In this document: piece after piece, positions 1 to 64,000 of the stretch
Layout of the letters: the number at the start of each line of letters is the position of its first letter
How positions within the stretch are numbered: position 1 is the stretch's first letter
Source of the DNA: a virus
IMG/VR virus record: IMGVR_UViG_3300046782_000589
DNA: 64,000 nt
Reading direction: 5' to 3' (one strand)
Position numbers and translations under genes: made by a program
The notes under the pieces: model-generated
Told to the model about the DNA's origin: nothing
Seen by the model: only the letters and a program-made list of their open reading frames with translations
Database searches by the model: none

Positions 1-1
1 C

Positions 2-2431
2 GGTGGCGGGACTGGGCCAACCGGGCCGTATGGCGTCGGAGCGACTGGGCCGACTGGTATCGGATCTACCGGGCCGGCTGGTAGTGCTGGTCCGACTGGA
101 TTGACTGGACCCACTGGTGTTGCTGGTAGTGGTGGCAGCGCGGCGACGGCGATCGCCGACACGCCGCCGTCCAGCCCTTCCGCAGGCCAGCTCTGGTGGG
201 AGAGCGACTCGGGCAACCTGTTCATCTGGTACAACGACGGGAATTCGTCCCAGTGGGTGCCGGCCACGGCCAGCACGTCGAGCATCGCTAGTTCGGGTGG
301 CGGGTCGGGCACGACGCCGGGTTATGTCAACGTCAAAAACTTCGGAGCGATTGGCAATGGGTCGGCGAATTTGCTGTCTTCGCTTTACGGCACGCTCGCA
401 GCGGCGCAGGTGGTCTACCCAAAGGCAACGTCGCTGAGTGACAGCGCGGACTGGTGTGCCATCCAGCAGGCGATTGACTATGCGATTGAGAATAAATTTA
501 GCAACGTTCTTATGCCGGACGGTTCATATTATATATCGGACACTATCCATGTCGGATACGGGTTTATTAATGGGGGTACAAATTTCTGCGGCGTAGTGTT
601 GGAGGGGGTTGGCTATCACGCTGTCGCCGGTCTGCATAGTGGTACTGAGATTGTTCCGATGTTCAAGGATCGCCCAGCTATCAACCTTCAAGGTGGTCGA
701 CAGTCAGGAGTACGTGATCTTGCTGTTTATGGTCAAGATTTAATTGGTGATGTTGGTCTTAACCAGCCGCTTTCGTTTAGGCGCAACAAGGCGAATTACA
801 TACCTACAGGTTCCAAGGACGACCGGAATCAGCCGTATTGTGGTATTGCTGTTGATGGTTATTCTGGTTACGGGGTAACACCTAGTAATCCGTACCCAGT
901 TCCAAGGTATCCGGCGTGGGCTATGGGTGCAGGTGTCGCTAATCCATGGGCGGCTGCGCTATCGTCGCAGTGGTTTATTACCAACTGTTTGATCGTCAAT
1001 ACCATGATTGGTATTGCTGTGCAGCCATATCAGGACGGCAATGGTGATTTTGGTCGATTAACCAACACTTCCATCCAGTCATGCAAGGTGGCTCTTGCGG
1101 TGGGTAACTCGCAGGCACGTAATATGGATTTCTCCAACATGACGATGGATGGAAACCATACGTGCATAGATACTAGCAGTTACGGGCACGGCGTAGGAAA
1201 TATCCAGGGTAATTGGTCTAATCTGTCTCTGAGCTACAACTATCGCCTTTTCCACGGTAGTGGGGGTTGGAGCGAGCCGCTGTTTATCACCAGCATGTAT
1301 ACCGAAGGGGGCATAATTATCGGCGATTTCCTTGGTGGTCGCGTTACTTTTGATAGCTGCCTGTTCTCCATGTGGGACTCGACGTCGTCGGGGTCTACCA
1401 TCACTGAGTGGTCTCAGGAGCCCATCTATTATGGGCGTGCAGTGTTCCGTAATTGTGATTTCAATCAGAGAACTATTTATCATTTCGCTGGCGGCGCTAG
1501 CACGTTTCATAATTGCACATTCCAAGGATGGCCCAGTCCACTTACTTTACCAACTAATATGGACAAAGCCCTTGAGTTGTTTGGTCATGTCATAGTGGAC
1601 CTAGACAACGATACACGCCCTGGACCTAGTGTGTTTTCCGGGGTCAACACTCTAACGGTTCGATCTTATAATGGCGTACAAACTGCTGAGGTAGACGGTT
1701 ATAATGGTTTACGTGGGCGCTCGATATGGGGCGTGGGACAAAAGGATAACACGTACAGTTATATCTATGACCTATCCCCGATGACCCGATTCAATTTACA
1801 GTCTGGATCAATCGGGTCGTTGTCTGGTGTCACGCGCACGCTTACGCCAGCAGGCGACATTGGGGGCTCCTCGCGGGTTGGCGATGTGTTTTATACAATT
1901 GGGTATGCACACTACTATACAAGCTCGATCGGTTCCGGCCCCACGTTTGCTATGACGTTGAAGGCCCTGACATGGTTCAAGATGGCGGTCGGCGGGACGT
2001 ATTCCATGTTTACCGGTGCTGATACCGATCTTGCCGGTGCCCCTCTGGACCCGACTGCTCTAGGGCCGTCCGCCACTTACTACCCGGTGGGTATTCTCGA
2101 TCTTAGCCCTGCATCCGAGAACGCGGCGGACACGTTAGATCCGCAACCCAACGGGTTGTTCATGAAGACGACGGTTGGATCGCCGACGGTCAACTTCATC
2201 AGCTACGCGAGTGACACCGAGACAGCAGCCAACCGGCCAACCGAACTCTTGATTACGTCGAAGCCGCTGTGGATTGGTGTCGATACACGGCTTGGCGGCA
2301 ATGTTGTGCCGTTTCCCAAGTACACCACCATCAGCAATCTGACGCCGACTGCAACCAGTATCACGATGTCAGCCAACGCACTTGTGACCGGCGTGTGGCT
2401 CTACGGGCCGGGGATCAAGAGGATTCGATGA
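2..2431 (+). CDS. Tail spike/fibre, 5'-truncated: collagen-like N-terminus plus pectate-lyase-like beta-helix
   Basis: Frame is open from position 2 (GPTG repeats) through ORF 101..2431. [19 protein letters not shown] linker and [13 protein letters not shown] start motif are typical of beta-helix tailspikes; body is visibly lower GC. Confidence 0.8.
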
Positions 2432-2871
2432 GTTTTGATTTCCCCAATTCTCCGACGGTTGGCCAAGTGTATGGCCAGTACACCTGGGATGGGCAGAAGT
2501 GGACCTTGACGCCTGCTGGGGGCGCGACGGGTCCGACTGGGGTAGCGGGTCCGACTGGCCCTGGTGCAGGAACTGGTGGGGCCGGCGGGACCGGACCAAC
2601 GGGTCCGGCTGGTGTGGCCGGTGGTGCTGGCGCTGCGGGAGCAACGGGTCCTACGGGTTCAGCCGGGTCGGCTGGTAGTGCTGGCGTAACCGGTCCGACT
2701 GGATCGATTGGTGCGACCGGTGCCGGCGGTGTCGGATCGCTTGGTCCGACGGGTCCGACCGGGTCTGCTGGTGGGGCTGGTGTGACAGGAGCAACCGGTG
2801 CAGGTGGGGCTGGGCCAACGGGTCCGACCGGGCCTTATGCAACGGTGATATATGCCGGGAGTTTCTTCTAA
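2428..2871 (+). CDS. Short collagen-like (GPT/GAT) tail-associated protein
   Basis: ATGA overlap with the upstream stop; [15 protein letters not shown]...TWDGQKW followed by G-X-T repeats. Confidence 0.8.
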
Positions 2872-4655
2872 TGGCCTATTACGACACCACTTGGTACTGC
2901 AATTTCGGCAACGGCACGACGACTGGCTATTATGCGGTGACTGTTCGTCCGCAGAATGCGGCGGTTGCTGCCGGGCAGTTGTGCCGACAATTCACTGCGC
3001 CGGCAGTCAACAGTGAGCGCGTGTTCGTCTGCATTATCGCGGGCACTACGGCAAACGTCACTGATGCGACGTGGGTGCTGACGCGCGGCGCCAAGACAGT
3101 CGACGGCACGGCGACGTGGATGGAAGTTAGCGGCATTGCTGCTGTCAATGGTGACAAGACCAACACCGTCAACTGGACGCAGGCGAAAGCGATCGGTACG
3201 CCTACGCTCGGTACGATCATTCAACGTAGCAATGGTGCGAGCTATTGGATTTGCACTACGGCGGGTGCTTTGGGTGCGAGTGAACCCGCATGGGCGAACG
3301 ATACGGCCGGTACTACGCAGGCTGATAGCACGACAACATGGACGTGTCTTGGCGTGGTTGGTAACTTCACTGGCGGGCAGGCGCCACACGCGCGGTTGCA
3401 GAATGTCTGCACAACTAACTGGTTTGCGGCAGGTAACAGCTGCTACGTCGGCGATAATCATGCCGAGTCGCAGACGACGGCTATCACTATCGCCCCTGCT
3501 GGATCGATTTCGACCATTGACAAGATAATCTGCCACAACCACTCGGGCAGCTATCCTCCGGGGGCTTCCGATCTGAGAACGACCGCGACGATTTCAACCA
3601 CGGCGGCAGCTAGCATCACGATTAACGCCGGCGGCGCTATGGGGTATTATTTCTACGGATTGCAATTTTTACTCGGAGTTGGCACATCCGGTTTTACGCA
3701 ATTTCTCTCAACGAGCAATCTGGCGTTTTTGTTTTATGATGCGTGTCTTTTTAAGTTGGCTTCAACTGGCTCGTCGAACACCATAAATATCAATGCGTTT
3801 GCGGCTGCGGGATTTCAAATATGGAACAACTGTACGGTATATTTTGGTCATGCGCTAAACTATATCAGTATTGGTGACGTATTCTGGACATGGCAAAATA
3901 CCGGACCCATTCTGGCGAGCGGATCGGTGGTTCCTACCAATGGTTTATTGAACCCTCCAAGCAACGGCTGTATCAGCAATGTGACGCTTGAAGCTCTGGA
4001 TCTCAGCCAGATCACGACCAGTCTTACTACCGCGTCGACCGAAACCAAAATTCTTTTGGTTAAGGACTGCAAGCTGAACGCTGGGATGACGGTAGCGGTG
4101 CCAAACGCTCCCGGTCAAACCGTCCAGTTTGTGCGTTCCGATTCAGCCGCGACCGCCTACAAGTCCACCCGCTACGCCTACGAGGGCGCCGAGACGACCG
4201 AGACATCCATCGTGCGTACTGGGGGTTCGGTCGATCCAACCGGACAGGCGCAGTCGCGCAAGATCGTCACTACGGCAAATTCGCAGTGGCTGCGGCCGTT
4301 CAAGGCCGAACCGTATGCGATCTGGAATTCGACTGTTGGGTCGAGTGTTACCGTGACGGTATGCGGGGTGACTGGTGCTGGTGGATTGCCGAACAACGAT
4401 GACGTCTGGCTGGAGTGCGAGTACCTCGGATCGTCGGCAAGTCCGCTGGGCACGATCGTCACCACGACCAAGTCGAATGTGTTGGCGGCGAATGCAGCGG
4501 TGGCATCGGATAGTTCGTCGTGGGGCGGTGGTGTTACGGCTTTCAAGCTTGCCACCACGATCACGCCCCAGCTGCCCGGCTACATCCACGCGCGTGTCCG
4601 TGCCGCCAAGGCGTCCGCGACCTATTACATCGATCCAAAGGTCACACTGACATGA
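2871..4655 (+). CDS. Putative tail fibre/receptor-binding protein
   Basis: 594 aa Thr/Gly/Ala-rich ORF, translationally coupled within the tail gene cluster; lower-GC central segment. Confidence 0.65.
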
Positions 4656-5374
4656 CCCAGAACGTCCCCGCTCCTATTATGGCGCAGCCGGTCGTGGTGA
4701 TCGGCGGCCATACCGGACCCTCGGGTGGTCCGACCGGACCCTCCGGCCCGTTCGGACCGACCGGTCCTCTCGGCCTGACTGGCCCGCCTGGTCCGACCGG
4801 GCTCGGGCCGACCGGGCACACCGGCGCTACCGGGCTTGGAGCCTTCACCGGTCCGACCGGGATGACCGGACCGCCGGGGATCGGCTCGCCGTCGACGGTG
4901 GCAGGCCCCACCGGCGATACTGGTCCGACTGGCGTAACCGGTCCTGTCGGGACCGATGTATCACGGACCCGTTCGGCAATTTCAATAGGGCCGTTCGGTC
5001 CCTACGGGACTTCGGCAACGGCAGTCGGTCTTGGCTTTACTTATACGCCCCAGTCTACCGGCTATATTTTTGTCACGATCGCCGGTCTGTCGCGCAACTC
5101 GACTGGCGGTGGTGGGGCCGGTACGACGGTTTCCGGTCGCTATGGCACTGGCACACCCCCGGTTGCAGGTGCAACAGCCGGACTGGGCACGCTGTTTGGC
5201 GCTTCCCAGCGCACTTATGGCGTGGACAGTGCGGACTACACCGGGTTCACGGTAACGGCCATCATCAGTGGCCTGTCCATTGGAACGCCGTGCTGGTTCG
5301 ATCTTGCTGTTTTGTCGACGGCAGGTTCGACTGCCTATGTGCAAGATCTGCAGTACACCATGGTCGAGTTCTGA
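4652..5374 (+). CDS. Collagen-like tail protein with globular C-terminal domain
   Basis: ATGA overlap at 4652; [19 protein letters not shown] followed by G-P-T repeats. Confidence 0.8.
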
Positions 5375-5375
5375 C

Positions 5376-6704
5376 ATGGCCGGGATCCCCGCAGCTCCGG
5401 TAATGACCCGCCCGGTCGTGGTGGTGTCGGGTCCGGTTGGGCCGCCCGGCGGTGTTGGTCCCGCTGGTCCAACCGGTCCGGCCGGCGGTCCGACCGGTGC
5501 TGCAGGTTTTACTGGTGCTCAGGGAGCACTGGGCAATGTCGGTCCGATCGGTCCAACAGGATCACCGGGAGCAGCTGCCGCAACGGGTGCGACCGGTCCC
5601 GCGGGCGTGGCAGGGCCAACGGGGGCGACAGGTGTCCCCGGGCAGGCGGCTGCCGTGGGTGCGACCGGATCGACAGGAGCAACTGGACCACAGGGGCCAG
5701 TCGGGTTCGGAGGAGCAAACGGGCCGCAGGGCGTGATCGGGCCGACCGGACCGGCAGGCGCTGCCGGCACCGCGGGGATAGCGGGCGCGGCAGGCACTCC
5801 TGGTGTAACCGGCGCCACCGGACCAGTTGGTGTGACGGGAGCTGGCGCACCCGGACCGATGGGACCGGTAGGGCCGTCGGGGCCGCAGGGGGCCGCCGGC
5901 GCGACCGGACCGACCGGTCTGGGGTTTACCGGTGTGACCGGCCCGGCCGGTTTCGCGTCGACGACCGGCGCGACCGGGCCGACTGGTCCGGGAGTCGGCG
6001 CCACCGGGCCGACCGGAGCCGAGGGCTATAACGGCATTGACGGGCCGACTGGTCGTACCGGACCGACCGGTCCGATAGGCATTACCGGCCTGCAGGGCAA
6101 CAACGGCGCGACCGGACCGACCGGGATGACGGGACCGTTCGGCGTCGGTCCGACCGGCCTCGGGGCGACCGGGCCAACCGGCAACATCGGACCGACCGGC
6201 AATACCGGGACAACCGGGCCAACGGGACTGTTTGGTCCGGCCGGCGTGACCGGGCCCGGCGGTTCGACCGGACCGACCGGAGCGCCGCCTTCAACCAAGG
6301 ATGCGTTCCGCGCCAAGATGGCGACCAACCAGACCGGTATTCCGAATAGCATCAACACCAAGGTGAGCTTCACCACCGAGGTGTTTGACATCAACAACAA
6401 GTACGACTCGACCAATTCGCGCTGGACCCCGGTGGCCGGCACGGTGGTGATCGGTGCCGGCCTGCTGTTCCTGTCCGGCATCCGCAACAACACGTTTCCG
6501 CAGGTGATGATTTTCAAGAACGGCGGCTGTATCGCCCAGTCCGGCGCGCAGACCTCGACCGACACGTCGATCGCGCCGATCACGATCGTGGATTATGCCA
6601 ACGGCACCGACTACTACGAGTGCTACGCCAATGCGTCGTCGGCTGGCACGTCGACGATCGGTGCGGTCAATTTCGTCACGACATTCTACGGAGCGGCGCT
6701 GTGA
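5376..6704 (+). CDS. Collagen-like protein with C-terminal C1q-like domain
   Basis: About 300 aa of G-X-Y (GPT/GAT) repeats, then [14 protein letters not shown]...[15 protein letters not shown], a C1q/TNF-like pattern. Confidence 0.75.
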
Positions 6705-6829
6705 GTGATACACTGTTTGTGTTGGAGGAAGACCGGGTCCTAGTGGTCGTCGAAGGGGACGACCGTGTGATCGTGGTTCCCGCAGAGTGGCGGGTCATCG
6801 AGGTGCAAGAAGATGGCACTGCTGGGTAG
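6701..6829 (+). CDS. Small hypothetical protein (42 aa)
   Basis: GTGA overlap with the upstream stop; its end overlaps the next start. Confidence 0.5.
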
Positions 6830-7097
6830 CAAGCAACATACGGTCGGCAACACCACGCGGTGGAACGTCAACTACGCCCTGTGGCTGGAGAAGGACGGCG
6901 CCAACATCGAGCAGATCGACGTGGAGTCAAACTCGCCTACTTGCACGGTTGCCAACATCTCGGTTCTCGGTCCGGACGTGTTTTTCTTCCTGACTGGCGG
7001 GACGCTGAACGAGCGCCTGATGGTCGCGTTGACCATGACGGATAATATCGGAAACATCAAAAACGACACGATCGCCTTTACGGTCGTGGCAGCATAG
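6813..7097 (+). CDS. Putative fibre-tail adaptor protein
   Basis: 94 aa; RWNVNYALWL...LTGGTLNERLMV pattern and position after the fibre genes. Confidence 0.55.
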   Translation: MALLGSKQHTVGNTTRWNVNYALWLEKDGANIEQIDVESNSPTCTVANISVLGPDVFFFLTGGTLNERLMVALTMTDNIGNIKNDTIAFTVVAA

Positions 7098-7106
7098 GAG
7101 AGCAAA

Positions 7107-7499
7107 ATGGCCAAGCATCCCAACAAGCGGCACGATGATGACGAGGACGACGAGAAGATGGAGTCGGTGAAGCATCACGAAGAGCGCAAGACCAAGATCC
7201 AGGAGGAGAACAAGGCGAACGAGGCCGTCACCAAGGAGCTGGCCGAGAACCAGGAGATCGCCAATTTCCACGGCCTGCCGCAGGAGGGCGAGACGCGCGA
7301 GCAACTGCTCGAACGCATTCGCAAACTGCGTGAGCATCCAGAGCCGACGGAAACCACGCTGTTCCGCTCCGAGGGTCTGCAGAAGGAATTCGATGCCGAG
7401 GTGAAAGCTGGCCGGGAGGCTGTGGCCAAGGCCGAGGCCGAGATGAAGCGCAATGCGGCGGCCGTGACCAAGGCCGAGGGGGAAAAAAAGGTGGAGTAG
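7107..7499 (+). CDS. Hypothetical charged protein
   Basis: AGGAG RBS; 130 aa highly charged ORF with phage-like codon use. Confidence 0.7.
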   Translation: MAKHPNKRHDDDEDDEKMESVKHHEERKTKIQEENKANEAVTKELAENQEIANFHGLPQEGETREQLLERIRKLREHPEPTETTLFRSEGLQKEFDAEVKAGREAVAKAEAEMKRNAAAVTKAEGEKKVE

Positions 7500-7604
7500 C
7501 CGGGTGGAGGCTCGGATGGAGCCGGTATTTCATCCGAACCCATCGATGGACGAACAGTACCCGGCGACTGGCGCCACGCTGGGCAAGCGAAAGACGGGTT
7601 ACCG

Positions 7605-9890
7605 ATGACGGCGTACAAAATCGACAAGTTCGGCGGCATGCTCCCGGCCTGGGACACGCGCCTGCTCCCCGAGGGGCAGGCGGATTACTCCATCAACTCT
7701 TATCTGTTCTCCGGCGCGCTGATCGGCTGGCGCCAGCCCAAGCTGCTGTACATTCTGCGTAACAGCGCCGCCAAGTACGTCTATCGTCTCCCCAACCGCG
7801 ACACCAACAACACGGCGATAACGGCGATCGACTCGTTCTGGATGGAATTCCCCGATCCGGACACGACCGTGATGCACTCGCCTGTCGTGCAGGACGAGTG
7901 GCAACGCTACTACTGGGCCAGCGCCTCCGACGTTCCGAAGTACAATACGTATGACCGCATCACGAGCGGGCAGCACGAGTGGATTCTCGGCGTGCCGGCA
8001 TCGGGCTGCACGCCGGGTGTGACGGTCGAGGGTGGTGGTGACACCATGCAGGTCGGCAATGCAACGCAACGTCCGGAGGACGCTGGTGCTGTCGACTATC
8101 GACCGGGCAACAGCATCTTCCTGACGCCAATCGTGCCATCCGGGTCGATGTTGACCGAGTCGGTCAGTTTCGTGCCGGCATCGGATGATCCGGCGATCAA
8201 CTACAAGGCGGTCGTCTATACCGATCTCAATGGCGCACCGTACCAGTTGATCGGAACTGGCGACCAGGCCACCGGTATTTCTGCCGGCAATCCGGCGACC
8301 AGCTCTTTTACCAACGGTGTCTCGGTTATCGCCAACAAGACCTATTGGATCGGCATCGCGCACGACAATCCGTTCACCATGAATGTTGCTGACACGCGCG
8401 TCAGCAATGGCGCCACCACGAGCAACACCTACTCCAACGGTCCGCCCACCCCTATTGCCGCTACCGGCCACATGCCGGTCTGGCAGATGTACGGCAACCT
8501 GCTTGGTGCCTCGGTGTTCGAGGCGCGCGGTTATGTCTACACCTGGGTCACGGAGTACGGCGAGGAGGGTCCGCCGTCGGAGCCCGTGGTGGTGAACGGT
8601 TGGTCGAACGCGGTCTGGACCATCAACTGCTTCCAGCCGATGCCGGAGAACATGGGTGTGGACTACATCGACCCGGCCGATGGGCTGCTCAAGCAGGCCA
8701 AGCGTAACATCACCACGACCCGCATCTACCGCACGATCTCCAACCAGGCCGGGCAGGGGACGTATTTCTTCGTGACCGAGATGCCGGTCACCCAGGCGGT
8801 CTTCCAGGACACGATCGCCGACGACGTGGTGGCGCTTAATTCCCAGCTCGTGTCGCTGTTCTGGTTCGCGCCGCCGGAGGACCTGCAGGCGATCATCCCG
8901 TTTCCGAACGGCATCGCGGTTGGCTTCCGCAAGAACGAGATCTGGTTCAGTGAGGCCTACCGGCCGCACGCTTGGCCGCCGGGCTACGTTATCACGACCG
9001 AGTTTCCGATCGTCGGCATCGGCGTGTGCGGGCAGGCGATCGTGGCCTGCACGCAGGGCAATCCCTACGTGGCGAACGGCGTCAATCCATCGAGCATGGC
9101 GTTGACCAAGATCAACCTGCCGGAGCCGTGCCTGCACCGCGGCTCGATCGTCACGACCGACACGACAGTGCTCTATGTCTCGCAGAACGGCCTGATCCAG
9201 ATCAGCCAGTCGGGCGCCGGCGACAACATGACGGAAGGGTGGATTTCGCGTGAGAGATGGCAGGCGTTGACACCGCACGCGCGCGTGCGGGCAATCAAGC
9301 ACACGTCGGCTTATTTTGCCTTTGGCGGCGATCCGATCCGCGACGGCTTCACGGTCGAGCTGTCGAGCGAAGACAAGACATCGTTCACCATCTGGCCGCA
9401 GGCGGGTGGACATCGGCTGGGGTTCAACAAGCTGACCAGTCCCAACGAGTTCGACATTGACAACGTCGAGGTCGATCCGTGGACCGGCACCGGTCTGCTG
9501 GTGCAGGCAGGGGGTGTCTGGTACTACGACTTCGCCGACCAGTCGCCGACCATCGTACCATATCGCTGGCGGTCGAAGACCTACCAGCAGCTGGCACGCA
9601 AGAACTTCGAAGCCATGCGGGTCTGGTTCACGGTGCCGGACACGACACCGCCGCAGACAACGCGGGACACTTCGTACCCGCAACTGAGCCTGGGTGCCAA
9701 CCAGTACGGGATCATCCGTGTCTATGTGGACGGTGAGGTGTGGACCACGCGCGAGTTGCGAACGAGCGGCGAGCTCTTGCGGATCTTCTCCGGCATCAAG
9801 GGCGAGCAGTGGCAGTTCGAGATCGAAGGCAGGGTCAATGTCAGCAACCTGCAGGTCGCCACCAGCGTGAAGGAGCTTGGAACGGTATGA
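7605..9890 (+). CDS. Putative tail tubular/nozzle protein
   Basis: 761 aa; N-terminal KIDKFGGMLP..LLPEGQA and YVYTWVTEYGEEGPPSEP motifs that I associate with podovirus tail nozzle-like proteins; precedes the ejection genes. Confidence 0.65.
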   Translation: MTAYKIDKFGGMLPAWDTRLLPEGQADYSINSYLFSGALIGWRQPKLLYILRNSAAKYVYRLPNRDTNNTAITAIDSFWMEFPDPDTTVMHSPVVQDEWQRYYWASASDVPKYNTYDRITSGQHEWILGVPASGCTPGVTVEGGGDTMQVGNATQRPEDAGAVDYRPGNSIFLTPIVPSGSMLTESVSFVPASDDPAINYKAVVYTDLNGAPYQLIGTGDQATGISAGNPATSSFTNGVSVIANKTYWIGIAHDNPFTMNVADTRVSNGATTSNTYSNGPPTPIAATGHMPVWQMYGNLLGASVFEARGYVYTWVTEYGEEGPPSEPVVVNGWSNAVWTINCFQPMPENMGVDYIDPADGLLKQAKRNITTTRIYRTISNQAGQGTYFFVTEMPVTQAVFQDTIADDVVALNSQLVSLFWFAPPEDLQAIIPFPNGIAVGFRKNEIWFSEAYRPHAWPPGYVITTEFPIVGIGVCGQAIVACTQGNPYVANGVNPSSMALTKINLPEPCLHRGSIVTTDTTVLYVSQNGLIQISQSGAGDNMTEGWISRERWQALTPHARVRAIKHTSAYFAFGGDPIRDGFTVELSSEDKTSFTIWPQAGGHRLGFNKLTSPNEFDIDNVEVDPWTGTGLLVQAGGVWYYDFADQSPTIVPYRWRSKTYQQLARKNFEAMRVWFTVPDTTPPQTTRDTSYPQLSLGANQYGIIRVYVDGEVWTTRELRTSGELLRIFSGIKGEQWQFEIEGRVNVSNLQVATSVKELGTV

Positions 9891-10258
9891 GCAACGCACC
9901 GATTTGTCCGGTCAGTCGCAGCCAGCCGACGACCAGAACGCCTGCCCTCACTGTTGCTACCATTCCGCACGCGCACGATCTGCGCTCGGTCATCAACGCC
10001 ATCAGTGTCATGAACAATGTCGTGCAGAGCATCACGCGCGGGGCGCCGCAGTTCAACAATGCGGTTCCACCGACCGTAGCCGGCATCCCTTCGCCTCCTG
10101 CAACGCCGCGCAATACCTGGGAGGAGACCAGCCGCAACTATCGCAGGAATCAGATTGTCAATCCCGATGACAAGACCCAGATCATCAAGATCATGACTAT
10201 CGCCAGCGTTGAATGGACGGAACAGCAGACCGGGAAGAAACTCGTCTACGAGGGGTGA
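9887..10258 (+). CDS. Tail-associated protein, paralog 1 of 3
   Basis: ATGA overlap; N-terminal APICPVSRSQP...IPHAHDL motif shared with the next two ORFs. Confidence 0.7.
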   Translation: MSNAPICPVSRSQPTTRTPALTVATIPHAHDLRSVINAISVMNNVVQSITRGAPQFNNAVPPTVAGIPSPPATPRNTWEETSRNYRRNQIVNPDDKTQIIKIMTIASVEWTEQQTGKKLVYEG

Positions 10259-10261
10259 GCG

Positions 10262-10681
10262 GTGCCGATCTATTTCAATGATGTCGCGCCGTTCTGTCCG
10301 GTCAGTCGTGATCAGCCGACAGGGCCATCGACAGCTCCCAGCATACGGACAACCATCCCGCGCGCGTTTGACCTGGCTTCGGCGCTTGCGGCGGCCAATA
10401 TTGCCCGGACCATCATAAACCAGGTTATTAACAACGTGCATGTCGTCCACCAACCGTCAAGCAGGACTATTGATGCGCGAAAGAAATCGCGTTGGAAGGA
10501 GCAGACGTCATCCCGGGTCACACGTAAATACAAATATTACGTCGAGGACGCGCATGGTAATCCAGACAAGGACTCTTGGGTTATGACCGAGCGTATCGAG
10601 CATATGGTGTGGGTAGACAGCGTGTGGCGCACCTCGCTTACCTGGACGTACGGGGACAAGGGGGAAGGTGAGCCCCAATGA
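10262..10681 (+). CDS. Tail-associated protein, paralog 2 of 3
   Basis: APFCPVSRDQP...IPRAFDL motif. Confidence 0.7.
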   Translation: MPIYFNDVAPFCPVSRDQPTGPSTAPSIRTTIPRAFDLASALAAANIARTIINQVINNVHVVHQPSSRTIDARKKSRWKEQTSSRVTRKYKYYVEDAHGNPDKDSWVMTERIEHMVWVDSVWRTSLTWTYGDKGEGEPQ

Positions 10682-11184
10682 ATGCCCCGGTCTGCAGGAT
10701 CAGTCGAAGCCAGCCGGCATCCCAAATGCCGTCGAGACTGCTGCCGGCAATCCCGGTAGCGACCGACCTGTCTTCACTCATCCGGGCGGTCAACATCATG
10801 CGGGACATCCTGCGGACTGTCACGACCAGCCTGACGGTCAACAACACGTACCAGTCGGACCCGTTACCGTCCTTTACCATCCTCAGTACGGATTTTCCGG
10901 AGTGGAAGCAAACCGGCACCGACACTTCGACCGGATTTGTTTTCTACAAGTCCCAGAGTGGATCGGACCCCACCCAGCGCGCCTATGTTCAGCGTATTGA
11001 TGCTGTGGCGTTCACCAACCAGACTATTTACGATGACAATCTTTTCATGTGGCGGCTGAATAAGCCGCTCAATTCAGAATCAGGTGATACCAAAGGGCTG
11101 CAGCCGTTCCAGGAGGATTTTTTCGAACGGGTCGTCAATGTGCATTGGTCGCTGGGTCTTGCAGTGGAATTTTTCGACGGATAA
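10678..11184 (+). CDS. Tail-associated protein, paralog 3 of 3
   Basis: APVCRISRSQP...IPVATDL motif. Confidence 0.7.
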   Translation: MNAPVCRISRSQPASQMPSRLLPAIPVATDLSSLIRAVNIMRDILRTVTTSLTVNNTYQSDPLPSFTILSTDFPEWKQTGTDTSTGFVFYKSQSGSDPTQRAYVQRIDAVAFTNQTIYDDNLFMWRLNKPLNSESGDTKGLQPFQEDFFERVVNVHWSLGLAVEFFDG

Positions 11185-11189
11185 AAATA

Positions 11190-12764
11190 ATGAGTAGTGT
11201 TATTTCAGGCGGTGTTGGTGATCTGGGCCGGTCAGTTATTTCGTTATGGTTTCGCATTCCAGGCAGCACAATAAACGGTGTTACAAACGAATATAATGAC
11301 TGGCAGGATAGAGTTAATGAAGCCCGTCAAACGGGAGATATCATACCTCCGCGTCCCCGCCGATTTCTCGGTATCGTGCCGTTGATGACGTTCGGCGAAA
11401 CCAACATGAAATCAAAACCCTTTGGGTTTGTGAATACAGTTATTGGCACTCTTCCTCCGCTGATAGCTCATGTTTGGGTTACCCATAGCGGACCTCCTGT
11501 GTGTGATGCTGAGTGGGTGAATAGTCTTGTTTCAGCTGGAGGACCAGTCGGAGGAGCTATTCCGGCGTGGGATGGTGACGTTGCCAAAGTCAGTTTCGAT
11601 ATTGACGGCTCATATATCGGCGTGGACTGCATGGGGAAATACCCCGCTCTTTCGGTCAATATTGTCGCAAGCGGCACGCCGACTATAAAAGGGGCGGATC
11701 CTTACGATAATTCTTTTGAGCAAGACGCATCCTGGGAGGTTCGCGGCAGTGCTATTGATCCATGTCCAGGCCCAACCAAATATCCCAATTTTTGTTATAC
11801 GGAAACTTACGTTTCACAAACACAGACCGTGACCAAGAAAGGTTATGCCAACATAATCGCCGGTTGTTGTCCGGAGACTTTCCGGTTGCTTCCGGCTGGT
11901 TCTGCAGGAAATAGGGGGGTTTCAAACGTGGATGGTACTGTTGGTGGTTATGGCGGCATACAGGTAACACCGGATCATTGGCATCATATCCTTTTATCGC
12001 TGGATCTTACAGGTACCGTTACGTCAAATGGCCGACATGATGTTACGACAACCGTCGGCGGGGACATCAGCACGGGTCCCCCTGGCACCCACACCAGTAG
12101 TTCAACCATACAAATGGTAACAAAAAATGTAGCGAGTTCATGCAAGATGTACCTGGCGTTTGACGGCCAGAATAAAGTTGGAAAGCAATTATCCGTTTAT
12201 TCGACCGTTGGAAACAATATCAGCACTGTTAACGGTGTTTATGTAAGGGATTCTGGAACCATTGATGTTCACGAGACTAAAAATGAAATTGGAGCCTGTG
12301 GTGGGGTTGACATGTCATTCGACAGCACATCGGAGCATGCATCATATGAATTTACGGCTGGCAAGGTTAACGGCAGCAACATAGGCCTGCCGGCTAGTTA
12401 TAGCAATGCAGTCAGGCATGTGGAAATGGCCGAGTTGCAGGTTTTTACTGGTGTTTACATTAATACTGGCAATCCGGAAGCCCTTCATGCCTTCATTCGT
12501 GGAGGCAAACCGGTGTCGCCAACCAAGAAAGCCACTCCCGCCAGTCCGTTTTCTGGTTCAATCGAATATATAGCGAGTGTAGACAATGAGGACGTAGACA
12601 TTCGTGATCGGTCTGCCCACCACCTTGATATTTTATTGCACGGGTCCACGAAATGGCAGCAAGGTGATAATGCTGGCAGCGGTGGCAAGTTTACCCCTAT
12701 CGGCGAAATCAAGGTATACAAGCCGGATCCGAGCCTGGGTGGCGAGCAGGGCAAACCGCAGTAG
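11190..12764 (+). CDS. Low-GC putative receptor-binding protein, LamG/concanavalin-like elements
   Basis: ISLWFRIP, DHWHHILLSLD and EMAELQVFTG resemble LamG strands; visibly AT-richer than its neighbours. Confidence 0.5.
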   Translation: MSSVISGGVGDLGRSVISLWFRIPGSTINGVTNEYNDWQDRVNEARQTGDIIPPRPRRFLGIVPLMTFGETNMKSKPFGFVNTVIGTLPPLIAHVWVTHSGPPVCDAEWVNSLVSAGGPVGGAIPAWDGDVAKVSFDIDGSYIGVDCMGKYPALSVNIVASGTPTIKGADPYDNSFEQDASWEVRGSAIDPCPGPTKYPNFCYTETYVSQTQTVTKKGYANIIAGCCPETFRLLPAGSAGNRGVSNVDGTVGGYGGIQVTPDHWHHILLSLDLTGTVTSNGRHDVTTTVGGDISTGPPGTHTSSSTIQMVTKNVASSCKMYLAFDGQNKVGKQLSVYSTVGNNISTVNGVYVRDSGTIDVHETKNEIGACGGVDMSFDSTSEHASYEFTAGKVNGSNIGLPASYSNAVRHVEMAELQVFTGVYINTGNPEALHAFIRGGKPVSPTKKATPASPFSGSIEYIASVDNEDVDIRDRSAHHLDILLHGSTKWQQGDNAGSGGKFTPIGEIKVYKPDPSLGGEQGKPQ

Positions 12765-12765
12765 C

Positions 12766-12780
12766 TTAACCATTCCTTAA
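12766..12780. promoter_or_regulatory. CtrA-type box upstream of the ejection-protein operon
   Basis: TTAA-CCATTCC-TTAA, an exact match to the TTAA-N7-TTAA consensus. Confidence 0.75.
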
Positions 12781-12841
12781 GCTTTCTCTGCTAGGCCGTG
12801 AAAGGCTGGAAAAGTCCAGTCTTTTCTGAGGCATATGCCCA

Positions 12842-15244
12842 ATGGCAGGAGCATCATCAAGCCAAAGCTCAGGCTCCAGCCAGAGCTATTCCGACACCTA
12901 TATCCCGGAATACTCGCAGACCCCGATCCTGACCGAGATCGCCCAGCACGCGCGATCGATGTCGGACCAAGTTTACAACTGGGGCATGGACCAGTTCAAC
13001 CGGTCCCAGGGCGACATCGATGGCGTGATGCGGGATGCGTTGTCCTACGCCTCCCCCCAGCGCATTGCCGTCGACATGGGCCAGGCCGAGAGCGGCGTGC
13101 AGCAGGCCGGCGAGCGCGGCCGTCTCTCCGCAGAGCGCGACCTGCAGTCCTACGGCATCGACCCGTCGAGCGGGCGCTATGCCGCGCTCGACAGCGCCAA
13201 CCGGGTGATGACCGCGGCGGCGGCAGCGGGTGCCGGCAACCAGCAGCGCATGGCCGACCAGGCCGCCGGCAACGCGATGCGCCAGCAGGCGATCTCGGCT
13301 GGACTGCAGAACAACCAGTTCGGCCTCGGGGTCGGCAATTCGGCGAACGCCTTCCTGAACACGGCCTCGCAGCTGAAATACCCGCCGCTTGGACGCTTTT
13401 CGGAGTCCACCAGCCAGCAGCAGAGCACGAGCGGCAGCGTGACGTCCGATCCGCCGCAGAGTGGTGGCAGCGGTGGCCAGCCGAAGCAGGGCGGCGGAGG
13501 CGGTGGCGGTGGACAGCCGAAGCAACCGGCAGCACCCAAGCCGGAGAAGCCAAAGCCGCCGGATGACCCAGGGCCCCCCAAGGGAAAACCGCAAGGACCT
13601 CAGGGCCAGCCGAAAGAGACGCCGAAGCCGGGAGAGACGCCGCCGGAGGAATCTCCTTTTACGATAGGGCCTGACGGGAAACCTTACGGTGGCGAGCCAG
13701 CGCCCGAAGGCGAGCCCTATGACAACTACAGGCCGCCGGATGAACCTTTGCTGCCCGCCGACCAGGATCCGCTCCTGCCGCCACCGGATGAACCTTTGCT
13801 GCCCGCCGACCAGGATCCGCTCCTGCCGCCTGCGGGCGAGGCGCTGGTTGATAACTCCGGCTACGATCCGTACCAGAATTCGCCTGCCAGCATGACGGCC
13901 CAGGCCATCGATCCGAACACGGGACAGCCACTAGGCTGGGGGAACGACCAGCCCGCGGCCGATCCGGCCGGCAGCCTGTACGGGATGGATCAGAGTGGCT
14001 GGACCGGTGATACGGGTGTCACCCCGGCTGGCTATGATCAACCGGTCACCGATCAGTCCCAGATGTGGTCGGACACCGGCCAGGGGACGCTGGCGCCTCC
14101 TGCACCGGGTTCTACCGATCAAAACGCTGGTTCTAACGACCCCAATACTGGTTATGGCGACCCGTTTGCGGATTTGACACCACCGGACGAATCCGGGTTC
14201 CAGCCTCCGGATTATAGCGATCCCAATGCAGTTGGTAATGCAGATGTCTCCGGTGGCGATTATTCCGGAAATTATGCCGGTGGCGATTATTCCGGAAATT
14301 ATGCCGGTGGCGATTATTCTGGAGGTGGTGGCGATTATTCAGCCAGCGGCGGCGACTACTCCGGTGGAGATTACTCCGGTGGAGATTACTCCGGTGGAGA
14401 TTACTCCGGGGGTGATTACTCCGGTGGCGACTACTCCGGTGGCGACTACTCCGGAGGTGATTACTCTAACGACAATACAAGCGGCGATTATTCAGGCGGT
14501 GACTACTCCGGCGGTGGTGACTACTCCGGCGGTGGTGACTACTCCGGCGGCGATAGTGGTGGTGACTATTCCAGCGGTAATTACGCCCGTGGCGGCACGG
14601 TCAGGCGTCCACTGAGGAGACCGAACATGCCTCGGCGCATGCCCCCTCCAGGACTGCGTCCTCCGATGCGTACCGGTTACCGGCCACGACCCATGCAGCG
14701 TCCGCCCGGGTTCGCCCGCGGCGGCCCGATGCCGGGACCAGGCGGCATCACCATGGACCCGCCGCCACCCAAGCAGAGACAGCCAAAGCCGCCGCAGGCA
14801 CCGCGTCCACCGCGCGGCGCACCAATGGCGGCACCAGGCGGCCCGCGCCCCGTCCCGATGGGCCAGGGTCCGCGCATGCCCGGCAACTTCATCTCGGCCA
14901 ACGGCATGCCGCCGCCCACGACCGGCGGGATGATGCCGCCACAACGCATGGCCCAGGGGGGACAGGCCGGCCGCATCGCGGAGCCGACCACGGGTGGGTT
15001 CGTGTCACGATCCTTGAGCCCGTCCGGCGGCTCGACCACCGACGACGTCAACGCGCGGCTCAACGCGGGAGAATTCGTGATCCCGAAGGACATCGCGGCG
15101 TGGAAGGGCAAGGAGTTCTTCTACAAGCTGATCGCCCAGGCCCGTAAGCAGCGATCGGGCGATAGCCAGAATTCCCAGAATTCCCAGAAGCCCCAGAAGC
15201 CCCAGGGAATGCCAACAGGCTACGGGCCGCGAGGGATGCGATGA
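12842..15244 (+). CDS. Putative internal virion (ejection) protein, low complexity
   Basis: 800 aa, Pro/Gly/Asp-rich; C-terminal GGSTTDDVNARLNAGEFVIP motif common in phage virion proteins. Confidence 0.65.
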   Translation: MAGASSSQSSGSSQSYSDTYIPEYSQTPILTEIAQHARSMSDQVYNWGMDQFNRSQGDIDGVMRDALSYASPQRIAVDMGQAESGVQQAGERGRLSAERDLQSYGIDPSSGRYAALDSANRVMTAAAAAGAGNQQRMADQAAGNAMRQQAISAGLQNNQFGLGVGNSANAFLNTASQLKYPPLGRFSESTSQQQSTSGSVTSDPPQSGGSGGQPKQGGGGGGGGQPKQPAAPKPEKPKPPDDPGPPKGKPQGPQGQPKETPKPGETPPEESPFTIGPDGKPYGGEPAPEGEPYDNYRPPDEPLLPADQDPLLPPPDEPLLPADQDPLLPPAGEALVDNSGYDPYQNSPASMTAQAIDPNTGQPLGWGNDQPAADPAGSLYGMDQSGWTGDTGVTPAGYDQPVTDQSQMWSDTGQGTLAPPAPGSTDQNAGSNDPNTGYGDPFADLTPPDESGFQPPDYSDPNAVGNADVSGGDYSGNYAGGDYSGNYAGGDYSGGGGDYSASGGDYSGGDYSGGDYSGGDYSGGDYSGGDYSGGDYSGGDYSNDNTSGDYSGGDYSGGGDYSGGGDYSGGDSGGDYSSGNYARGGTVRRPLRRPNMPRRMPPPGLRPPMRTGYRPRPMQRPPGFARGGPMPGPGGITMDPPPPKQRQPKPPQAPRPPRGAPMAAPGGPRPVPMGQGPRMPGNFISANGMPPPTTGGMMPPQRMAQGGQAGRIAEPTTGGFVSRSLSPSGGSTTDDVNARLNAGEFVIPKDIAAWKGKEFFYKLIAQARKQRSGDSQNSQNSQKPQKPQGMPTGYGPRGMR
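14271..14580 (+). repeat. Intragenic 15/18-bp tandem repeat encoding (GGDYS)n
   Basis: About 18 imperfect copies of ggtggNgaYtactcc. Confidence 0.9.
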
Positions 15245-18126
15245 GAACCGGCTTCGGAAGCAACTATACCCCTCCCGTGGGGATCCCCTCATCGAGCGGG
15301 GATGGCGGGGATGGCGGGAGTGGCGGGAATTACGGGTCAGGCAGCGATGGCGGCGGTGCCGGCAGCGCGCAGGCCTACCGTCGCGGCGGTCCGGTCAGCA
15401 AGCGGAAGAAGCGTCGCAAGAAGCGTCGTGTCGGCTACGCCGATGGCGGCATGGTCGATCCGCTGCTGATGTCGGTGTCACTCGACGCGCGCTCGAAAAA
15501 CCCGATGCACACCGTCGAGGACCGCGAGCCGCTGGCGACACGACCAGCCAACCCTCCCAGCGCGCCGGACAAGTTTGGCTACCAGGAAGGCGGCGAGGTC
15601 GAGGACGATCAGGACAATACTGACGAGCAGGTGACTGATGAGGAGGAAGATCCCGAGGAGCAGATAGCGAAGGACGACGAAACAGTAGACGACGAAGAAA
15701 AGCCTTTGGAGGAGGCAGACGAAGGAAAGTCCGAGAAACAGCCCGAGGAACAGCCCGAGGAACAGCCCGAGGAACAACCGGCGCAACAACCCGGGCAGCA
15801 GGCTCCCGCCCCTGCAGGGCAAGGTGCTGCAGCGGGAGCTCCACCGCAGACCGGCTACAATCAGCCACCCCCTCCACCGCCAGACCAGGGTGAACAGCCG
15901 CAGGAGCAGACCGGCTACAACCAGCAGCAGCCGGCCCCGGAGCAGAGCGCGCTCAAGGCCGCGCTCGACTACACGCGCCAGAAGCTGGGCGTCGAGGCGA
16001 AGGCGCCCGCGCAGCCAACCGAAGACACACCGGAGCAGCAGCGCGCTGCAGCCAGTGCGGCAACCGCGCAGGCAGCAGCGCCGTCCGGACAGAGCGGGGT
16101 CGCCGCTCCGAACCAGGACGAAGAACAACCTTCCCCGCAACCGGCACCCGCGCCGGCTGTGCCGGAGGAGCCCGGCGCGCGGGTGCCTGCATCCCCGCGC
16201 GCCGCGCCCTCCACGCAGCCCTCCGGTACTGCGAGCGGCCGCGGCGACCCGAAGGCACTGCAGGACTACGTGTCCGGCAAAGACGCCTACACGCCGCAAG
16301 AAATGACGGACCTGCTCGATCGCACCAACCAGGCCGACCCGAACCTCGGCCAGGATGGCGCCATCCACGCCGCGTTCAAGAACCTGGTCGACAGCAACGA
16401 CATCGACGGCGCGGGCAAGTTCCTGCAGGCACTGCGGCCGTCCTACGACAAGGTGCGCGCGCTGATGATCGCGGCGAGCGCGCAGGGCGACTTCACCTCC
16501 GCGATGCAGTTGGCCGAACGGCTCAACAATTTGATCCCGAGCGGCGACAAGACCACGTTCGCCCAGGGGCCGGACGGCCGCATCGTTGCGACTATCCAGC
16601 CTCTGGGAGGCGGGCAGCCGACCCAGTTCAACCTGACACCGGAGCAGTTCGCCCGTTACGCCAACTCGCCACTCAGCCTGTTCGACCACACCGCCGAACA
16701 GGGGATGGCCACCAATTTATCGATGCTGACCGGCGGACCTGGCCAGCAAGCTCCAGTCCGATACGCGCAGGCGCCTGGCGCCACCATGACGGATGCCAGT
16801 GGCGCGGCACCAGCAGCTGCGACCGGCTACAATCCCAAGACCCCGGGGGGAGCCCAGGGAGCACAAATCCTCAATGAGCAGGGCGCAACACCAGCGGGCG
16901 CGACCACGGCTGCGGGTGCCGAGAAGATGAAGGCTGACGCTGCGGCAAGGCGGGCGGCAGGATTGCCGGCGGTGGCTCCTGCGCCGCCGGGAGCAGCTAC
17001 ACCGGCAGCCGCTCCAGCAGCCGCTCCAGCAGCAACGCCTGCCGATCCGGCAGCGCCTTACGGATATTCGAAAGTCCGAGTCGTAGATCAAAAAACCGGA
17101 CAGGTTATAAGTGAGACCATAGTACGACGTTCGCAACCTGCAAAACCAGGCGATCCGGTACTCAATGCCCAGGGTCAGCCAGTTGGAGGTGCCCAGCCTC
17201 CGGCAACAACCCCAGCCGGTCAGCAGTCTCCGGGGACTGGTCCGGGTACCAGGTATTTGAACCCTTACATATATCCGAACGCACCGCGTAACCCCGCATT
17301 GCCACCACCCATACCTTCTGCAAGTCAGCCGCGCCCCGCCGCTCAACCTCCAGTGACTGGCTACAGCAACAACGGGCAGCAACCCCAGCCGCTGTTGCGA
17401 TCACAAGATCCAAACCGGCCATCCAACGAGTGGATTGCGTGGAATGCATTCAAGAACAGTTCTCCGCAATCACGCATCGCGCGCGGACGCTATTTCCAGC
17501 AGCTTGAAATGGAGGACCGCAGGGAGGAGCGGGCAGCCCAGGAGAGGTCGTTCAAGCAAACACCACAGAACAAGATGGATCTTGAGGTATATAAACAGGA
17601 GCAGGCGAACGTACGCAACCGGTTGACCAACCAGACCCAGTCCGACCGCACCCAGGCCATGCGGGACAACAACTGGATTACCAGTTCTGCATCTACGGCG
17701 AATGCCGCAACACAGGGTTTAATTCGGGACCTGGTAAGCCGACGGACCGCATTCTACAAGGATACGAATAATGAAGGAAAACCGTTCCCGCTGACAGAAG
17801 CCGATAAATCCGTGATCCAATATGCAACAACACGGCTTACTCCGGGACCGGGAACTGTAAACTTCAACCAGCTGAGACCAAGTACATTCGCGGCGCCTCC
17901 GGGAGCACCTGCACCAGCACAGGCTGCCCCCGCGCCAGCTGCAGCACCCACCCAGCCGCCGAATCCGGTGCTGCCGTCGGGAACGACCCTGGAAACCTAT
18001 CGGGGCGACAAGCCTCCCACCTCTGACGGCAACCAGTTGCCAGCCGATTCTCCGTGGGTGTGGGGCCGTAGCAAATCGACCGGCGCGTGGAGTGTCCGGC
18101 CGAGATCAGCCCAGCCGGGGCCATAA
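15241..18126 (+). CDS. Putative internal virion (ejection) protein
   Basis: 961 aa, acidic and Pro/Gln/Ala-rich; ATGA-coupled to its neighbour. Confidence 0.65.
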   Translation: MRTGFGSNYTPPVGIPSSSGDGGDGGSGGNYGSGSDGGGAGSAQAYRRGGPVSKRKKRRKKRRVGYADGGMVDPLLMSVSLDARSKNPMHTVEDREPLATRPANPPSAPDKFGYQEGGEVEDDQDNTDEQVTDEEEDPEEQIAKDDETVDDEEKPLEEADEGKSEKQPEEQPEEQPEEQPAQQPGQQAPAPAGQGAAAGAPPQTGYNQPPPPPPDQGEQPQEQTGYNQQQPAPEQSALKAALDYTRQKLGVEAKAPAQPTEDTPEQQRAAASAATAQAAAPSGQSGVAAPNQDEEQPSPQPAPAPAVPEEPGARVPASPRAAPSTQPSGTASGRGDPKALQDYVSGKDAYTPQEMTDLLDRTNQADPNLGQDGAIHAAFKNLVDSNDIDGAGKFLQALRPSYDKVRALMIAASAQGDFTSAMQLAERLNNLIPSGDKTTFAQGPDGRIVATIQPLGGGQPTQFNLTPEQFARYANSPLSLFDHTAEQGMATNLSMLTGGPGQQAPVRYAQAPGATMTDASGAAPAAATGYNPKTPGGAQGAQILNEQGATPAGATTAAGAEKMKADAAARRAAGLPAVAPAPPGAATPAAAPAAAPAATPADPAAPYGYSKVRVVDQKTGQVISETIVRRSQPAKPGDPVLNAQGQPVGGAQPPATTPAGQQSPGTGPGTRYLNPYIYPNAPRNPALPPPIPSASQPRPAAQPPVTGYSNNGQQPQPLLRSQDPNRPSNEWIAWNAFKNSSPQSRIARGRYFQQLEMEDRREERAAQERSFKQTPQNKMDLEVYKQEQANVRNRLTNQTQSDRTQAMRDNNWITSSASTANAATQGLIRDLVSRRTAFYKDTNNEGKPFPLTEADKSVIQYATTRLTPGPGTVNFNQLRPSTFAAPPGAPAPAQAAPAPAAAPTQPPNPVLPSGTTLETYRGDKPPTSDGNQLPADSPWVWGRSKSTGAWSVRPRSAQPGP

Positions 18127-18128
18127 CC

Positions 18129-21100
18129 ATGGCCTACGACGACGAAGATCCAGAAGTCGAAAACCAGGACACCGAAAACCAGGACGTCGAAACGCCGGCT
18201 CCTGTTCAGGTTGCGGAAGCTACTGAGCCGCCACCACCCCAGCAATATGCAGCAGTTGCCAAGACGGCACCCCCGGCGGGAGACGACTGGGAACCCTATC
18301 CTGCCGCTCCTGCCGCTCCTGCCGCTCCTGCCGCATCCGCCAGGACCGCACCACCAGCCGCCACGGCAGCGGGGGGCGATGACTGGGAGCCGTATGTCCA
18401 ACCGGGCGAGGCGACCCTCGCTGGCGGACTTGATGTGGCCAGAAAAGGGTTCCTCCAGCCGCTCATCGAAGGTGCTGGCCAGGTGGTCAGCCAAGCCTCC
18501 ATCGTCTCACCCAACCCCTACAACCAGCTGCAGCCTGCCGACGAGCCGGACCCGGATCCGAACAAGGCTGCGTTCAGTGTCCCGTCCGGGCGCGGCCCGT
18601 TAGCCGGCGAACGCGCGTCGGCGCAACGCCAGCAGGCAGCCGCCAGCGCGGCCGCGCAGGCGCGTATCGAAGAAGAGAGGAAGGTGCCGTTCAAGGATCG
18701 ATGGGCGGCCGGAGTCGGCGAAAAAATCAAGGGAGCAGCACCAGTCGTCACCCCGCAGGAGGCAGCGACCTACCCGAAAACCGTAGCGGTAACCAACGTA
18801 CTTGGCGGGGGCGCTGGGGCGGTGCTGGCCGCCACCGCCGGGTCGGCTATCGCAGGACCGATAGGCGGGATGGCAGCAGGTGCCGCCTACATGGGGGCGC
18901 AGTCGCGCGGGGCCGAATACGACCGCGCGAGCGCGGCGATCGACGCACGTATTGCGTATGCCCAGCGCGCTGGCGACACGGCCACGGCCCAGCGGCTGGC
19001 TGCCAACAAGGAAGACGAAGCGGCGAAGGCCGCCAACATGTCGACCGTCGTCAACACCGCCATCGGCGCGGCGCCGATCGGCATGATCCTGAAGCCGATC
19101 CAGAATATGGCACCGGGAGCGGTTGGCCGTCTCTGGGCCATATTGGACCACTCGTGGAAGGGCAGCGTGACCTTCGGCAGCGCCGCCGAACTGCAGGAAT
19201 ATCTCGGCGCGCAGATGGCCAAGGCGTACGACCCCAAGGCCCACTACGACTTCGACTACAAGCGCCTTCTCGCCAATCTGGCTGGCGGCCTCATCTTTAG
19301 TGCTTTCGGAGGGGCGACCCAGCGGCGCCCCCCTGCAGCCCCCGCGCCTCCCGCGCCTCCCGAACCCGCTCCTACCCAGCCGGGCGTGAAGAACCAGGCC
19401 TGGACCGGACCCCCTGCTGACATCCCGCCCGCGGTGCCGCCAGCACAGGGGCAGTTGCCGTTCCCCTCGACCGATCGCCCCTACAATATCCTGGAAACCA
19501 ACAGGGCACCGCCGCAGGAAGCCCAGATCGGTGGCGGCGAGCCGCAGCTTGGCCTGCCGCTTGAAGGCGCGCACCAGCCGGAGCCCGGTCGTCCACCCTC
19601 CCAGGGCAACAAGTGGACCGGCCCGCCGGCAGCGCCGCTCCCGGATCGCCCGTCCCCGCCGCCGCAGCCGCGACAAGGCGAGCTCGCGCTCGAACCGCCG
19701 TCGACCGTCAACACGCAAGGCCAGCTGGGCTTTGGCGTCGAGGCCCCGCGCGGGGGTGGCATACCGCGAACCACTCTCCAGGACGGCAGGTGGGTTACCG
19801 AGGCAACGTCCCGATCGGCGATGCCGGATACCGGCGGGGTGGCCAAGGAGGCCGTGCCCCCGCCGCGCGCGCCGCCACCCGAACCACCGCCTGTACCGCC
19901 GGGCGAGCCTCCAGCTCCCGGCACCCCGGGCGCCGCCGCGCATGCGGTCGGCACCATGGAGCGCGCCGCATGGGAGAGACAGCAGGCCGCGCTGCCTGCC
20001 CCGGCCGCGCCGGTCGAGCCGCCGCCACAAGCGCCCCCCGATCCATGGGGTTGGCAAGGACCGCACAGCGCCGTAACCGAAGCCGCGAAGCAGAGAGAGC
20101 TTGGCGTAACCCCGCAGGCCGCCGCCGGCATCAACGTCATGCAGCCGGGACAGGTGGACCCGACGCTGCAGCACGCCGCCGCCTACCCGGCGCCCGAGCG
20201 CACGACGTTCGAGCCGCCACGGCCGCCGGACGGCACCAACGTTCCGGGGAAGTGGGCACCGCTACCGACCGACCGGTCGCTAGTACCGCGCCCGGCCGAG
20301 GGTACCCAGGGCGTAACCGAGCCGCCGGTCCCGACCAACCACACCCGGATGTACCAGGGTGAGCGACATCCGCCGAACACGTTCACGACCGATCGCGCGA
20401 CCGCGGAGCGGTACGGCGCCGTGAAGGCGGTCGACGTCCACAACAGACAGGGCATGCCGTTCTTCACCCCGTCGAACGAGCCCGGCACATTCACCACCCG
20501 CAACAACATTTACCGGACGCGCTCGCGGCCGGTCGAGGAGTTGCGCACTGAACCCGCGGCCAGGACTGCCGAGGTGCCGACACCAGAGGTGAAGCCGCCA
20601 GAGGTGAAGCCGCCAGAGGTGAAGCCGCCAGAGCCGGAACAGCCGCCGCTACCGGGAATCAAAGTGGCGGGACCTGAGCTGGAGCAGAAGCTCAAGACGA
20701 TGACGCCGGAGGCGGAAGTACCCTACGAGCAGGTCAAGAAAGCCCTGGTAGCGGCGGGCTACGACAAAGACACCGTCAACAACATGGATGAGGGGCTGGC
20801 CAGGGCTTGGTGGAAATTGCAGCAGATCAAAGAAAATCCGCCCGTCACGCCCCCCCCGAAGCCCGCATTGGCGACCCCGGCGGCCGAGTCGACGACGGGG
20901 AAGAACAAGGAAGTCGTATATTTCAAGCCGTCACTAGGCACCGAGAGGAAGGCCCGCTTCACCGAAAAGCTCACGCTCAAGCAAGCCCTGAAACGGCACG
21001 GGGTCGCGGAAGGGCTGATGGGATTTACGCCAAAACTGCGCAGGATGATGGAGAAGATGATCGGCAACATGCCGGTGTACTTCCTGCCGAACAGCGAATT

Positions 21101-24100
21101 CGCCAAGCAGGGCAGGAACAAGTACCTGGGCCTGTACTACTGGCAGCAGGATCTCATCTTCATCAACAACAGGTACCTGGACAACCCGAAGGTACTTGCG
21201 GACACCATATTCCACGAAGGTGTTCACGGCATCACGAGCCACGCCCTCGATAACCCCGAGGTCAAAGGGGCCGTCGATACGATCATGTCCGACGTCCAAA
21301 AAGCCAAGCCGGCGGTGCCGGTGGGAGACATCGGGAAGGTCCAATACGGATTCGAGAACGCGCACGAATTCGTCGCCGAGGCGTTTTCCAATCCCGCGTT
21401 CCAGCGGATGCTCAAAAATCACATCCTGTCACCAAATATTGCAAAACAATTACGCGAGAAATTCAACGCGCAAATGCCGATAAAATCGGCCTGGGACGCG
21501 ATGGTCCAGTCCGTCCGCAAGGTGCTGAAGCTGCCGGAAAGCGAGATGTCTGCGCTGGAAGCCGTCATGCGGGCGACCCAGCACGCGATGGCCGAGAACC
21601 CGAAGGCCAAGGCCGACTACATGGCCAGCCATGGATTCCAGACCCAGGACTACAGCACCGGCACGACCAAAGCCAAAGTCGAAGCGAGCAGACCCGAGGT
21701 CCAGGAGCGCCCGCTGGGCGACGAGCCGCGGGTCGACGCGGCCAGTGGCGCGGCGCCTCCGCCGCCAGAGAAGGAAGGCAGGGTCAGGGTCTACGGCGCT
21801 GGCGGCATGAAAATCTACACCGGCAAGGACGTGCACGCTGCCGCGGCTGCCGCCATGGCAGACGGCAATAGGCCTTCCACGATCCACAATTGGGACATGA
21901 CGCTCTACAAGCCGCCGAAGGCAGGTGAGCAAACCGGTGTGCAAACGCCAGCAAAGGGTGTGCAAACGCCGGCAACGCCCGCAACGCCTGCGGCCTCCGC
22001 GACGACGCTGCCGGCCGCACATGCCAAGGATCTGGCAAGCGGCATACTGTCCAGCATCCAGCGGATCTTCGCGCCGGAGTCGCGACCGTCAGGCAAGGCC
22101 GGGATGGACATCCTGCGCGAGGCGCGCGGTTCGGTCGAGCGGCTGTCGAAAACCCAGCAGGCGCGCTTCACCAATGAGATGCACTACGCCGTCAACAAGA
22201 TGTCTCCCTTGGACCAGCGCAAGCTGCTCAACTACATCCAGGGCGGTGAGCACCTCAAGACGCCGGGGCACGAGATCTACGACCCCAACTGGAAGCCGCC
22301 CAAGGAAGTCCAGCTGGTCGCCGACGAGGTCAAGAAGTCATTCGCGGCGATCGGCGATGCGCTGCACGAGCTGCCGCAGACCGAGAAGCTGAACCTGCTC
22401 AAGGACTATCTCACGCAGTACTGGGACAACCCCGCCAAGGCGCAGCAATTTTACGAAAACAGGTTCGGCGGGACCAGCACCGGCAGCCTGAAGGAGCGCA
22501 CGTTCCCCACTTACGAGGATGGCATCGCTGCCGGGCTGAAGCCGTTGACCACCAACCCGATCGAGATCCTCGGCCACTACCTTGGCGGGATGGAGCACTT
22601 CCTGACCAAGATGAAGATGATCAACGCGATCCAGGACCAGGGTCTGGGCAAGTGGTTCTCGCCCAAGGCGATCGGCGCAACCGGCGCCCCGGACCCGGCG
22701 ATCAAGGGTGCGCCACCGCCCGGCTATGTCGAACTGCCGTGGACGTCCCGCAACGTAGGCGGCAAGAACCAGACGCTTTACGTGCCGAAAGACATGGCCG
22801 TCGTGCTCAACAATTACCATTCCGCCGGGCTGAACGCGAACAAGTATGTCGGCGACGTCTACGAATACGGCCGCGCCATGAAGAACGCATGGACCGCGGC
22901 TGAACTTGGCTTCAGCGTGTACCACACGACCACGGTCGCGACGGAAGTGATCGGCAGCGGGTTCTCCCGCGCGGTCGCCCAGGTCAACACCAATCCTGTG
23001 CGGGCAGTTCAAACACTGATCCGCGCCATAACGGCGCCCGTGTCCGAGATCCCGTTCGGCCGGAAAATGACCGCCGTTTACGAGGGGCGCAAAACCGGCA
23101 CGCCGATGCAGCACCGGATCGCCGACGCGATGGAGAAGGCCGACATCCGTGTCGGCGTGGCTGGCACGCTCGACTACGACATGGGCAAGGCCGGCTCGCT
23201 GATGACGTCGTACCTACGCGGCACGCTGCGGAATGAATTGATGTCGGAGCTCAAGGACATCCGGGGTGGCAACTACGCTAAAGGGTTAATGCTCCCGATC
23301 GACGGAGCGCTGCGGGTCATGCGGACGATCATGCAGCCGATCTTCGAAAAGTGGATCCCGTGGATGAAGATGGCCAGTTCGGCGCGCGACCTGGAGGCTT
23401 GGCTGCACGCCAACCCGACTGCCACCGATGCCGAACTGGCGGCTGTCGCCAAGAAGATCACCCAGAGCACCGACAACCGCATGGGCGAGATGGTCACCGA
23501 TCATCTTGGAATGAACAAGGCCGTCAAGCAGACCTTGTTCACGCTGCTGCGCTCGTACAGCTTCTCGATCGGTGGTCCGTTCATGGAGATCGGCGGCGGC
23601 GCGAAGTCCCTCGCTGCCGGAATCATGAAGGGCGAAAACCGTCTCAGCATGAGCTCCAAGCAATACGACCCCAAGGTCAGCTACCTGATCGGCGGCACCG
23701 CGGCTGTCACCATGATCAGCCTGCTGTGGACCCTGATGCGAACCGGCGAGGGACCGAAGGACTGGCGCGACTTCGTCACCGCGCGCACCGGGGGCAGGAT
23801 CAAGGCCGCCGGCAAGGAGGTGGACGAGCGCGTGCTGACGCCGGGATACCAGAAGGACTTCCTCGGCTATACGTTCCACCCGAAGGACGAGATCAAAGCC
23901 AAGGTGGCGGGGATATGGTCGGCACTTTGGGAGCAGGCCACCGGCAAAGATTATCGCGACCTGCCAATCGCGCCGCCGGCCAGCCAGTACGGCTATGGGG
24001 AGAACATCAAGGGTCGCGCCCAACATTTTTTCGGGAAGATGATCCCGCTCAGCATGCAGCAGCAGATGGAAACGCCGAAGAAAGGGTCCGAGATAACACT

Positions 24101-24290
24101 CCCCGAAAAACTAATCGGCATTCGCGCGCCGGGTGCCTACCTGCAGAACCCCGAAGGCACGGAAAAGGCGATCGGCCGGCGGGATCTCAAAGATTGGAAG
24201 GCAAGGGAAAAGGCCGACAACCGGGACCGCGCCAATCGCGGCCTGCCGCCCAAGCCTTCGCTGAAACCACTCCCGAAACCTGCGCCATGA
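18129..24290 (+). CDS. Very large putative ejection/polyvalent protein with HExxH metallopeptidase-like segment
   Basis: About 2050 aa; TIFHEGVHG and HEFVAEAFSNPAFQ motifs; last large gene of the virion operon. Confidence 0.7.
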   Translation: MAYDDEDPEVENQDTENQDVETPAPVQVAEATEPPPPQQYAAVAKTAPPAGDDWEPYPAAPAAPAAPAASARTAPPAATAAGGDDWEPYVQPGEATLAGGLDVARKGFLQPLIEGAGQVVSQASIVSPNPYNQLQPADEPDPDPNKAAFSVPSGRGPLAGERASAQRQQAAASAAAQARIEEERKVPFKDRWAAGVGEKIKGAAPVVTPQEAATYPKTVAVTNVLGGGAGAVLAATAGSAIAGPIGGMAAGAAYMGAQSRGAEYDRASAAIDARIAYAQRAGDTATAQRLAANKEDEAAKAANMSTVVNTAIGAAPIGMILKPIQNMAPGAVGRLWAILDHSWKGSVTFGSAAELQEYLGAQMAKAYDPKAHYDFDYKRLLANLAGGLIFSAFGGATQRRPPAAPAPPAPPEPAPTQPGVKNQAWTGPPADIPPAVPPAQGQLPFPSTDRPYNILETNRAPPQEAQIGGGEPQLGLPLEGAHQPEPGRPPSQGNKWTGPPAAPLPDRPSPPPQPRQGELALEPPSTVNTQGQLGFGVEAPRGGGIPRTTLQDGRWVTEATSRSAMPDTGGVAKEAVPPPRAPPPEPPPVPPGEPPAPGTPGAAAHAVGTMERAAWERQQAALPAPAAPVEPPPQAPPDPWGWQGPHSAVTEAAKQRELGVTPQAAAGINVMQPGQVDPTLQHAAAYPAPERTTFEPPRPPDGTNVPGKWAPLPTDRSLVPRPAEGTQGVTEPPVPTNHTRMYQGERHPPNTFTTDRATAERYGAVKAVDVHNRQGMPFFTPSNEPGTFTTRNNIYRTRSRPVEELRTEPAARTAEVPTPEVKPPEVKPPEVKPPEPEQPPLPGIKVAGPELEQKLKTMTPEAEVPYEQVKKALVAAGYDKDTVNNMDEGLARAWWKLQQIKENPPVTPPPKPALATPAAESTTGKNKEVVYFKPSLGTERKARFTEKLTLKQALKRHGVAEGLMGFTPKLRRMMEKMIGNMPVYFLPNSEFAKQGRNKYLGLYYWQQDLIFINNRYLDNPKVLADTIFHEGVHGITSHALDNPEVKGAVDTIMSDVQKAKPAVPVGDIGKVQYGFENAHEFVAEAFSNPAFQRMLKNHILSPNIAKQLREKFNAQMPIKSAWDAMVQSVRKVLKLPESEMSALEAVMRATQHAMAENPKAKADYMASHGFQTQDYSTGTTKAKVEASRPEVQERPLGDEPRVDAASGAAPPPPEKEGRVRVYGAGGMKIYTGKDVHAAAAAAMADGNRPSTIHNWDMTLYKPPKAGEQTGVQTPAKGVQTPATPATPAASATTLPAAHAKDLASGILSSIQRIFAPESRPSGKAGMDILREARGSVERLSKTQQARFTNEMHYAVNKMSPLDQRKLLNYIQGGEHLKTPGHEIYDPNWKPPKEVQLVADEVKKSFAAIGDALHELPQTEKLNLLKDYLTQYWDNPAKAQQFYENRFGGTSTGSLKERTFPTYEDGIAAGLKPLTTNPIEILGHYLGGMEHFLTKMKMINAIQDQGLGKWFSPKAIGATGAPDPAIKGAPPPGYVELPWTSRNVGGKNQTLYVPKDMAVVLNNYHSAGLNANKYVGDVYEYGRAMKNAWTAAELGFSVYHTTTVATEVIGSGFSRAVAQVNTNPVRAVQTLIRAITAPVSEIPFGRKMTAVYEGRKTGTPMQHRIADAMEKADIRVGVAGTLDYDMGKAGSLMTSYLRGTLRNELMSELKDIRGGNYAKGLMLPIDGALRVMRTIMQPIFEKWIPWMKMASSARDLEAWLHANPTATDAELAAVAKKITQSTDNRMGEMVTDHLGMNKAVKQTLFTLLRSYSFSIGGPFMEIGGGAKSLAAGIMKGENRLSMSSKQYDPKVSYLIGGTAAVTMISLLWTLMRTGEGPKDWRDFVTARTGGRIKAAGKEVDERVLTPGYQKDFLGYTFHPKDEIKAKVAGIWSALWEQATGKDYRDLPIAPPASQYGYGENIKGRAQHFFGKMIPLSMQQQMETPKKGSEITLPEKLIGIRAPGAYLQNPEGTEKAIGRRDLKDWKAREKADNRDRANRGLPPKPSLKPLPKPAP

Positions 24291-24324
24291 GGTAGCGAGT
24301 GGAAGAAAGTAGGAGCGAGTTCAA

Positions 24325-24480
24325 ATGCCATTGGAAAAGACCGCCTCGCGCGCCGCGATCGGCCGCAACATCAAGACCGAGATCGCGGCCGGCAAGCCGC
24401 GCAAGCAGGCCGTGGCGATCGCGCTCGACGTCGCGCGCCGCGCTGGCGCCAAGATCCCGAAGAAGAAAGGAACCAAGTAA
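24325..24480 (+). CDS. Small basic phage protein (51 aa)
   Basis: AGGAG RBS; MPLEKTASRAAIGRNIKTEIAAGKPRKQAVAIAL matches a common uncultured-phage family pattern. Not called in the ORF track. Confidence 0.7.
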   Translation: MPLEKTASRAAIGRNIKTEIAAGKPRKQAVAIALDVARRAGAKIPKKKGTK

Positions 24481-24481
24481 G

Positions 24482-24697
24482 ATGGCCATGAAATACAGCA
24501 AGGGCCTTGGCCCGGTCACTGCCGAATACGCCAAGGGCGGCCCGGAGTTCTCGACCCGCTCGAAATTCATGAAGACGCCGGACGTATTCCGTACCTCGAT
24601 CGAGGAGCAGGACTACGGGAAGAAAGGCAAGGGCGGCACGCTGTCCAAGACCGAGGGGGAGACAAAGAAGCTGCCGGCAATCAAGCCCCGCTCATGA
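24482..24697 (+). CDS. Small hypothetical protein with YAKGG motif
   Basis: Start directly after the previous stop; 71 aa. Confidence 0.65.
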   Translation: MAMKYSKGLGPVTAEYAKGGPEFSTRSKFMKTPDVFRTSIEEQDYGKKGKGGTLSKTEGETKKLPAIKPRS

Positions 24698-27628
24698 CTT
24701 GGATGGTCCCTGGGCCTGGACCAGATCGGTCAGGACGTGCGGGCGCCCCTCCGGGACGTGAATTTCGAAGCACACCTCCTGCGTCTGCGCGTACACGGTG
24801 CCGGCGCCCAGCGTGTGGCGGATCTCCCGGGCCTTGAAATACTTGACCAGCCCGTTGAACACCTGGCGTGCCTGGATCTCCTTCTTGTGCAGGTAGTCGC
24901 GCATCTCCCGCCGGGAGAAGATGACCAGCCGCTGGTCGCGCGAGATCTGCACCACGATCGGGTGCCCCGGGGTGGGTGAGCGGATCGCCTCGATCGGTTT
25001 GTGCCGGTTGGTAAACAGCCGGTCGACGTGGATCATGCTGCCCGAGCCGACGTAGAAGTTCAGGAACGCCGTCAGGGCGTGTTCGGTGTTGGCGTAGGAA
25101 CCGCCCTCGGTGCCCTCGGCGCCGCGGATCGCGCGATTGTAGTGGAAGGCGCTCTGCAGGAACTCATCCATGGCGGCAAGGTCGATCTCGGCCCCCAGCC
25201 GGCAGGCGAGCTCCGCGCCCGCGAGCAGCACGCCACAGGTGCCCCACCAGTAGGCCTCGTCGCCGGTCCCTCCGACCTTCTCGCAGAACTCCTTGAGGAT
25301 CACGGCGACCCGCAGGTCGATGTCCTTGTGCTCGTTCGCCAGCAGCCGGGCGTACTCGGCGCCGATCGCGCCGTAGTTCCGCTCCAGCGCGGCGAACACC
25401 CGGCCGGCCTCGGTGGCGTTGACCATCCCAGGCTCGTTCTCCTGCCTGTTGAACTCGATCTCGAACACGCGGCGCATGCCGGCAGTGGTGCTCTTCTGCT
25501 TGCGCGTCAGGTACTCGACGAACGAGGCGTTGGAGCAGGCGACCAGCAGCGTCTGCCACTCCAGCCGCTCCTTCATGCTGGCGTCGGTGTTGAGCCGGCC
25601 GCCCTCCGCTCCCTGCGTGGCGACGAACATGGTCTGGAACAGCGCGTCCTGGTGCCGCTCGTCCTGGATGTCGTCCCAGTAGGCGGCAAGGTTGCGGCAA
25701 CGCCCCAGCCGGCCCTGCACCGACTTGGGCGTCGAGTTGAGCGACTCGCGGGTCTGCTTGGGGTGCCCCCAGATCGCAGCCGCCACCTGCTGCGCGGTCG
25801 ACTTGGCGGTCCCCGGCTCGCCCCACACGCTGATGATCGCACCGTAGAGCGTGCCGGCGAACGTCATCAGGGGGGCGGCAAATCCGATTGCGATGATGAC
25901 GTCCAGCTCCGGCCGCCGGCGATCGGTCAGGAGCTTGCAGGCGTCCAGCCACGCCTCGCGCTTGCCGATCGGGGTGTACCACGAGCGGAAGTCGTTGTCG
26001 GTCGAGGCGATCAGCGGAACGTCCCGGCCGTCCTCGTGATAGAGCGTGCTGCCATAGACGAAGCCGACCCGCTCGCTCTTGTCGTAGCGCCAGCCCATGG
26101 TGCCCGAGTCGCGGATCGCGGTGTCCGCCTTCAAGAGCTTGTCGAGCCAGGACACCATGAACTTCTCGGCCATGTCGCGGACTCCCTTCTCGGTGTTGGG
26201 CAGCACGCACTTCTCGGCCAGGTGCTTGAACAGGCCCATCTCCTTCAGCACGTTGCCGGTGTGCAGGAACACCTCGGCGGTGCCGTGCCGGTCGGTATTG
26301 GCAATGAAGCCAAGGCCGAACTTGCCGGTCTGGAACTGGAGCGAGGGCTCCTTGATCACGGTCAGCCACAACAGCACCAGCCGCGCCGGCTGGAAGCCCT
26401 TCGTCGTCTTCCGGGCACGCTGGATGGCACAGATGCGCCCCGACTCGTCGAGGCAGTAGCCGGGCGGGAGCCGCATGTCCGACGGGCGGGTGCCGCCCAG
26501 CTCCTCCAGTTCCTTGTCGACCGGGTTGGCGTAAGCCTCGAAACCGATGTTGACCGGCGACTTGTTTTTTGGAAGGTGTGGACATGTGGCGCAGTGGGCG
26601 CTGCCGAGGCCAGCAATGGTTTGACAGCGCGGCCAACCGATGTTGCGTTCCTTGCGTTCGCGATTCTTTCGCTCCCACAGCTCATCGGTCTTTTCCGGAT
26701 CATAGCCTTCGTGCTGGTTGCCGAACTTGTGCGCGAGCGCGTGGCCATCCTTCAGGAAGGTCGCGATCAGGGTGGTGAGATTCCATTGCGGATTGTCGAA
26801 ATTCTTGCCGCCGGTATTGTGGGCCTCACGTAACCAAGCGCATTCGGCCAGGATCGGCTCGACTGCGAGCGGCGGGACGTCCTTGTACATGCTGTCAAGG
26901 AGCGGCTCGACCGGCAGATGGCGGAACGCCGGGGCGATTTCAATGTGCGGTATTCGGCTGCGTGCGCTACCAGACGTTGCTGGCTGGCCCAAAATTTTTT
27001 TAAGCGAATCGGCAAAATCGATCTTCTCGGCGGTGCAGTATTTCTGCAGCAGGCGCACCGGGCGCGGCGTGTTCGGGATCTTCCAGTTGAACGTGTCCGG
27101 CACGCGCAGCACGCGGGCGGCATCCCCGGTGCAGGCGGCGTCGAACTTCAAGCCATATGCCTTGGCGGCGTTCTTGAGCCCGTTGGCGTAGGGCTGCCAC
27201 TCGTCAACCGTCAGGTTGCGGTTGGAGATCCAGTAGGCGTGCAGGCCGCCGCCGGAGAACACGATCAGCGATGGCCGTGGAATGCCGGTGTGATCGCAGA
27301 ACAGGAAAAGCGACGACAGGGCATCCGGCATCGACTGGTAGTGATTGGGACTGCCCGGCTTGATGTCGAGGTCGATCGGGATGCACACCAGCCAGATGGC
27401 GTGCTCCCGATCGCGCTGACCGCTGTTAAGCTTTTGGCGCGAGATGCAGAAGTAGATATTGTCCTGGGTCGTGGCAACAAGATTGGCCACGAGCGCCAGT
27501 GCGGCATCGACCGTCTGGCAGGACCGCCCGCGAAACGCCTTGGTTTCCGGGCGGTGCCAGTGGATCGTGATGTAGCCCTCGTCAACATCCCACGGGACTA
27601 CGTGTTGCAGGAACTCTTTTGCATCCAC
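24692..27628 (-). CDS. Primase-helicase (AEP-like N-terminus, DUF927-like and P-loop domains)
   Basis: FSGGGLHAYW and DAARVLRVP primase motifs; Walker A GEPGTAKST. Confidence 0.85.
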   Translation of the reverse strand: MDAKEFLQHVVPWDVDEGYITIHWHRPETKAFRGRSCQTVDAALALVANLVATTQDNIYFCISRQKLNSGQRDREHAIWLVCIPIDLDIKPGSPNHYQSMPDALSSLFLFCDHTGIPRPSLIVFSGGGLHAYWISNRNLTVDEWQPYANGLKNAAKAYGLKFDAACTGDAARVLRVPDTFNWKIPNTPRPVRLLQKYCTAEKIDFADSLKKILGQPATSGSARSRIPHIEIAPAFRHLPVEPLLDSMYKDVPPLAVEPILAECAWLREAHNTGGKNFDNPQWNLTTLIATFLKDGHALAHKFGNQHEGYDPEKTDELWERKNRERKERNIGWPRCQTIAGLGSAHCATCPHLPKNKSPVNIGFEAYANPVDKELEELGGTRPSDMRLPPGYCLDESGRICAIQRARKTTKGFQPARLVLLWLTVIKEPSLQFQTGKFGLGFIANTDRHGTAEVFLHTGNVLKEMGLFKHLAEKCVLPNTEKGVRDMAEKFMVSWLDKLLKADTAIRDSGTMGWRYDKSERVGFVYGSTLYHEDGRDVPLIASTDNDFRSWYTPIGKREAWLDACKLLTDRRRPELDVIIAIGFAAPLMTFAGTLYGAIISVWGEPGTAKSTAQQVAAAIWGHPKQTRESLNSTPKSVQGRLGRCRNLAAYWDDIQDERHQDALFQTMFVATQGAEGGRLNTDASMKERLEWQTLLVACSNASFVEYLTRKQKSTTAGMRRVFEIEFNRQENEPGMVNATEAGRVFAALERNYGAIGAEYARLLANEHKDIDLRVAVILKEFCEKVGGTGDEAYWWGTCGVLLAGAELACRLGAEIDLAAMDEFLQSAFHYNRAIRGAEGTEGGSYANTEHALTAFLNFYVGSGSMIHVDRLFTNRHKPIEAIRSPTPGHPIVVQISRDQRLVIFSRREMRDYLHKKEIQARQVFNGLVKYFKAREIRHTLGAGTVYAQTQEVCFEIHVPEGRPHVLTDLVQAQGPSKS

Positions 27629-27636
27629 GTATCACG

Positions 27637-28680
27637 TCACTTGAGCATGTTGTTCAGCTTGTCACCCATCAGCTTCAGCATGGCATTGTCGAGGTCCGTG
27701 TCACTCTCCTCCCACGGCTCTCCTGCCGGTTCAGCTGTGTCGGCAGCCTGCGGCGGTGGCTGCGGGGCCGGTTCGTTGTCGATGATCTGCGCTGCCGCCT
27801 GCGCTGCCTTGGGCGGTCGCCCGCGCCCCCGGGGGGTAGTCTGCTGGGGAGCAGCCTGCCTGGGAGTCGGCTTCGAATTAGGTGCATCAACCTCGTCAAA
27901 CGCCTCCATCAGGCCGGTTTCGACCCGCTCCGGGGCCTTCTTCTCCGGCGCCGGCAGCTCGCGCATGCCGGACACGCTGCCGCCATTGATGATCGCCAGC
28001 GTCTGCGCGTCATCCATCATCGGCAGCACGCGCGGGGCCTCCTTGTCGGTCAACGCCTGGATGACCTCGAAATTGAACTCGAACGTCTGGTCCTGCGAGA
28101 ACGACACCCGTGTCACCACCGCGGCGGACGGGATACCCTCGTGCTGCAGCTCGTTCGAGAACTTCAGCAATGACCTGAGCGAGCCGGGCGGGATCTTGAG
28201 GTAGACCGGCTCCATCAACGGCGTGCCCAGCATCTTCTTGGTCATCGACGGCATCAGCAGGACCGCCATGCGCTTGTGGTCCTGGCACTCCTTGCCGCGC
28301 CGGCCGTTCGGCTTGGTGATCCACTCGTTGTGCGGGCAGATGGCGCACGTCTTGGACTGCGGGATGGACACGCCGGGGTCCGGCACGTCCCCCTTCAGCG
28401 AGGCACAAATTGGCCCGCTGGCGTTGTCCTCGTTCCACTCGCCGAAATAGACCTTCGACACGACGTCGTTGGTCCCCAGGATGATCAGGTCGAGGTAGGT
28501 GAGCGGCGAGCCGTCATCGTCGCGCTTGAACGGGTAGAGCTTGCCGCCGTGCTGCAGGGCGAGGATCTTGCCCTTGTAGCGGATCGACGAGAAGCCGGCG
28601 GTGACGCCGCCGGCCAGCCCCTTGTTTGGGTCGAGATGCTTGAAGGCGTTGGCAACCTTGAACCTGGACATGTCGGTCAT
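27637..28680 (-). CDS. Putative ssDNA-binding/recombination protein
   Basis: Cys cluster (CASLKG...CAICPHN...CQ) and acidic C-terminal tail; position in the replication module. Confidence 0.55.
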   Translation of the reverse strand: MTDMSRFKVANAFKHLDPNKGLAGGVTAGFSSIRYKGKILALQHGGKLYPFKRDDDGSPLTYLDLIILGTNDVVSKVYFGEWNEDNASGPICASLKGDVPDPGVSIPQSKTCAICPHNEWITKPNGRRGKECQDHKRMAVLLMPSMTKKMLGTPLMEPVYLKIPPGSLRSLLKFSNELQHEGIPSAAVVTRVSFSQDQTFEFNFEVIQALTDKEAPRVLPMMDDAQTLAIINGGSVSGMRELPAPEKKAPERVETGLMEAFDEVDAPNSKPTPRQAAPQQTTPRGRGRPPKAAQAAAQIIDNEPAPQPPPQAADTAEPAGEPWEESDTDLDNAMLKLMGDKLNNMLK

Positions 28681-29102
28681 GGGCGGGTGACTCCTACAGA
28701 GCGTTTGGTTGTGAGCTTGACGCCGGGCGGCAGGACACCGTCGTGCTCGTTGGCGTAGTCCTTGCACGCGGTCGCGTTCGCCCGCCGGTCGATCAGATCG
28801 CGCAGGCCGTGCTCGAACACGAAATCCATGAACCGGTCAGGATCGCTGCAGGAAGCGTAATCCTTGACCTGGAGGGTGACCCTGCCATTGGCCGTCACCG
28901 CGCTTTTTTGGCCAGTGTGCTCCAGGAAGGCGAGCATCTCGCCGACCAGCTTGTCCTTGAGATCGTTATAAGGCGCAACCTGCTCCTTGAACGCCCGCTC
29001 CATCTGCTCGATCTCGTCGCGCACCATGATGAACTGGGCCACGCGCTTGTCGATTCGCCCATTGGAGACGGGCGGTGGATCTACTGTTTTAGATTTCGGC
29101 AT
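28677..29102 (-). CDS. Conserved phage replication-module protein
   Basis: 141 aa; coiled-coil N-terminus and C-terminal LPPGVKL motif. Confidence 0.6.
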   Translation of the reverse strand: MPKSKTVDPPPVSNGRIDKRVAQFIMVRDEIEQMERAFKEQVAPYNDLKDKLVGEMLAFLEHTGQKSAVTANGRVTLQVKDYASCSDPDRFMDFVFEHGLRDLIDRRANATACKDYANEHDGVLPPGVKLTTKRSVGVTRP

Positions 29103-30663
29103 ATTCAGATTCTCCGTTGGTCATTGACGTCTTGATCATTTCCAGAAACGCATCTTGTGTACGCTGCTTGTTCCGCAGCATTTGATAGACTTTACGTTCT
29201 ATCTGACTCGATTGCAGATGTAAAAATAATTGTTTGTGTTTTTGTCCAACCCTCCTGATTCTTGCGTTGGCCTGCTCGTAAATATCCAGACTGGCAACAG
29301 GCGAGTACCAGATGATGGTGGTAGCGGCGGTGAGGGTCAGGCCGTGATGCACGCATTGCGGATGCGCGAGCAGAACTTTGTACTGCGTTGTATTCTGGAA
29401 CGCATTAAAAATCGTCTCGCGCTTGCCGACATCACCGTGGACAACAGCGTGGTCGATCGGTTCCTTCTGGTCGAGCATGAATTTGCTCAAACCCTCGATT
29501 AAATGCCGCCAGGGAGCGAACACGATCACCTTGTGCTGGGCCTCGTCGAGCAGTTCCAACAACATCTGCTGCCGCGGCTCGGAGTCCAACACCACATGTA
29601 GCGGGTTGCTGGTGTAGACATAGCCGGCACCGACCTGCAGCAGCTTGCCCATCGCAACACCGGCGTTCGCTGCCGTAATCACCTTGTTCTGCACCATGGC
29701 GGCAAACTCGTTGGAGAGCTTGCGGTAGGTCGTTGCCTGCTCGACCGTCATGTCGATATCGATGGTGCGATGGATCGCCTCCGGCAGCTCGACCACGTCG
29801 TCAAGCGAGTAGCGCACCGAGGGCTGCATCCAGTTGAGCGCCGTGTCGATCGCGTTCGCCTTGGGAACCCACTTGTACGGGGACACCTGGACCATGAGCA
29901 GGGTCTGGGCGTGACGGAAGTATTTCGGAATGGTCGAGGGGGTGAGGATCTTGCACTGGTTGAACACGTCGGTCGGGGCGTTCGGCATCGGCCTGCCGGT
30001 CAGGCCCCACACCCAGGTGAAGCGCGGAGCAAAACCCTGCATCCGCTTGCTGCGCAGCGAATTGTTGCGATAAACCGCAAGCTCATCGATGATCATGGTG
30101 TCGATGTCCTTGCGGGCGTAAAGCTCCGTAACGATCGACTTCACGCCGTCATGGTTGATGATGTAGACGTCGTAGTCGCCGGCAAGCAGCTTGAGCCGCT
30201 GCTCGCGGCTGCCGTGCAGGACCGCCGCCTTGATCTCCGGCATGGTGACGCGAAGCTCGCGCATCCAGACGAACTTCATGGTCGAGAGCGGACATATCAC
30301 AAGCAACTTTTTGGCCGCGCCGACATTATGGAGGTACCGCCACGACCAGATCGCCGCCTTGGTCTTGCCAGTGCCCATGTCGTTCAGGATGTAGCCGCGC
30401 CGATGCGACGTCGCCAAAGACGCAGTGTTTCGCTGGACCTGAAACGGCATGTTGCCGTCACTGGAGGCCCAGTCGTAATGAAACAGGACGGGTGCTGGCA
30501 CTTCTATCCCGGCACCGCGGAGCTGCATCTGGGTGCGTGGAGTGTGCGGCAGGATGGCGAAGGTTTCGCCGTGGTGCTCGACGGTTTTGACACCGTTGAC
30601 CAGCGCCTCAAGCTTGGCGGTGTAGGGGACGAGTAGCAGGCCAGTCGCTTTCGATATGATCAT
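29089..30663 (-). CDS. SNF2-like DNA helicase
   Basis: NDMGTGKT (Walker A), IIDE (Walker B), LTGRP, HGLTLTAA, QANARIRRVGQ. Confidence 0.9.
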   Translation of the reverse strand: MIISKATGLLLVPYTAKLEALVNGVKTVEHHGETFAILPHTPRTQMQLRGAGIEVPAPVLFHYDWASSDGNMPFQVQRNTASLATSHRRGYILNDMGTGKTKAAIWSWRYLHNVGAAKKLLVICPLSTMKFVWMRELRVTMPEIKAAVLHGSREQRLKLLAGDYDVYIINHDGVKSIVTELYARKDIDTMIIDELAVYRNNSLRSKRMQGFAPRFTWVWGLTGRPMPNAPTDVFNQCKILTPSTIPKYFRHAQTLLMVQVSPYKWVPKANAIDTALNWMQPSVRYSLDDVVELPEAIHRTIDIDMTVEQATTYRKLSNEFAAMVQNKVITAANAGVAMGKLLQVGAGYVYTSNPLHVVLDSEPRQQMLLELLDEAQHKVIVFAPWRHLIEGLSKFMLDQKEPIDHAVVHGDVGKRETIFNAFQNTTQYKVLLAHPQCVHHGLTLTAATTIIWYSPVASLDIYEQANARIRRVGQKHKQLFLHLQSSQIERKVYQMLRNKQRTQDAFLEMIKTSMTNGESEYAEI

Positions 30664-30925
30664 TGAAGAGTGCATTCGCTTTTTCCAGACTATCGACAAC
30701 GACTGTCACGCCCCCGGCCGCACGGATCTTCTGCGCAGTGATGTCCTGCAGCAGGGTTGGCTTCTCGCCGGGTCGCTTGCATTCGATCGCGAAGTAAAGG
30801 CCACGATAGCAACCGATGCAGTCGAGCGTCCGTTCGCCCATCCCCATCTGCACCGGCCAGTGCTGGTACGCCCCCAGCTCAGTGAGGCGCTTCTTCACCG
30901 CCGCCTTTACGGTTTTCTCCAGCAT
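30608..30925 (-). CDS. VRR-NUC domain nuclease
   Basis: LEKTVK...DCIGCYRGLYFAIECKRPGEKPT.LQ pattern. Confidence 0.85.
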   Translation of the reverse strand: MLEKTVKAAVKKRLTELGAYQHWPVQMGMGERTLDCIGCYRGLYFAIECKRPGEKPTLLQDITAQKIRAAGGVTVVVDSLEKANALFNDHIESDWPATRPLHRQA

Positions 30926-31322
30926 CGTCACTTTGCTCACTGAACGGCACCCAGCGTGGGTCAAGCAGCTTGCGAACGCGCGGTCTAGGCCGCAATTGCA
31001 CGCCTTTATAGATAAGGCTCCACCAGACCCGCATTGGACGACAATGATTTTGTGCTTGCGAAGACGGCACCCAATCCTGTGTCGGTTGACACACCTCGTT
31101 CCGCGCCAATGTGTTCATGAGCGGGCCGATGGCACGACGTTCGTGCGTCGATGCATTCGGGTGGTGATCGCCACACCACGTAACGATGTCGGCCGTAAAG
31201 AAGTATGGCTTCCGTACAGCGACTTGTACGCCACTCTCCAGCATGCACACCCACCAATGCGGGTCAGCATTTTTTGCTGCACGATGCATTCCCTCGCGTT
31301 TGCCTTCTGCGCCATCGCTCAT
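30879..31322 (-). CDS. Hypothetical protein
   Basis: 147 aa ORF filling the gap between the nuclease genes. Confidence 0.6.
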   Translation of the reverse strand: MSDGAEGKREGMHRAAKNADPHWWVCMLESGVQVAVRKPYFFTADIVTWCGDHHPNASTHERRAIGPLMNTLARNEVCQPTQDWVPSSQAQNHCRPMRVWWSLIYKGVQLRPRPRVRKLLDPRWVPFSEQSDDAGENRKGGGEEAPH

Positions 31323-31325
31323 GGC

Positions 31326-32015
31326 TTACTTACCCCAGTATTCGCAAGAACGGACCGGACACCACTTCCTGCAGAAACGGTTGGGGATCGGCGGGAAGTT
31401 CTCCTTGGCGTGCGCCTGCTCCAGCCGCAGCACGCGCGGCATCAGGTTGGCCCAGTGCGTGGCGCACTCGTTGCGATAGACCACCTGCGTGGTCTGCGCG
31501 TCCTCCTGCAGCCAGATGAAGTCGCTACGCACGCACTCCAGCTTGGGGAACTGGAGGAACGCCATCAGCGAGGTGAGCAGCAGCTGCACCGGATCGGCGT
31601 TGATCGACTTGCCGGTCTTCCAGTCGACCACCAGCGCTGCTGGCGTGTCGAGCTTGACGGCATCCGCCACCGTGCGCAGCCAGACGTCCTTGGCGAACCA
31701 GGCGCATGGCTTCATGTTGCGGTTGACCGCCCACTGGCACTCGTTCTCGACCAGCAGCTCGCCGTCGGTGCGCGTGACCTTGTCGACCCACTGCTGGAAC
31801 TGCTTGTACTTGGTCGGCAGCGGCTCGCCCGTGCGCAGTGCCGTCGCCATGGACTTGTGGACGTCGTCACCAAATTCCAGGATAGCGGACTTCTCCTCCG
31901 GCCATGCGTCCTTTTTGATCATAAGCTCATGGTAACGTCTGGGACAATCCTCAAACGCTTTAAGCCGACTAAATGACCAGGAGAAGCTCTTGGGTGCGTC
32001 AATTGACTGCAGCAT
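31326..32015 (-). CDS. PD-(D/E)XK (Cas4/RecB-like) exonuclease
   Basis: WSFSRLKAFEDCPRRY, ADAV, VVDWKTGK, QL, C-terminal CRKWCPVRSC. Confidence 0.85.
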   Translation of the reverse strand: MLQSIDAPKSFSWSFSRLKAFEDCPRRYHELMIKKDAWPEEKSAILEFGDDVHKSMATALRTGEPLPTKYKQFQQWVDKVTRTDGELLVENECQWAVNRNMKPCAWFAKDVWLRTVADAVKLDTPAALVVDWKTGKSINADPVQLLLTSLMAFLQFPKLECVRSDFIWLQEDAQTTQVVYRNECATHWANLMPRVLRLEQAHAKENFPPIPNRFCRKWCPVRSCEYWGK

Positions 32016-32042
32016 GTGCGCTTCTTTCTCTAACTTGTAAAT

Positions 32043-32480
32043 TTACACCTGCGCTGCCACCGGGTCAAGCGGCTTGCTGTCGGAAGGCAGGATGATATTG
32101 CCCGACTCGCGCACCTCGATGTCGCACGCCATCGCCACGGCGCGCTCCGCGGTGGCGCCGGGAGAGCGCTCCCAGCCGGGCAGCAGCAGCACGATCTGGG
32201 CGTTGTCGATGATCCAGAGGATCTCGTCCTTCAGCGCTTCCCTGCGCGCCCACTTGCGGCTCTCCTTGTCCAGGCCAAGCAAGGTTTCAAGGTCACCGTA
32301 CATGTCGCGAAGGTGTTCGGCCGGGCTGAACACCTCGGCCCCCTCGGCACGCAACTTTTTGGCCACGTAGTCGAACAGCGGCATATTCCAATTGCCGCCG
32401 GCTGACTCCATCGGCCCGGCGATGTAGATGCGAAGGGGTCCACCCGGCGCGTGTTCCATTTTCATACTCGTCATTTGCAT
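32043..32480 (-). CDS. DUF4406-like protein (nucleoside deoxyribosyltransferase-like fold)
   Basis: RIYIAGPM...FSPAE...LLPGWERSPGATAERAVA. Confidence 0.8.
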   Translation of the reverse strand: MQMTSMKMEHAPGGPLRIYIAGPMESAGGNWNMPLFDYVAKKLRAEGAEVFSPAEHLRDMYGDLETLLGLDKESRKWARREALKDEILWIIDNAQIVLLLPGWERSPGATAERAVAMACDIEVRESGNIILPSDSKPLDPVAAQV

Positions 32481-34393
32481 ACTCCATAATTTGCCCCGGA
32501 GCCTATCTCCACGGCCAGCGGCAGACCCGGCAGCCAGTCCGGCACCCGGGTCATTTCCTCAGAAATTATTGCCTTGGATTCTATCACATTGTCGTTCGGC
32601 ACCAAGAATACGAGCTCGTCGTGCGCCTGCAAGACAAACCTCAAGCCGCGATCGGCGAGCCGGACGGCAGCCTGCATCACCACGATGCGGGCGAGCGCCT
32701 GCGTGATGTTTTCGAGCAGCTTGGCGCCGTACAGACGCACATCGTTGCGCTCGTAGCGCAGGGTCATTTTGTTGGGGAGTCCTATTTGGCCACTCTTGAA
32801 GGTAACCGGATCCCATTTAGCGAATTGAGTGTCGTTGGTGCTGTTGATGACATCGGCCAGATAGCGGTCCAGCCGGCGCCAGGCCTGCGGGATGGCCGGG
32901 TACAGCTTCCGATAGACGCCGACCGTGTACTCGGCCACGCGCTCGTCGAAGATCCCCTCCAGCGATATGCCAGCCTGCCGTGCCTGCGTGGTCACCATCT
33001 GGAAGTAGCGGTCGTGGCCGCAGCCGTAGCCCAGCCCCAGGATGGCGGTCTTGCCGAGGAACCGCTCGTGCGGGTTGTCCTTCTTGGTGACACGACGGTC
33101 GAACACGCGCGAGGCGAACTGGGCATAGACGTCCTCGCCGTCGCGGAACGACTCGATCAGGTCGGCCTGTCCGCACACCACCGCCACGATGCGCGCCTCG
33201 ATCTGGGCGAGGTCGGCCGTGATCATGGTCTGTCCGGACGGCGCCAGCAGCGCCTCGCGCAGCTTCGACTTCGCCTTGTCGCGCGGCAGGTTCTGCATGT
33301 TCAAACCCCACTCGCCCGACAGCCGGCCGGTATGGGCGCCGCCGTAGCGCAGTGCGACCGGCAGCAGCGCGCCGTTCCCGCGCAGTTCTCGCGCAGTTCC
33401 CGCGCAGTTCTGCGCAGTTCCCGCGCAGTTCTGCGCTGTTCCCGCGCCGTTCCACGGCAGGCTGGCGATCTTGATGAACTTCTGCGCGCGCGTCTCCTCG
33501 ATCGTGCTCTTGTGCGACAGCCGCGCCATCGCCAGCGTCTGCACCTGGTAGTTGGTGTCGTCGTCCGGGGAGCGGTCGTATTCGAGCAGCTTGGACATGA
33601 ACGGATCGGACTTGGAGAACTGCGGGATCCACTTGCCCGTGGGTGAGGTCTTGTGCTCGATCTCGACCCCGAGCCGCTCCAGCGTCTGCTTGAACTGGGC
33701 GGTACTCATCAGCGCGGCGCGGTCGTAGCCGCACTCGCGCAGGATGCGCTCCTTGCGCTGCAGCACGTCGACCAGATTGTCCTGCAGCAGCGGCACGTCG
33801 GCGTGCAGGGTGGGCTGCACCGCGGCGCGCAGCACCAGGTCCATGACCCTGCGCTCCTCCTGCGGAAACTCCTTGGACAGCGTCAGGTAGATCTGCATGC
33901 ACAGCCGGGCGTCCTGCAGGGCGTAGGTCTGGAACTCGCCCCACAGCCCGGCGCGCTTGATGCCGGCGGCATCCAGCCCCTTAACCCTGGGCAGGATGTC
34001 ACCCTTGCTGTCGTGGCCGAACAGCTCCTTGGCCACGGCACCGAGGCTGTAGCGTTTGTAGCTGCGCAGCGCGCGCGCCATCCCGAGCGTGTCCTGCAGC
34101 CGGCCGGCGACCCAATTGTAGCGCCACGCCAGGATGGAGAGGTCAAACAGCGCGTTGTGCGAGCAGCACACCGTCTCCTCGGCCGGGTACTTCGACAGGA
34201 ATCGGGGGATGTCCTCTGGCATGACGATCCTGGGAGCGTCCCACTTGATGTCGTAGACCGCCAGGAGCAGCGTCTGGTAGCGCTTGTCGAGGATGTACTC
34301 GGGCGGGCTCATCCGTCGCAGCGAGTACTCGGAATCATAAAAGGTCTCGAAATCCACAAATAAAAATTGCTTAAAAGTACCTTGCCTTGCCAT
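32471..34393 (-). CDS. polA: DNA polymerase, family A
   Basis: Exo I VDFET; motif A TADLAQIEAR; motif B RFLGKTAILGLGYG; motif C AHDEL. Start reassigned to the ATG at 34393 because the upstream 55 codons are translated repeat array. Confidence 0.9.
   Translation of the reverse strand: MARQGTFKQFLFVDFETFYDSEYSLRRMSPPEYILDKRYQTLLLAVYDIKWDAPRIVMPEDIPRFLSKYPAEETVCCSHNALFDLSILAWRYNWVAGRLQDTLGMARALRSYKRYSLGAVAKELFGHDSKGDILPRVKGLDAAGIKRAGLWGEFQTYALQDARLCMQIYLTLSKEFPQEERRVMDLVLRAAVQPTLHADVPLLQDNLVDVLQRKERILRECGYDRAALMSTAQFKQTLERLGVEIEHKTSPTGKWIPQFSKSDPFMSKLLEYDRSPDDDTNYQVQTLAMARLSHKSTIEETRAQKFIKIASLPWNGAGTAQNCAGTAQNCAGTARELRGNGALLPVALRYGGAHTGRLSGEWGLNMQNLPRDKAKSKLREALLAPSGQTMITADLAQIEARIVAVVCGQADLIESFRDGEDVYAQFASRVFDRRVTKKDNPHERFLGKTAILGLGYGCGHDRYFQMVTTQARQAGISLEGIFDERVAEYTVGVYRKLYPAIPQAWRRLDRYLADVINSTNDTQFAKWDPVTFKSGQIGLPNKMTLRYERNDVRLYGAKLLENITQALARIVVMQAAVRLADRGLRFVLQAHDELVFLVPNDNVIESKAIISEEMTRVPDWLPGLPLAVEIGSGANYGVCK
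33371..33454. repeat. 10/11-bp alternating tandem repeat inside the polymerase gene
   Basis: gcgcagttct / gcgcagttccc units, about 7 copies; encodes AGTAQNC AGTAQNC AGTAREL. Confidence 0.85.
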
Positions 34394-34659
34394 GCCATGC
34401 CTCGCCTTGCCATGCCTCGCCTTGCCGTGCCTCGCCTTGCCTCGCCTAGCCGCGCCGTGCCTGACCGTGTCTCGCCACGCCCCGCAGCGCCCCGCAACGC
34501 CTTGCCCCGCCACACCCCGCCGCGCCTTGCCGCGCCCAGCCGCGCCCAGCCGCGCCAAACCTAGCCACGCCCGGCCTTACCGTACCGCGCCTTGCCGAAC
34601 CTCGCCTTGCCGCGCCCAGCCGCGCCGAGCCTTGCCTCGCCTCGCCTCGCCCGGCCGTA
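34380..34659 (-). ncRNA. GGY-NN pentamer array C (56 units), putative guide RNA
   Basis: Unbroken 5-nt phase; constant GGC/GGT (rarely GAC, TGC) plus a variable dinucleotide. The repeat is seen directly; RNA status is inferred. Confidence 0.75.
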
Positions 34660-34675
34660 AAATTTACAAATAAAC

Positions 34676-34860
34676 CCTTGCCTCGCCTAGCCGCGCCTGG
34701 CCGCGCCGGGACTCGCCAAGCCCCGCCTGGCCAAGCCGTGCCGCACCATGCCCAGCCGTGTCCAGCCGCGCCTTGCCTAGCTATGCCGTGCCGCGTCTTG
34801 CCCTGCCCCGCCTAGTCCAGCCCGGCCCCGCCAAGCCACGCCACGCCTTGCCGTGCCAAG
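34676..34860 (-). ncRNA. GGY-NN pentamer array B (37 units), putative guide RNA
   Basis: Same phased structure, bounded by AT-rich linkers. Confidence 0.75.
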
Positions 34861-34880
34861 TCTAAATTTACAAATTAAAC

Positions 34881-35085
34881 CCTTGCCTTGCCTTGTCTAG
34901 CCGCGCCGGGCCGAGCCTTGCCGGGACCTGCCCAGCCACGCCGTGCCTCGCCGCGCCCTGCCGAGCCTCGCCTCGCCCCGCCCAGCCACGCCGAACCCCG
35001 CCACGCCGAGCCCCGCCACGCCGAGCCCCGCCTTGCCTTGCCGCGCCGGGCCGAGCCGCGCCGTGCCCGGCCCTGCCGAGCCTCG
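34881..35085 (-). ncRNA. GGY-NN pentamer array A (41 units), putative guide RNA
   Basis: Begins 6 nt after the stop of the RAMP-like gene. Confidence 0.75.
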
Positions 35086-35091
35086 GCAAAC

Positions 35092-35709
35092 TTAGTCCCA
35101 ACGCTCGATGCGAAACTTTCCAAACACACCGCGGAACGTCCCAAGCCCGATCGCCCGACCGCCTTCTTCGACAAGGTTTAAGACATCCTGCTCCTTGATC
35201 TCCCTGTTAGGAAAAATATCCATTGTGAACTGGATCGACCAGTCGAGCGGCACCACCGGCCGCACCTTGGGATTGGGGATGCCCTTGTCGAGCCGCGCGA
35301 CCGAATAGTGGACATAGCAGCCAGACAGCTCGTCGCGATCGTGGTCGAACTTGCCGAACACGATCGGCTGGCCCTTGCGCATCAGCGGCACCCACGTCTC
35401 GCGAATGCTGACGAACGACAGCATCGCGTTGGCGAGGTCCTTGAACTTGCGCTTGTCACGCAAGCGTTTCGGTGCGGAATTTGTGTTGTGGGCCGACAAG
35501 AAGCTCATAATGTTGAGCGTCGGCAGACCAATAACTCTGGAATCGCCCGGAGCGAAGTACAATTTCTGCTGCGGTTCCAGCTTGGTCTGGTTGTCCCCCG
35601 GATATCTGTCGAACATGATCTCGGTCAGTCCGGTAAGAACCACGTTTCGCGTCACGATGTCCGTCGGCCGGTTGATCTTTACGGCCGCGTCTTTGGTTTT
35701 GTCGAGCAT
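35092..35709 (-). CDS. Stand-alone RAMP/Cas7-like protein (Vipr-like)
   Basis: 205 aa; N-terminal strand VVLTGLTEIMFDRY, LPTLNIMSFL helix and C-terminal Gly-rich loop GGRAIGLGTFRGVFGKF typical of RAMPs. Alternative starts at 35721 and 35733. Confidence 0.75.
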   Translation of the reverse strand: MLDKTKDAAVKINRPTDIVTRNVVLTGLTEIMFDRYPGDNQTKLEPQQKLYFAPGDSRVIGLPTLNIMSFLSAHNTNSAPKRLRDKRKFKDLANAMLSFVSIRETWVPLMRKGQPIVFGKFDHDRDELSGCYVHYSVARLDKGIPNPKVRPVVPLDWSIQFTMDIFPNREIKEQDVLNLVEEGGRAIGLGTFRGVFGKFRIERWD

Positions 35710-35747
35710 GATCAGATCCATCCTTGTTTTCACTTGCCATGAAGTTT

Positions 35748-35867
35748 CCTCGCCTTGCCTCGCCCAGCCACGCCACGCCATGACTTGCCTTGCCGCGCCG
35801 TGCCGGGCCGAGCCGCGCCAAGCCGCGCCAAGCCGGGACTAGCCCCGCCATGCCTTGCCGAGCCAAA
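35748..35867 (-). ncRNA. GGY-NN pentamer array D (24 units), upstream of the RAMP-like gene
   Basis: Same phased structure; begins 3 nt after the stop of the upstream gene. Confidence 0.75.
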
Positions 35868-35870
35868 AAC

Positions 35871-36110
35871 TCACCTTGGTACCCAGCGATTGAACCCCTC
35901 GCGCTTGAGCAAACCCTCTCGCGCCATCTGGCTCAGATGGTACCAGGACTGTTCCCATCCGCCGATCTCGTTTGCCTGCTGGTTGGTGATGAAGCCTTTA
36001 CGCCTGGCGACCTTGAGCACGCGCTCGCGCGCCTCGTCGACCGCCTTGCGCTTGCGCCCGTTGTTCTGCTTGGCCTTCTTCGTCTTCTTCGTCTTCTTCG
36101 TCTTTGCCAT
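35871..36110 (-). CDS. Small basic putative winged-helix DNA-binding protein
   Basis: AAAGGAG RBS; Lys-rich N-terminus; GFITNQQA..I...YHLSQMAREGLL pattern. Confidence 0.6.
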   Translation of the reverse strand: MAKTKKTKKTKKAKQNNGRKRKAVDEARERVLKVARRKGFITNQQANEIGGWEQSWYHLSQMAREGLLKREGFNRWVPR

Positions 36111-36330
36111 TATTGTCTCCTTTACGCCACTGGCGCCCCAGAACCTCGATATAGTCGGGCGTCAGCCCGAACTCCTGCATCAGGGTGAGGAGCAGGGCGA
36201 CATGGTAGGGCGCACCCTCGCGCGCCCAGCGCCGGCCCGAGCGCCGCGACTTGCCGGTGAACAGCCACGCCACCTTCTGCGAGCTGACACCCAGCTCATT
36301 CAAGGCAGCCAGATACTCCGATTTGTCCAT
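35998..36330 (-). CDS. Putative HTH protein
   Basis: LNELGVSSQKVAWLFTGKSRRSGRRW resembles an XRE-like HTH; 3' end overlaps the next gene. Confidence 0.5.
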   Translation of the reverse strand: MDKSEYLAALNELGVSSQKVAWLFTGKSRRSGRRWAREGAPYHVALLLTLMQEFGLTPDYIEVLGRQWRKGDNNGKDEEDEEDEEGQAEQRAQAQGGRRGARARAQGRQA

Positions 36331-36566
36331 AGCCTGGTGCATAACAACTTGTCCGTTTTGACCACAATGGCCAAAAGGTACACTATTATCTCCGGCAGCG
36401 CCAGCTTTTCCCACCGTTCGTCTCCACCCTGCGCATATGGTGCCGTACACAGATGTCCATGCGCAGGGCCACCCGACGCACGCGACGAACCGGAGACGGG
36501 GCTGTGGTCACCCCCGTCTCCGGCGCCGGCTCCACTGCAGCTCGCGACTGCGGCAGTGCCGGAGAC

Positions 36567-37076
36567 TCAGGTCGGATTGTGATTGTCTTCACCACGATCT
36601 CGGTTGGCGCGGGGGTCGAACTGGCTGACTCCCCCCACCGCGCGCGGAAGTCCGCCGGCCGTTCGAGAGAGATCTGGCGCACGACGACTGATGTCGCTGG
36701 CGCGGGGGTCACTGGTGCCGTAGTTGGCGGCCGGATCAAGGCGACCATGACGAAGAGCATCAAGGGCACGCAACTGGACAAGATCATGTGGCGGTGCCGG
36801 CTGCTGACGCTCAAAACCAACTCCCTGCATTGATCCAGAATTGGCTGGATCACCGTTGAGCATGCGATGGATGTCGAGCATGCGCTCGCCCACATCCTTG
36901 AAGCGTGCGACCATGTCGTCATTCTGCTTCGCCTGTGCTGACACTTGGTTGCGGATGATCTCGACCAGCGCCTTGGTCTGGTCGAGCAGCATCTGGGCCT
37001 TGCTGACCTGCTCCTCGGCGGCACGCATCAAGGTGTCGGCAAGCCCGTTGCCCAGCTTGATAAGATCGTCAGTCAT
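36567..37076 (-). CDS. Hypothetical coiled-coil protein
   Basis: GGAGG RBS; helical N-terminal half. Confidence 0.55.
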   Translation of the reverse strand: MTDDLIKLGNGLADTLMRAAEEQVSKAQMLLDQTKALVEIIRNQVSAQAKQNDDMVARFKDVGERMLDIHRMLNGDPANSGSMQGVGFERQQPAPPHDLVQLRALDALRHGRLDPAANYGTSDPRASDISRRAPDLSRTAGGLPRAVGGVSQFDPRANRDRGEDNHNPT

Positions 37077-37330
37077 TTGGCCACCTCCGGCATTGGGATA
37101 ACGTTGCCACTGTCGTCATAGGCGGTGCGGGTGCCGTCCTTGTCATACACGATGGTGCCGAGATGCTTGCCGTCCTTGTCGCGCAGGTAGGCGCGATTGC
37201 CCGAGAACGTCACGGTGCCGATGACTTCCTTGGTGGCGTTGTCGATCAGGTTTCCCGTCTTGGGGAGATCGCCGATCTGCGCCGTTGCCGGCAGCAGCAT
37301 GGCGAGCGTGAACGCGATAGCCAGTTTCAT
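37073..37330 (-). CDS. Small secreted protein
   Basis: MKLAIAFTLAMLLPATA signal peptide. Confidence 0.6.
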   Translation of the reverse strand: MKLAIAFTLAMLLPATAQIGDLPKTGNLIDNATKEVIGTVTFSGNRAYLRDKDGKHLGTIVYDKDGTRTAYDDSGNVIPMPEVAK

Positions 37331-37332
37331 TT

Positions 37333-37566
37333 TCAAAACATCCATTTTGCGATCATGAGGCCGAAGATACACAGCAGCGCATTGGTCAACGCGCCGGTCC
37401 AGCCATTGATGGCGTAGCCGTAACCGGTCGCGACCAGCAAGACGAGCGCGATCACGATGTCGACACGCACCAGCCTGACGCGCCCGCGCTGCCAGACCAC
37501 CGTGCTGGTCCAGTCGGTGATGCCGTCGAGCATGGCGTCAGCCCAGCGGGGGATGCGCAGTCTCAT
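37333..37566 (-). CDS. Small membrane protein
   Basis: GGAG RBS; two hydrophobic segments. Confidence 0.6.
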   Translation of the reverse strand: MRLRIPRWADAMLDGITDWTSTVVWQRGRVRLVRVDIVIALVLLVATGYGYAINGWTGALTNALLCIFGLMIAKWMF

Positions 37567-37577
37567 GTCGACTCCAT

Positions 37578-37625
37578 AAAAGAGCGGGCGCGACCGGAGG
37601 GTTGAAGTCCTAAGCCGCGCCCGCC
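37578..37625 (-). terminator. Probable intrinsic terminator after the PEP-CTERM-like gene
   Basis: GCGGGCGCG...CGCGCCCGC stem followed by a T-run on the minus strand. Confidence 0.5.
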
Positions 37626-37640
37626 TCACTCAGACGCTAC

Positions 37641-38426
37641 TTACGCAACGCTGAGTTCGTTCTTGCGCCTGCGGTTACGCGCAAACGCAAACAGCCCGAA
37701 GCAGCCGGCGATCAGACCGGGGATGCCTACTCCAGCAACTGGCCCTGGAACGGCCGCAGGCGTGATGAAGAACGAGTCCGGTCCGTCGTTCGTGTCGGTC
37801 ATACGCATGAAAAATGCGTACTGGTGACCATCAACAAGGCCAGCGGTCGACAGTCCGGTCAACTCAAAGTCCGGGAACCCCGTCCCGTTGTTGGGGGCCA
37901 GAAGAGAGATGCCGTCGTTGATGTTCGGCAGGAACGCATACAACACCGCGTGTGCCGTCAGATCGAGCATGAAGAAAGACTCCAGCGTCTGCGGCTGGTT
38001 GGTGTCGTTCACGTCAATACCGATGTTGAACCCGGTCCCGGTCCCGCCGTCGATGGCGGCTATGACGGTCTTCAACTGGGCACCGCTGTAGTTCACCGCA
38101 GAGATGGTGTCCGTGCCGAGGATCACGTCACGAAGGATGCCAGACGAGAAGTAGGTCTCGGAGGTCTGGTTGCCCTGGTTGCCGTAGTCGGTGTATCCAA
38201 ACCCCAGCGCCGTGTTGGTCTGGTTCGGCTGGTTCGCACCGCAGATGATGCATGGGTTGTTCTGCGGCTGGTTGCCGGGCGGCTGGGCGACGCTGAAGTC
38301 CAGCAGAGCGGCACCGGAGGTATCCCAATTCAGGCCGCCGAGCGTGCGGATGTCTGCACTGGCGGGCGTGGCAAGCACGGCAGCCAGTGCCGTGGTTGCC
38401 ACAATCGTGGCGAGGTAGCTTCTCAT
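37641..38426 (-). CDS. Secreted surface protein with PEP-CTERM-like (VPGP) sorting signal
   Basis: Signal peptide ending ASA-; C-terminal VPGPVAGVGIPGLIAGCFGLFAFA-RNRRRK (Pro motif, TM helix, basic tail). Confidence 0.75.
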   Translation of the reverse strand: MRSYLATIVATTALAAVLATPASADIRTLGGLNWDTSGAALLDFSVAQPPGNQPQNNPCIICGANQPNQTNTALGFGYTDYGNQGNQTSETYFSSGILRDVILGTDTISAVNYSGAQLKTVIAAIDGGTGTGFNIGIDVNDTNQPQTLESFFMLDLTAHAVLYAFLPNINDGISLLAPNNGTGFPDFELTGLSTAGLVDGHQYAFFMRMTDTNDGPDSFFITPAAVPGPVAGVGIPGLIAGCFGLFAFARNRRRKNELSVA

Positions 38427-38522
38427 AGGGTAGTCTCCTTGTGTTGCAACGCGACGAGTGTTCCACGCCATGTCAAGCAATGTCCAGTAAATTTACAACT
38501 CATTTTTTGGACAGGATCTCAG

Positions 38523-38921
38523 TCATCGCTTCACCCGCGCCGCGCGTTCGATAAGGTACTTTTTAGCCGCGTTCATGCACCAGTCGATATGTGCGACGGG
38601 ATCGATGAAGTCCTTCTCCATGCTGTTCGCGATCTCTAACAACAAGTCTTCTGCGTCGCTTAGATCATGGTCCTGCCGCTGTCGCAGGGCGCGCAGCCGA
38701 TCGATTTCGTCGGCGGCCTTGACGGCGTCGACATCGCGTAGTTCAGACACCAATGCCCGCAGGTCCAGGATATCCCCGCGCAGCCGCTCGATCTCCCGCA
38801 CGTCGAGCGCGCGCAGCGCCCGGCAAGTTGCCAGTGCTTCCTGCAGCCGCTCGATCTCGTCCATGAGCGCAGCACGCTGGTGCAGCGAGGCGTTGGCGAG
38901 CTTCTCGGGGTCGCCAGTCAC
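38523..38921 (-). CDS. Hypothetical coiled-coil protein
   Basis: Repeated DEIERL/REIERL/DEIDRL helices; probable GTG start. Confidence 0.55.
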   Translation of the reverse strand: MTGDPEKLANASLHQRAALMDEIERLQEALATCRALRALDVREIERLRGDILDLRALVSELRDVDAVKAADEIDRLRALRQRQDHDLSDAEDLLLEIANSMEKDFIDPVAHIDWCMNAAKKYLIERAARVKR

Positions 38922-39051
38922 TGGACGCTCCAGTCGCTGGCGATCGTCGCGACCACGGCGAGAACGATCACGAGCAGCACGACCAGCAGCACTGCCATTG
39001 TGTGGGGCGGGCGCGTGTCCCACAGGGAGAGCAGCCGCTCCCCGATACGGT

Positions 39052-39387
39052 TCATGGCTCCCTCCGCAGCGCGGTGCGGGCGACGACCAGCACCTGCATG
39101 GCGAGGTTGGGCTGGCCATCGTCAACGTCGGCATAGCCGTCGACCAGCTCCTCGATGTCGGTCAAGGCATCACGCAGCCGGCCAAGCTCGTTGACCTGGT
39201 CGCGGATGGTGTCGAGCATGGGTGACAGCTTGAGCGGCATCGGGAGCACCTTGGCTGATGGTTGCGGATGAATAGAGTTCTTGTAGTGGAGAAAGTCGTC
39301 CCACAGGACGTCGAACCACTCGCGCGTGAGCGTCGGGGCGGCCTCCCGGCACACCTCCCACCACTGGTCCTTGCTGAACGACGCCAT
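39052..39387 (-). CDS. Hypothetical protein
   Basis: GGAGG RBS before MASFSKDQWW. Confidence 0.55.
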   Translation of the reverse strand: MASFSKDQWWEVCREAAPTLTREWFDVLWDDFLHYKNSIHPQPSAKVLPMPLKLSPMLDTIRDQVNELGRLRDALTDIEELVDGYADVDDGQPNLAMQVLVVARTALRREP

Positions 39388-39517
39388 TGTCCCCTCCAGA
39401 CGGGTGCCACGATCCACGCCAGTGTCGCAGCACCCGTCCTCTCATCCCCGGTCAGGACAACGGGGGGCAGGTCGACCGGATGAGAAGCCGCATGATGGCA
39501 CAGTTGTAAATTAACAT

Positions 39518-40099
39518 CTAGCCCCACTGTTCGGCCATCGCCCGCGCGATGCCCGGATAGGTCAGGCTGCGCCTCGCCTCGCGATCGGGCGAGGGCGGCA
39601 TCAGCCAGACGTCCTGCCGGATGCTGGCGTAGTCGCACTTGCGCTTCTCGGGAACGAGCGGCGGCAGGCCGGTGAGCCACAGCCCGGTCGCCTTGGCGTA
39701 GGGGTCGCCGAACATCCACGGCTGCACGTACTGCGTCGCCCGGCGCCCGACGATCTCCAGCGCGTGGCGGTGCATGATCGGGTTCTCGACGCAGCGGCGC
39801 GGGATGTGGTCGGCGCGCTCGAACGCGAGGAAGAACGCCGCCGCCTCGCGCATCAGCGCCCAGCGCTCCGGCCGCTCGTGCAGCCAGCGCACCCCGGCGT
39901 TGGTCAGGTAGCGGCAGACCGGATGGGCGACCAGCATGTCCCACGGCAGGTCGAGCACCTTGGCGACGTCGCCACGGATATGGTGGCGCGAGCCGTCGCT
40001 GGCGGGCAGGAGGTCGCACGACCATGCGGCATGGCCGCGCGCGCGGAACGCGCGGCGCACGGCACCGGAGTGCTCGCACGCCACCAGCACCTTCATCAT
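39518..40099 (-). CDS. Putative phage DNA cytosine methyltransferase
   Basis: MKVLVACEHSG...SCDL...WDMLVAHPVCRYL pattern (motif I and PxC-like catalytic motif). Confidence 0.7.
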   Translation of the reverse strand: MMKVLVACEHSGAVRRAFRARGHAAWSCDLLPASDGSRHHIRGDVAKVLDLPWDMLVAHPVCRYLTNAGVRWLHERPERWALMREAAAFFLAFERADHIPRRCVENPIMHRHALEIVGRRATQYVQPWMFGDPYAKATGLWLTGLPPLVPEKRKCDYASIRQDVWLMPPSPDREARRSLTYPGIARAMAEQWG

Positions 40100-40323
40100 C
40101 CGACGTCCTCGGGTTCGAGCTGGTTGCGGTGGATGGTGCGGATCAGCTTGGCGACGCTGTCGGGGATATTGCTGTCGCCGTTGCGGTAGCGCTCGCCCTG
40201 CCGCCACGAGACGCCGATCAGCCGCGCGAACGCGACCGGCGACATGGCGTAGCGCGCCATTGCCTGGTTGTACTCCTTGGCGGCCATCAGCCGGTAGGCG
40301 GCCTTCCTGGATGTGGTGATCAT
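40096..40323 (-). CDS. XRE/Cro-like HTH protein
   Basis: MSPVAFARLIGVSWRQGERYRNGDSNIP. Confidence 0.7.
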   Translation of the reverse strand: MITTSRKAAYRLMAAKEYNQAMARYAMSPVAFARLIGVSWRQGERYRNGDSNIPDSVAKLIRTIHRNQLEPEDVG

Positions 40324-41651
40324 GGTTCGCTCCCAAGGGTGAAAGTGGCCATGAAGCCGCCGCCGGCGGCTACGAGGTCGGTGACGTGCTGGCACTCCTC
40401 GCACTGGCCGGCACGGTGGAAGATGTTGGCGGAGCAGATGGTCTGGCGCGCGCCGCAGCCGGCACAGGTGAACTTCTGGAACACGGTCGCGCCCTTGCCG
40501 ATCGCGGCTTGGGCCTGCCTGAGCAGGTCGTCCCACGGGATGTCGAGCGGCTTGCTCATGTGATGTCCCTCATCTTCCGATACAGCGTCAGCACGACGAC
40601 GGCGACCAGACCATAGGCGATAGCCGGTCCCAGCACGTACATGCCGAACGCGCGCATCGCGGCCTCGATCAGGTCAGCGATCGCCATCGCGCTTGTCCTC
40701 CAGATTGTTTTCCTTCAGGCGAGCGGCCAGCTTGAGCATGGCGTCGGTGATGCTGATGAACCGGTCGGCAAAGTCCTCCGACAGCAGCCCCATGTCGTTT
40801 TCGCTCATGCGCTGCATGTCGTAGGCCATCGCATCGAACCGGCGCACGAGCGCGCGACGGTAAAGTTGCTCATCGTTCATCGCGCTTGTCCTCCAGCCGA
40901 TAGTCGATGTGGCGCTGGTACTCGGCCTCCAGCGCCTCGGCGTGCTTGGCGACGAGGAACTCGTCGACACAGTGCTGGATCTCGATGGCAAGCTCGTCGC
41001 AGTTGGTCTTGCTGGCAAGGCGCTCGCCCTCAAGGTACAGTTCGGCAAGCTCGTAGCAACGCGGGTCATAGGTCGCGGTGCGCTTAGCGGCAAGCAGGTC
41101 GGCAGCACGTTTGCCTGCAGCCAACTCCTCCTCGTAAAACAGATTGCTCTCGCTGGTCATATCCATCTCCCGTGTTTGGTGTCCCAGGTCAGGCCGTCGG
41201 CGAACGCCTTGCGGTCACGCTGGCGCGCGAGCATCTTGGCCACGCGCCCACGCGCCTTGACCTTTTTGGCCGCGCGGCGCTCGTCCTCGGTCGCGCGCCA
41301 CTTCTCCTGCTCCTGCTCCTGCACGGCAGTGGGCAGCGGCCGCCACGGCGCGCGCACCTCGCCCTTGTGGCGACGGAGGAACTCGGGCAGTTCAAGATCG
41401 TCGTCGCTCACAGGCCACCTGCCTTCGGCACGATCACGCCGATCGCGCCTTCAAGCGTCGCCCAGCGCTTGGCCAACGGCACGTCCTGCCAATTGACCGC
41501 AATGTGATCGGCCTTATCGCCGCATATCTCCGCGATCGCCATCAGCACGGCATCGATGCCGGCAGCGTCGATATAAGACTCGATGCGCTCGCGTTCGTCC
41601 TTGTCGAGATCACGTCCCATAACCACAGTTCTCCGGTTTGTTGATTTGTGC

Positions 41652-41680
41652 ATTATGACATATTGTCATGGTGAAGTCAA
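41652..41680 (-). promoter_or_regulatory. Sigma70-type leftward promoter with a palindromic operator in its spacer
   Basis: Minus strand TTGACT-N17-CATAAT; ATGACA-TAT-TGTCAT at 41655-41669 overlaps the spacer and -10. Confidence 0.75.
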
Positions 41681-43215
41681 GATCTAAATTTACATGTTAC
41701 TCCAGCGCGACCGGCGACTCGTCGTCCCAGGAGTGGCCGTCGTTCATCGGGTTGAACTGCACGCAGCCGCTCCACTCCTTCAGCTCCCTTGTGACCTCGG
41801 CGTTGTCGGTCAGCAGGTAGATGCAGCCGTCCTTGGCGTCAGCAAGGTGGTTGTCGGTCACGACGGCTCTCGTGCCGGCCGGCACGATGCAGTAGGGGTA
41901 GATGTCCCAGTCGCCGGGGAACACCAGCATGGTGCCCCACGGCACCTCGCGCAGTTGCGCCCATGTCAGGGTCATGCCGGCACCTTCAGCAGCGCGCGGT
42001 CGCGATAGCATGCGTTGAGCAGGACCAGCCGCACCTCGGCGCCCTGCATCATCTCCCTGACCTGTGCCTCCGGGTACATGCGCCTGTGGCGCATCAGGCC
42101 CGCGAGCAGCGCGGCCTGCGCTTGGCTCTCGCTCTCGCCATAGGCCTCGAACGAGAAGTGGCGCGTGTCGAGCGTGGCGACGTAGACCTGCATGTCACTT
42201 CCTCCCCAGTGCCGGCATTGCGATCTCCCACGCCTTGTTCCACAGCGTCACGTCGGCATCGTCGTCGATGTCAGGCGCGCGCCGCGCGACTTCGCGGAAC
42301 GCCGCGTCCATGGCCATGTTGGCATCGCAGTAGTCGTGGCTGTGGCAGACGTGCGCGTTGTGCTCCGCTTCGTTGCGGATGCACATGTCGAGCCACTCGG
42401 TCTGCGTCAGCCAGTCGCGCAGGACGGCAACGAACCGCTCCGCGAGGATGTCGGCAGCGTTGTCGGGCAGCGGCTTGTCCTCGCGTTCGCGCACGATCTG
42501 CGTGGCGTAGCCCCAGCCCAGCGAGTATAGCTCCTGCCCCTGCGGGCCAAGCGGATCGCACGGGTTGATGCCCATCAGGTCTTCGACCTCGTCGCCGACA
42601 GCCAAGACATCGATGGCGCTGGCGTACATCCAATCACGGATGCGCTCGCGTTCGGCAGCGGTCACCGCCACGTTGTCGAACCCGTTCCACGTCGAGCCGT
42701 GGGCGAAGCCGTCGAATTCCGGGCTGTCGTCAAAAGTAAACTTGCACGGTTGCATGGTCGTCCTCCTCGTGGGTGTCATACGGCATGCCACAGGCCTCCA
42801 GCCACTCAAGGTCGCCGAGCGAGCGGATGCGGCGCATCAGCGCGTCGTACAGCATGCCGGGCGTGACATCGTCGCCGCTCTCGTGCTGGCTGTAGACCTC
42901 GAACGCGATGCTGTAGGCGTGATTGTAGGTGACCATGTCACGCCCCCTTCTGGTCGTCGGGCTGCCAGTTGAAATAGCGGCGCGGGCTATGGGTGAATTC
43001 GAGCGAGCCGTTGCGGCCGTCAGCCTTGCGCCGCACGATCACGAACGGCGCGAGGAAGGCGAGCACGGTGTACTGCGCGGACATCTCGTCGGTCGTCATA
43101 AGGTCGACCGCCTGCGCGGCATCGCTTAGCGGTTGATCGGTTTCGAGCATCTCGCGGCGTATCGACTCGGTAGGATCGTGGGGCATGGTGTTCTCCGGTT
43201 GCTGGTATTGCTGAT

Positions 43216-43247
43216 ATGACAGATCGTCATGCACTTGTAAATTTAAA
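43216..43247 (-). promoter_or_regulatory. Leftward promoter with operator
   Basis: Minus strand TTTACA-N17-CATATC; operator ATGACA-GAT-CGTCAT. Confidence 0.55.
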
Positions 43248-44859
43248 TCTTACAGGGGAGCTAGAACGCCCACATCAGCAGCAGGGCCAACGCCAGTATG
43301 CCGACGGACGCGAGCATGGTGCAGACGTCCTCGGCCATGCTGGCGCATGGCGGCTCCGCGTTGATCATCGCGTGCAACAGGTTCTCCGGCTCACTGGGAG
43401 TCATGCTCGACTCCCAGGTAGAACCATACGGCCCATGCGACGCAGAGCGCGTAAAAGGCGATCGGCACGTATTGCATCACGGCACCCGCAGCGGTTCGGG
43501 GTTGTGCCAGTCGCCACCGTCGATGCGGATCACGCCGCGCATGCGGCGCACCTTGTCGCTGGCGGCCTGCAGCGCCGCGTCGGGGCTGTCGGCCTCGATC
43601 GCCACGTCCTTGGCGTTGCAGCCGCTGTTGGTGCGGTAATAGACGCGAACAAGATAGATCATGGTCACTCCTCCCCGCACTCGTGGCCGCCGTTGCCGTG
43701 CTCGCAGGCCCACACGAGCAGGCGCGCGTAGTCGTCGGCACGCGATGCGAGCGCAAGCGCGAGCAGCACGTTGGCGGTGATCAGCATGGCCAGAATGGTG
43801 CGGGTCATCACCACACCCCCAGCGCTTCAAGCGCCTCGCGGTCGCGCTGCGCCATGATGCGATATGCTGCCGGCAGCGCGTCGAAATGCGCCATCACCTC
43901 GTGATAAATTGCCTTCTGCCCTGCGCCCATAAAGAGCGCAGCGGCAACAGAGGCCTTGTAGACGTTGCACGACATCATGGCACCTTGCCACGCTGCAGCG
44001 GCATCGGTGCGACTGTCAGGGCAGCGCGCGAGCAATTGCCCGCGATGCGGCCCGCGCTTGGCATAGGCACCCATTAAGGCAAGTTTTGCGGCGTTTGAAA
44101 GCATTGGTCAGACTCCTTGTTCCAAATAATCAATGACACCGTACACAACGTCGAACAGTTCCTCCTCGCTGATCAGGTCTTCGCTGCTTGCGTCCAACGC
44201 AACACGCAACAGCCGTGCTGCGCTCGCGTTGGACTTGGCCAACGCGAATTGCTCGCGCGCCGTGAGATAGGCGCGCGCCGCGCCAATGGTGTATTCGTCA
44301 ACATGGTTTATTGGGTAGTGCATGGTCAGACTCCTGTTGAATCAATTCGCCCAAGCGCAAGGCCTCGCATTCAGCCTCTGCGCGACTGTGTCGCCATGCC
44401 ACGCACGGCCACACATTGCCGCAAGACGTGCGTTGCAATTCACGAATTGCAAAATAGTCCGCATGGCGATTCGATTCGTCCGTGATCCTGAATTGACGTT
44501 TCATTGGTCAGACTCCTTCGATCGTTACGAGATTGTGCGACCAAGTCACAACGACTTGGCCCGTGGGGAAGTGCGCCGCGACGGCACGGCCCGTGATGTC
44601 GAGTATCGGCCGCGCGGGCGATCCGGCGATGGTGGAACGGTCGCTGCGCGCCAGTGCGTCAAATGCGGCTTGATCGATCGGGCGAATGACCAGCCGATTG
44701 GGCGACCATGCGCGCGTGCACGGCATGCCGTGGCTGAAACCGTGGTCCAGAAGGCGCTTGCCTTCCAGCCATATGCGGGTGCCGTTGCCTGCGCGCGATG
44801 TGCAGACTGTGTGAAGCTTGGTATTGGGCGCGAGCATGGTGGTTCCTCTTGTGTGTGGC

Positions 44860-44902
44860 CATGCATGACAGATTGTCATGCATGGCGCAAGATGTAAATT
44901 TA
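44860..44902 (-). promoter_or_regulatory. Leftward promoter/operator with extended palindrome
   Basis: CATGCATGACA-GAT-TGTCATGCATG plus TGTAAATTTA, in the same spacing as at 41.67 kb. Confidence 0.6.
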
Positions 44903-45622
44903 GTGCTTGTGATACGTAGTGTGACTGACAGTCGGCAGCCAGCATGCACGGCATGCGCCGCAATGGCCCTGCTGCTCGGGAGCAGGGCAACGGTGCGCAT
45001 GCGACGGCGCTGGAGCGTGATCGCACAACGGGGAAAAATGGTTCCACGTTGTGTGGACGCCCGACGTTGTGGGCCATTGGCGCGTTGCCTGCCCGTCAAC
45101 CATCGTGGCGCTAACGCGGATCACAAGGTTTGTCGGCACGATGCCACCCTTGCGTACATAGGCCAGCACGATGGACAACTCGCGAGTCGGCAGCCAATGC
45201 TTCACATTGGGAGTCAGGGTCGCGACAACGCAAATTTTTGCGAGGTGCGATTCGCTCTGCAGATCGCCCGAGTCGTGCCAGCGATGCCAGCCTAGATCGA
45301 TCGGATCGCCCTTGCGATTAACGCCAGTTTCCTGACAGTGGAGAATCAGCTTCGCCATTGCGATGGGCCATGCCGGATGCGCGATGCCAGCGAGGCGCGT
45401 TGCGTGCGCGGACTGCACGGACGGGTAAAGATAATTGCCCTTTAGTGCGTAGCAATCGTGGCAAGTGCTACCTTCGATCTGTGCAAGCTTCGCTCCGGTA
45501 ATGCATGCCTTGGCGGAAATGCCATAGGACGTTCCCGGCATTTTAGAAGGGAATCCAAGCGTACCGGCAATTTCGGTTGCGGCTTTCAGGGTCATAGAGT
45601 CAAGCATTTGATCATTTTCCAT
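44900..45622 (-). CDS. GP88-like phage protein
   Basis: SKMPGTSYGI...C...C..CYALKGNY...RWHDSGD pattern. Confidence 0.75.
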   Translation of the reverse strand: MENDQMLDSMTLKAATEIAGTLGFPSKMPGTSYGISAKACITGAKLAQIEGSTCHDCYALKGNYLYPSVQSAHATRLAGIAHPAWPIAMAKLILHCQETGVNRKGDPIDLGWHRWHDSGDLQSESHLAKICVVATLTPNVKHWLPTRELSIVLAYVRKGGIVPTNLVIRVSATMVDGQATRQWPTTSGVHTTWNHFSPLCDHAPAPSHAHRCPAPEQQGHCGACRACWLPTVSHTTYHKH

Positions 45623-45698
45623 CGTGTTGTGGCCTTTTTGGCCATTGGGCAGGATCGCCGCTCATGCCGTGGCCAGCGCGCCACGGCATGCGCTGCAA

Positions 45699-46103
45699 TC
45701 AAATGCCTCCGTGCGTATCGCGGCGTTTTGCGCCGTAGAATCCCGCGACCCATGCCTCGTTATCGGCACCGTGCCACCCGCATGTTCGCGCATGAGACGC
45801 GAGCGCTTCCTTCGTGGCATCGTGCGGACGATTCATGCGCCAATAGGCCATGCCCGCTCGATGGGCCTGAATCATCGTTTGTTCGTTGGTCTCGCGCAGT
45901 CCCGCGTCCAGATTCTTCATTGTTCAGATTCCTTTGTGTTTGGATTCGTGATTGATCAGGGTCTCGCGCGCGCCAGCCGTCTCGCCGTTGCGCATGTCTT
46001 GCGCGCGGTAGCAGGGCCAGCATGCGACTAGGCCAATGTCCTTTTGGCGACTGCAGAAAGGGCAGTAGCGAGACTTGCGAATGTTGGGGTAGTCGATTTG
46101 CAT
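45699..46103 (-). other. Two small early genes (45699-45920 and 45924-46103, the second with CxxC motifs)
   Basis: ORFs with RBSs directly after the control region. Confidence 0.55.
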
Positions 46104-46199
46104 GGAATTTCCTTTCGCGTTGACGGCATGCGCCGAACGCATAAAGGCCTAGCGTCCTTTTTGGCCAAAAGCAAGCGCTAAATTTACATCTGGCAAAAT

Positions 46200-47050
46200 A
46201 CCAGGTTTTTCATAGGCTTAAGGCAAATGTGAGATTCTCACTAGTTCACTAGTTGGCGATTTCCACGGAAGAGAGTGCAGATTCGTGCGTTCGCCATAAT
46301 TGGGCGTGGCCAAAACGGACTTCACTAGTTCTGTAGTAAGAAAAAGCTAATTATATTAATGGGTTATAAAATATATATAAGGGATTTTTTTAATTCGGGC
46401 TGCAGATCAGCGCGAATTAATTGTCCGCGATAAATAGGTATAAACCGTGAACAAGCAACACGTGATTCTAGCCTCTCTTCCGTGGGAATCCACAACTAGT
46501 GAACTAGTGAAGACGATTTTGTCTAGGGCCCGTAAGCGATTCTCACTATCCGTCTAAAAATCTCACTAGTAACTAGTGAAAATGTCATACAACTAGTGAG
46601 ATTTGACAATTTGTCATTGTTCGTTTTGGCCGCTTGGATCTGGCGGACTATTGTCCTAACCGGACAATATGTCATGCTAACGCATGACAGATTGTCAACG
46701 GACAAACCGTAGCAATATCAACGAGTTGGTTGCTGTTACGCCGTGCGCTTTTGGGCCATTGGGACCGTCGTCGTGGTGTCACAGCACCACCGCGCGCCCC
46801 CACCTACCCCCATGCTGTCCAGGCCTAGCCTAGTCGGCGTGTACCGTCCCTTGCAACCGGAATTACCTACGAGAACGCATAGCTTTTCAACTAGAAATTA
46901 TGTTCAACTGCAACGGGTAAACTCAGGGTTTTATTTCTTGCAACGGATAAATATCCGTTGCAAGTAAATACTATATTACCTCTATATAGATTTTAGCCGT
47001 TGCAAGTTTGATTTTACCCGTTGCAATTTTATTTTATCCGTTGCATACTC
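46200..47050. promoter_or_regulatory. AT-rich non-coding control region, probable origin and divergent promoter zone
   Basis: No credible ORF; AT run at 46330-46400; 8 TCACTAGT/ACTAGTGA copies; 3 TGACA-N3-TGTCA operators; 6 CCGTTGCA repeats. Confidence 0.7.
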
Positions 47051-47076
47051 TAGCTCCCACCCAATACGAGGATACC

Positions 47077-47424
47077 ATGAAACCCTGGAAACCGTGTGAA
47101 CAATGCAAGACCCCCTTCCAGCCGAAGCGTGCAGATGCCCGATTTTGTGGCGACCCCTGCCGGCTGGCAAACCACCGTGGTGTACCCGCGGTGCCGTTCG
47201 ACCAGGAGGACGCCCAGCTCATCCTCGACGTGATCGCCTCCACGCTCAAGTTTCAACGGGCGGAAACTGACCCGAGCAGGATGCAGTCCTACATCAATGT
47301 CGTCAACGCCGAGAAGAAGCACTACTACGATATCCTCGCGGAGGCGATCGCCAGCATGGCCAAAAAGTCAGGGTCAAAAACCAGGCCGGACGACGACCAG
47401 TTACCCCCCCTGCCGTCAGCTTGA
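47077..47424 (+). CDS. Zinc-finger protein (CxxC...CxxxC)
   Basis: GAGGA RBS; PCEQCKTPFQPKRADARFCGDPCR. Confidence 0.7.
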   Translation: MKPWKPCEQCKTPFQPKRADARFCGDPCRLANHRGVPAVPFDQEDAQLILDVIASTLKFQRAETDPSRMQSYINVVNAEKKHYYDILAEAIASMAKKSGSKTRPDDDQLPPLPSA

Positions 47425-47508
47425 CTTCCCTCCTCTCATGCCGCACACCTCTCCCGTCCGGCTCGTACTCCGGTTGCCGGACTGATCATACCCATCGCGA
47501 CCACTACG

Positions 47509-47533
47509 GCCGGCGCCTCCCGCCGGCTTTTTT
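47509..47533 (+). terminator. Intrinsic terminator
   Basis: GCCGGCG-CCTCC-CGCCGGC-TTTTTT. Confidence 0.8.
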
Positions 47534-47590
47534 CTTCCGCTCGCATGGTGTAGTTACATCTTCGTGCCAGACTCACTACCAGTAGATCCC

Positions 47591-48070
47591 ATGATCACCG
47601 TCCGCCTCGCGGACGAGGGGGTCCCGCTGCGCGCCATCGCACGCGCGACCCACACCCCGTCCGCCATCGTGCGCGAGCAGCTCCAGGGCGCCAAGCAGTC
47701 CGGCACGCTGGTCGAGCTGCCCAAGGAGGACTGGCCTCCTGGGTTCCCCAGGGACCAGCGAGCCTTGCAACTGTCGCGCATGGTGGTCGAGGACAAGGAT
47801 GCCGTCACCCTCGCGCTGCAACAAGTCTTCCACCTGACCACGACCGAGGTCGGCCTCGTGATGCTCCTGCTGCAGAACGCCAGCGTGCCGAAGGCGCGCA
47901 TCGACATGGCGACCCGCTGCGTCGACGTGCACATCTGCCACATCCGCCGCCGCTTCCTGCCGTTTCGCATCGTGATCGCGACGCTGTGGGGCTACGGCTA
48001 CCAGCTCTCCGCGGACTCGCGGCATCGCGTCATGGAGCTGATCCTCGACCACAAGGGCGTTCCGGCATGA
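47591..48070 (+). CDS. Transcriptional regulator: N-terminal HTH plus OmpR/CtrA-type winged helix
   Basis: GVPLRAIARAT; LTTTE...VDVHICHIRRRF...IATLWGYGYQL. Alternative GTG start at 47564. Confidence 0.75.
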   Translation: MITVRLADEGVPLRAIARATHTPSAIVREQLQGAKQSGTLVELPKEDWPPGFPRDQRALQLSRMVVEDKDAVTLALQQVFHLTTTEVGLVMLLLQNASVPKARIDMATRCVDVHICHIRRRFLPFRIVIATLWGYGYQLSADSRHRVMELILDHKGVPA

Positions 48071-48168
48071 CCCCGCAACACCTGAAGCAATTGATGGAAG
48101 AGGAGTGGGAGAGCCCGGGCTGCGCGCGGCCGCTCTGGATAACCGGCTGGCAGATCGACGGCGACCGG

Positions 48169-48582
48169 CTAGCGCCCGATGACGATCTTTTCACCGCGGC
48201 ATATGACGACGGTAGTCCACTTCTTGCCAAGCCGTCCGTCAAGTCCCGCCGTCGCGATCGTCTTGATGTCTGAGAACCACGGCTCCTCGCGCCATCTCCC
48301 CGGCACGACCGGGTCGACCACGAAGCACACGACGGCGACATCACCCTCGACGCGATGATCGATGATGATCTTGCTTCTCGCCGGGAACCACACGTCCCCG
48401 AACCGCGTATCCTTCAGCCACTGGCAGTGGAAGTCCGCACAGCGCTGCGGCCGCGCGGCGTAGATCGCGCATCCCCCCTGCCGGTCACCCGGCCGGCAGT
48501 GGGGGCACCACGCATGATCCGCCTTGACCTCCGGCACGCCCATCACGCGGCAGCACAGCGCACAGCTGCCGCACGCCCTCAT
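48169..48582 (-). CDS. YkgJ-like cysteine-cluster protein
   Basis: CGSCALCC...C...CAIYAARPQRC..F.CQW. Confidence 0.7.
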   Translation of the reverse strand: MRACGSCALCCRVMGVPEVKADHAWCPHCRPGDRQGGCAIYAARPQRCADFHCQWLKDTRFGDVWFPARSKIIIDHRVEGDVAVVCFVVDPVVPGRWREEPWFSDIKTIATAGLDGRLGKKWTTVVICRGEKIVIGR

Positions 48583-48613
48583 GCTCCCCGCTCTGTCCCG
48601 TCGTGCTTGTATT

Positions 48614-48886
48614 TCATATGTCCTGCTCGTCCGGACTGAGGTAGTTCTCCGGCGAGACGTCAAAGTCGGGGGGGATGTCCGACTCGCGATCGAGCTTCGG
48701 CTTGAGTTCGTATTCCTCCGGCCTGCCGGGGGGCTTGCGCCCATGCCGTTCGGCGTCTTCGTTGCGTTCGGAGATGTCCCTCTCGCGCAGTGCCTTCAGC
48801 TCGTCCTTCAACGATCGGTCCGTTTCCTGCGGCACGATCCCGCCGACCGCGTAGCGATGTGTCTTCTTGCTGTAGTTCCTGGTCAT
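48614..48886 (-). CDS. Hypothetical protein with YAVGG motif
   Basis: GAGGAGGA RBS; about 90 aa. Confidence 0.6.
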   Translation of the reverse strand: MTRNYSKKTHRYAVGGIVPQETDRSLKDELKALRERDISERNEDAERHGRKPPGRPEEYELKPKLDRESDIPPDFDVSPENYLSPDEQDI

Positions 48887-48898
48887 CACGTCCTCCTC

Positions 48899-50356
48899 TC
48901 AAGTCCAGCCGGCAGCCGTCACCTGCTGCCGTGCCGCCGGTCGCACCCGCGGCACGATCCGCCGTGCGAACTCGGTCATCAGCCCGCCGTGCACCACCAG
49001 CGCGATGTACTGCAGGCAGTCGGCGACGTGGGAGAAGCCTTCCTTGTCGAACTTCTCCGGCACGCTGCGCAGGCCGCCGTCGGCGTGCTTCTTGAACCGG
49101 TAGCCGCCGGTCATCGCCCGCGTCAGCCACGGGCACTCGCGTCCGTTGATCAGCAGTGCAGGCCCCCCGTTCACCTGCCGTCCGAGCAGCGCCTCGACTG
49201 CCCTTAACCTCGGGTTGATGTCGTTGGTCGGTGCGGGGAACGCCGGGAAGCCCATGCGCTTGAGCGCGTCGAAGCAGCTCTCCTCGGCCACCACCCCGCG
49301 CGAGATGCCGCTCGGATCGCCGACGACGATCACCTTGCTCATGATGTACTTGTCGCGGAACAGGACGGGTCGTAGCTTCTCGGCGACGTGCAGCTCCAGT
49401 CCGACGTTCGTCGCGGGGACTTCCTGGTGGATGATCAGACGGCCCAGATGGTCGACCTGCCCGATCAGGCTCCATGGGTTGCGGCCGAAGTCCTGGCCTA
49501 TGATCAGTGGGTATCCCGGGATGACCAGCGTTTCTGGCACGACGTGGAACGACGGCTTGAAGGTCGACTTGAACACCGCTTCCCCGGACGGGTCATCGCC
49601 ATACTGCGCGTAGACGTAGCGCTTCACCCACGCATGGTCGCTGCCGTACATCTGAAGGAACTGCTCGTAGTACTTGCGTCCCTGCGCGATCCGGCGTTCG
49701 TGGTTGAGCGGCAGCTGGCGCGTCTCTTCGCTCTGCAGCAGGTAGTTGAGGTTTTCGGCCTGCGCCGACATCCCGGATGGCTGGATGAACACCTGCCAGT
49801 TGGGTGGGGGCTCGACCATGAACTTGTGCCAGTCCGAGAGTTCGACTGGCATGTTCGTATCGGCGATGATGCCGTACCAGGTCGGCACGCCGCGGTTGCC
49901 GCTCGGGTATCGGCCGATGCGGCCGCTCACGGGTGCGAGCACGTCGAAGTTCATCTCGATCGCTTCCGAGAGCCACGCACCGGTCAGCTGCATGGACAGC
50001 AGCCGGGCCTGGTCTTCGGCGTTTTCCAGCGGGATGAACACCAGCTCTGATTTTACATCACTGAAATCGAGGTAGTATGTGTTCTCGCTCACGCGCCACT
50101 CGCCAAGACCTTCGAACCACGATTGTGCGTCTTTTAGAACTGTATCCTTCAACTGTTTTAAAGTCTGCCGTACTACAGCCCAGCGGGTGTATCGATATCC
50201 ATCTGGAGCTTTCGCCTGGGCCATTGAGCGACGAAGAATTTCAATCAAGCATGCAGTCGTCTTCCCGGATCCGACCGGCCCGGCGGCGACGCGGCCGAAC
50301 GCCGACGACTTCATGAAGGTCGCGAGCGTCGGCGGTGCCGTGTAGCGGACGGGCAT
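48899..50356 (-). CDS. terL: Terminase large subunit
   Basis: Walker A GPVGSGKT; RWAVVRQT; nuclease GQDFGRNP; SHVADCLQY. Confidence 0.9.
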   Translation of the reverse strand: MPVRYTAPPTLATFMKSSAFGRVAAGPVGSGKTTACLIEILRRSMAQAKAPDGYRYTRWAVVRQTLKQLKDTVLKDAQSWFEGLGEWRVSENTYYLDFSDVKSELVFIPLENAEDQARLLSMQLTGAWLSEAIEMNFDVLAPVSGRIGRYPSGNRGVPTWYGIIADTNMPVELSDWHKFMVEPPPNWQVFIQPSGMSAQAENLNYLLQSEETRQLPLNHERRIAQGRKYYEQFLQMYGSDHAWVKRYVYAQYGDDPSGEAVFKSTFKPSFHVVPETLVIPGYPLIIGQDFGRNPWSLIGQVDHLGRLIIHQEVPATNVGLELHVAEKLRPVLFRDKYIMSKVIVVGDPSGISRGVVAEESCFDALKRMGFPAFPAPTNDINPRLRAVEALLGRQVNGGPALLINGRECPWLTRAMTGGYRFKKHADGGLRSVPEKFDKEGFSHVADCLQYIALVVHGGLMTEFARRIVPRVRPAARQQVTAAGWT

Positions 50357-50836
50357 CTATTTCCCCACCACGCCGCCGCGCCTGTACGCCTCGCCCTGCA
50401 TGCCCTGTTTGGCCGGCTCGGACTTCGTCTCGTTCGGGTCGTCGCTCTTCCACACCCGCGCGCGGTCGGGTGCGTACTTGTAATTTTGCGATTGTGTGCT
50501 GAAGCTCGGGTGGGTCGGCTTCTTGTACTTGTCGCCGAGGTGCCCGGTGTCTGCCGTCGGGCTGTCCCCTTCCTTGAACGCCCCGCGCAGGTCGTAGTCG
50601 CGACCGCTGTCGTGCGGCATGTTCTCGGCCTTCCAGTCCTGGTACTTGTTTTCGTCGTCGGGGCTGAGCTGCGTGTTGAAGTTCTTGTCGGTGTATTCCG
50701 GCTGTGCCGGCCCGTCGTCCTCGACCTCTCCACCCTCGGCGTAGCGCCGCTTGCGCAGCAACGAACTGTCGGCACTTCGTCCGAACGCCCGGTGTGCCGG
50801 GTCGGCGTCCTTGTATCTGCCTGGTGGGTTGCGCAT
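50357..50836 (-). CDS. Conserved uncharacterised phage protein
   Basis: FNTQLSPDDENKYQDW...DYDLRGAFK...KKPTHPSFS pattern, flanked by YAEGG and YRRGG. Confidence 0.65.
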   Translation of the reverse strand: MRNPPGRYKDADPAHRAFGRSADSSLLRKRRYAEGGEVEDDGPAQPEYTDKNFNTQLSPDDENKYQDWKAENMPHDSGRDYDLRGAFKEGDSPTADTGHLGDKYKKPTHPSFSTQSQNYKYAPDRARVWKSDDPNETKSEPAKQGMQGEAYRRGGVVGK

Positions 50837-51057
50837 CAGTCGCCCCTGCCGATGTCGGGGAACTTGGCCTTCACCTTGGCGCGCACCTTGCTCTCGATCG
50901 CCTTGCCGCTCGCACGCGCGAGCGCGTTGCGCGCGTGCGACTTGTCGGGGATCGGGTAGCTCCCGCTTCCCTTGCCGCTAGCTCCCGTCCCTTTGCCCGG
51001 GAGGGCGAACGAGCTCGATGGTAGTGCCTTGCGGTCCCTGCTCGATAACTTTGCCAT
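50836..51057 (-). CDS. Small basic phage protein
   Basis: LSSRDRKALPSSSFALP...YPIPDKSHARNALAR, a common phage family pattern. Confidence 0.65.
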   Translation of the reverse strand: MAKLSSRDRKALPSSSFALPGKGTGASGKGSGSYPIPDKSHARNALARASGKAIESKVRAKVKAKFPDIGRGD

Positions 51058-51514
51058 TGTGGCTTCCCATGTCGATGTCGTTGGGGTTGATCTCGACCGA
51101 CTTGTCGTAATGCTCGACGTCCGCACCAAGATTTATTGTTATTACAAAACGCTCCGCCGCGGACGCAGGCGAGGTCTTGAGCTCGCCGATGCCGGCGATC
51201 TTGGCCATCAGCTTGGCGCCCTCGATCACGCTGGTGAGCGGCTCGGTGCCGGTCAGCATGCGCTGGCCGATCAGCGGCATGATCACCTCGATCCCGGCCG
51301 CGTTCTGCAGCCGGATGCGGTCGTGGGTCGAGGTGGTGGCGTTCCACTCCAGCGCGAGATGCTCCTTGACCCGCTGGTAGTAGGGGTTCTTGCATATTTC
51401 GTAGTAGTCCTCTTCGGTAATGCCGAAATCATCGAAGACGACTTTGTAGTTGCGGATGTTCATGACCATCTCGCGCGCGAGCTGGGCCATGGCGGTTTCG
51501 CTCAAGGTTGTCAT
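50978..51514 (-). CDS. terS: Putative terminase small subunit
   Basis: Helical protein ending ERFVITINLG, upstream of terL in the same orientation. Confidence 0.6.
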   Translation of the reverse strand: MTTLSETAMAQLAREMVMNIRNYKVVFDDFGITEEDYYEICKNPYYQRVKEHLALEWNATTSTHDRIRLQNAAGIEVIMPLIGQRMLTGTEPLTSVIEGAKLMAKIAGIGELKTSPASAAERFVITINLGADVEHYDKSVEINPNDIDMGSHNGKVIEQGPQGTTIELVRPPGQRDGS

Positions 51515-51538
51515 GGTGCCCTTCCTACCACCCAAACC

Positions 51539-51553
51539 TTAACCATTCCTTAA
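51539..51553. promoter_or_regulatory. CtrA-type box in the divergent terS/portal intergenic region
   Basis: TTAA-CCATTCC-TTAA; CTTAACCATTCCTTAAGCTTTC is identical to the copy at 12.77 kb. Confidence 0.75.
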
Positions 51554-51576
51554 GCTTTCCATAGTCATATGCCGCC

Positions 51577-53949
51577 ATGGCACCTCCTCTCGGTCAAGCG
51601 AACGTGCTCCAGGTCGTCCCGCCGGCCGCCCTGGAGGCGCACCTGCAGCAGCAGGCGGCGGTGCGGTCTGCCTCCCTTGCCCCCGCACCGCCGGTCGCCC
51701 CGGAGCTTGCCGGCTTCATCCGTGGCCAGTTCGAGATCTTCCGCAACCACCGCAACACCGCGTCAGGCTGGTCCGGCCGGTTGATCGAGGCGTTGCGCGT
51801 GTTCAACGGGCAGTACTCGCCCGACAAGATGCGCGAGGTGGCGAAGTTCGGCGGCAGCCAGATCTACGCGCGCCTGTCCGCGCAGAAGTGCCGCGCCGCG
51901 AGCTCGCTGCTGCGCGACGTCTATCTCGGCAGCGACCGGCCGTGGACCATCCGCCCCCCTGCTGATCCCGACATCCCCGACGAGATCCTGCAGAAGATCG
52001 ACGCGCTCTTGAAGCACGAGGCCGCGATGGTGGCGCAGACGCTCGGGCAGCAGCCGCCCGAGGATGCGGCGCAGCAGCGCAAGCTCGCTCTGCTGGAGTC
52101 GGCGATGGACGCCGCCAAGAAGAAGGCCGCACAGCAGGCCAAGATCTCCGAGGACCGCATCGAGGAGCTGCTGCGCGGCGGGATGTTCTACCACGCGCTA
52201 GCCGAGTTCATCGTCGACCTGCCGATCTTCCCGTTTGCCTGCATCAAGGGGCCGACGGTCAAGATCATGCCGGAGGTGAGCTGGCCACCGGGTGGCGGGC
52301 GGCCGATCGTGCAGCAGGTCCCCAAGATGGTCTGGGGTCGCATATCGCCGTTCGATATCTGGTGGACACCCGGGGTAGCCGATATCGCAAATGCCAACGT
52401 CATCGAGAAGTCGCGGCTTACTCGTGCCGAGTTGAATGACCTGCTTGATCTCCCCGGCTTCAACCAGGACGAGGTACGGCTGGTGCTTGAGGAGTACGGC
52501 CGTGGAGGGCTGTACGACAACTGGGATACGACGGACGCCGAACGCGCGGTGCTCGAAAGTCGCGAAAATCCGGCCTGGAACCGCAGCGGGCTCATCTCCC
52601 AGATGGAGTTTCATGGCAACGTACAGGGGACGATCCTGCAGGAGTACGGAATGCCGGGAGTCCCGGATCCACTGCGGGATTATCATATCGACGCCTATTG
52701 TATTGGCTCCCACGTCATCAAGGCCAATCTATCCCCCTCGCCGCGTGCGCGACACAACTACTTCATCACGTCTTTCGAGAAGGTTCCCGGAACCCCGATC
52801 GGCAACGGCCTTGTCGACATGATCAGCGACATCCAGGATGTCGCCAATGCCACGCTGCGCTCACTTGTAAATAACGTCTCGATCTCGTCCGGCCCGCAGG
52901 TCGTCGTCAACGACGATCGCTGCCGTCCCGAGGAGAACACCGACGAGCTGTTCCCGTGGAAGCGTTGGCACGTCTCGAATGATCCGGTCGGCAACAACTC
53001 CAAGCCGCCGGTCGAGTTCTTCCAGCCGCAGTCCAACGCCAACGATCTGTTGACCGTGTTCAAGGCTTTCGTCGACCTGTCCGATGATGTGTCTGCGATC
53101 CCGAAGTACATCGGTGGACAGGCGAGTGGCGGGGCCGGTCGTACGGCGTCCGGCCTCGCCATGCTGATGGGCAATGCCAGTAAAATTCTTCAGACGGTTG
53201 CGGCCAACATCGATCGCGACGTGTTCGAGGTGGCGTTGACGCAGCTTGCCGACCTCGTGCTGCTCTCGGACACGACCGGGATACTGACCGGCGAGGAGGA
53301 CATCTCGGTCCAGGGCGTCAGTGTCGCGGTGCAGAGGGAAACCCAGCGGCAACGGCAGCTGGAGTTCTTGCAGCACACCGCCAATCCGATGGACATGGAC
53401 ATCATCGGCATCACCGGCCGCGGCGCCGTGTTGCGCAGTGTTTCCCAGACCATCGGGCTCGACGGCGACAAGGTGGTCCCTTCCGACGAGGAGTTGCAGA
53501 AGAAGCAGGAGGCCAAGGAGAAGGGCAAGCAGCAGCAGGATCTCACCGAGCAGGTCGACAAGGGCATCCAGACCGGCGTCGAGCTCGGGGTGCAGAAGCT
53601 CACCACGGAGCTGACCCAGGGGTTCCTCGCCTCGCACGTCCAGATGCCCGAAGATCCGGGTGCGCCCGATGGAGGTGGTGCACCAGGCGGTCCCGGCATG
53701 GGGCCGCCTCCCGGCGGGCCGCCGGGTACGGGAGCACTCGGCGCCCCGCCGGGTGGTCCGCCCGGCATGGGACCGCCTCCCGGCGGGCAGCCTGGTGGCG
53801 GTGGTGCACAGATGATGCGCAACATGCAGGGCGCGCGGCCGACGCCGATGAGCAACCAGATGACCCAGCCGGCGAACGTCGTCGGCAACCAGCCGGGGCC
53901 GATGGGTCCGGGTGGACGCCCACGTCCCATAATCGGAGGACCAGGATGA
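51577..53949 (+). CDS. Portal protein
   Basis: 790 aa; GNGLVDMISDIQ...NNVSISSGPQV and GRTASGLAMLMGNA motifs; Gly/Pro-rich tail. Confidence 0.8.
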   Translation: MAPPLGQANVLQVVPPAALEAHLQQQAAVRSASLAPAPPVAPELAGFIRGQFEIFRNHRNTASGWSGRLIEALRVFNGQYSPDKMREVAKFGGSQIYARLSAQKCRAASSLLRDVYLGSDRPWTIRPPADPDIPDEILQKIDALLKHEAAMVAQTLGQQPPEDAAQQRKLALLESAMDAAKKKAAQQAKISEDRIEELLRGGMFYHALAEFIVDLPIFPFACIKGPTVKIMPEVSWPPGGGRPIVQQVPKMVWGRISPFDIWWTPGVADIANANVIEKSRLTRAELNDLLDLPGFNQDEVRLVLEEYGRGGLYDNWDTTDAERAVLESRENPAWNRSGLISQMEFHGNVQGTILQEYGMPGVPDPLRDYHIDAYCIGSHVIKANLSPSPRARHNYFITSFEKVPGTPIGNGLVDMISDIQDVANATLRSLVNNVSISSGPQVVVNDDRCRPEENTDELFPWKRWHVSNDPVGNNSKPPVEFFQPQSNANDLLTVFKAFVDLSDDVSAIPKYIGGQASGGAGRTASGLAMLMGNASKILQTVAANIDRDVFEVALTQLADLVLLSDTTGILTGEEDISVQGVSVAVQRETQRQRQLEFLQHTANPMDMDIIGITGRGAVLRSVSQTIGLDGDKVVPSDEELQKKQEAKEKGKQQQDLTEQVDKGIQTGVELGVQKLTTELTQGFLASHVQMPEDPGAPDGGGAPGGPGMGPPPGGPPGTGALGAPPGGPPGMGPPPGGQPGGGGAQMMRNMQGARPTPMSNQMTQPANVVGNQPGPMGPGGRPRPIIGGPG

Positions 53950-54137
53950 AGAGTTATCCAGGCAAGTTCAGCAAGGGGCTGATGAAGCGCAAGAACGTGC
54001 CGTTGATGGAGGAAGGCGGCGAGGTTGATGCTGCGGACGATGATGATCGCAGCGATGAGAATGTCGACAAGGGGATAACGGGATATCCACGTCCCCCACG
54101 CCCTCCGCGTCCTCCGCGTCCTCCGCGTCCGGAATAG
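53946..54137 (+). CDS. Small protein with MEEGG motif and (PPR)n tail
   Basis: ATGA overlap with the portal stop. Confidence 0.55.
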   Translation: MKSYPGKFSKGLMKRKNVPLMEEGGEVDAADDDDRSDENVDKGITGYPRPPRPPRPPRPPRPE

Positions 54138-54153
54138 CCAAGGGAGCAACTCG

Positions 54154-54345
54154 ATGCCGACGTTCTACGTGCGCTATCGCAAGAAAGGCCCGACTGGCGT
54201 GTTCAGCGTCATCGCGGCGAACCGCAACGACGCGATCTCGATGGTCAGGAAGTCGGCCACTGCGGGCGAGGAGTTCGATATCATGGACGTCAACACTGCC
54301 GGCTACGAGATCACCAGTGCGACCGGTCCAACCGGATCGGCATGA
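54154..54345 (+). CDS. Small protein, paralog 1, ending ATGPTGSA
   Basis: GGGAG RBS; similar to the next ORF. Confidence 0.65.
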   Translation: MPTFYVRYRKKGPTGVFSVIAANRNDAISMVRKSATAGEEFDIMDVNTAGYEITSATGPTGSA

Positions 54346-54366
54346 ACCAAGAGGGAGAACGAGAGG

Positions 54367-54579
54367 ATGACGACGTATTATCTCAAGGCGCGCAAGACCC
54401 TGCCGCTGCAGTATCTCACCGTCGATGCGAACACGCGCGAGGAGGCGATCTCGCAGGTCGCGACCAGCGCTGCCGTGGGCGAGCAGATCGAGGTTCTGGA
54501 GTGCACGGACAGTCCGGCCGCGGATGTTCCGCCCGCGGGCGGCGCGACCGGGGCGACCGGGACTTCCAGACGCGGATAA
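54367..54579 (+). CDS. Small protein, paralog 2, ending GATGATGT
   Basis: GAGAGG RBS; YYLKARK...VDANTREEAISQV aligns with FYVRYRK...IAANRNDAISMV. Confidence 0.65.
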   Translation: MTTYYLKARKTLPLQYLTVDANTREEAISQVATSAAVGEQIEVLECTDSPAADVPPAGGATGATGTSRRG

Positions 54580-54582
54580 CCC

Positions 54583-56562
54583 ATGCGGCTGGTATGGAAC
54601 GCGATTGTCCGCAACGAGGCGAAGGTCATCGAGCGGTGTGTGGCGAGCCTCATGCCGCACATCGACGGAGCAATCGTCGTCGATACCGGGTCGATCGACG
54701 GTACGCCGCAACGCCTGGAGGCTTTGTTCACCGCTGCTGGCAAGCCATTAGAGTTGCGCTACGCACCATTCGTAAATTTTTCACAGGCGCGCAACGAAGC
54801 GCTCAAGCTCGCACGCGCAAGTGAGCTTGAGTGGGACTACCTGCTGCTTGCCGACGCCGACATGGAGTTCAAGGTCAAGCGCGAACCCTGGCTCAACGGC
54901 GAGAAAGGGTTGTCTTATGACATCCGACAGCGTGCTGGATCACTGGGTTATCACAACCGCCGGCTCGTCAGCCGCGCTGCTCAGGGCTGGTATGTTGGTG
55001 TCACTCACGAATACCTTGATGTGGCATCGGCTGGCAGCATCGATAGTGCAGAGTTCATTGACCATGCTGACGGCGCTAACCGTCCCGGCAAGTTCGGCCG
55101 TGATATTGCCCTTCTTGAGAAAGCCCTCGCGACCGAGACTAATCCCGGTCTGATCCAGAGATATAATTTCTATCTCGGCGGATCGTATTACGATGCTGGC
55201 TTCTTGGAGTCTGCCGCGAAGCATTACAAGATCCGCACCACGTTGGGCGGGTTTGACGAGGAGGTCTGGTATGCGCAGTATCGTTATGCCCTCTGCCTTG
55301 CTCGCCTCAACGACCACGATGGTTTCTTCCGCGAGATGCTCAGGGCCTACCAGCTGCGCCCCTCGCGGGCAGAGTCGCTTTACGAGCTGGCCAAATTCCA
55401 CCGCGAGCGCGGAGAGAACTACGTCAGCTTGCTGTTCTCGGAAGCCGGCATGCGTCTTCCTTCCACGACCGACCAGCTCTTTGTCGATGATCATGTATGC
55501 AAGTCGGGTCTGAAGGAGGAGTTCGCGATTTGCTCGTACTACGATCCGCTACGGCGTGATCGCGGGGCGAAGATCTGTGACGAGCTGGTGCTGCGTGGCA
55601 GCGAGCAGGCGCGTTTCAACCAGTATTGGTATCTCGAACCCCTGGCGAAACATGTTCCCAGTTTCAGACCTATCCGGATCGAGTTTTCTGTCCCCGATGG
55701 ATGGGTGGCGACGAACCCCTCGGCCATCAACGACGCGGGGAAGCCGTTGGCGATGGTACGGACCGTCAACTATACCATCACACCCGATGGGGCGTATTCG
55801 GTTCTGGGCTCTGATGGCAGTTTTAGTCGGGATCATCCTATTCGGACTCGCAACCATCTTGTCCGTTTTTCCCGCGCACTGAAGATCGAGCAGAGCCATG
55901 AGATGGCACTGCCGACTGGCTGGCCGGAGCCGAAGTTCGACATGGTGCTCGGGTTCGAGGACTCGCGGTTGTTCGAGTGGGACGGCCAGCTGTGGACACT
56001 GTCGACGGTGCGCGAGTTGACCGAAGAAGGCTGGTGCGAGCAGGTATTGGCTCCGGTGTCGTCTGCCGGCTACGGCAGTTCGTGGACGGTGGTCCGTCCG
56101 GAGTTGCGCCGGCACGAGAAGAACTGGATGCCGTGGGTTCACGCCAGGGGCCGGTTGGACATCGTTTACCGGCTTGGCACCATCGTGAACCGGGTTGGCC
56201 GTATAACGCATCAGCACGACTGCGAGCTCGCCGTCGGCCAGATTAGCGGCGGGTCGCAGGTTGTCGAGGTCGAGGGCAACCACATCGCGCTGGTGCACGA
56301 GGCGCGCACCATCCCGGGCCGTCCGCACAATCGCTATTACCAGCACCGGTTCGTGTTGCTTGCCGATGATGGCAGCCTGATCGGCATCTCACAGCCGTTC
56401 GTGTTTCACGACCGGCAGATCGAGTTTGCTGCCGGGTTGGCGTATTTCCCGGAAGAGGGGAAGCTGCTCGCCAGCTATGGCGTGCGCGACTGCGAGGCGT
56501 GGCTTGCCGAGATGGATGTCGGCGAGGTGCTCGGTTTCCTTGCCCAGGGGAGGTTGGCGTGA
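54583..56562 (+). CDS. GT2 glycosyltransferase with TPR and C-terminal propeller-like domain
   Basis: NAIVRNEAKVIERC, VVDTGSIDGT, FSQARNEAL, LLADAD, GVTHEYL; TPR-like helices; HEKNWMPW. Confidence 0.85.
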   Translation: MRLVWNAIVRNEAKVIERCVASLMPHIDGAIVVDTGSIDGTPQRLEALFTAAGKPLELRYAPFVNFSQARNEALKLARASELEWDYLLLADADMEFKVKREPWLNGEKGLSYDIRQRAGSLGYHNRRLVSRAAQGWYVGVTHEYLDVASAGSIDSAEFIDHADGANRPGKFGRDIALLEKALATETNPGLIQRYNFYLGGSYYDAGFLESAAKHYKIRTTLGGFDEEVWYAQYRYALCLARLNDHDGFFREMLRAYQLRPSRAESLYELAKFHRERGENYVSLLFSEAGMRLPSTTDQLFVDDHVCKSGLKEEFAICSYYDPLRRDRGAKICDELVLRGSEQARFNQYWYLEPLAKHVPSFRPIRIEFSVPDGWVATNPSAINDAGKPLAMVRTVNYTITPDGAYSVLGSDGSFSRDHPIRTRNHLVRFSRALKIEQSHEMALPTGWPEPKFDMVLGFEDSRLFEWDGQLWTLSTVRELTEEGWCEQVLAPVSSAGYGSSWTVVRPELRRHEKNWMPWVHARGRLDIVYRLGTIVNRVGRITHQHDCELAVGQISGGSQVVEVEGNHIALVHEARTIPGRPHNRYYQHRFVLLADDGSLIGISQPFVFHDRQIEFAAGLAYFPEEGKLLASYGVRDCEAWLAEMDVGEVLGFLAQGRLA

Positions 56563-57236
56563 TCACGGCCGTGTCGGCCTACGTTCCGATCCCCGGGCAT
56601 CCGCGCTCGGAAGAGGACTATCATGCGCTGGGCCAGCAGTTGCGCGCGCTCGACATTCCACTGATGACGCTGGAGGCATCGATCGAGGATTGCTGGCTGT
56701 TCGACTATCTCGCGCAGCGCCAGCGCTGTTTCACCCACTCGACTGCCGATAACCCAACCAAGAACTCTGTCGCCTACCACATCGTGCAGGCGCAGAAGAG
56801 CGAGTGGCTGGTCGAGGCGGCCTACGTCAACCCCAAGGCCGATGTGCTGGTGTGGATCGATTACGGCATCTTCCATGTTCCCGGCGTGACCGGCGCGATC
56901 ATTCGCGACTTCATGCTCCGCGCGCGCGACGAGCAGGCGATCGCGATCCCCGGCTGCTGGGACCGCAACTACGCCTACGACGACAAGTGGCCGTGCTGGC
57001 GTTTCTGCGGCGGGGTCATCGTGGTGCCGCGCGACCAGGTGATCGACTTTGACACCGCGATGAAGCGCGAGTGCGTGCAGTGGCTCGAATCGACCAACAA
57101 CCTGTCGTGGGAGATCAACACGCTCGCAAGGGTGGAGCAACACTACAAGGAGCTGCCGATTTGGCACTACAAGGCGGATCATGACGCCACGATGTTCACC
57201 GCCTACCAGTCCACCCGGCACGGCACGGTGCATTGA
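56559..57236 (+). CDS. HtrL/YibB-like putative glycosyltransferase
   Basis: LVWIDYGIFH and WRFCGGV motifs; GTGA overlap with the GT2 gene. Confidence 0.65.
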   Translation: MITAVSAYVPIPGHPRSEEDYHALGQQLRALDIPLMTLEASIEDCWLFDYLAQRQRCFTHSTADNPTKNSVAYHIVQAQKSEWLVEAAYVNPKADVLVWIDYGIFHVPGVTGAIIRDFMLRARDEQAIAIPGCWDRNYAYDDKWPCWRFCGGVIVVPRDQVIDFDTAMKRECVQWLESTNNLSWEINTLARVEQHYKELPIWHYKADHDATMFTAYQSTRHGTVH

Positions 57237-57958
57237 TGTTCGACGAGAAGATCTATTTCGACATGGTGCGGGTATCGCTGTTCGGCGGCGAGCTGAACCA
57301 GGGCCAGGTCAACGGGCAGAAGTTCATCCTGGCGTCGTGGGAGCGCGACCCGACGACCACGGACCTGCGCTGGCTCGCCTACTCACTGGCAACTACACTT
57401 CATGAAACTGCAAAAACGATGCTGCCGATCGAGGAGTACGGCAAGGGCAAGGGGCAGCCCTACGGCCTGAAGGATCCGGTTACGGGCCAGGCCTATTACG
57501 GCCGCGGGTTCGTGCAGCTGACGTGGAAGGAGAACTATCGCAAGGCCGATCGGGAGCTGGGGCTTGAGGGCGACCGGTCGTGCGAACTGCGTGCCGATAA
57601 TGCGCTCAACCCGGAGATCGCTGCCGACATCATGTTCAAGGGCATGGCCGACGGCTGGTTTCGCGGAGACGCAAAGGGCCGGCACACGCTGTTGCGCTAT
57701 TTCGACCACGTCACCGACGATCCGTTCAACGCCAGGAACATCATCAATGGCGATCGCAACACGGTGCCGGACTGGTCTGGAGGCAAGTCGATCGGCAAGC
57801 TGATCGCCGGATACCATGACAAGTTCATGGATGCGGTGGATGCGGCCTGGGTGGAGTCTCCAGTGCCGGTCGAGCCAAATCCGGAGGTGGCTGTGGTTGA
57901 CATCACGACCGTCGGCAACGTCACCATCAGGATCAACGGGAAGACCATCGAATGGTAG
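57236..57958 (+). CDS. Endolysin, GH19-like
   Basis: LATTLHET, YYGRGFVQLTWKENY, ARNIING. Confidence 0.85.
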   Translation: MFDEKIYFDMVRVSLFGGELNQGQVNGQKFILASWERDPTTTDLRWLAYSLATTLHETAKTMLPIEEYGKGKGQPYGLKDPVTGQAYYGRGFVQLTWKENYRKADRELGLEGDRSCELRADNALNPEIAADIMFKGMADGWFRGDAKGRHTLLRYFDHVTDDPFNARNIINGDRNTVPDWSGGKSIGKLIAGYHDKFMDAVDAAWVESPVPVEPNPEVAVVDITTVGNVTIRINGKTIEW

Positions 57959-58245
57959 ATCCCGTCACCATAACCAAGGCGGCTGGCGGCTTCACCCGGG
58001 TGATGCAAAACGAGCCACTCAGTCTTGCGCTTTGCGTCATGAACTTCGCATTGATCGGATTCATGTATTTCCAATCGACGCAGTTCAACACCCAGCGAGT
58101 CGACAATGTAAAATTGTTCACCGACGTGCAGCGCGAGGTGCAGAAGCTGTTGAGCGAGTGCATCGTCCCGCCGCGTCAGCAGCGTGGTGGATTGCCAGTC
58201 GATCCGGAAGCGCCTACCAATATCTCTCACCCCGGCGAGAGGTAA
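57952..58245 (+). CDS. Putative holin
   Basis: Single TM segment (LSLALCVMNFALIGFMYF); overlaps the endolysin stop. Confidence 0.45.
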   Translation: MVDPVTITKAAGGFTRVMQNEPLSLALCVMNFALIGFMYFQSTQFNTQRVDNVKLFTDVQREVQKLLSECIVPPRQQRGGLPVDPEAPTNISHPGER

Positions 58246-58251
58246 ATTTAC

Positions 58252-58524
58252 ATGAAGACGTGTCCTTGCTGCGGCCAGTCCCTGCCCGAGAAGCGTCTGG
58301 GCGTGCGCCTGACGCCGCTCAAGGCGCGCATCTTCGATGCCGTCAGGCTTGCCGGCGACGACGGCGTCATGACCGATGACTTGTACAATGAAATTTACGC
58401 TGACCGGCGGTGCGAGATCAGCACGCTCAAGGCACACATCTGGCAGATCAACGATGTGATCGCCGACGAGGGTTATCGGATCAGCAACAAGAAGTTCGGC
58501 TACGTGTTGAGGAGGCTGTCATGA
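58252..58524 (+). CDS. OmpR-type winged-helix protein with N-terminal CPCC
   Basis: LTPLKARIF...LKAHIWQIN...KFGYVL. Confidence 0.65.
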   Translation: MKTCPCCGQSLPEKRLGVRLTPLKARIFDAVRLAGDDGVMTDDLYNEIYADRRCEISTLKAHIWQINDVIADEGYRISNKKFGYVLRRLS

Positions 58525-58733
58525 TTGCCATAGCCTTGAACGTACTATGGTTTTTGATCGGCTTGATCGTGCTGGCCGGGATCGTGTACCTGGCCATATG
58601 GGTTGTGGAATCCTTCATCTATCCGATTCCCGAGATGGTGAAGAAGGGAATCTGGGTGATTATCTTGCTTCTCGCTCTCATCGCCCTGCTGACCGTGGGA
58701 GGTGGCACGATGCACTTTCCCTCGCTCCGATGA
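58521..58733 (+). CDS. Small two-TM membrane protein
   Basis: GGAGG RBS; two hydrophobic helices. Confidence 0.7.
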   Translation: MIAIALNVLWFLIGLIVLAGIVYLAIWVVESFIYPIPEMVKKGIWVIILLLALIALLTVGGGTMHFPSLR

Positions 58734-58806
58734 GAGTCAGGTAGATCCGTTGCCGCCGTATCCACCGCGTCCACCGGATATCTGTAAAAATTGCTAGGAG
58801 ATTGAC

Positions 58807-59109
58807 ATGGCACTTACCAAACGCGCGCGGATCATGGTGTGGGCGACGGCTGATGGCCGACTCAATAGTTTTACTTTCGACTTGCTGACTGCACCCTATT
58901 GGGTCGGCACCGCGCAGCCGGGCGGCCAAGGCGGTCGAATGGGCACCTGGTTTGCCGACAAGTCACCGCCTGGTCCGGCACCGGTTGGCGTGGCGGTGAT
59001 CAGCGGTGCTGATTCGGCGTCGCTCGCTGGCACTGTGGTCACCATCAACGTGCCGATCATGCCTAACAATTCAATCTACCACGTCGTGCTGGATTGCCTG
59101 TTTGCTTAA
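58807..59109 (+). CDS. Hypothetical virion-associated protein
   Basis: AGGAG RBS; 100 aa. Confidence 0.65.
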   Translation: MALTKRARIMVWATADGRLNSFTFDLLTAPYWVGTAQPGGQGGRMGTWFADKSPPGPAPVGVAVISGADSASLAGTVVTINVPIMPNNSIYHVVLDCLFA

Positions 59110-59121
59110 GAATTTCTTAAC
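59106..59121. promoter_or_regulatory. CtrA-type box upstream of the scaffold/capsid operon
   Basis: TTAA-GAATTTC-TTAAC. Confidence 0.75.
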
Positions 59122-59168
59122 AATTAGCGGTTAGCCTTCTCACAGCTCACACCGTGAGGAGGATTTCT

Positions 59169-59924
59169 ATGGCTGCGTTGAAGACGAAAGAGAACGTCGA
59201 GCACAACGTCACCTTCGCCAAGGGTGGCAACACCAAGATGTTCACCAAGCAGGCCGCGGAGCCCGCGGAGTCCGGCGTGACGGTCGACAAGTCGGGTAAC
59301 GATTCTGCGCCCGGTCCGAAATACGCCGCCGGTGGCTCGACCAAGATGTTCGGCTTCAACGGCGCGCAGGCGGCCAAGGCGGGCATCACGGGGGCGCGCT
59401 GATGCCTCCCCCGCAAGGTCCGATCATGCGGCTGGCGCGCCGCGTGTCGGGACCCAAGCCCATGCCGATGGACCCGAACAAGGCCGTGATGGCGGCGCCA
59501 CGGCTGCGTCCGACTACGACGCGCGAGTACGGCAAGGGCGGCACGCCGCTGTCAGGTGCTCCTGACATGGGCGTGCGCGGCGCCGGTATCGGCTACGGAG
59601 GCTATAATCCCAATGTTCCACAGTAAGCCGTTCAAGAAGGATCTCACGCCGTTCGCCAAGGGCGGCAAGGTCGTCAAGCACGTCGGCAAGGGTGCGCGCG
59701 AGCAGTCGAACAGCAGCTTCGGATCGCTGACCGGTGGCGATGCGATGGCGCGCATGGCGAACAACTATCCCAAGACACCAGCAGGTCCGGCGCCGACGGA
59801 GAGCATGGGCGGGCCGCCTCTTGGATCGTCGCCGGTCCCGATGGGCACGCGGCCGCCGGGAGCCCCGACGGCGATGATGCCTCCTGCTGCTGGAGGTGAG
59901 CCGGACGAGGACGATGCTGCGTGA
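59169..59924 (+). other. Three small Gly/Pro-rich genes with [FY]xKGG motifs (59169-59402, 59402-59626, 59613-59924)
   Basis: Coupled starts and stops with RBSs; FAKGG, YAAGG, YGKGG, FAKGG. Confidence 0.65.
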
Positions 59925-60133
59925 GCTCGATAACCGATCTGGTGACCAAGGCACGCTTTCTGCGCAACGCTTCGCCCCGGGCCTACGACGAATTTTGTGT
60001 GGCGTTTGCCAATTATTCCGTGAATGCGCTCGATGCACTGGTTATGGCAACTGACGATTTGCAGTTGCAGCAGGGTTATGTGCGGCAATGCCGCACCATT
60101 ATGAAAGCGCTTGAGGAGGCCAAGAATGGTTGA
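59921..60133 (+). CDS. Hypothetical protein
   Basis: GTGA overlap; 70 aa. Confidence 0.6.
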   Translation: MSSITDLVTKARFLRNASPRAYDEFCVAFANYSVNALDALVMATDDLQLQQGYVRQCRTIMKALEEAKNG

Positions 60134-61145
60134 CGTCGCCGTTGATCAAAAACCGCTGTCCAAGTTGCCGTATGACACCGACGACATCCCCGATGCTGTG
60201 AAGCAGCGGGTCGCCGCGGTCGAGGCGCTGTACACTCCCTCGAACGGACAGCCTGCAGCTTCCGAATTCCCTTCGCAGGCGCCGAAGGCCGAACCAGCCG
60301 CACCCTCCCCAGCCACGGCTGCTACCCCATCGGCGTCTGCGGACCCGCTCGATGAAAATGATCTGAGCTGGAAGCATCGGTTCCTGGCGATGCAGGGTCG
60401 TCATATTGCGACTACCAAGACGATCGGTGAGATGCAGGAGCAGATGAACCAGCTTGCTAGCGAGCTGATGCTCACCCAGCAGCAGGCACGAGCGCAGCCG
60501 AAGCCGCGGCAGCCGCAGCAGACTTATCTGACTGACCAGGATGTCGAGAATTACGGGTCCGAGCTGATCGACGTCACCCAGCGTGCAGCGCTGCAGGCGA
60601 TCCAGCCGCAACTGCAGGCGGTCGAGGCGCAGAATGTCGAACTGCAGCGGCGACTGGCGATCGAGGCGCGACGGCGACTCGACCAGGCGGTCGAGCTCTC
60701 GGTGCCGGACTACAAGGAGATCGATCGCAATCCGCGCTGGCACCGCTGGCTGCTCGGTGTTGACGTTTTGTCAGGACGTGTTAGACAGCAATTGTTGAAC
60801 GAGGCTATCTCAGCGGCTTCGGCCCCTAGAGTAATCTCGTTCTTCAGAGGCTTCCAAAACGAGGAAGCAGCCACGGGCCACATCGAGCCAGCGCCATCCT
60901 CCCAGCAGCCAGCGGCTCCTAGGGAAGCGGCGATACCACTGGCTTCTTTAGCGGCTCCTGGACGGGCAAGGCCGGCGACCGGTGGCGACACCTTGTTTCC
61001 GCCCGACAAACCCATTTACTCACGCGCCCAGATCGCACAGCTGTACCGCCTTAAGCAAAAAGGCGCGTATGTCGGTCGCGAGCCTGAATGGGCTCGCCAG
61101 GAACTCGACATTATCGCAGCAGGCAACGAAGGGCGCATCCGGTAA
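60126..61145 (+). CDS. Putative scaffolding protein
   Basis: Coiled-coil protein directly upstream of the capsid gene; C-terminal WARQELDIIAAGNEGRIR. Confidence 0.7.
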   Translation: MVDVAVDQKPLSKLPYDTDDIPDAVKQRVAAVEALYTPSNGQPAASEFPSQAPKAEPAAPSPATAATPSASADPLDENDLSWKHRFLAMQGRHIATTKTIGEMQEQMNQLASELMLTQQQARAQPKPRQPQQTYLTDQDVENYGSELIDVTQRAALQAIQPQLQAVEAQNVELQRRLAIEARRRLDQAVELSVPDYKEIDRNPRWHRWLLGVDVLSGRVRQQLLNEAISAASAPRVISFFRGFQNEEAATGHIEPAPSSQQPAAPREAAIPLASLAAPGRARPATGGDTLFPPDKPIYSRAQIAQLYRLKQKGAYVGREPEWARQELDIIAAGNEGRIR

Positions 61146-61202
61146 ACCGGGGGTCGCCCGTCAAACCATGTGCAGTGGCCCCCATGCATAAGGGCCACCA
61201 CG

Positions 61203-62207
61203 ATGCCTATTACGGCTGCTCCCTTCGGTATCGCTACCAGCGGTACGACACCTCCACTGACTCCGGTCGGATCGACCGCCAACACGCTGCAGGCAACCGG
61301 GTTTATTCCGGAGATCTGGTCGGCGAAGCTGGTGGAGAAGTTCTACGCCTCGACCGTTCTTTCGGCGATTTCGAACACCGACTACGAGGGCGAGATACAG
61401 AACATGGGCGATCGTGTGAAAATTCGCACGAAGCCGACGATCACCATCAAGGACTACCTGGCGGACGGCCTGCTTGGCCTTGATCGCCCGTCCGGCGGCT
61501 CGATCGAGCTCTACATCAACATCGGCAAGTATTTCTCGCTGATTCTCGACGACGTGATGGAGATCCAGTCCGATCTCAACGTGCTGTCGATGTGGTCAGA
61601 CGATGCTGCCCAGCAGCTCAAGATCACGGTCGACCGCGACGTTCTCGGCGGCATCGTCAATGGCGCGCACGCCAAGAACCGGGGTTTGACTGCCGGTTTG
61701 ATCGGCGGTCCGATCAGTCTTGGCGTCAAGGGCACGCCGCTGACGGTGGCGAAGACACCCACTGCTGGCCAGGTCGACATCCTGGAAGTGCTGCTTCGCA
61801 TGGGCCAGTGCCTCGACGAGCAGAACATCCCGGAGGAAGGCCGCTGGGTGGTGATGTCGGCGGCTGCCGGGCGTTACCTCAAGCAGAGCGAGTTGCGGCA
61901 GGCTTACTTGTCGGGTGATCCGGTTTCGATGCTGCGCAATGGTCGTCTCGGCATGGTCGACCGGTTCACGATTTACATCTCCAACCTGCTGCCATCGCTT
62001 TCCACCGACGCGACCAACTTCGCGGCTGGTGAGCAGCCGATATTTGCTGGTCATGCTCATGGGTTAACATTCGCATCGCAAATCAGTAAGGTCGAGACGC
62101 TCAGAAGCGAGCTCACGTTCGGGCAGATCCTGCGCGGCCTGCAGGTTTATGGCTATCAGATTGTGGACCCAACCGCGCTCGCGGAAGCCCACATCATCTT
62201 GGCTTAA
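61203..62207 (+). CDS. Major capsid protein
   Basis: FIPEIWSAKLVEKFY...NTDYEGEI...GDRVKIRT; FGQILRGLQVYG. Confidence 0.85.
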   Translation: MPITAAPFGIATSGTTPPLTPVGSTANTLQATGFIPEIWSAKLVEKFYASTVLSAISNTDYEGEIQNMGDRVKIRTKPTITIKDYLADGLLGLDRPSGGSIELYINIGKYFSLILDDVMEIQSDLNVLSMWSDDAAQQLKITVDRDVLGGIVNGAHAKNRGLTAGLIGGPISLGVKGTPLTVAKTPTAGQVDILEVLLRMGQCLDEQNIPEEGRWVVMSAAAGRYLKQSELRQAYLSGDPVSMLRNGRLGMVDRFTIYISNLLPSLSTDATNFAAGEQPIFAGHAHGLTFASQISKVETLRSELTFGQILRGLQVYGYQIVDPTALAEAHIILA

Positions 62208-62232
62208 ATAAAGGTTGACGCGGCAGATCGGC

Positions 62233-63069
62233 ATGACTCACTTCCATTTCATCGCCGGTCTGCCACGTTCCGGATCGACTCTATTATCCGCTATTCTGCG
62301 GCAGAATCCGCGTATCACCACTGGTGTCACGTCGCCCGTCAACAACATGGTGTCAGCCATGCTGCGGGCCGTATCAAACGACAACGAGGCTGCGGTTTTC
62401 ATCAGCGACGAGCAACGTGAGCGGGTGTTGCGCGGTATATTTACCGAGTTCTACCAGGGTGCTGACATTGTGTTTGACACCAACCGGGCGTGGCCGAGCA
62501 AGTTGCCGTTGCTCGTCCGGCTGTTTCCGGAGTGTCGGGTCATCTGCTGTGTTCGTGACGTTGCCTTGATCGTGGATTCTTTCGAACGCATGTTTCGCAA
62601 CAACCCTTTGGCGTTGTCCAAGATCGTCAAATACAGCCCCGACACGACGGTATATTCGCGTGTGCAGATATTGCGGGCTGGAGGGGTGGTCGGGTTTGCC
62701 CTGGATGCATTGCGCGACGGGGTCTACAGCGAGCATTCCGATCGTCTTTTGCTGGTCGAGTATGACGCGCTGGTCAATTGGCCAGATGTTGTCCTGGATG
62801 CGGTGTACCATTGGGTCGACCTGCCGCGTTTTGCGCACGACTTCGATAATGTCGAGCAGATACCGGGTACCGAGGAAGCTGATCTCCGGCTTGGGTTGCC
62901 GGGGTTGCACAAGTTGCGGCGCAAGGTTGGGTGGGTCAAAAAAGCGACCGTGCTCCCGCCGGATCTGCTCGATTCGTTTCCGATGCCGTTCTGGCGGACG
63001 GAGGATCACGCCGCGTTGGTTATTTCCTGTCCGGAGCCCAAACCGGCGCTTGTCGCGACTGGCGCTTAA
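62233..63069 (+). CDS. Sulfotransferase
   Basis: 5'-PSB loop FIAGLPRSGSTLLSAILRQNP; VICCVRD; LLLVEYDALV. Confidence 0.85.
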   Translation: MTHFHFIAGLPRSGSTLLSAILRQNPRITTGVTSPVNNMVSAMLRAVSNDNEAAVFISDEQRERVLRGIFTEFYQGADIVFDTNRAWPSKLPLLVRLFPECRVICCVRDVALIVDSFERMFRNNPLALSKIVKYSPDTTVYSRVQILRAGGVVGFALDALRDGVYSEHSDRLLLVEYDALVNWPDVVLDAVYHWVDLPRFAHDFDNVEQIPGTEEADLRLGLPGLHKLRRKVGWVKKATVLPPDLLDSFPMPFWRTEDHAALVISCPEPKPALVATGA

Positions 63070-63080
63070 CCCTTTCTTAA
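63066..63080. promoter_or_regulatory. CtrA-type box upstream of the head-completion genes
   Basis: TTAA-CCCTTTC-TTAA. Confidence 0.7.
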
Positions 63081-63088
63081 GAATCTCC

Positions 63089-63120
63089 CTCTAGGCTCCG
63101 CTGCGCAGCGGAGCCTAGAG
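63089..63120. repeat. Perfect 32-bp palindrome
   Basis: CTCTAGGCTCCGCTGC|GCAGCGGAGCCTAGAG. Confidence 0.9.
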
Positions 63121-63122
63121 CA

Positions 63123-63572
63123 ATGGCAACAAGCCCTTCCTATCACGGTGATTACGGCAACGAGGAGCAGCCGACCTACAACACCGTGGCCGACTACGTT
63201 GCCGATGCCCGGACGATCCTGCAGGACCTGATTCCGGACTACCGCTACGAAGATCCCAGCATGTTGACAGCGCTCAATGCGGCGATGCTTGAGGCACGCC
63301 GGATCAAGCCGGAGCTGTTTGTCTACAACTGGGAAGTCGGCGGGCAGGTGCAGTCGTTCACTGCGGTCGACGACACCTACGTGGCGATCGAGCCGCAGTT
63401 CCGGTTGGCCATTGTGCATGGTGTGATCGGTCACGCGCTTGAGCGTGACCAGGAGGACTACCAGGACCAGCGGGCCACGTCGTTCCTGGCATTGTTCACG
63501 CAAGGGCTGGTCGGCAAGGCGCTTGGTGCAATTGTCGGCGGCTCGTCGCCGAAAGGCAAGGGTGGTGGTTGA
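63123..63572 (+). CDS. Putative head-tail adaptor protein
   Basis: VADARTILQD...RYEDPSMLTALNAAM...KPELF pattern; position after the capsid gene. Confidence 0.6.
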   Translation: MATSPSYHGDYGNEEQPTYNTVADYVADARTILQDLIPDYRYEDPSMLTALNAAMLEARRIKPELFVYNWEVGGQVQSFTAVDDTYVAIEPQFRLAIVHGVIGHALERDQEDYQDQRATSFLALFTQGLVGKALGAIVGGSSPKGKGGG

Positions 63573-64000
63573 TGCCAAAGAAAAACGAGTTCAATGCCTA
63601 CTGGGCCAAGCTGATCGGCCAGGCCAAGGTGGCTCTGATCGGTTCGTCCGACGCACAATTGAAGATCCAGCTGTTTGACACGCTGGATGAATTTTTCGAC
63701 GGCTCGAATTGCTGGACCGAGAACATCGGCATCACGGTGATACCGGAAACGCTCGATTATCCACTCAAGCCGATCGGCGGGCGGATCTTGCGGCTGGATG
63801 CGGTACTCAACCAGTACAACATGCAAGAACAGGCGATCATGCCGGATATCGGCACGGTGCATTTTCTTTATCCGTTCAGCCAAACCCAGCCGATGACGGC
63901 GATCGTTGTAAAAACCGTTACCGATCCGTTGATGTGCTATCCGCCTTATATCCCGGACTGGATACTGCCGAAGCATTCGCTGACGCTGCTGCACGGCATC
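63572..64000 (+). CDS. Putative head-completion/tail protein, 3'-truncated
   Basis: Start overlaps the previous stop (TGATG); open to the window end. Not called in the ORF track. Confidence 0.6.
   Translation, partial: MPKKNEFNAYWAKLIGQAKVALIGSSDAQLKIQLFDTLDEFFDGSNCWTENIGITVIPETLDYPLKPIGGRILRLDAVLNQYNMQEQAIMPDIGTVHFLYPFSQTQPMTAIVVKTVTDPLMCYPPYIPDWILPKHSLTLLHGI

What the first reader, a model, noticed from the sequence alone, without database searches (positions are those of the whole stretch)
34380..35867. Phage RAMP-like gene embedded in four GGY-NN pentamer arrays: candidate RNA-guided system with a non-contiguous guide code
Seen: on the minus strand the order is array D (24 units), a 205-aa gene, then arrays A (41), B (37) and C (56). 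All 158 units keep an unbroken 5-nt phase: nearly invariant GGC/GGT followed by a freely varying dinucleotide. Satellite decay would not hold three positions fixed and randomise two. Established: the protein's C-terminal Gly-rich loop is the hallmark of RAMP (Cas5/6/7) RNA-binding proteins, which polymerise along guide RNAs with fixed periodicity. No cas1, cas3 or classical CRISPR array is visible in the window. Inference: each protomer binds one GGY and presents NN for pairing, so the arrays are guides. This matches my unverified recollection of preprint-described VIPR systems (GGY/NN RNAs, every third target base skipped, repression of competing phages). Even if the family is known, these guides and their targets are probably not.
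Basis: partly seen in the sequence, partly recalled or inferred. Interest (0 to 1): 0.97.

Follow-up and report, generated by a model that had tools for sequence, protein, structure and literature searches.

The report
Phage VIPR system with long arrays
A soil phage carries a genuine VIPR system, a CRISPR-related RNA-guided DNA-silencing system first described in 2026 preprints: one small Cas7-like protein gene flanked by four arrays of GGY-NN five-base repeats. It is a new example of a known kind, notable mainly for unusually long guide arrays, and I could not find its targets.

Summary
On the minus strand lie array D (24 units), a 205-aa gene, and arrays A (41), B (37) and C (56). Together these make 158 GGY-NN pentamers, with about 0.15-0.47 bits of entropy at positions 1-3 and about 1.9 bits at positions 4-5.

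The protein has a Cas7-type RAMP fold. Its only sequence match among solved structures is the SUSP1 Vipr protein. Its four best AlphaFold-DB cluster matches are four of the five founding Vipr representatives named in the discovery preprint.

In 97 of 99 related loci, a same-strand GGY-NN array lies within 700 nt of the gene. This is therefore a member of the published VIPR family (bioRxiv 10.64898/2026.04.26.720920). This scan has already reported VIPR loci in at least 35 other genomes.

Features the text I could read does not describe:
- arrays of 24-56 units, and up to 89 in relatives, against 9-16 published;
- short AT-rich linkers carrying a phage-wide promoter-associated motif, in place of a structured tail;
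- no conserved accessory gene;
- array C supplying the ribosome-binding site and start codon of the DNA polymerase gene.

Thirteen guide seeds (about 110 of 158 units) found no natural target. No RNA data exist. Expression, processing and targets therefore remain untested.

The parts
35745..35864 (-). vrRNA array D, upstream of vipr: 24 GGY-NN units, ending ...GGCGA GGCAA GGCGA GG+AAACTTC
   Evidence: The array lies on the same strand as the gene. 73 of 99 related loci have an upstream array.
35092..35709 (-). vipr gene: 205-aa Cas7-like RAMP (P0001). The start is ATG 35709, with AGGA 11 nt upstream. The Gly-rich loop is residues 188-199 (GLGTFRGVFGKF).
   Evidence: - Homologues begin at the same Met (A1).
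- The AF2 model has pLDDT 81 and pTM 0.77.
- Csm3/Cas7 matches reach Z up to 10.0 and Foldseek E 3e-4.
- The sequence matches SUSP1 Vipr, PDB 36pp, at E 1.9e-4.
- X1U2U4, A0A0F9A1L0, A0A1F4YLN4 and A0A661D0E2 are the top four AFDB cluster hits.
34878..35082 (-). vrRNA array A: 41 units, starting 10 nt after the vipr stop codon. It contains an internal (GG-TC-GT)x3 duplication (units 10-18).
34858..34877 (-). A/B linker (GG)GTTTAATTTGTAAATTTAGAC, 20 nt. It carries the phage-wide TGTAAATTTAsA motif, followed by a -35-like TTGGCA.
   Evidence: The motif occurs at 10 sites against 0.36 expected. The same motif-then-TTGACx arrangement occurs at other early-region junctions.
34673..34857 (-). vrRNA array B: 37 units
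34657..34672 (-). B/C linker (GG)GTTTATTTGTAAATTTTAC, 16 nt, a degenerate copy of the same motif. The phase shifts by 1 nt here.
34377..34656 (-). vrRNA array C: 56 units. Its last units double as the RBS (GAGG) and start codon (ATG 34393) of the DNA polymerase A gene.
   Evidence: The L105 polymerase N-terminus aligns from residue 63 of the window ORF, and ATG 34393 is the only plausible in-frame start.
32471..34395 (-). DNA polymerase A gene (context). It lies immediately downstream on the same strand, and its 5' end overlaps array C.
   Evidence: phrog_17 at E 1.3e-68.
35871..36110 (-). 79-aa basic, possibly winged-helix ORF upstream of array D. It is a phage-backbone gene, not a VIPR accessory gene.
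   Evidence: - Pfam gives only a weak AbiEi_4 match, E 0.008.
- No homologue lies beside vipr in any of the 99 loci.
- Its only homologue sits in a VIPR-less relative, upstream of the polymerase.

Best explanation
This is a VIPR (Viral Interference Programmable Repeat) cassette sitting in the early/replication region of a roughly 65-kb soil phage.

Shown here:
- The gene encodes a Vipr-family Cas7-like RAMP protein.
- It is flanked on its own strand by four arrays of GGY-NN pentamers.
- The gene-plus-array association holds across the whole protein family.
- The arrays keep their 5-nt phase, while the NN content turns over much faster than the protein.

Inferred from the published SUSP1 work, not tested here:
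- The arrays are transcribed and Vipr protomers polymerise along them, one per pentamer. Each protomer sequesters GGY and presents NN.
- The filament binds double-stranded DNA whose sequence reads xNN-xNN..., skipping every third base, and silences transcription of a competing mobile element.

Inferred from the anatomy here:
- Each array may be its own transcription unit. The linkers carry the phage's promoter-associated motif, and the downstream arrays lie on the same strand as the DNA polymerase gene, directly upstream of it.
- Arrays grow and diversify by whole-unit slippage, duplication and point change, without any adaptation genes.
For: Fold
- The AF2 model (pLDDT 81) matches almost only Cas7-family RAMPs. 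Examples: Csm3 9g9a_D at Z 10.0 and 6ae2_B at Z 9.2, then Cmr4, gRAMP and Cas7. The top 50 Foldseek PDB hits are all CRISPR effector-complex or RAMP entries.

Family link
- The only PDB sequence hit is 'SUSP1 Vipr protein', 36pp_D, at E 1.9e-4. It covers the thumb-to-G-loop segment, and a family profile gives the same hit.
- SUSP1's GGY-contact residues align as R138->R150 (invariant), W178->F192 and R179->R193.
- AFDB cluster hits 1-4 are X1U2U4, A0A0F9A1L0, A0A1F4YLN4 and A0A661D0E2, and hit 15 is A0A2D6XG06. These are the five founding Vipr representatives listed in the discovery paper.

Arrays
- 158 phased units, far beyond chance.
- 97 of 99 related loci have a same-strand array within 700 nt, against 3 with an opposite-strand one.
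- The family shares a 3' end of (GGCRA)2-4 + GG + a U-rich stretch.

Guide-like evolution
- No NN block of 6 or more units is shared with relatives whose Vipr is 86-87% identical.
- Close relatives differ by whole-unit indels that preserve phase.
- NN dinucleotides that could pair with GG are depleted, and the arrays fold less stably than random-NN controls (0 of 200 as weak).

Context
- The window is a phage: tail fibre, internal virion protein, DNA polymerase, helicase, primase.
- There is no CRISPR-like array.
Against: - No transcription or processing data exist. No RNA run is listed.
- No natural target was found. There are no self-targets, and local scans under the 1-nt-skip rule did no better than the 0-, 2- and 3-nt control rules.
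- Thirteen exact seeds, covering about 110 of 158 units, gave only chance-level, non-extending hits in IMG/VR, JGI metagenomes and GTDB genomes.
- One guide (guide 1) of a clade member in an isolate genome found nothing in its own genome or in 401 genomes of its family. The 1-nt-skip rule is therefore assumed, not shown, for this clade.
- Array lengths of 24-56 units exceed the published 9-16. There is no structured tail and no conserved vap gene.
- The G1-contacting Asp of SUSP1 (D177) is Thr here.
Confidence: 0.9

Rival explanations
1. The locus is a VIPR system, but much of each long array is slippage-expanded ballast. Only a canonical-length stretch of about 12-20 units next to each 3' end works as a guide, and the rest is evolving raw material or is non-functional.
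For: - Median array length in the family is 16 units (IQR 13-22), and only 13% of arrays reach 30 or more.
- The window's arrays hold internal higher-order repeats: (GG-TC-GT)x3, and TRF periods of 15, 25 and 50.
- Relatives differ by tandem unit duplications.
- The conserved (GGCRA)n-GG-U-rich end occurs only at array 3' ends.
Against: - GGY is kept along the whole length of all four arrays (143 of 158 perfect, and no decay gradient is obvious by eye in the listing).
- Long arrays recur across a whole subclade (23 arrays of 30 or more units in 16 loci), which suggests they are tolerated or selected.
Confidence: 0.3
2. Besides, or instead of, acting in trans on DNA, Vipr coating of array C acts in cis on the phage's own messenger RNA. 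It would cover the ribosome-binding site and start codon of the DNA polymerase gene, and so couple replication to Vipr level.
For: - ATG 34393 and the GAGG 6 nt upstream are built from array C units, and they are the only plausible start for the polymerase.
- The arrays and the polymerase gene lie on the same strand with no terminator between them.
Against: - The overlap is specific to this phage. In relatives the cassette sits next to many different genes, and in phages that lack this polymerase altogether.
- The overlap may simply reflect tight packing.
- No published VIPR acts on RNA.
Confidence: 0.12
3. The arrays are not guides at all. They would be a G-rich microsatellite (possibly forming G-quadruplexes) or the coding sequence of a repetitive protein that merely sits next to a RAMP-like gene.
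For: - Open reading frames run through the arrays in several frames.
- GG-N3 repeats could in principle form two-tier G-quadruplexes (general knowledge).
Against: - A 5-nt period with three fixed and two free positions is incompatible with codon-level selection.
- Microsatellite decay would not spare positions 1-3.
- The arrays accompany the gene on its own strand in 97 of 99 loci, across proteins 48-87% identical.
- The same architecture is experimentally shown to be guide RNA in SUSP1.
Confidence: 0.02

Closest known systems
VIPR systems: Vipr protein plus vrRNAs, best characterised as type II in Escherichia phage SUSP1 and the Pseudomonas fulva prophage (bioRxiv 10.64898/2026.04.26.720920, 10.64898/2026.04.26.720927, 10.64898/2026.10.15.759431)
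   Same: - A single small RAMP protein of about 200 aa with a G-loop.
- GGY-NN pentamer arrays upstream and downstream on the gene's own strand.
- A phage location, with no cas genes or CRISPR array.
- Conserved Arg, aromatic and Arg residues at the positions that contact G2 and Y3 in SUSP1.
- Hypervariable NN.
   Different: - Sequence similarity to SUSP1 Vipr is marginal: E 1.9e-4, over the C-terminal 50 residues only.
- Arrays have 24-56 units, against 9-16.
- There is no roughly 40-nt pseudoknotted tail. Instead there are (GGCRA)n-GG followed by a 16-20-nt AT-rich linker that carries a phage promoter-associated motif.
- There is no vap gene.
- D177 of SUSP1 is Thr here.
- The VIPR type (I-VII) could not be assigned, because the supplementary tables are not held.
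Staggered vrRNA arrays (fig. S18 of the discovery preprint), seen here in Mycobacterium phage Donkeykong
   Same: Several guides are packed head to tail without long spacers.
   Different: Staggered arrays shift register by 1 nt between guides. Donkeykong has five blocks of 9-12 units, each offset by 1 nt. The window's arrays keep one unbroken register for up to 56 units, so nothing in the sequence marks guide boundaries.
Class 1 CRISPR-Cas backbone subunits (Cas7 family: Csm3, Cmr4, Csf2, Cas7)
   Same: The same RRM-based RAMP fold, with a thumb and a Gly-rich loop (Z 7-10). These subunits also polymerise along a guide RNA with a fixed periodicity (established for them; inferred here).
   Different: - There is no CRISPR repeat-spacer array, and no Cas1, Cas2, Cas3, Cas5, Cas6, Cas10 or small subunit.
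- The periodicity is 5 nt with a non-contiguous 2-of-5 guide code, instead of 6 nt with 5 of 6 bases paired.

Membership tests
VIPR | Stand-alone RAMP protein with an RRM core, a thumb and a glycine-rich loop | tested here: met
   - The AF2 model has pLDDT 81, and the G-loop at residues 188-199 lies between helix 173-186 and strand 199-204.
- Csm3/Cas7 matches reach Z up to 10.0, and all top Foldseek PDB hits are CRISPR effector-complex or RAMP entries.
VIPR | Specific relatedness to described Vipr proteins | tested here: met
   - SUSP1 Vipr (36pp_D) is the only PDB sequence hit, at E 1.9e-4.
- AFDB cluster ranks 1-4 and 15 are the five founding Vipr accessions of the paper.
- Among the AFDB cluster hits these Vipr accessions score better than the best CRISPR RAMPs (E 1.5e-7 to 2.3e-5, against 3.4e-4 or weaker).
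VIPR | Tandem GGY/NN (YNNGG) pentamer arrays next to vipr on the same strand | tested here: met
   158 units lie in four arrays. 97 of 99 related loci have such an array within 700 nt on the gene's strand.
VIPR | Residues that read G1, G2 and Y3 in the SUSP1 structure | tested here: inconclusive
   By the phmmer alignment and the paper, R138->R150, W178->F192 and R179->R193 are conserved and invariant in the clade. D177->T191 and C173->I187 differ. H17 and K33 could not be aligned.
VIPR | vrRNA of 9-16 repeat units (typical of the characterised type II; not stated to be defining) | tested here: not met
   The window has 24, 41, 37 and 56 units. The family median is 16 and the maximum is 89. 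Whether the arrays are processed into shorter RNAs is unknown.
VIPR | Invariant 3' tail capping the repeat tract (a pseudoknot in the SUSP1 clade) | tested here: inconclusive
   A conserved 3' end exists family-wide: (GGCRA)2-4 + GG + a U-rich stretch. It is short, has no Rfam match, and the AT-rich palindrome cannot form a stable hairpin. In the window it coincides with a DNA-level phage motif.
VIPR | Accessory vap gene in the operon (typical; varies by type) | tested here: not met
   No neighbouring protein is conserved beside vipr in the 99 loci. The upstream 79-aa ORF has its only homologue in a VIPR-less phage.
VIPR | Viral or proviral location without cas genes or a CRISPR array | tested here: met
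   PHROG hits mark virion and replication genes. No interspaced repeats occur in the window. 80 related loci come from IMG/VR viral contigs.
VIPR | vrRNAs are expressed and co-purify with Vipr | not testable with these tools
   The DNA occurs in 24 soil and rhizosphere metagenome studies, but no RNA run is listed.
VIPR | Guides match natural DNA targets under the 1-nt-skip (xNN) rule | tested here: inconclusive
   - No target was found locally, and skip 1 did no better than skips 0, 2 and 3.
- Thirteen exact seeds in the large collections gave only chance-level, non-extending hits.
- The exact-match requirement and the unknown host make this a weak test.
CRISPR-Cas class 1 | CRISPR repeat-spacer array and cas operon (Cas5/6/7 with Cas3 or Cas10; Cas1-Cas2) | tested here: not met
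   There is no interspaced repeat array in 64 kb. The protein's neighbours are phage replication genes. Only the fold is shared.

The most novel reading that the evidence does not exclude
The long, register-unbroken arrays of this subclade (37-56 units here, up to 89 in relatives) may be a vrRNA architecture not yet described. They could be very long guides that give gapped footprints of 110-270 bp. Alternatively they could be unpunctuated multi-guide precursors, cut without tails, 1-nt staggers or ribozymes. Each array would be driven by the host phage's own promoter-associated motif. One array would also serve as the translation-initiation region of the DNA polymerase, so that Vipr loading could gate phage replication.
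Probability: 0.25. Interest if true: 0.65.

Novelty: new member of a known kind. Interest (0 to 1): 0.4.

Why it matters
VIPR is a very recent discovery: an RNA-guided DNA-binding system with a non-contiguous code, proposed as an ancestor of CRISPR RAMPs.

This locus adds a well-supported member from an uncultivated soil phage. It carries one of the larger guide repertoires seen here, 158 units.

The protein family around it numbers more than 2,000 metagenomic proteins. In that family:
- array length ranges continuously from about 10 to about 90 units;
- there is no conserved accessory gene;
- guide content turns over by whole-unit slippage.

These points bear on how guides are made and diversified without adaptation genes, and on what limits filament length. 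They do not change the picture of what VIPR is.

Burkholderia phage vB_E436, which has been isolated and fully sequenced, carries a clade member and offers a practical experimental route.

Tried and rejected
Target search
- Self-targets in the window, targets in the 99 related loci, and relatives' guides against this window: nothing above the 0-, 2- and 3-nt skip controls.
- The same scan against five whole Vipr-bearing phage genomes plus L103 and L105. The best diagonal matched 22 of 26 bases over 13 units, array A's internal repeat against G408. This was no better than the controls and was rejected as chance.
- Thirteen exact 9-11-unit seeds were scanned.
  - IMG/VR, seven seeds: 0, 3, 0, 4, 1, 1 and 0 hits.
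  - JGI metagenomes, two seeds: 0 and 0.
  - GTDB genomes, four seeds: 0, 0, 2 and 0.
  - Every hit was seed-only, with flanks matching at chance level and unrelated contexts.
- One guide from the Candidimonas prophage clade member, allowing up to 3 mismatches: 0 hits in its own genome and three others, and 0 in 401 genomes of its family.

Accessory gene
- The 79-aa ORF is a backbone gene, not a vap.

Other checks
- Rfam, including hammerhead ribozymes: nothing.
- No sigma-70 promoter consensus in the locus, and terminator-like hits only at the chance level.
- GTCCC as a guide-boundary mark: it recurs in arrays D, A and B but is absent from all 177 arrays of relatives, so it was rejected.
- Contigs from four other soil samples laid on the locus were too fragmented to read array variation. 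One joint, 34643->34916 with 30 nt of other GGY-NN units, appears in three runs but is weak.
- No RNA runs are listed, and no whole genome is held for the window.
- The paper's supplementary tables are not held, so the VIPR type could not be assigned.

Not done
- I did not turn the guides into degenerate peptides for profile searches, because that would have meant typing long strings into a tool call.


Full report
**Observation**

Reading the minus strand of 34200-36100 and parsing it in 5-nt steps reproduces the finding exactly.
- Array D lies at 35864..35745 (24 units).
- A 205-aa gene lies at 35709..35092.
- Array A lies at 35082..34878 (41 units), array B at 34857..34673 (37) and array C at 34656..34377 (56).
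- Of the 158 units, 143 are perfect GGY-NN. The rest deviate at one fixed position.
- Entropy is 0.15, 0.37 and 0.47 bits at positions 1-3, and 1.83 and 1.94 bits at positions 4-5.
- The longest perfect in-phase run is 32 units at the locus. It is 3 anywhere else in the window and 3-5 in Markov simulations.
- The register is unbroken within arrays and across the A/B linker (20 nt). It shifts by one base across the B/C linker (16 nt).
- NN is not wholly free. CT is absent, and C is rare at the first variable position.

**The protein**

Pfam gives nothing, and PHROGs gives only an unannotated family.

Against all PDB sequences the single hit is 'SUSP1 Vipr protein' (36pp_D, E 1.9e-4). It aligns residues 150-202 with 138-188 of that chain. 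A profile of 25 homologues returns the same single hit.

Using the contact residues listed in the cryo-EM preprint, the alignment maps as follows:
- SUSP1 R138 (thumb; salt bridge to G2) falls on R150;
- W178 (stacks on G2) falls on F192;
- R179 (cation-pi on Y3) falls on R193. All three are invariant in the clade;
- D177 (reads G1) falls on T191.

An AlphaFold2 model built on the alignment (pLDDT 81, pTM 0.77) has the beta-alpha-beta-beta-alpha-beta RRM order, with the Gly-rich loop GLGTFRGVFGKF between the last helix and the last strand.
- The top 50 Foldseek PDB hits are all CRISPR effector-complex or RAMP entries, mostly type III Csm/Cmr complexes.
- An exhaustive VIA-align search puts Csm3 first (Z 10.0 and 9.2), followed by Cmr4, gRAMP domains, Csf2 and Cas7.
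- Against AlphaFold-DB clusters, ranks 1-4 are X1U2U4, A0A0F9A1L0, A0A1F4YLN4 and A0A661D0E2, and rank 15 is A0A2D6XG06. These are exactly the five accessions the discovery paper names as its founding Vipr hits. The first four score better than any CRISPR RAMP.

**Do the arrays travel with the gene?**

More than 2,000 homologues exist in metagenomes. I fetched 99 related loci with proteins 48-87% identical: 80 viral contigs, 18 genome contigs and one ENA contig.
- With a slightly relaxed caller, 97 of 99 have a GGY-NN array within 700 nt on the gene's own strand. Of these, 43 have arrays on both sides, 30 upstream only and 24 downstream only. Only 3 have one on the opposite strand.
- Family-wide, arrays end in (GGCRA)2-4 + GG + a U-rich stretch, as the window's arrays do.
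- Array length has a median of 16 units (IQR 13-22). 13% of arrays reach 30 units and the maximum is 89, with the long arrays concentrated in the window's own subclade.

**What is known**

VIPR systems were described in 2026 preprints.
- A Vipr RAMP protein polymerises on vrRNAs made of 9-16 YNNGG repeats plus a 3' tail.
- Each GGY is sequestered, and the NN bases pair with double-stranded DNA while every third target base is skipped.
- Natural targets are competing satellites and prophages.
- Seven types exist, with varied array architectures and accessory vap genes.
- A later survey found 99 period-5 clusters of VIPR-like arrays.
- This scan itself has VIPR reports from at least 35 other genomes.

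**Anatomy specific to this locus**

1. *Array length.* The four arrays have 24-56 units, outside the 9-16 described. One published caller stops at 40 units.
2. *No boundary marks.* Nothing inside the arrays marks guide boundaries. There is no 1-nt stagger of the kind I saw in Mycobacterium phage Donkeykong. There is no ribozyme or any other Rfam family. The recurrent odd unit GTCCC is private to this phage.
3. *Linkers.*
   - The inter-array linkers carry the motif TGTAAATTTAsA, which occurs at 10 sites against 0.36 expected.
   - Elsewhere in the 32-46 kb early region the motif sits directly upstream of -35-like TTGACx hexamers, and the A/B linker has the same arrangement.
   - The motif also follows the homologue of the upstream 79-aa ORF in a related phage that has no VIPR.
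   - It is therefore a backbone DNA element, probably promoter-associated, rather than a structured RNA tail.
4. *No vap gene.*
   - No neighbouring protein is conserved across the 99 loci.
   - The 79-aa ORF belongs to the backbone. In L105 it is followed by two unrelated genes and the polymerase, with no vipr and no arrays.
   - Phages whose Vipr is 73-86% identical lack this phage's polymerase altogether, so the cassette moves between backbones.
5. *Overlap with the polymerase.* The polymerase homologue in L105 aligns from residue 63 of the window ORF. That leaves ATG 34393, preceded by GAGG at 6 nt, as the only plausible start, and both are formed by array C units.

**Evolution of the arrays**

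- The window shares no NN block of 6 or more units with any relative.
- Close relatives differ by indels of 1, 2, 3 or 6 whole units, including a tandem duplication of a 3-unit block. The window has its own (GG-TC-GT)x3.
- Dinucleotides able to pair with the constant GG (CC, CT, TC, TT) make up 11.7% of 3,200 family units, against 23.6% in the window's background.
- Each of the four arrays is predicted to fold less stably than all 200 same-frame arrays built with genome-like NN (z 2.3-4.8). Permuting the NN changes nothing, so the effect is compositional. This fits selection for loadable, unstructured guides, but a preference for a particular target strand would give the same bias.

**Targets**

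I applied the published rule (GGY replaced by one wildcard), using the 0-, 2- and 3-nt skip rules as controls.
- There are no self-targets. Nothing turned up in the related loci or in five whole Vipr-bearing phages, and relatives' guides do not hit this window.
- Thirteen exact seeds, covering about 110 of the 158 units, gave only chance-level, non-extending hits in IMG/VR, JGI metagenomes and GTDB genomes.
- One guide from a clade member in a Candidimonas isolate found nothing in its own genome or in 401 genomes of its family.
- The host is unknown and collection scans allow exact matches only, so this is weak negative evidence. It does mean the skip rule is assumed, not shown, for this clade.

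**Expression**

The phage DNA occurs in 24 soil and rhizosphere metagenome studies, but no RNA run is listed.

**Verdict**

- I class it as a new member of a known kind.
- The long unpunctuated arrays, the promoter-motif linkers, the missing vap gene and the overlap with the polymerase start are variant features worth an experiment.
- They do not amount to a new kind of system.
- Interest is moderate.

Noticed in passing
window 32036, 34861, 38486, 39505, 41683, 43236, 44893, 46177, 58241 (12-mers), plus a degenerate copy at about 34660: The AT-rich palindrome-like motif TGTAAATTTACA (up to 2 mismatches) occurs 10 times against 0.36 expected. It is mostly at gene junctions of the early region and often sits directly upstream of a -35-like TTGACx. 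It also occurs in the VIPR-less relative L105. It is probably a phage promoter UP-type element or operator.
   Followed up: partly
window 34377-34400: The DNA polymerase A start codon (ATG 34393) and its GAGG ribosome-binding site are formed by the last units of guide array C.
   Followed up: yes
window 33368-33453: An 11/21-nt tandem repeat lies inside the DNA polymerase gene and encodes NCAGTAQ-type peptide repeats. It looks like an insertion in the polymerase.
   Followed up: no
L104 (Mycobacterium phage Donkeykong NC_051648, record 36.9-37.2 kb): Five blocks of 9-12 GGY-NN units, each offset from the last by 1 nt (the staggered array architecture), lie under annotated hypothetical CDS 48 and 49. 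Those CDS calls are probably spurious.
   Followed up: partly
L103 (Burkholderia phage vB_E436 PQ789831, gene vBE436_00039): This isolated, fully sequenced phage encodes a Vipr 65% identical to the window's. A single 15-unit array lies directly upstream, with a relaxed third position (GGC/GGA). It is annotated only as a hypothetical protein.
   Followed up: partly
L019, L020, L022 (arrays at 3879-3948 and 7893-7962): A second, nearly identical copy of the 14-unit array lies 4 kb downstream of vipr with one NN change. It is a solo vrRNA copy.
   Followed up: no
all arrays of L001-L099 and the window: NN dinucleotides made of two pyrimidines (able to pair with the constant GG) are depleted: 11.7% against 23.6% in the background, and CT is only 1.3%. 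Natural arrays fold less stably than random-NN controls.
   Followed up: yes
window 4688-4785: ARAGORN calls a 98-nt tRNA-Pro(CGG) inside a collagen-like GPT/GAT repeat of a tail-fibre gene. This is probably a false positive.
   Followed up: no
window 4726-6280 and 14248-14586: Long coding tandem repeats lie in virion genes: collagen-like G-X-T triplets in tail-fibre genes and 15-nt GGDYS-type repeats in a structural protein.
   Followed up: no
L005 4-281 (opposite strand): A second cluster of three arrays (24, 21 and 8 units) lies in the opposite orientation about 3 kb upstream of vipr, at the contig edge.
   Followed up: no

What the first reader, a model, noticed from the sequence alone, without database searches (positions are those of the whole stretch)
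34380..35867. Decoded NN strings give directly searchable gapped targets
Variable dinucleotides read by hand, 5'->3' on the minus strand. D: TT TC AA AT GG TA CC TT GC TT GC TC CC AC GC AA AA AT GT GT TG GA AA GA. A: GA TC AG CG AC GC TC CC GC AA AA GG TC GT GG TC GT GG TC GT TG GG GA GA TC AG GC GA AC GT TG AG CC AA TC CC GC TA AA AA AA. B: TT AC AA GT GT TT GG CG TG TA GG AG AA GC AC AT TA AA GC TG AC TG AT GC AC TT CA GG TT GA CC GC CA GC TA GA AA. C: AC CG GA GA GA AA TC GC TG GC AA GA TC AA GC AC AA CG GT TA TT GC TG GC TG GC AA GC GG GT GG AA GT GG GC GG GT GA AC CA AC GC TA GA AA GA AC AA GA AT AA GA AT AT AA AA. If every third target base is skipped, a guide in codon phase would be insensitive to wobble-position escape mutations. 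I found no convincing self-target by eye, and only one codon register could be checked.
Basis: partly seen in the sequence, partly recalled or inferred. Interest (0 to 1): 0.85.

Follow-up and report, generated by a model that had tools for sequence, protein, structure and literature searches.

The report
Phage VIPR guide arrays, probably ungapped
The four five-base repeat arrays are guide-RNA genes of a VIPR system, a CRISPR-like phage silencing system first described in 2026, but in close relatives the two variable letters of each unit spell rival phages' genes without the published one-base gap.

Summary

The locus is a VIPR system, a known kind described in bioRxiv preprints of 2026. This scan has met VIPR on other DNA before. 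The protein folds as a Cas7-type RAMP, and its family profile hits the solved SUSP1 Vipr. Among related loci I found 240 such arrays in 115 Vipr-carrying loci and none in 144 other viral loci.

It found no support here:
- Seven NNx seeds from the window's arrays gave only chance hits in IMG/VR.
- In an all-against-all test of about 245 guides from this Vipr clade, NNx matches were not enriched over shuffles.

Four guides from relatives (Vipr 73-91% identical) instead match rival vipr genes contiguously, at 17/18 or better and up to 25/26. None of 12 shuffles gave such a match. Each guide's own vipr carries more mismatches than the best rival.

This clade therefore probably reads ungapped targets. 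That would remove the proposed insensitivity to wobble-position changes. No target of the window's own guides was found.

The parts
35745..35864 (-). Array D: 24 GGC-NN units upstream of vipr; candidate vrRNA gene(s). It ends in GGCGA GGCAA GGCGA GGAAA and runs into the vipr 5' leader.
35092..35709 (-). vipr: 205-aa RAMP (Cas7-like) protein. G-loop GLGTFRGVFGKF near the C-terminus; conserved R150-P151 at the thumb position.
   Evidence: AlphaFold2 model with mean pLDDT 95. All 50 best Foldseek PDB hits are CRISPR effector chains, nearly all type III Csm/Cmr (best E 4e-6). The family profile hits PDB 36pp_D 'SUSP1 Vipr protein' at E 1.9e-10. 2032 homologues, none with a Pfam domain.
34883..35082 (-). 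Array A: 40 units, starting 10 nt after the vipr stop codon. It contains a threefold (TC GT GG) internal repeat and the 3' block TC CC GC TA AA AA AA.
34858..34882 (-). AT-rich linker 1 (GGGTTTAATTTGTAAATTTAGACTT). It is the clade-typical end, (GGCAA)n GG followed by a U-rich stretch, and could be a 3' tail, a processing site or a promoter for array B.
34678..34857 (-). Array B: 36 units.
34657..34677 (-). AT-rich linker 2 (GGGTTTATTTGTAAATTTTAC).
34382..34656 (-). Array C: 55 units, register shifted by one base relative to A and B. Its last 11 units are low-complexity (GA/AC/AA/AT).
34355..34381 (-). Third AT-rich linker (…TTTATTTGTG…), which overlaps the probable GTG start (34357) of the family-A DNA polymerase gene.
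   Evidence: the frame is worked out from the ORF 32471-34558 and the DFET exonuclease motif; Pfam DNA_pol_A

Best explanation
This is a VIPR (Viral Interference Programmable Repeat) system carried by an uncultivated soil phage: one vipr gene flanked by four vrRNA arrays. By analogy with the characterised systems (inferred here), the arrays are transcribed and one Vipr protomer binds each GGC-NN unit. The GGC is flipped into the protein and the NN pair is presented, so the filament binds double-stranded DNA of competing phages and silences it. Two features differ from the published systems. First, the arrays are two to four times longer than the 9-16 units described. In relatives the matching stretch covers only about 9-14 units of a longer array, so each array probably holds several guides. 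Second, in this Vipr clade the NN pairs most likely read consecutive target bases (0-nt skip) rather than two of every three. I hold membership in VIPR at about 0.93 and the contiguous reading for this clade, and so for this locus, at about 0.65.
For: Family membership:
- Fold and sequence: pLDDT 95 model; all 50 best PDB matches are CRISPR effector chains, nearly all type III Csm/Cmr; the profile matches the solved SUSP1 Vipr, with its G-loop GVGDWRPRFGRF aligned to GLGTFRGVFGKF here.
- Architecture: one array upstream and three downstream of vipr on the same strand, as in SUSP1.
- Association: 240 GGY-NN arrays in 115 Vipr-carrying loci (1.59 Mb) against 0 in 144 other viral loci (1.21 Mb). 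Arrays lie next to homologues in Burkholderia, Mycobacterium and cyanobacterial phages.
- No self-target in the window.

Contiguous code:
- In the vipr-only test (245 guides, 119 vipr genes, own locus masked), 4 guides reach 17/18 or better under skip 0, against 0 in each of 12 shuffles. Skip 1 gives 0, skip 2 gives 0 and skip 3 gives 1, with shuffle means of 0.17, 0 and 0.25.
- The L172 guide matches the antisense of the conserved SAHNTNS-coding site of vipr at 25/26 in two rivals, and with 2-3 mismatches in 28 in eight loci.
- A locus fetched afterwards, L260, carries an independent guide to the same site.
- L188 and L171 hit other vipr sites on the sense strand at 19/20 and 17/18.
- Each guide's own vipr has 5-9 mismatches against 1-5 in the best rival.

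Against NNx: no enrichment in the clade and no extended hit for 7 window seeds in IMG/VR.
Against: - No RNA data exist, so transcription, processing and Vipr binding are not shown.
- No target of the window's own guides was found under any rule. The best lead is 19/20 contiguous, at about p 0.05.
- The contiguous rule rests on four guides in relatives, not on this phage, and only one of them (25/26) is overwhelming on its own.
- In the whole-locus test skip 3 shows a similar mild excess at the 16-point level (7 events against about 3).
- The published cryo-EM pocket for one skipped base argues that a skip is built into the fold. I could not compare that pocket with this protein.
- The three VIPR preprints and a fourth that covers VIPR arrays mention only the 1-nt skip in the passages I read or searched. 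Their supplements are not held, so a 0-skip type could already be tabulated there.
Confidence: 0.6

Rival explanations
1. It is an ordinary VIPR system that follows the published 1-nt skip rule. Its targets are simply absent from the sequence I could search, and the contiguous hits in relatives are coincidence or a side effect.
For: The rule is shown by binding, reporter and cryo-EM work for two type II systems and was used successfully for types III and V. NN composition fits codon positions 1-2 better than positions 2-3 or 3-1, by about 0.44 bit per unit. My NNx search covered only 7 seeds in IMG/VR, because the collection scans were capped, and 1.7 Mb of local DNA.
Against: No guide among 245 reaches 17/18 in a rival vipr under NNx, while four do under the contiguous rule and none do in 12 shuffles. 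The 25/26 match, its replication in L260 and the recoded own genes are hard to explain by chance. The composition result mainly reflects the lower G+C of NN, and the codon 1-2 model scores no better than a uniform model.
Confidence: 0.28
2. The very long arrays are not, or not only, guides. They could be expanded, partly decayed repeat tracts, a sponge for rival Vipr proteins, or a regulatory leader that couples Vipr loading to expression of the DNA polymerase gene, whose start codon lies in the last linker.
For: Arrays of 36-55 units lie at or above the 90th percentile of the clade (median 17, 90th percentile 35). There are internal duplications of 15-50 nt and low-complexity 3' stretches, which a target-matched guide would not be expected to carry. 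No target was found. Array C abuts the polymerase start.
Against: Relatives with long arrays (31-57 units) carry demonstrable target-matching segments inside them. The GGC frame is kept without a single indel over up to 275 nt, which argues for selection on the Vipr-binding register.
Confidence: 0.08
3. It is a simple-sequence repeat with no function, or an assembly artefact.
For: The sequence is G+C-rich, low-complexity DNA from a metagenome.
Against: Identical sequence appears in independent samples. The arrays are strictly linked to vipr homologues across phyla, 240 against 0. The 5-nt register is perfect while the NN positions vary.
Confidence: 0.01

Closest known systems
Type II VIPR systems of Escherichia phage SUSP1 and the Pseudomonas fulva prophage (bioRxiv 10.64898/2026.04.26.720920, .720927 and 10.64898/2026.10.15.759431)
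   Same: A single small RAMP protein with G-loop and thumb, linked to SUSP1 Vipr by a profile hit. GGY-NN pentamer arrays on the same strand, one upstream and three downstream of vipr. Phage-borne, with no self-target. In relatives the guides are aimed at rivals' vipr genes, a target class reported for SUSP1-family guides.
   Different: Arrays have 24-55 units instead of 9-16. The 3' end is (GGCAA)n plus a short U-rich linker, not a roughly 40-nt pseudoknot tail, and no fold is supported. No conserved vap gene lies next to vipr. The G-loop has T-F-R where SUSP1 has D-W-R. The clade's guide-target matches are contiguous rather than NNx.
Cas7 backbone subunits of class 1 CRISPR effectors (Csm3/Cmr4 of type III)
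   Same: They are the best structural matches (Foldseek E about 4e-6, probability 1.0). The logic is shared: one subunit per fixed step of guide RNA, with a thumb that flips bases out.
   Different: Sequence identity is only 10-17% and TM-scores are 0.4-0.56. There are no CRISPR repeats, no spacers and no other cas genes. The step is 5 nt with three bases sequestered, rather than 6 nt with one flipped.
TRAP (trp RNA-binding attenuation protein) binding sites
   Same: Triplets separated by 2-nt spacers are read by a protein oligomer. I recalled this from memory as a first lead.
   Different: The fold is unrelated, TRAP sites have 11 triplets of GAG/UAG, and no guide function is involved. I rejected it once the RAMP fold and the VIPR papers were found.

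Membership tests
VIPR | Vipr protein: a minimal RAMP with an RRM core, a glycine-rich loop and a thumb | tested here: met
   pLDDT 95 model. All 50 top PDB matches are CRISPR effector chains, nearly all type III Csm/Cmr. The profile of 74 homologues hits 'SUSP1 Vipr protein' 36pp_D at E 1.9e-10, with G-loop and thumb R-P aligned.
VIPR | Tandem GGY-NN pentamers in the intergenic DNA flanking vipr, on its strand | tested here: met
   Four arrays totalling 155 units with no indels. Across related loci, 240 arrays in 115 Vipr-carrying loci against 0 in 144 control loci.
VIPR | Viral or proviral context | tested here: met
   Neighbouring genes are a family-A DNA polymerase, a PD-(D/E)XK exonuclease and a DUF4406 protein with PHROG matches. 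Homologues lie in IMG/VR contigs and in isolated phages.
VIPR | Arrays are transcribed into roughly 100-nt vrRNAs that co-purify with Vipr | not testable with these tools
   No RNA run was listed for this DNA.
VIPR | Conserved structured 3' tail after the repeats (a pseudoknot in the SUSP1 clade) | tested here: inconclusive
   A clade-wide end of (GGCAA)2-4 GG plus a U-rich stretch is present. Predicted hairpins are no better than shuffles, with z from -1.2 to +1.3.
VIPR | Targets follow the 1-nt skip rule (NNx) | tested here: not met
   Seven window seeds in IMG/VR gave only chance extension. In the clade-wide tests NNx is not above shuffles, and 0 guides hit a rival vipr at 17/18 or better. 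The search space was limited, so absence is not proof.
VIPR | Guides do not match their own genome and are aimed at competing mobile elements | tested here: inconclusive
   No self-target in the window, and no self event scoring 16 or more in any locus. Relatives' guides hit rivals' vipr, but only under the contiguous rule. The window's own targets were not found.
VIPR | Accessory vap gene (present in most types) | tested here: not met
   None of the window's neighbouring genes (79-aa wHTH, 150-aa and 212-aa ORFs, polymerase) recurs next to vipr in the other 114 loci. The paper also reports stand-alone vipr genes.
CRISPR-Cas (class 1) | CRISPR repeat-spacer array and further cas genes | tested here: not met
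   No direct repeats of 25-40 nt were seen around the locus, and no cas families occur among the neighbouring genes.

The most novel reading that the evidence does not exclude
A widespread clade of VIPR systems reads its DNA targets contiguously: consecutive NN pairs pair with consecutive target bases, while each GGC is looped out with no target base skipped. The clade has more than 2000 Vipr homologues, spread from Proteobacteria to Planctomycetes, Actinobacteria and cyanobacterial phages. Its arrays are long and hold several guides without intervening tails. The 'noncontiguous code' would then be a property of some VIPR types only, and the fold could support at least two pairing geometries.
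Probability: 0.6. Interest if true: 0.8.

Novelty: new variant of a known kind. Interest (0 to 1): 0.58.

Why it matters
VIPR has been presented as a system defined by a gapped, wobble-tolerant code, and as the ancestor of CRISPR backbones. A large natural clade that uses the same protein fold and the same GGY-NN units but reads ungapped targets would have three consequences:
- Target prediction for a large share of VIPR loci would change, because searches with NNx would miss their targets.
- A natural pair of related proteins with different pairing geometry would become available for structural comparison.
- The evolutionary argument that VIPR resists synonymous escape would be weakened. Here the guide-bearing phages themselves appear to escape by recoding their own vipr.

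If the contiguous reading fails, this remains one more member of a family already known, notable only for its very long arrays.

Tried and rejected
- **TRAP-like or other protein-binding repeat, origin or iterons, Rho-loading site.** Dropped after the RAMP fold and the VIPR papers were found.
- **Self-targets in the window.** Gap rules 0-3 gave nothing above shuffles.
- **Protein-level search.** Guides decoded to degenerate peptides, in both orientations, were compared with six-frame translations of the window and the first loci. Nothing exceeded shuffles.
- **NNx seed-and-extend in IMG/VR.** Seeds were B1-9, B25-32, A26-33, D1-8, C13-20, C34-41 and B17-24. About 144 seed hits had flanks at 25-30% identity, which is chance.
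- **Guide of a Paraburkholderia prophage (L012).** As NNx with up to 3 mismatches it had no match in 213 genomes of the genus or in its own genome.
- **Contiguous pieces of arrays A and B blasted against GenBank phages.** Only chance hits appeared, and a 17-mer hit in Aeromonas phage 59.1 lies in an ordinary coding gene.
- **Window array A against a tRNA-Gly gene beside the array of L241.** The match is 19/20 contiguous, about p 0.05, so I keep it as a lead only.
- **L173/L174 guide against window 4874-4889 (16/16).** The site is in a G+C-rich collagen-like repeat, so I take it as chance.
- **Hits under skip 2 and skip 3** (for example L188 to L233 at 20/20 and L005 to L177 at 22/24). They are G-rich or isolated, and only marginally above the shuffles, which gave none at that score level.
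- **Sigma-70 promoter and terminator scan of the locus.** Nothing above shuffles.
- **RNA evidence.** No run was listed.
- **Whole genome.** None is held for this window.
- **Complex prediction.** Not used.
Full report
**What is there.** Read on the minus strand, window 35864-34382 contains four arrays of five-base units with a constant GGC and two variable bases:
- D, 24 units, 35864-35745
- A, 40 units, 35082-34883
- B, 36 units, 34857-34678
- C, 55 units, 34656-34382

None of the arrays has an insertion or deletion. A few units have a degenerate triplet (GTC, GAC, GGT, AGC, TGC). It is the only such region in the window. The same sequence appears without differences in contigs from other soil and rhizosphere samples. 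A 205-aa gene (35709-35092) lies between D and A. Arrays A, B and C are separated by nearly identical AT-rich linkers. The third linker contains the probable GTG start (34357) of a family-A DNA polymerase gene.

**What it is.** A text search found the description of VIPR systems. These are phage-borne systems with a minimal RAMP protein, Vipr, and guide RNAs (vrRNAs) made of alternating GGY and NN. The NN pairs specify a double-stranded DNA target in which every third base is skipped (bioRxiv 10.64898/2026.04.26.720920). One protomer binds each unit (bioRxiv 10.64898/2026.04.26.720927). The targets are competing phages and satellites, including rivals' vipr genes (bioRxiv 10.64898/2026.10.15.759431).

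The window's protein meets the family criteria I could test:
- It has no Pfam domain but 2032 homologues.
- With 74 homologues it folds at mean pLDDT 95.
- All 50 best matches among solved structures are chains of CRISPR effector complexes, nearly all type III Csm/Cmr.
- The family profile hits the deposited SUSP1 Vipr protein at E 1.9e-10. The glycine-rich loop is aligned (GLGTFRGVFGKF here, GVGDWRPRFGRF there), as is the thumb arginine-proline.

The layout of one array upstream and three downstream is that of SUSP1.

The link between protein and arrays is general. An array detector found 240 arrays in 115 loci that encode a homologue (1.59 Mb). It found none in 144 unrelated viral loci (1.21 Mb) that I had fetched for other reasons. 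Homologues with adjacent arrays occur in Burkholderia phage vB_E436, in mycobacteriophage Donkeykong (where the array is annotated as a protein gene) and in cyanophage Cy-LDV1. This scan has reported VIPR loci on other DNA before.

**How this locus differs from the published systems.**
- Its arrays have 24-55 units against 9-16 in the paper. Within its own clade the median is 17 units and the 90th percentile is 35.
- The arrays end in (GGCAA)n GG followed by a short U-rich linker. That end is shared by relatives, but no secondary structure is supported.
- The core of the linker, TTTGTAAATTT, occurs six times in the window, allowing one mismatch, against 0.15 expected by chance. It may therefore be a general phage signal, such as a promoter or processing site, rather than a vrRNA tail.
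- None of the genes next to vipr recurs in other loci, so there is no recognisable accessory gene.

**Testing the finding: are the NN strings searchable as gapped targets?**
- Within the window there is no match above shuffled controls under gaps of 0-3, as the papers report for self-targets.
- I used the capped collection scans as seed-and-extend searches. Seven NNx seeds of 8-9 units from all four arrays gave about 144 exact seed hits in IMG/VR. The neighbouring units matched at 25-30%, which is chance.
- A protein-level comparison of the decoded guides also found nothing.
- I then fetched 94 more loci of the same Vipr clade. I compared every guide (about 245 arrays, 4900 units) with every locus under the four gap rules, with arrays masked and unit order shuffled as control. 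Under NNx there is no excess: 2 events of score 16 or more, against 4.0-4.4 in shuffles.

**An unexpected result.** Under the contiguous rule (NN pairs simply concatenated), a guide upstream of vipr in L172 matches the antisense strand of the vipr gene of other phages. The L172 Vipr is 89% identical to the window's. The matched site encodes the conserved SAHNTNS motif.
- The match is 25/26 in two loci, and 2-3 mismatches in 28 in eight loci.
- L172's own vipr has 9 mismatches in 28 at that site.
- Guides in L188 and L171 match other vipr sites at 19/20 and 17/18. Again there are more mismatches to their own gene (7 and 5) than to the best rival (1 and 1).
- After this, I fetched further relatives. 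One of them, L260 (Vipr 91% identical), carries an independent guide to the same SAHNTNS site, 16/16 and 17/18 over nine units. It hits 16 loci and has 7 mismatches to its own gene.

In a test restricted to vipr genes (245 guides, 119 genes, own locus masked), the counts of guides reaching 17/18 or better were as follows.

| Gap rule | Guides at 17/18 or better | Shuffle mean (12 shuffles) |
|---|---|---|
| 0 (contiguous) | 4 | 0 (none in any shuffle) |
| 1 (NNx) | 0 | 0.17 |
| 2 | 0 | 0 |
| 3 | 1 | 0.25 |

The matching stretches cover 9-14 units inside arrays of 16-57 units. In three of the four cases they end just before the conserved 3' units. This suggests that long arrays hold several guides.

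**Reading.** The locus is a VIPR system (about 0.93). For this clade the evidence favours contiguous pairing over the published one-base skip (about 0.65), and the window's Vipr belongs to that clade. This is inference from relatives.
- For the window's own arrays I found no convincing target under any rule.
- The best lead is the 3'-proximal part of array A. Read contiguously, it matches 19 of 20 bases at the 5' end of a tRNA-Gly gene that lies 10 nt after the vrRNA array of another VIPR phage, L241. Its chance probability is about 0.05.
The recoded own genes suggest that synonymous change is exactly how these phages avoid their own guides.

**Cautions.**
- Only one of the four matches is overwhelming on its own.
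- A mild excess also appears under a 3-nt gap in the whole-locus test.
- The cryo-EM work shows a pocket for one skipped base in SUSP1 Vipr, and I could not examine the equivalent region here.
- The supplements of the papers are not held. The main texts I read or searched mention no other rule.
- No RNA data exist for this phage.

**Verdict.** It is probably wrong in the gap rule for this clade. This is a new variant of a known kind if the contiguous code holds, and otherwise one more member.

Noticed in passing
window 33368-33453: Eight tandem copies of an 11-nt unit (CGCGCAGTTCC on the plus strand) lie inside the open reading frame of the family-A DNA polymerase gene. The period is not a multiple of three.
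   Followed up: no
window 32034, 34660, 34864, 38489, 43234, 54769: The motif TTTGTAAATTT, allowing one mismatch, occurs six times on both strands against 0.15 expected. Two of the copies are in the array linkers. It may be a phage promoter or processing signal.
   Followed up: partly
window 4652-5374: A gene with collagen-like Gly-Pro-Thr repeats, probably a tail-fibre type protein. ARAGORN calls a false tRNA-Pro inside it.
   Followed up: partly
window 35871-36110 (minus strand): A 79-aa protein with a lysine-rich N-terminus and a winged-helix-like C-terminus (weak AbiEi_4 match) lies just upstream of array D. It is not conserved next to vipr in other loci. A (CTTCTTCGT)3 repeat lies at 36075-36104.
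   Followed up: partly
L001 2975-3330 (Mycobacterium phage Donkeykong, NC_051648.1): The annotated 'hypothetical protein' gp48 is a GGY-NN array, and gp49 downstream is a Vipr-like protein. The same pattern probably holds in phages Brocalys, Pippy, Clifton and LastJedi.
   Followed up: partly
L241 10593-10749: A tRNA-Gly(TCC) gene starts 10 nt after a vrRNA array, which may serve 3' processing of the guide. Two other loci (L011, L025) also have a tRNA gene within 100 nt of an array.
   Followed up: partly
L259 8793-9443 and L260 8607-9816: Close relatives carry up to 13 arrays per locus, and in L259 these are separated by 13-nt linkers. L260 also encodes GcrA and a response regulator, which points to an alphaproteobacterial host.
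   Followed up: no
window arrays D, A, B (units GTCCC) and L004/L005: A degenerate unit G(T/A)CCC followed by GGC recurs at variable positions in arrays of several loci. It could be a boundary or processing mark between guides.
   Followed up: no

What the first reader, a model, noticed from the sequence alone, without database searches (positions are those of the whole stretch)
34657..34883. Conserved AT-rich linker separates the arrays
On the minus strand the A/B linker is GGGTTTAATTTGTAAATTTAGAC and the B/C linker is GGGTTTATTTGTAAATTTTAC. They are nearly identical and contain the TGTAAATTT motif found at gene junctions elsewhere. They are candidates for RNA processing sites (AU-rich, RNase E-like) or for protein-binding sites that define individual guides.
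Basis: partly seen in the sequence, partly recalled or inferred. Interest (0 to 1): 0.6.

Follow-up and report, generated by a model that had tools for sequence, protein, structure and literature searches.

The report
Spacers between phage VIPR guide arrays
The two near-identical AT-rich stretches are the boundary elements between guide-RNA arrays of a phage VIPR system (a CRISPR-related silencing system described in 2026), and similar elements occur in related phages, so they most likely mark where one guide ends and the next begins.

Summary
On the minus strand, GGGTTTAATTTGTAAATTTAGAC (34860-34882) and GGGTTTATTTGTAAATTTTAC (34657-34677) separate three unbroken GGC-NN pentamer arrays of 41, 36 and 56 units. 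These lie between a Vipr (Cas7-like) gene and polA.

The linkers belong to a conserved family. Thirty-two linkers from 13 related Vipr loci share the layout GGCRA-GGCRA-GGR, then about 20 U-rich nt (..AUUUGUnnAUUU..), then the next GGC. A sequence model built only from the relatives ranks the two window linkers first and second in the 64 kb (E 3e-7 and 4e-5). It scores none of the other TGTAAATTT sites.

The linkers have no consensus fold and no Rfam match. They show no promoter or terminator pattern and do not keep the pentamer register.

Best reading: they are the short unstructured 3' tail or spacer of each guide module. They end the Vipr coat and stay exposed to host RNases. The RNase E-type RNWUU motif is twice as frequent as in shuffles. 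Cleavage itself is untested.

The shared TGTAAATTT(AG) gene-junction motif is real (25 matches against 3.2 expected) but specific to this phage lineage, so it is either chance or a local co-option.

This scan has already found VIPR arrays on other DNA, with other kinds of separator. I class this as a new variant of a known kind.

The parts
35871..36110 (-). 79-aa Lys-rich, winged-helix-like gene. It is a phage backbone gene, not a VIPR accessory gene.
   Evidence: A homolog (44% identity) directly abuts polA in the VIPR-less relative L002. It is found next to vipr in none of 129 vipr loci. It gives only weak AbiEi_4 and KOW Pfam hits.
35750..35864 (-). Array D: 23 GGC-NN units upstream of vipr, ending GGCGA-GGCAA-GGCGA-GGA.
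   Evidence: Its 3' end matches the first 13 positions of the linker model (E 0.14).
35092..35709 (-). vipr gene (Cas7/RAMP-like, about 205 aa). An alternative ATG lies at 35721.
   Evidence: It hits PDB 36pp_D 'SUSP1 Vipr protein' at E 1.7e-4 as a single sequence and 2.4e-6 as a profile. The AF2 model has pLDDT 90.8, and its best PDB folds are Csm3/Cmr4. There are 2424 homologs.
34883..35087 (-). Array A: 41 units. It starts 4 nt after the vipr stop codon.
34858..34882 (-). Linker 1 (A/B): GGGTTTAATTTGTAAATTTAGAC(TT).
   Evidence: The linker model built from relatives scores it E 4e-5. It carries the 11-mer TGTAAATTTAG, then CTTG after one more base (TGTAAATTTAG-A-CTTGG), much as at 41686, 44893 and 46180.
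34678..34857 (-). Array B: 36 units.
34657..34677 (-). Linker 2 (B/C): GGGTTTATTTGTAAATTTTAC.
   Evidence: It is the best hit of the linker model in the window (E 3e-7).
34377..34656 (-). Array C: 56 units. Its last units contain the in-frame polA start codon (ATG at 34393-34391).
34341..34376 (-). Third, degenerate linker-like tail (..TTTTTATTTGTGGATTTCGAGAC..). It is also polA codons 7-18 (FKQFLFVDFETF).
   Evidence: The linker model scores it E 0.006. L002 has the same peptide, FLFVDFET, written in GC-rich codons. GC3 of the first 20 polA codons is 0.35, against 0.88 for the rest of the gene.
32471..34393 (-). Family A DNA polymerase gene, directly downstream of the arrays.
   Evidence: Pfam DNA_pol_A at 4e-31 and phrog_17 at 1.7e-68. 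It is 66% identical to the polA of L002.
32036..32047 (.). Perfect palindrome TGTAAATTTACA at the DUF4406/exonuclease gene junction. It is one of seven non-linker loci with the exact 9-mer; the others are at 38489, 41686, 43236, 44893, 46180 and 58244.
   Evidence: A TAAATTTACA site sits just upstream of a gene start downstream of polA in L002; that this gene is the exonuclease ortholog is my inference and was not tested. None of these loci matches the linker model.

Best explanation
The two linkers are the inter-guide boundary elements of a VIPR locus. Each array is a module made of a variable GGY-NN tract, two or three constant GGCRA units, GG-purine, and about 20 nt of unstructured U-rich RNA. 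The cassette (array D, vipr, arrays A, B, C) is transcribed with the phage replication operon. Vipr protomers coat the GGY-NN tract. The coat cannot extend into the linker, which lacks GGY and starts with GG-purine. The naked AU-rich linker is then cut or trimmed by host single-strand RNases, with RNase E the leading candidate, and this releases the individual guide RNPs. Shown here: the anatomy, the conservation of the linker across the clade, the lack of structure, the absence of promoter or terminator patterns, and the co-linearity with vipr and polA. Inferred: that the linker stops the filament, and that cleavage occurs there and by which enzyme.
For: The locus is a VIPR system: the protein matches SUSP1 Vipr and has a Cas7 fold, and four same-strand GGC-NN arrays flank it. 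Thirty-two U-rich linkers from 13 loci with Vipr at least 70% identical align to one consensus. Model R1, built without the window, ranks linker 2 (E 3e-7), linker 1 (E 4e-5), the end of array C (E 0.006) and the end of array D (E 0.14) as its four best hits in 64 kb. Of 110 array ends, 72-81% have GGCAA or GGCGA in the second- and third-last units (about 20% internally; 47% in the last unit), and 48 continue with GGA or GGG. The cryo-EM preprint states that the Y3 pocket sterically excludes purines. Linker lengths modulo 5 are spread over all classes, so the register is reset at each linker. Arrays start 0-10 nt after the vipr stop codon, and no promoter-like site and only one weak terminator-like hairpin inside vipr is found in the cassette, so one transcript must be divided. 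RNWUU sites number 82 against 40.7 +/- 6.1 in shuffles, and 35 of 39 linkers have at least one. The orthologous loci L183 and L184 differ by a whole module of about 7 units plus a linker, while their shared linker is 26/28 identical and the visible unit differences fall in the NN positions. Tail type changes with Vipr clade, with hairpins or long structured tails at 48-60% identity.
Against: There are no RNA-end data, so cleavage, the enzyme and the mature guide lengths are all untested. The enriched RNWUU count comes from related sequences and is not a set of independent observations. Arrays of 36-56 units are far longer than the 9-16 repeats of characterised vrRNAs, so further internal boundaries may exist. 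Internal GGCRA runs are only weakly enriched (106 against 93 +/- 6.5). Linker 1 carries the exact 11-mer TGTAAATTTAG followed closely by CTTG, as three other sites in this phage do (one of them just upstream of the -35 of a strong sigma-70-like promoter), which suggests an added DNA-level role. No target was found whose extent could confirm that one array equals one guide.
Confidence: 0.6

Rival explanations
1. In this phage the linkers, above all linker 1, also act at the DNA level. They would be copies of the lineage's TGTAAATTTA(G/C) site, which could be a promoter element or the operator of a phage regulator. That would give arrays B and C and polA their own start or control point inside the inserted cassette. 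This reading does not exclude the RNA-level role.
For: The 9-mer is strongly enriched and lies at gene junctions. The exact 11-mer TGTAAATTTAG followed after 1-3 nt by CTTG occurs at linker 1, 41686, 44893 and 46180. At 41686 it lies just upstream of TTGACT-17-CATAAT, a 10/12 match. TAAATT is scored as a -10 with a -35-like hexamer at four sites. Both motif copies in the VIPR-less relative L002 are also TGTAAATTTAG. Given the linker family consensus TGTnnATTTnn, an exact 11-mer by chance is unlikely; my rough estimate is 0.01.
Against: The scan reports no promoter-like site at either linker on either strand. No -10 follows CTTGGC in the array. Linker 2 lacks the CTTG. Linkers of relatives lack the word, are only 14-33 nt long, and in the complete phage G001 the linker core is confined to the VIPR locus. 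The orientation of the motif relative to transcription varies.
Confidence: 0.17
2. The linkers are scars with no function, left at the junctions when array modules were duplicated.
For: The two linkers are 87% identical and could be recent duplicates. Arrays clearly evolve by in-register recombination.
Against: The same primary-sequence consensus persists across 13 loci whose Vipr proteins differ by up to 30% and whose NN content differs. The polA N-terminal codons that follow array C use AT-ending synonyms that recreate the linker word.
Confidence: 0.08
3. The linkers are structured 3' tails, a hairpin or pseudoknot cap like the roughly 40-nt tail of SUSP1 vrRNAs.
For: Position and constancy match: an invariant element directly 3' of each repeat tract. 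Weak AU/GU hairpins can be drawn.
Against: Fold z-scores are -0.88 and -0.63. RNAalifold predicts 0 pairs on 30 relatives' linkers. The elements are only 21-25 nt long.
Confidence: 0.05
4. The region is not RNA-guide related. It could be coding sequence, a replication origin next to polA, or a terminator.
For: ORFs are open in several frames across the arrays. The region is AT-rich and lies beside the polymerase gene.
Against: The period is 5, not 3, and only TAG can arise as a stop inside GGCNN, which explains the open frames. Among 129 vipr loci only one other (L211) has a polA-like match next to vipr, so the element travels with vipr. No terminator pattern is found.
Confidence: 0.02

Closest known systems
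Type II VIPR of Escherichia phage SUSP1 and the Pseudomonas fulva prophage (bioRxiv 10.64898/2026.04.26.720920 and .720927)
   Same: There is a Vipr RAMP protein. GGY-NN tandem repeats lie on the same strand upstream and downstream of vipr. An invariant element follows each repeat tract. Several guides stand in a row downstream of the gene.
   Different: Arrays here have 23-56 units (median 25 and up to 96 in the clade), against 9-16. The tail is 21-25 nt, U-rich and unstructured, against about 40 nt with a hairpin and pseudoknot. Two or three constant GGCRA units precede the tail. No vap gene is adjacent. Vipr similarity is limited to the C-terminal ~50 residues at sequence level (E 2.4e-6 by profile).
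Other VIPR array architectures named in the preprint: staggered arrays, hammerhead-interspersed arrays and single vrRNAs
   Same: Like these, it is an alternative way of delimiting guides within one transcript.
   Different: No ribozyme is present (0 Rfam matches). The arrays are separated by linkers rather than overlapping by 1 nt. I could not read the figures showing types I and III-VII, so this linker type may be drawn there without being described in the text.
CRISPR repeats processed by Cas6 or RNase III
   Same: A conserved element alternates with variable guide sequence, and modules are gained and lost as units.
   Different: There is no palindromic repeat, no dedicated nuclease gene and no acquisition genes. 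The guide itself is a periodic GGY-NN tract.
RNase E sites in polycistronic RNAs (consensus RN|WUU, from established work in Salmonella; cited from my own knowledge)
   Same: The linkers are single-stranded AU-rich segments carrying GGAUU, GAUUU or GGUUU words, flanked by protected RNA.
   Different: Only a sequence resemblance is shown. The host is unknown and no cleavage data exist.

Membership tests
VIPR system (Vipr + vrRNA) | A Vipr protein: a small RAMP/Cas7-like fold related to SUSP1 Vipr | tested here: met
   PDB 36pp_D 'SUSP1 Vipr protein' at E 1.7e-4 and 2.4e-6 with a profile. AF2 model pLDDT 90.8. Top Foldseek hits are Csm3/Cmr4, E about 1e-5.
VIPR system (Vipr + vrRNA) | Tandem GGY-NN pentamers with hypervariable NN flanking vipr on the same strand | tested here: met
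   156 units in four arrays. Positions 1-3 are G, G, C in 131, 127 and 127 of the 140 five-base words tiled across arrays A-C, a tiling that also takes in seven non-array words after array C. Positions 4-5 are mixed. No indels.
VIPR system (Vipr + vrRNA) | An invariant 3' element (tail) after each repeat tract | tested here: met
   A conserved handle plus linker is recovered by a model built from relatives only.
VIPR system (Vipr + vrRNA) | vrRNAs are expressed and bound by Vipr | not testable with these tools
   No RNA or protein data are available.
VIPR system (Vipr + vrRNA) | NN strings match natural targets under the 1-nt skip rule | tested here: inconclusive
   No hit in 1.8 Mb of held sequence. 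Three 8-9-unit patterns scanned in IMG/VR gave only non-extending chance hits.
Type II VIPR (SUSP1-like) | 9-16 repeats per vrRNA | tested here: not met
   Arrays between boundaries have 23, 41, 36 and 56 units.
Type II VIPR (SUSP1-like) | A roughly 40-nt structured (hairpin and pseudoknot) tail | tested here: not met
   Linkers are 21-25 nt, with fold z-scores of -0.88 and -0.63. No consensus pairs are predicted.
Type II VIPR (SUSP1-like) | An adjacent vap1 accessory gene | tested here: not met
   The upstream 79-aa gene is a backbone gene, also present next to polA in VIPR-less L002 and absent from the other vipr loci.
Ribozyme-interspersed VIPR arrays | A hammerhead ribozyme between guides | tested here: not met
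   0 Rfam matches at E <= 1 over 34200-36200.
RNase E cleavage site | A single-stranded AU-rich segment carrying RN|WUU | tested here: met
   82 motifs in 39 linkers against 40.7 +/- 6.1 in shuffles. The linkers are unstructured. This is sequence only; cleavage is untested.
Sigma-70 promoter | -35 and -10 hexamers at 16-18 nt spacing | tested here: not met
   No promoter-like site at either linker on either strand.
Intrinsic terminator | A GC-rich hairpin followed by a U run | tested here: not met
   None in the arrays or linkers.

The most novel reading that the evidence does not exclude
A large Vipr clade makes its guides with no ribozyme, no structured cap and no dedicated nuclease. A linear U-rich linker plus a constant GGCAA-GGCRA handle sets the end of very long Vipr filaments (25-96 units), and host RNase E cuts the bare linker. 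In this phage the linker has additionally taken on the lineage's TGTAAATTTAG regulatory word, which ties guide and polymerase expression to the phage's own transcription programme.
Probability: 0.2. Interest if true: 0.65.

Novelty: new variant of a known kind. Interest (0 to 1): 0.48.

Why it matters
The three VIPR preprints I could read do not describe how vrRNAs are cut out of their transcripts. This clade has 2424 detectable homologs. It offers a simple, testable case: a conserved linear linker and a constant 3' handle, inside an operon where one transcript must yield an mRNA for Vipr, several guides and an mRNA for the DNA polymerase. Knowing the rule that ends a Vipr filament, and what trims the RNA, would help annotate guides in metagenomes and design multiplexed synthetic arrays. 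It would also settle whether guides of 36-56 units (108-168 bp of target) really exist.

Tried and rejected
1. I looked for targets that would show how far each guide extends. The NN strings of arrays A-C were slid under the 1-nt skip rule over the window and 1.8 Mb of fetched loci. All 615 arrays on hand were also indexed against the same sequence. Nothing matched (my array D register was wrong and that row is void).
2. Three IMG/VR pattern scans (array B units 1-9 and 21-28, array C units 12-19) gave 1, 2 and 5 hits. None extended beyond the seed, so they are chance matches.
3. I decoded the NN strings as codon positions 1-2. The peptides are too ambiguous for the word-based protein search, so I did not search them.
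I fetched relatives with the search for related loci instead.
5. No whole genome is held for the window.
6. Structured tail: rejected.
7. Ribozyme: rejected.
8. Promoter or terminator at the linkers: rejected.
9. Internal GGCRA handles subdividing the long arrays: only weakly enriched, so left open.
10. A CsrA-type GGA site: considered, but the window's linkers start GGG, so it was dropped.
11. The paper's supplements are not held, so I could not assign one of the seven VIPR types.

Full report
**Observation.** On the minus strand the two quoted strings lie at 34860-34882 and 34657-34677. They agree in 20 of 23 aligned columns. They are 76% A+T, in a 1-kb window that is 68% G+C. They separate three arrays of 41, 36 and 56 units in which GGC recurs every 5 nt with no indel. 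Across the 140 five-base words I tiled over the three arrays (a tiling that runs seven words past array C), positions 1-3 are G, G, C in 131, 127 and 127, while positions 4-5 are mixed. A fourth array of 23 units lies at 35750-35864, upstream of the neighbouring gene. TGTAAATTT with up to one mismatch occurs 25 times against 3.2 expected. The exact copies outside the linkers are at 32036/39, 38489, 41686, 43236, 44893, 46180 and 58244. Five of them fall at junctions of my GC3-based gene calls. 44893 and 46180 lie in a lower-GC stretch where that filter calls no genes, so only raw ORF ends place them.

**What the locus is.** The 205-209-aa gene at 35092-35709 matches PDB 36pp_D 'SUSP1 Vipr protein' at E 1.7e-4 alone and 2.4e-6 as a 33-sequence profile. 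It folds with pLDDT 90.8 into a Cas7-like fold, and its best PDB neighbours are Csm3 and Cmr4. The preprints (10.64898/2026.04.26.720920.720927 and 2026.10.15.759431) describe Vipr filaments that coat vrRNAs made of GGY-NN repeats. In the characterised type II systems a vrRNA has 9-16 repeats followed by an invariant ~40-nt hairpin and pseudoknot tail. Other architectures are named: staggered arrays, hammerhead-interspersed arrays and single vrRNAs. I found no description of how vrRNA ends are made. Here the neighbours are a family A polymerase, a DUF4406 protein, a PD-(D/E)XK nuclease and an SNF2 helicase, which is a phage replication module.

**The cassette is an insertion.** In the relative L002 (PolA 66% identical) a homolog of the 79-aa gene abuts polA directly, and no vipr match was found in the 13.9-kb locus held. 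So array D, vipr and arrays A-C together form an inserted cassette. The 79-aa gene is a backbone gene rather than a vap accessory gene.

**The linkers belong to a conserved family.** I fetched 41 viral, 4 genomic and 80 metagenomic loci that encode Vipr relatives. Almost all carry same-strand GGY-NN arrays around vipr. In the clade with at least 70% identity there are 109 distinct arrays, with a median of 25 units and a range of 11-96. There are also 39 distinct short inter-array linkers, averaging 25 nt, 62% A+T and 42% T.
- Thirty-two of these linkers, from 13 loci, align to GGCRA-GGCRA-GGA-TTG-aTTTGTTnATTT-nC-GGC. The window's linkers fit this consensus with nn = AA.
- As an independent test I built a sequence-only model from the 30 relatives' linkers alone and searched the whole window with filters off. 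The four best hits were linker 2 (E 3e-7), linker 1 (E 4e-5), the end of array C (E 0.006) and the end of array D (E 0.14). No other TGTAAATTT site scored.
- Of 110 array ends, 72-81% have GGCAA or GGCGA in the third- and second-last units, against about 20% internally. The last unit is GGCAA or GGCGA in 47%, and one of GGCAA, GGCGA, GGCTA or GGTTT in 74%. Forty-eight ends continue with GGA or GGG.
- The orthologous loci L183 and L184 differ by a whole module of about 7 units plus a linker. Their shared 28-nt linker is 26/28 identical, and by eye the differences between matching units fall in the NN positions.
- More distant Vipr clades (48-60% identity) have other tails, either hairpins or 40-80-nt structured elements. 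The penultimate GGCAA unit persists in many of them.

**What the linkers are not.**
- They are not structured. Fold z-scores are -0.88 and -0.63, and RNAalifold predicts no pairs on the family alignment.
- They are not ribozymes or any other Rfam family.
- They are not sigma-70 promoters or intrinsic terminators. At 14-33 nt they are too short to hold a promoter.
- They do not keep the register. Linker lengths modulo 5 are 4, 7, 11, 8 and 9 across the five classes.
- They are not tied to replication. Only one other vipr locus has a polA-like match nearby.
- The open reading frames over the arrays follow from the repeat itself, because only TAG can arise as a stop in GGCNN.

**The shared TGTAAATTT word.** Relatives' linkers carry TGTTGATTT, TGTTTATTT, TATCAATTT and similar words instead. 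In the complete 40.9-kb phage that holds L133, the linker core occurs four times, all inside the VIPR locus.
- In this phage the word belongs to a palindromic site, TGTAAATTTACA. L002 carries it too, both times as TGTAAATTTAG, and one copy sits just upstream of a gene start downstream of polA, as the window's copy does before its exonuclease gene. That the two genes are orthologs is my inference; I did not test it.
- At 41686 the site lies just upstream of a strong sigma-70-like promoter that overlaps an ATGACA-N3-TGTCAT operator. Its TAAATT is scored as a -10 at four sites.
- Linker 1 shares the full 11-mer and then CTTG after one base, much as three of these sites do with 2-3 bases between. 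Given the family consensus, that is unlikely by chance (my rough estimate is about 0.01).
- I therefore keep a lineage-specific DNA-level co-option, as a regulator site or promoter element inside the inserted cassette, as a secondary and non-exclusive reading at about 0.17.

**Mechanism proposed.**
1. Shown: array A starts 4 nt after the vipr stop codon. Across the clade, arrays start 0-10 nt after it. The cassette contains no promoter pattern and only one weak terminator-like hairpin inside vipr, and polA begins inside array C. One transcript must therefore yield the vipr mRNA, the guides and the polA mRNA.
2. From the literature: each Vipr protomer binds one unit, and the Y3 pocket sterically excludes purines.
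3. Inferred: the filament ends at the constant GGCRA handle because the next triplet is GG-purine and no GGY follows. The handle may be the anchor, since in SUSP1 the 3'-proximal protomers are the ones always resolved.
4. Inferred: the bare U-rich linker is cut or trimmed by host RNases. RNWUU words, the RNase E consensus as I know it from the literature, number 82 in 39 linkers against 40.7 +/- 6.1 in shuffles, and 35 of 39 linkers have at least one. These linkers are related by descent, so this is support and not proof.
5. Supporting hint: the polA N-terminal codons after array C use AT-ending synonyms that recreate the linker word. GC3 is 0.35 there against 0.88 for the rest of the gene, and L002 writes the same peptide in GC-rich codons. 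Selection for an unstructured translation start would have the same effect.

**Comparison and novelty.** This is a member of the VIPR kind. It is not the SUSP1-like type II on three tested features: repeat number, tail length and structure, and vap. The unstructured U-rich linker with a constant GGCRA handle and very long arrays is not described in the text of the preprints I could read. Their figures and supplements are not held, so the architecture may be drawn there. This scan has already reported VIPR arrays on other DNA with other separators, including GAC-punctuated, tRNA-like and hairpin types. This one adds a further dialect. I rate it a new variant of a known kind, with interest of about 0.5. 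It gives a concrete and testable handle on vrRNA maturation, but nothing about cleavage has been shown.

**Limits.** No whole genome is held for the window, and the host is unknown.

Noticed in passing
window 34341-34393 (minus strand): polA starts at the ATG at 34393, inside the last units of array C. Its first 20 codons have GC3 of 0.35 against 0.88 for the rest of the gene. The codons for FLFVDF spell a linker-like word, while the relative L002 writes the same peptide in GC-rich codons.
   Followed up: partly
window 34394-35870 versus L002:5780-6001: Array D, vipr and arrays A-C form a cassette of about 1.5 kb inserted between a 79-aa winged-helix-like gene and polA. In VIPR-less L002 those two genes abut.
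   Followed up: yes
window 32036, 38489, 41686, 43236, 44893, 46180, 58244; L002:3953 and 8999: The palindromic site TGTAAATTTA(C/G)A lies at gene junctions, often followed after 1-3 nt by CTTG. It overlaps the start codon of a winged-helix gene at 58252. A copy sits just upstream of a gene start downstream of polA in L002, as before the window's exonuclease gene (orthology not tested). It is probably the site of a phage regulator or a promoter element.
   Followed up: partly
window 33368-33453 (inside polA): Eight copies of an 11-nt unit (GGAACTGCGCR on the coding strand) lie inside the polymerase ORF. They read as an AGTAQNC-like peptide repeat between the exonuclease and polymerase domains.
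   Followed up: no
L183:3846-4221 versus L184:991-1208: These orthologous VIPR loci differ by a whole module of about 7 units plus a linker, apparently through in-register recombination between GGCAA-GGCC units. This shows how arrays gain and lose modules.
   Followed up: partly
L177:2446-3016; L184:4-341; L127:3944-4388: Some relatives have minimal junctions between arrays: a 1-3 nt phase shift after GGTTT or GGCAG, or a 15-nt GC-rich gap. The U-rich linker can therefore be reduced almost to nothing.
   Followed up: no
L143, L144, L149-L161, L165-L168 (Vipr 38-62% identical): The penultimate unit GGCAA, followed by GGY, closes many arrays even in clades whose tails are hairpins or long structured elements. 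It may be a widely shared 3' recognition element.
   Followed up: partly
window 35740 and relatives (15-25 nt upstream of the vipr start): A conserved word of the form TT(A/C)A(A/C)CATGG(G/A)AG, containing an out-of-frame ATG, lies between the upstream array and the vipr start codon in many relatives.
   Followed up: no
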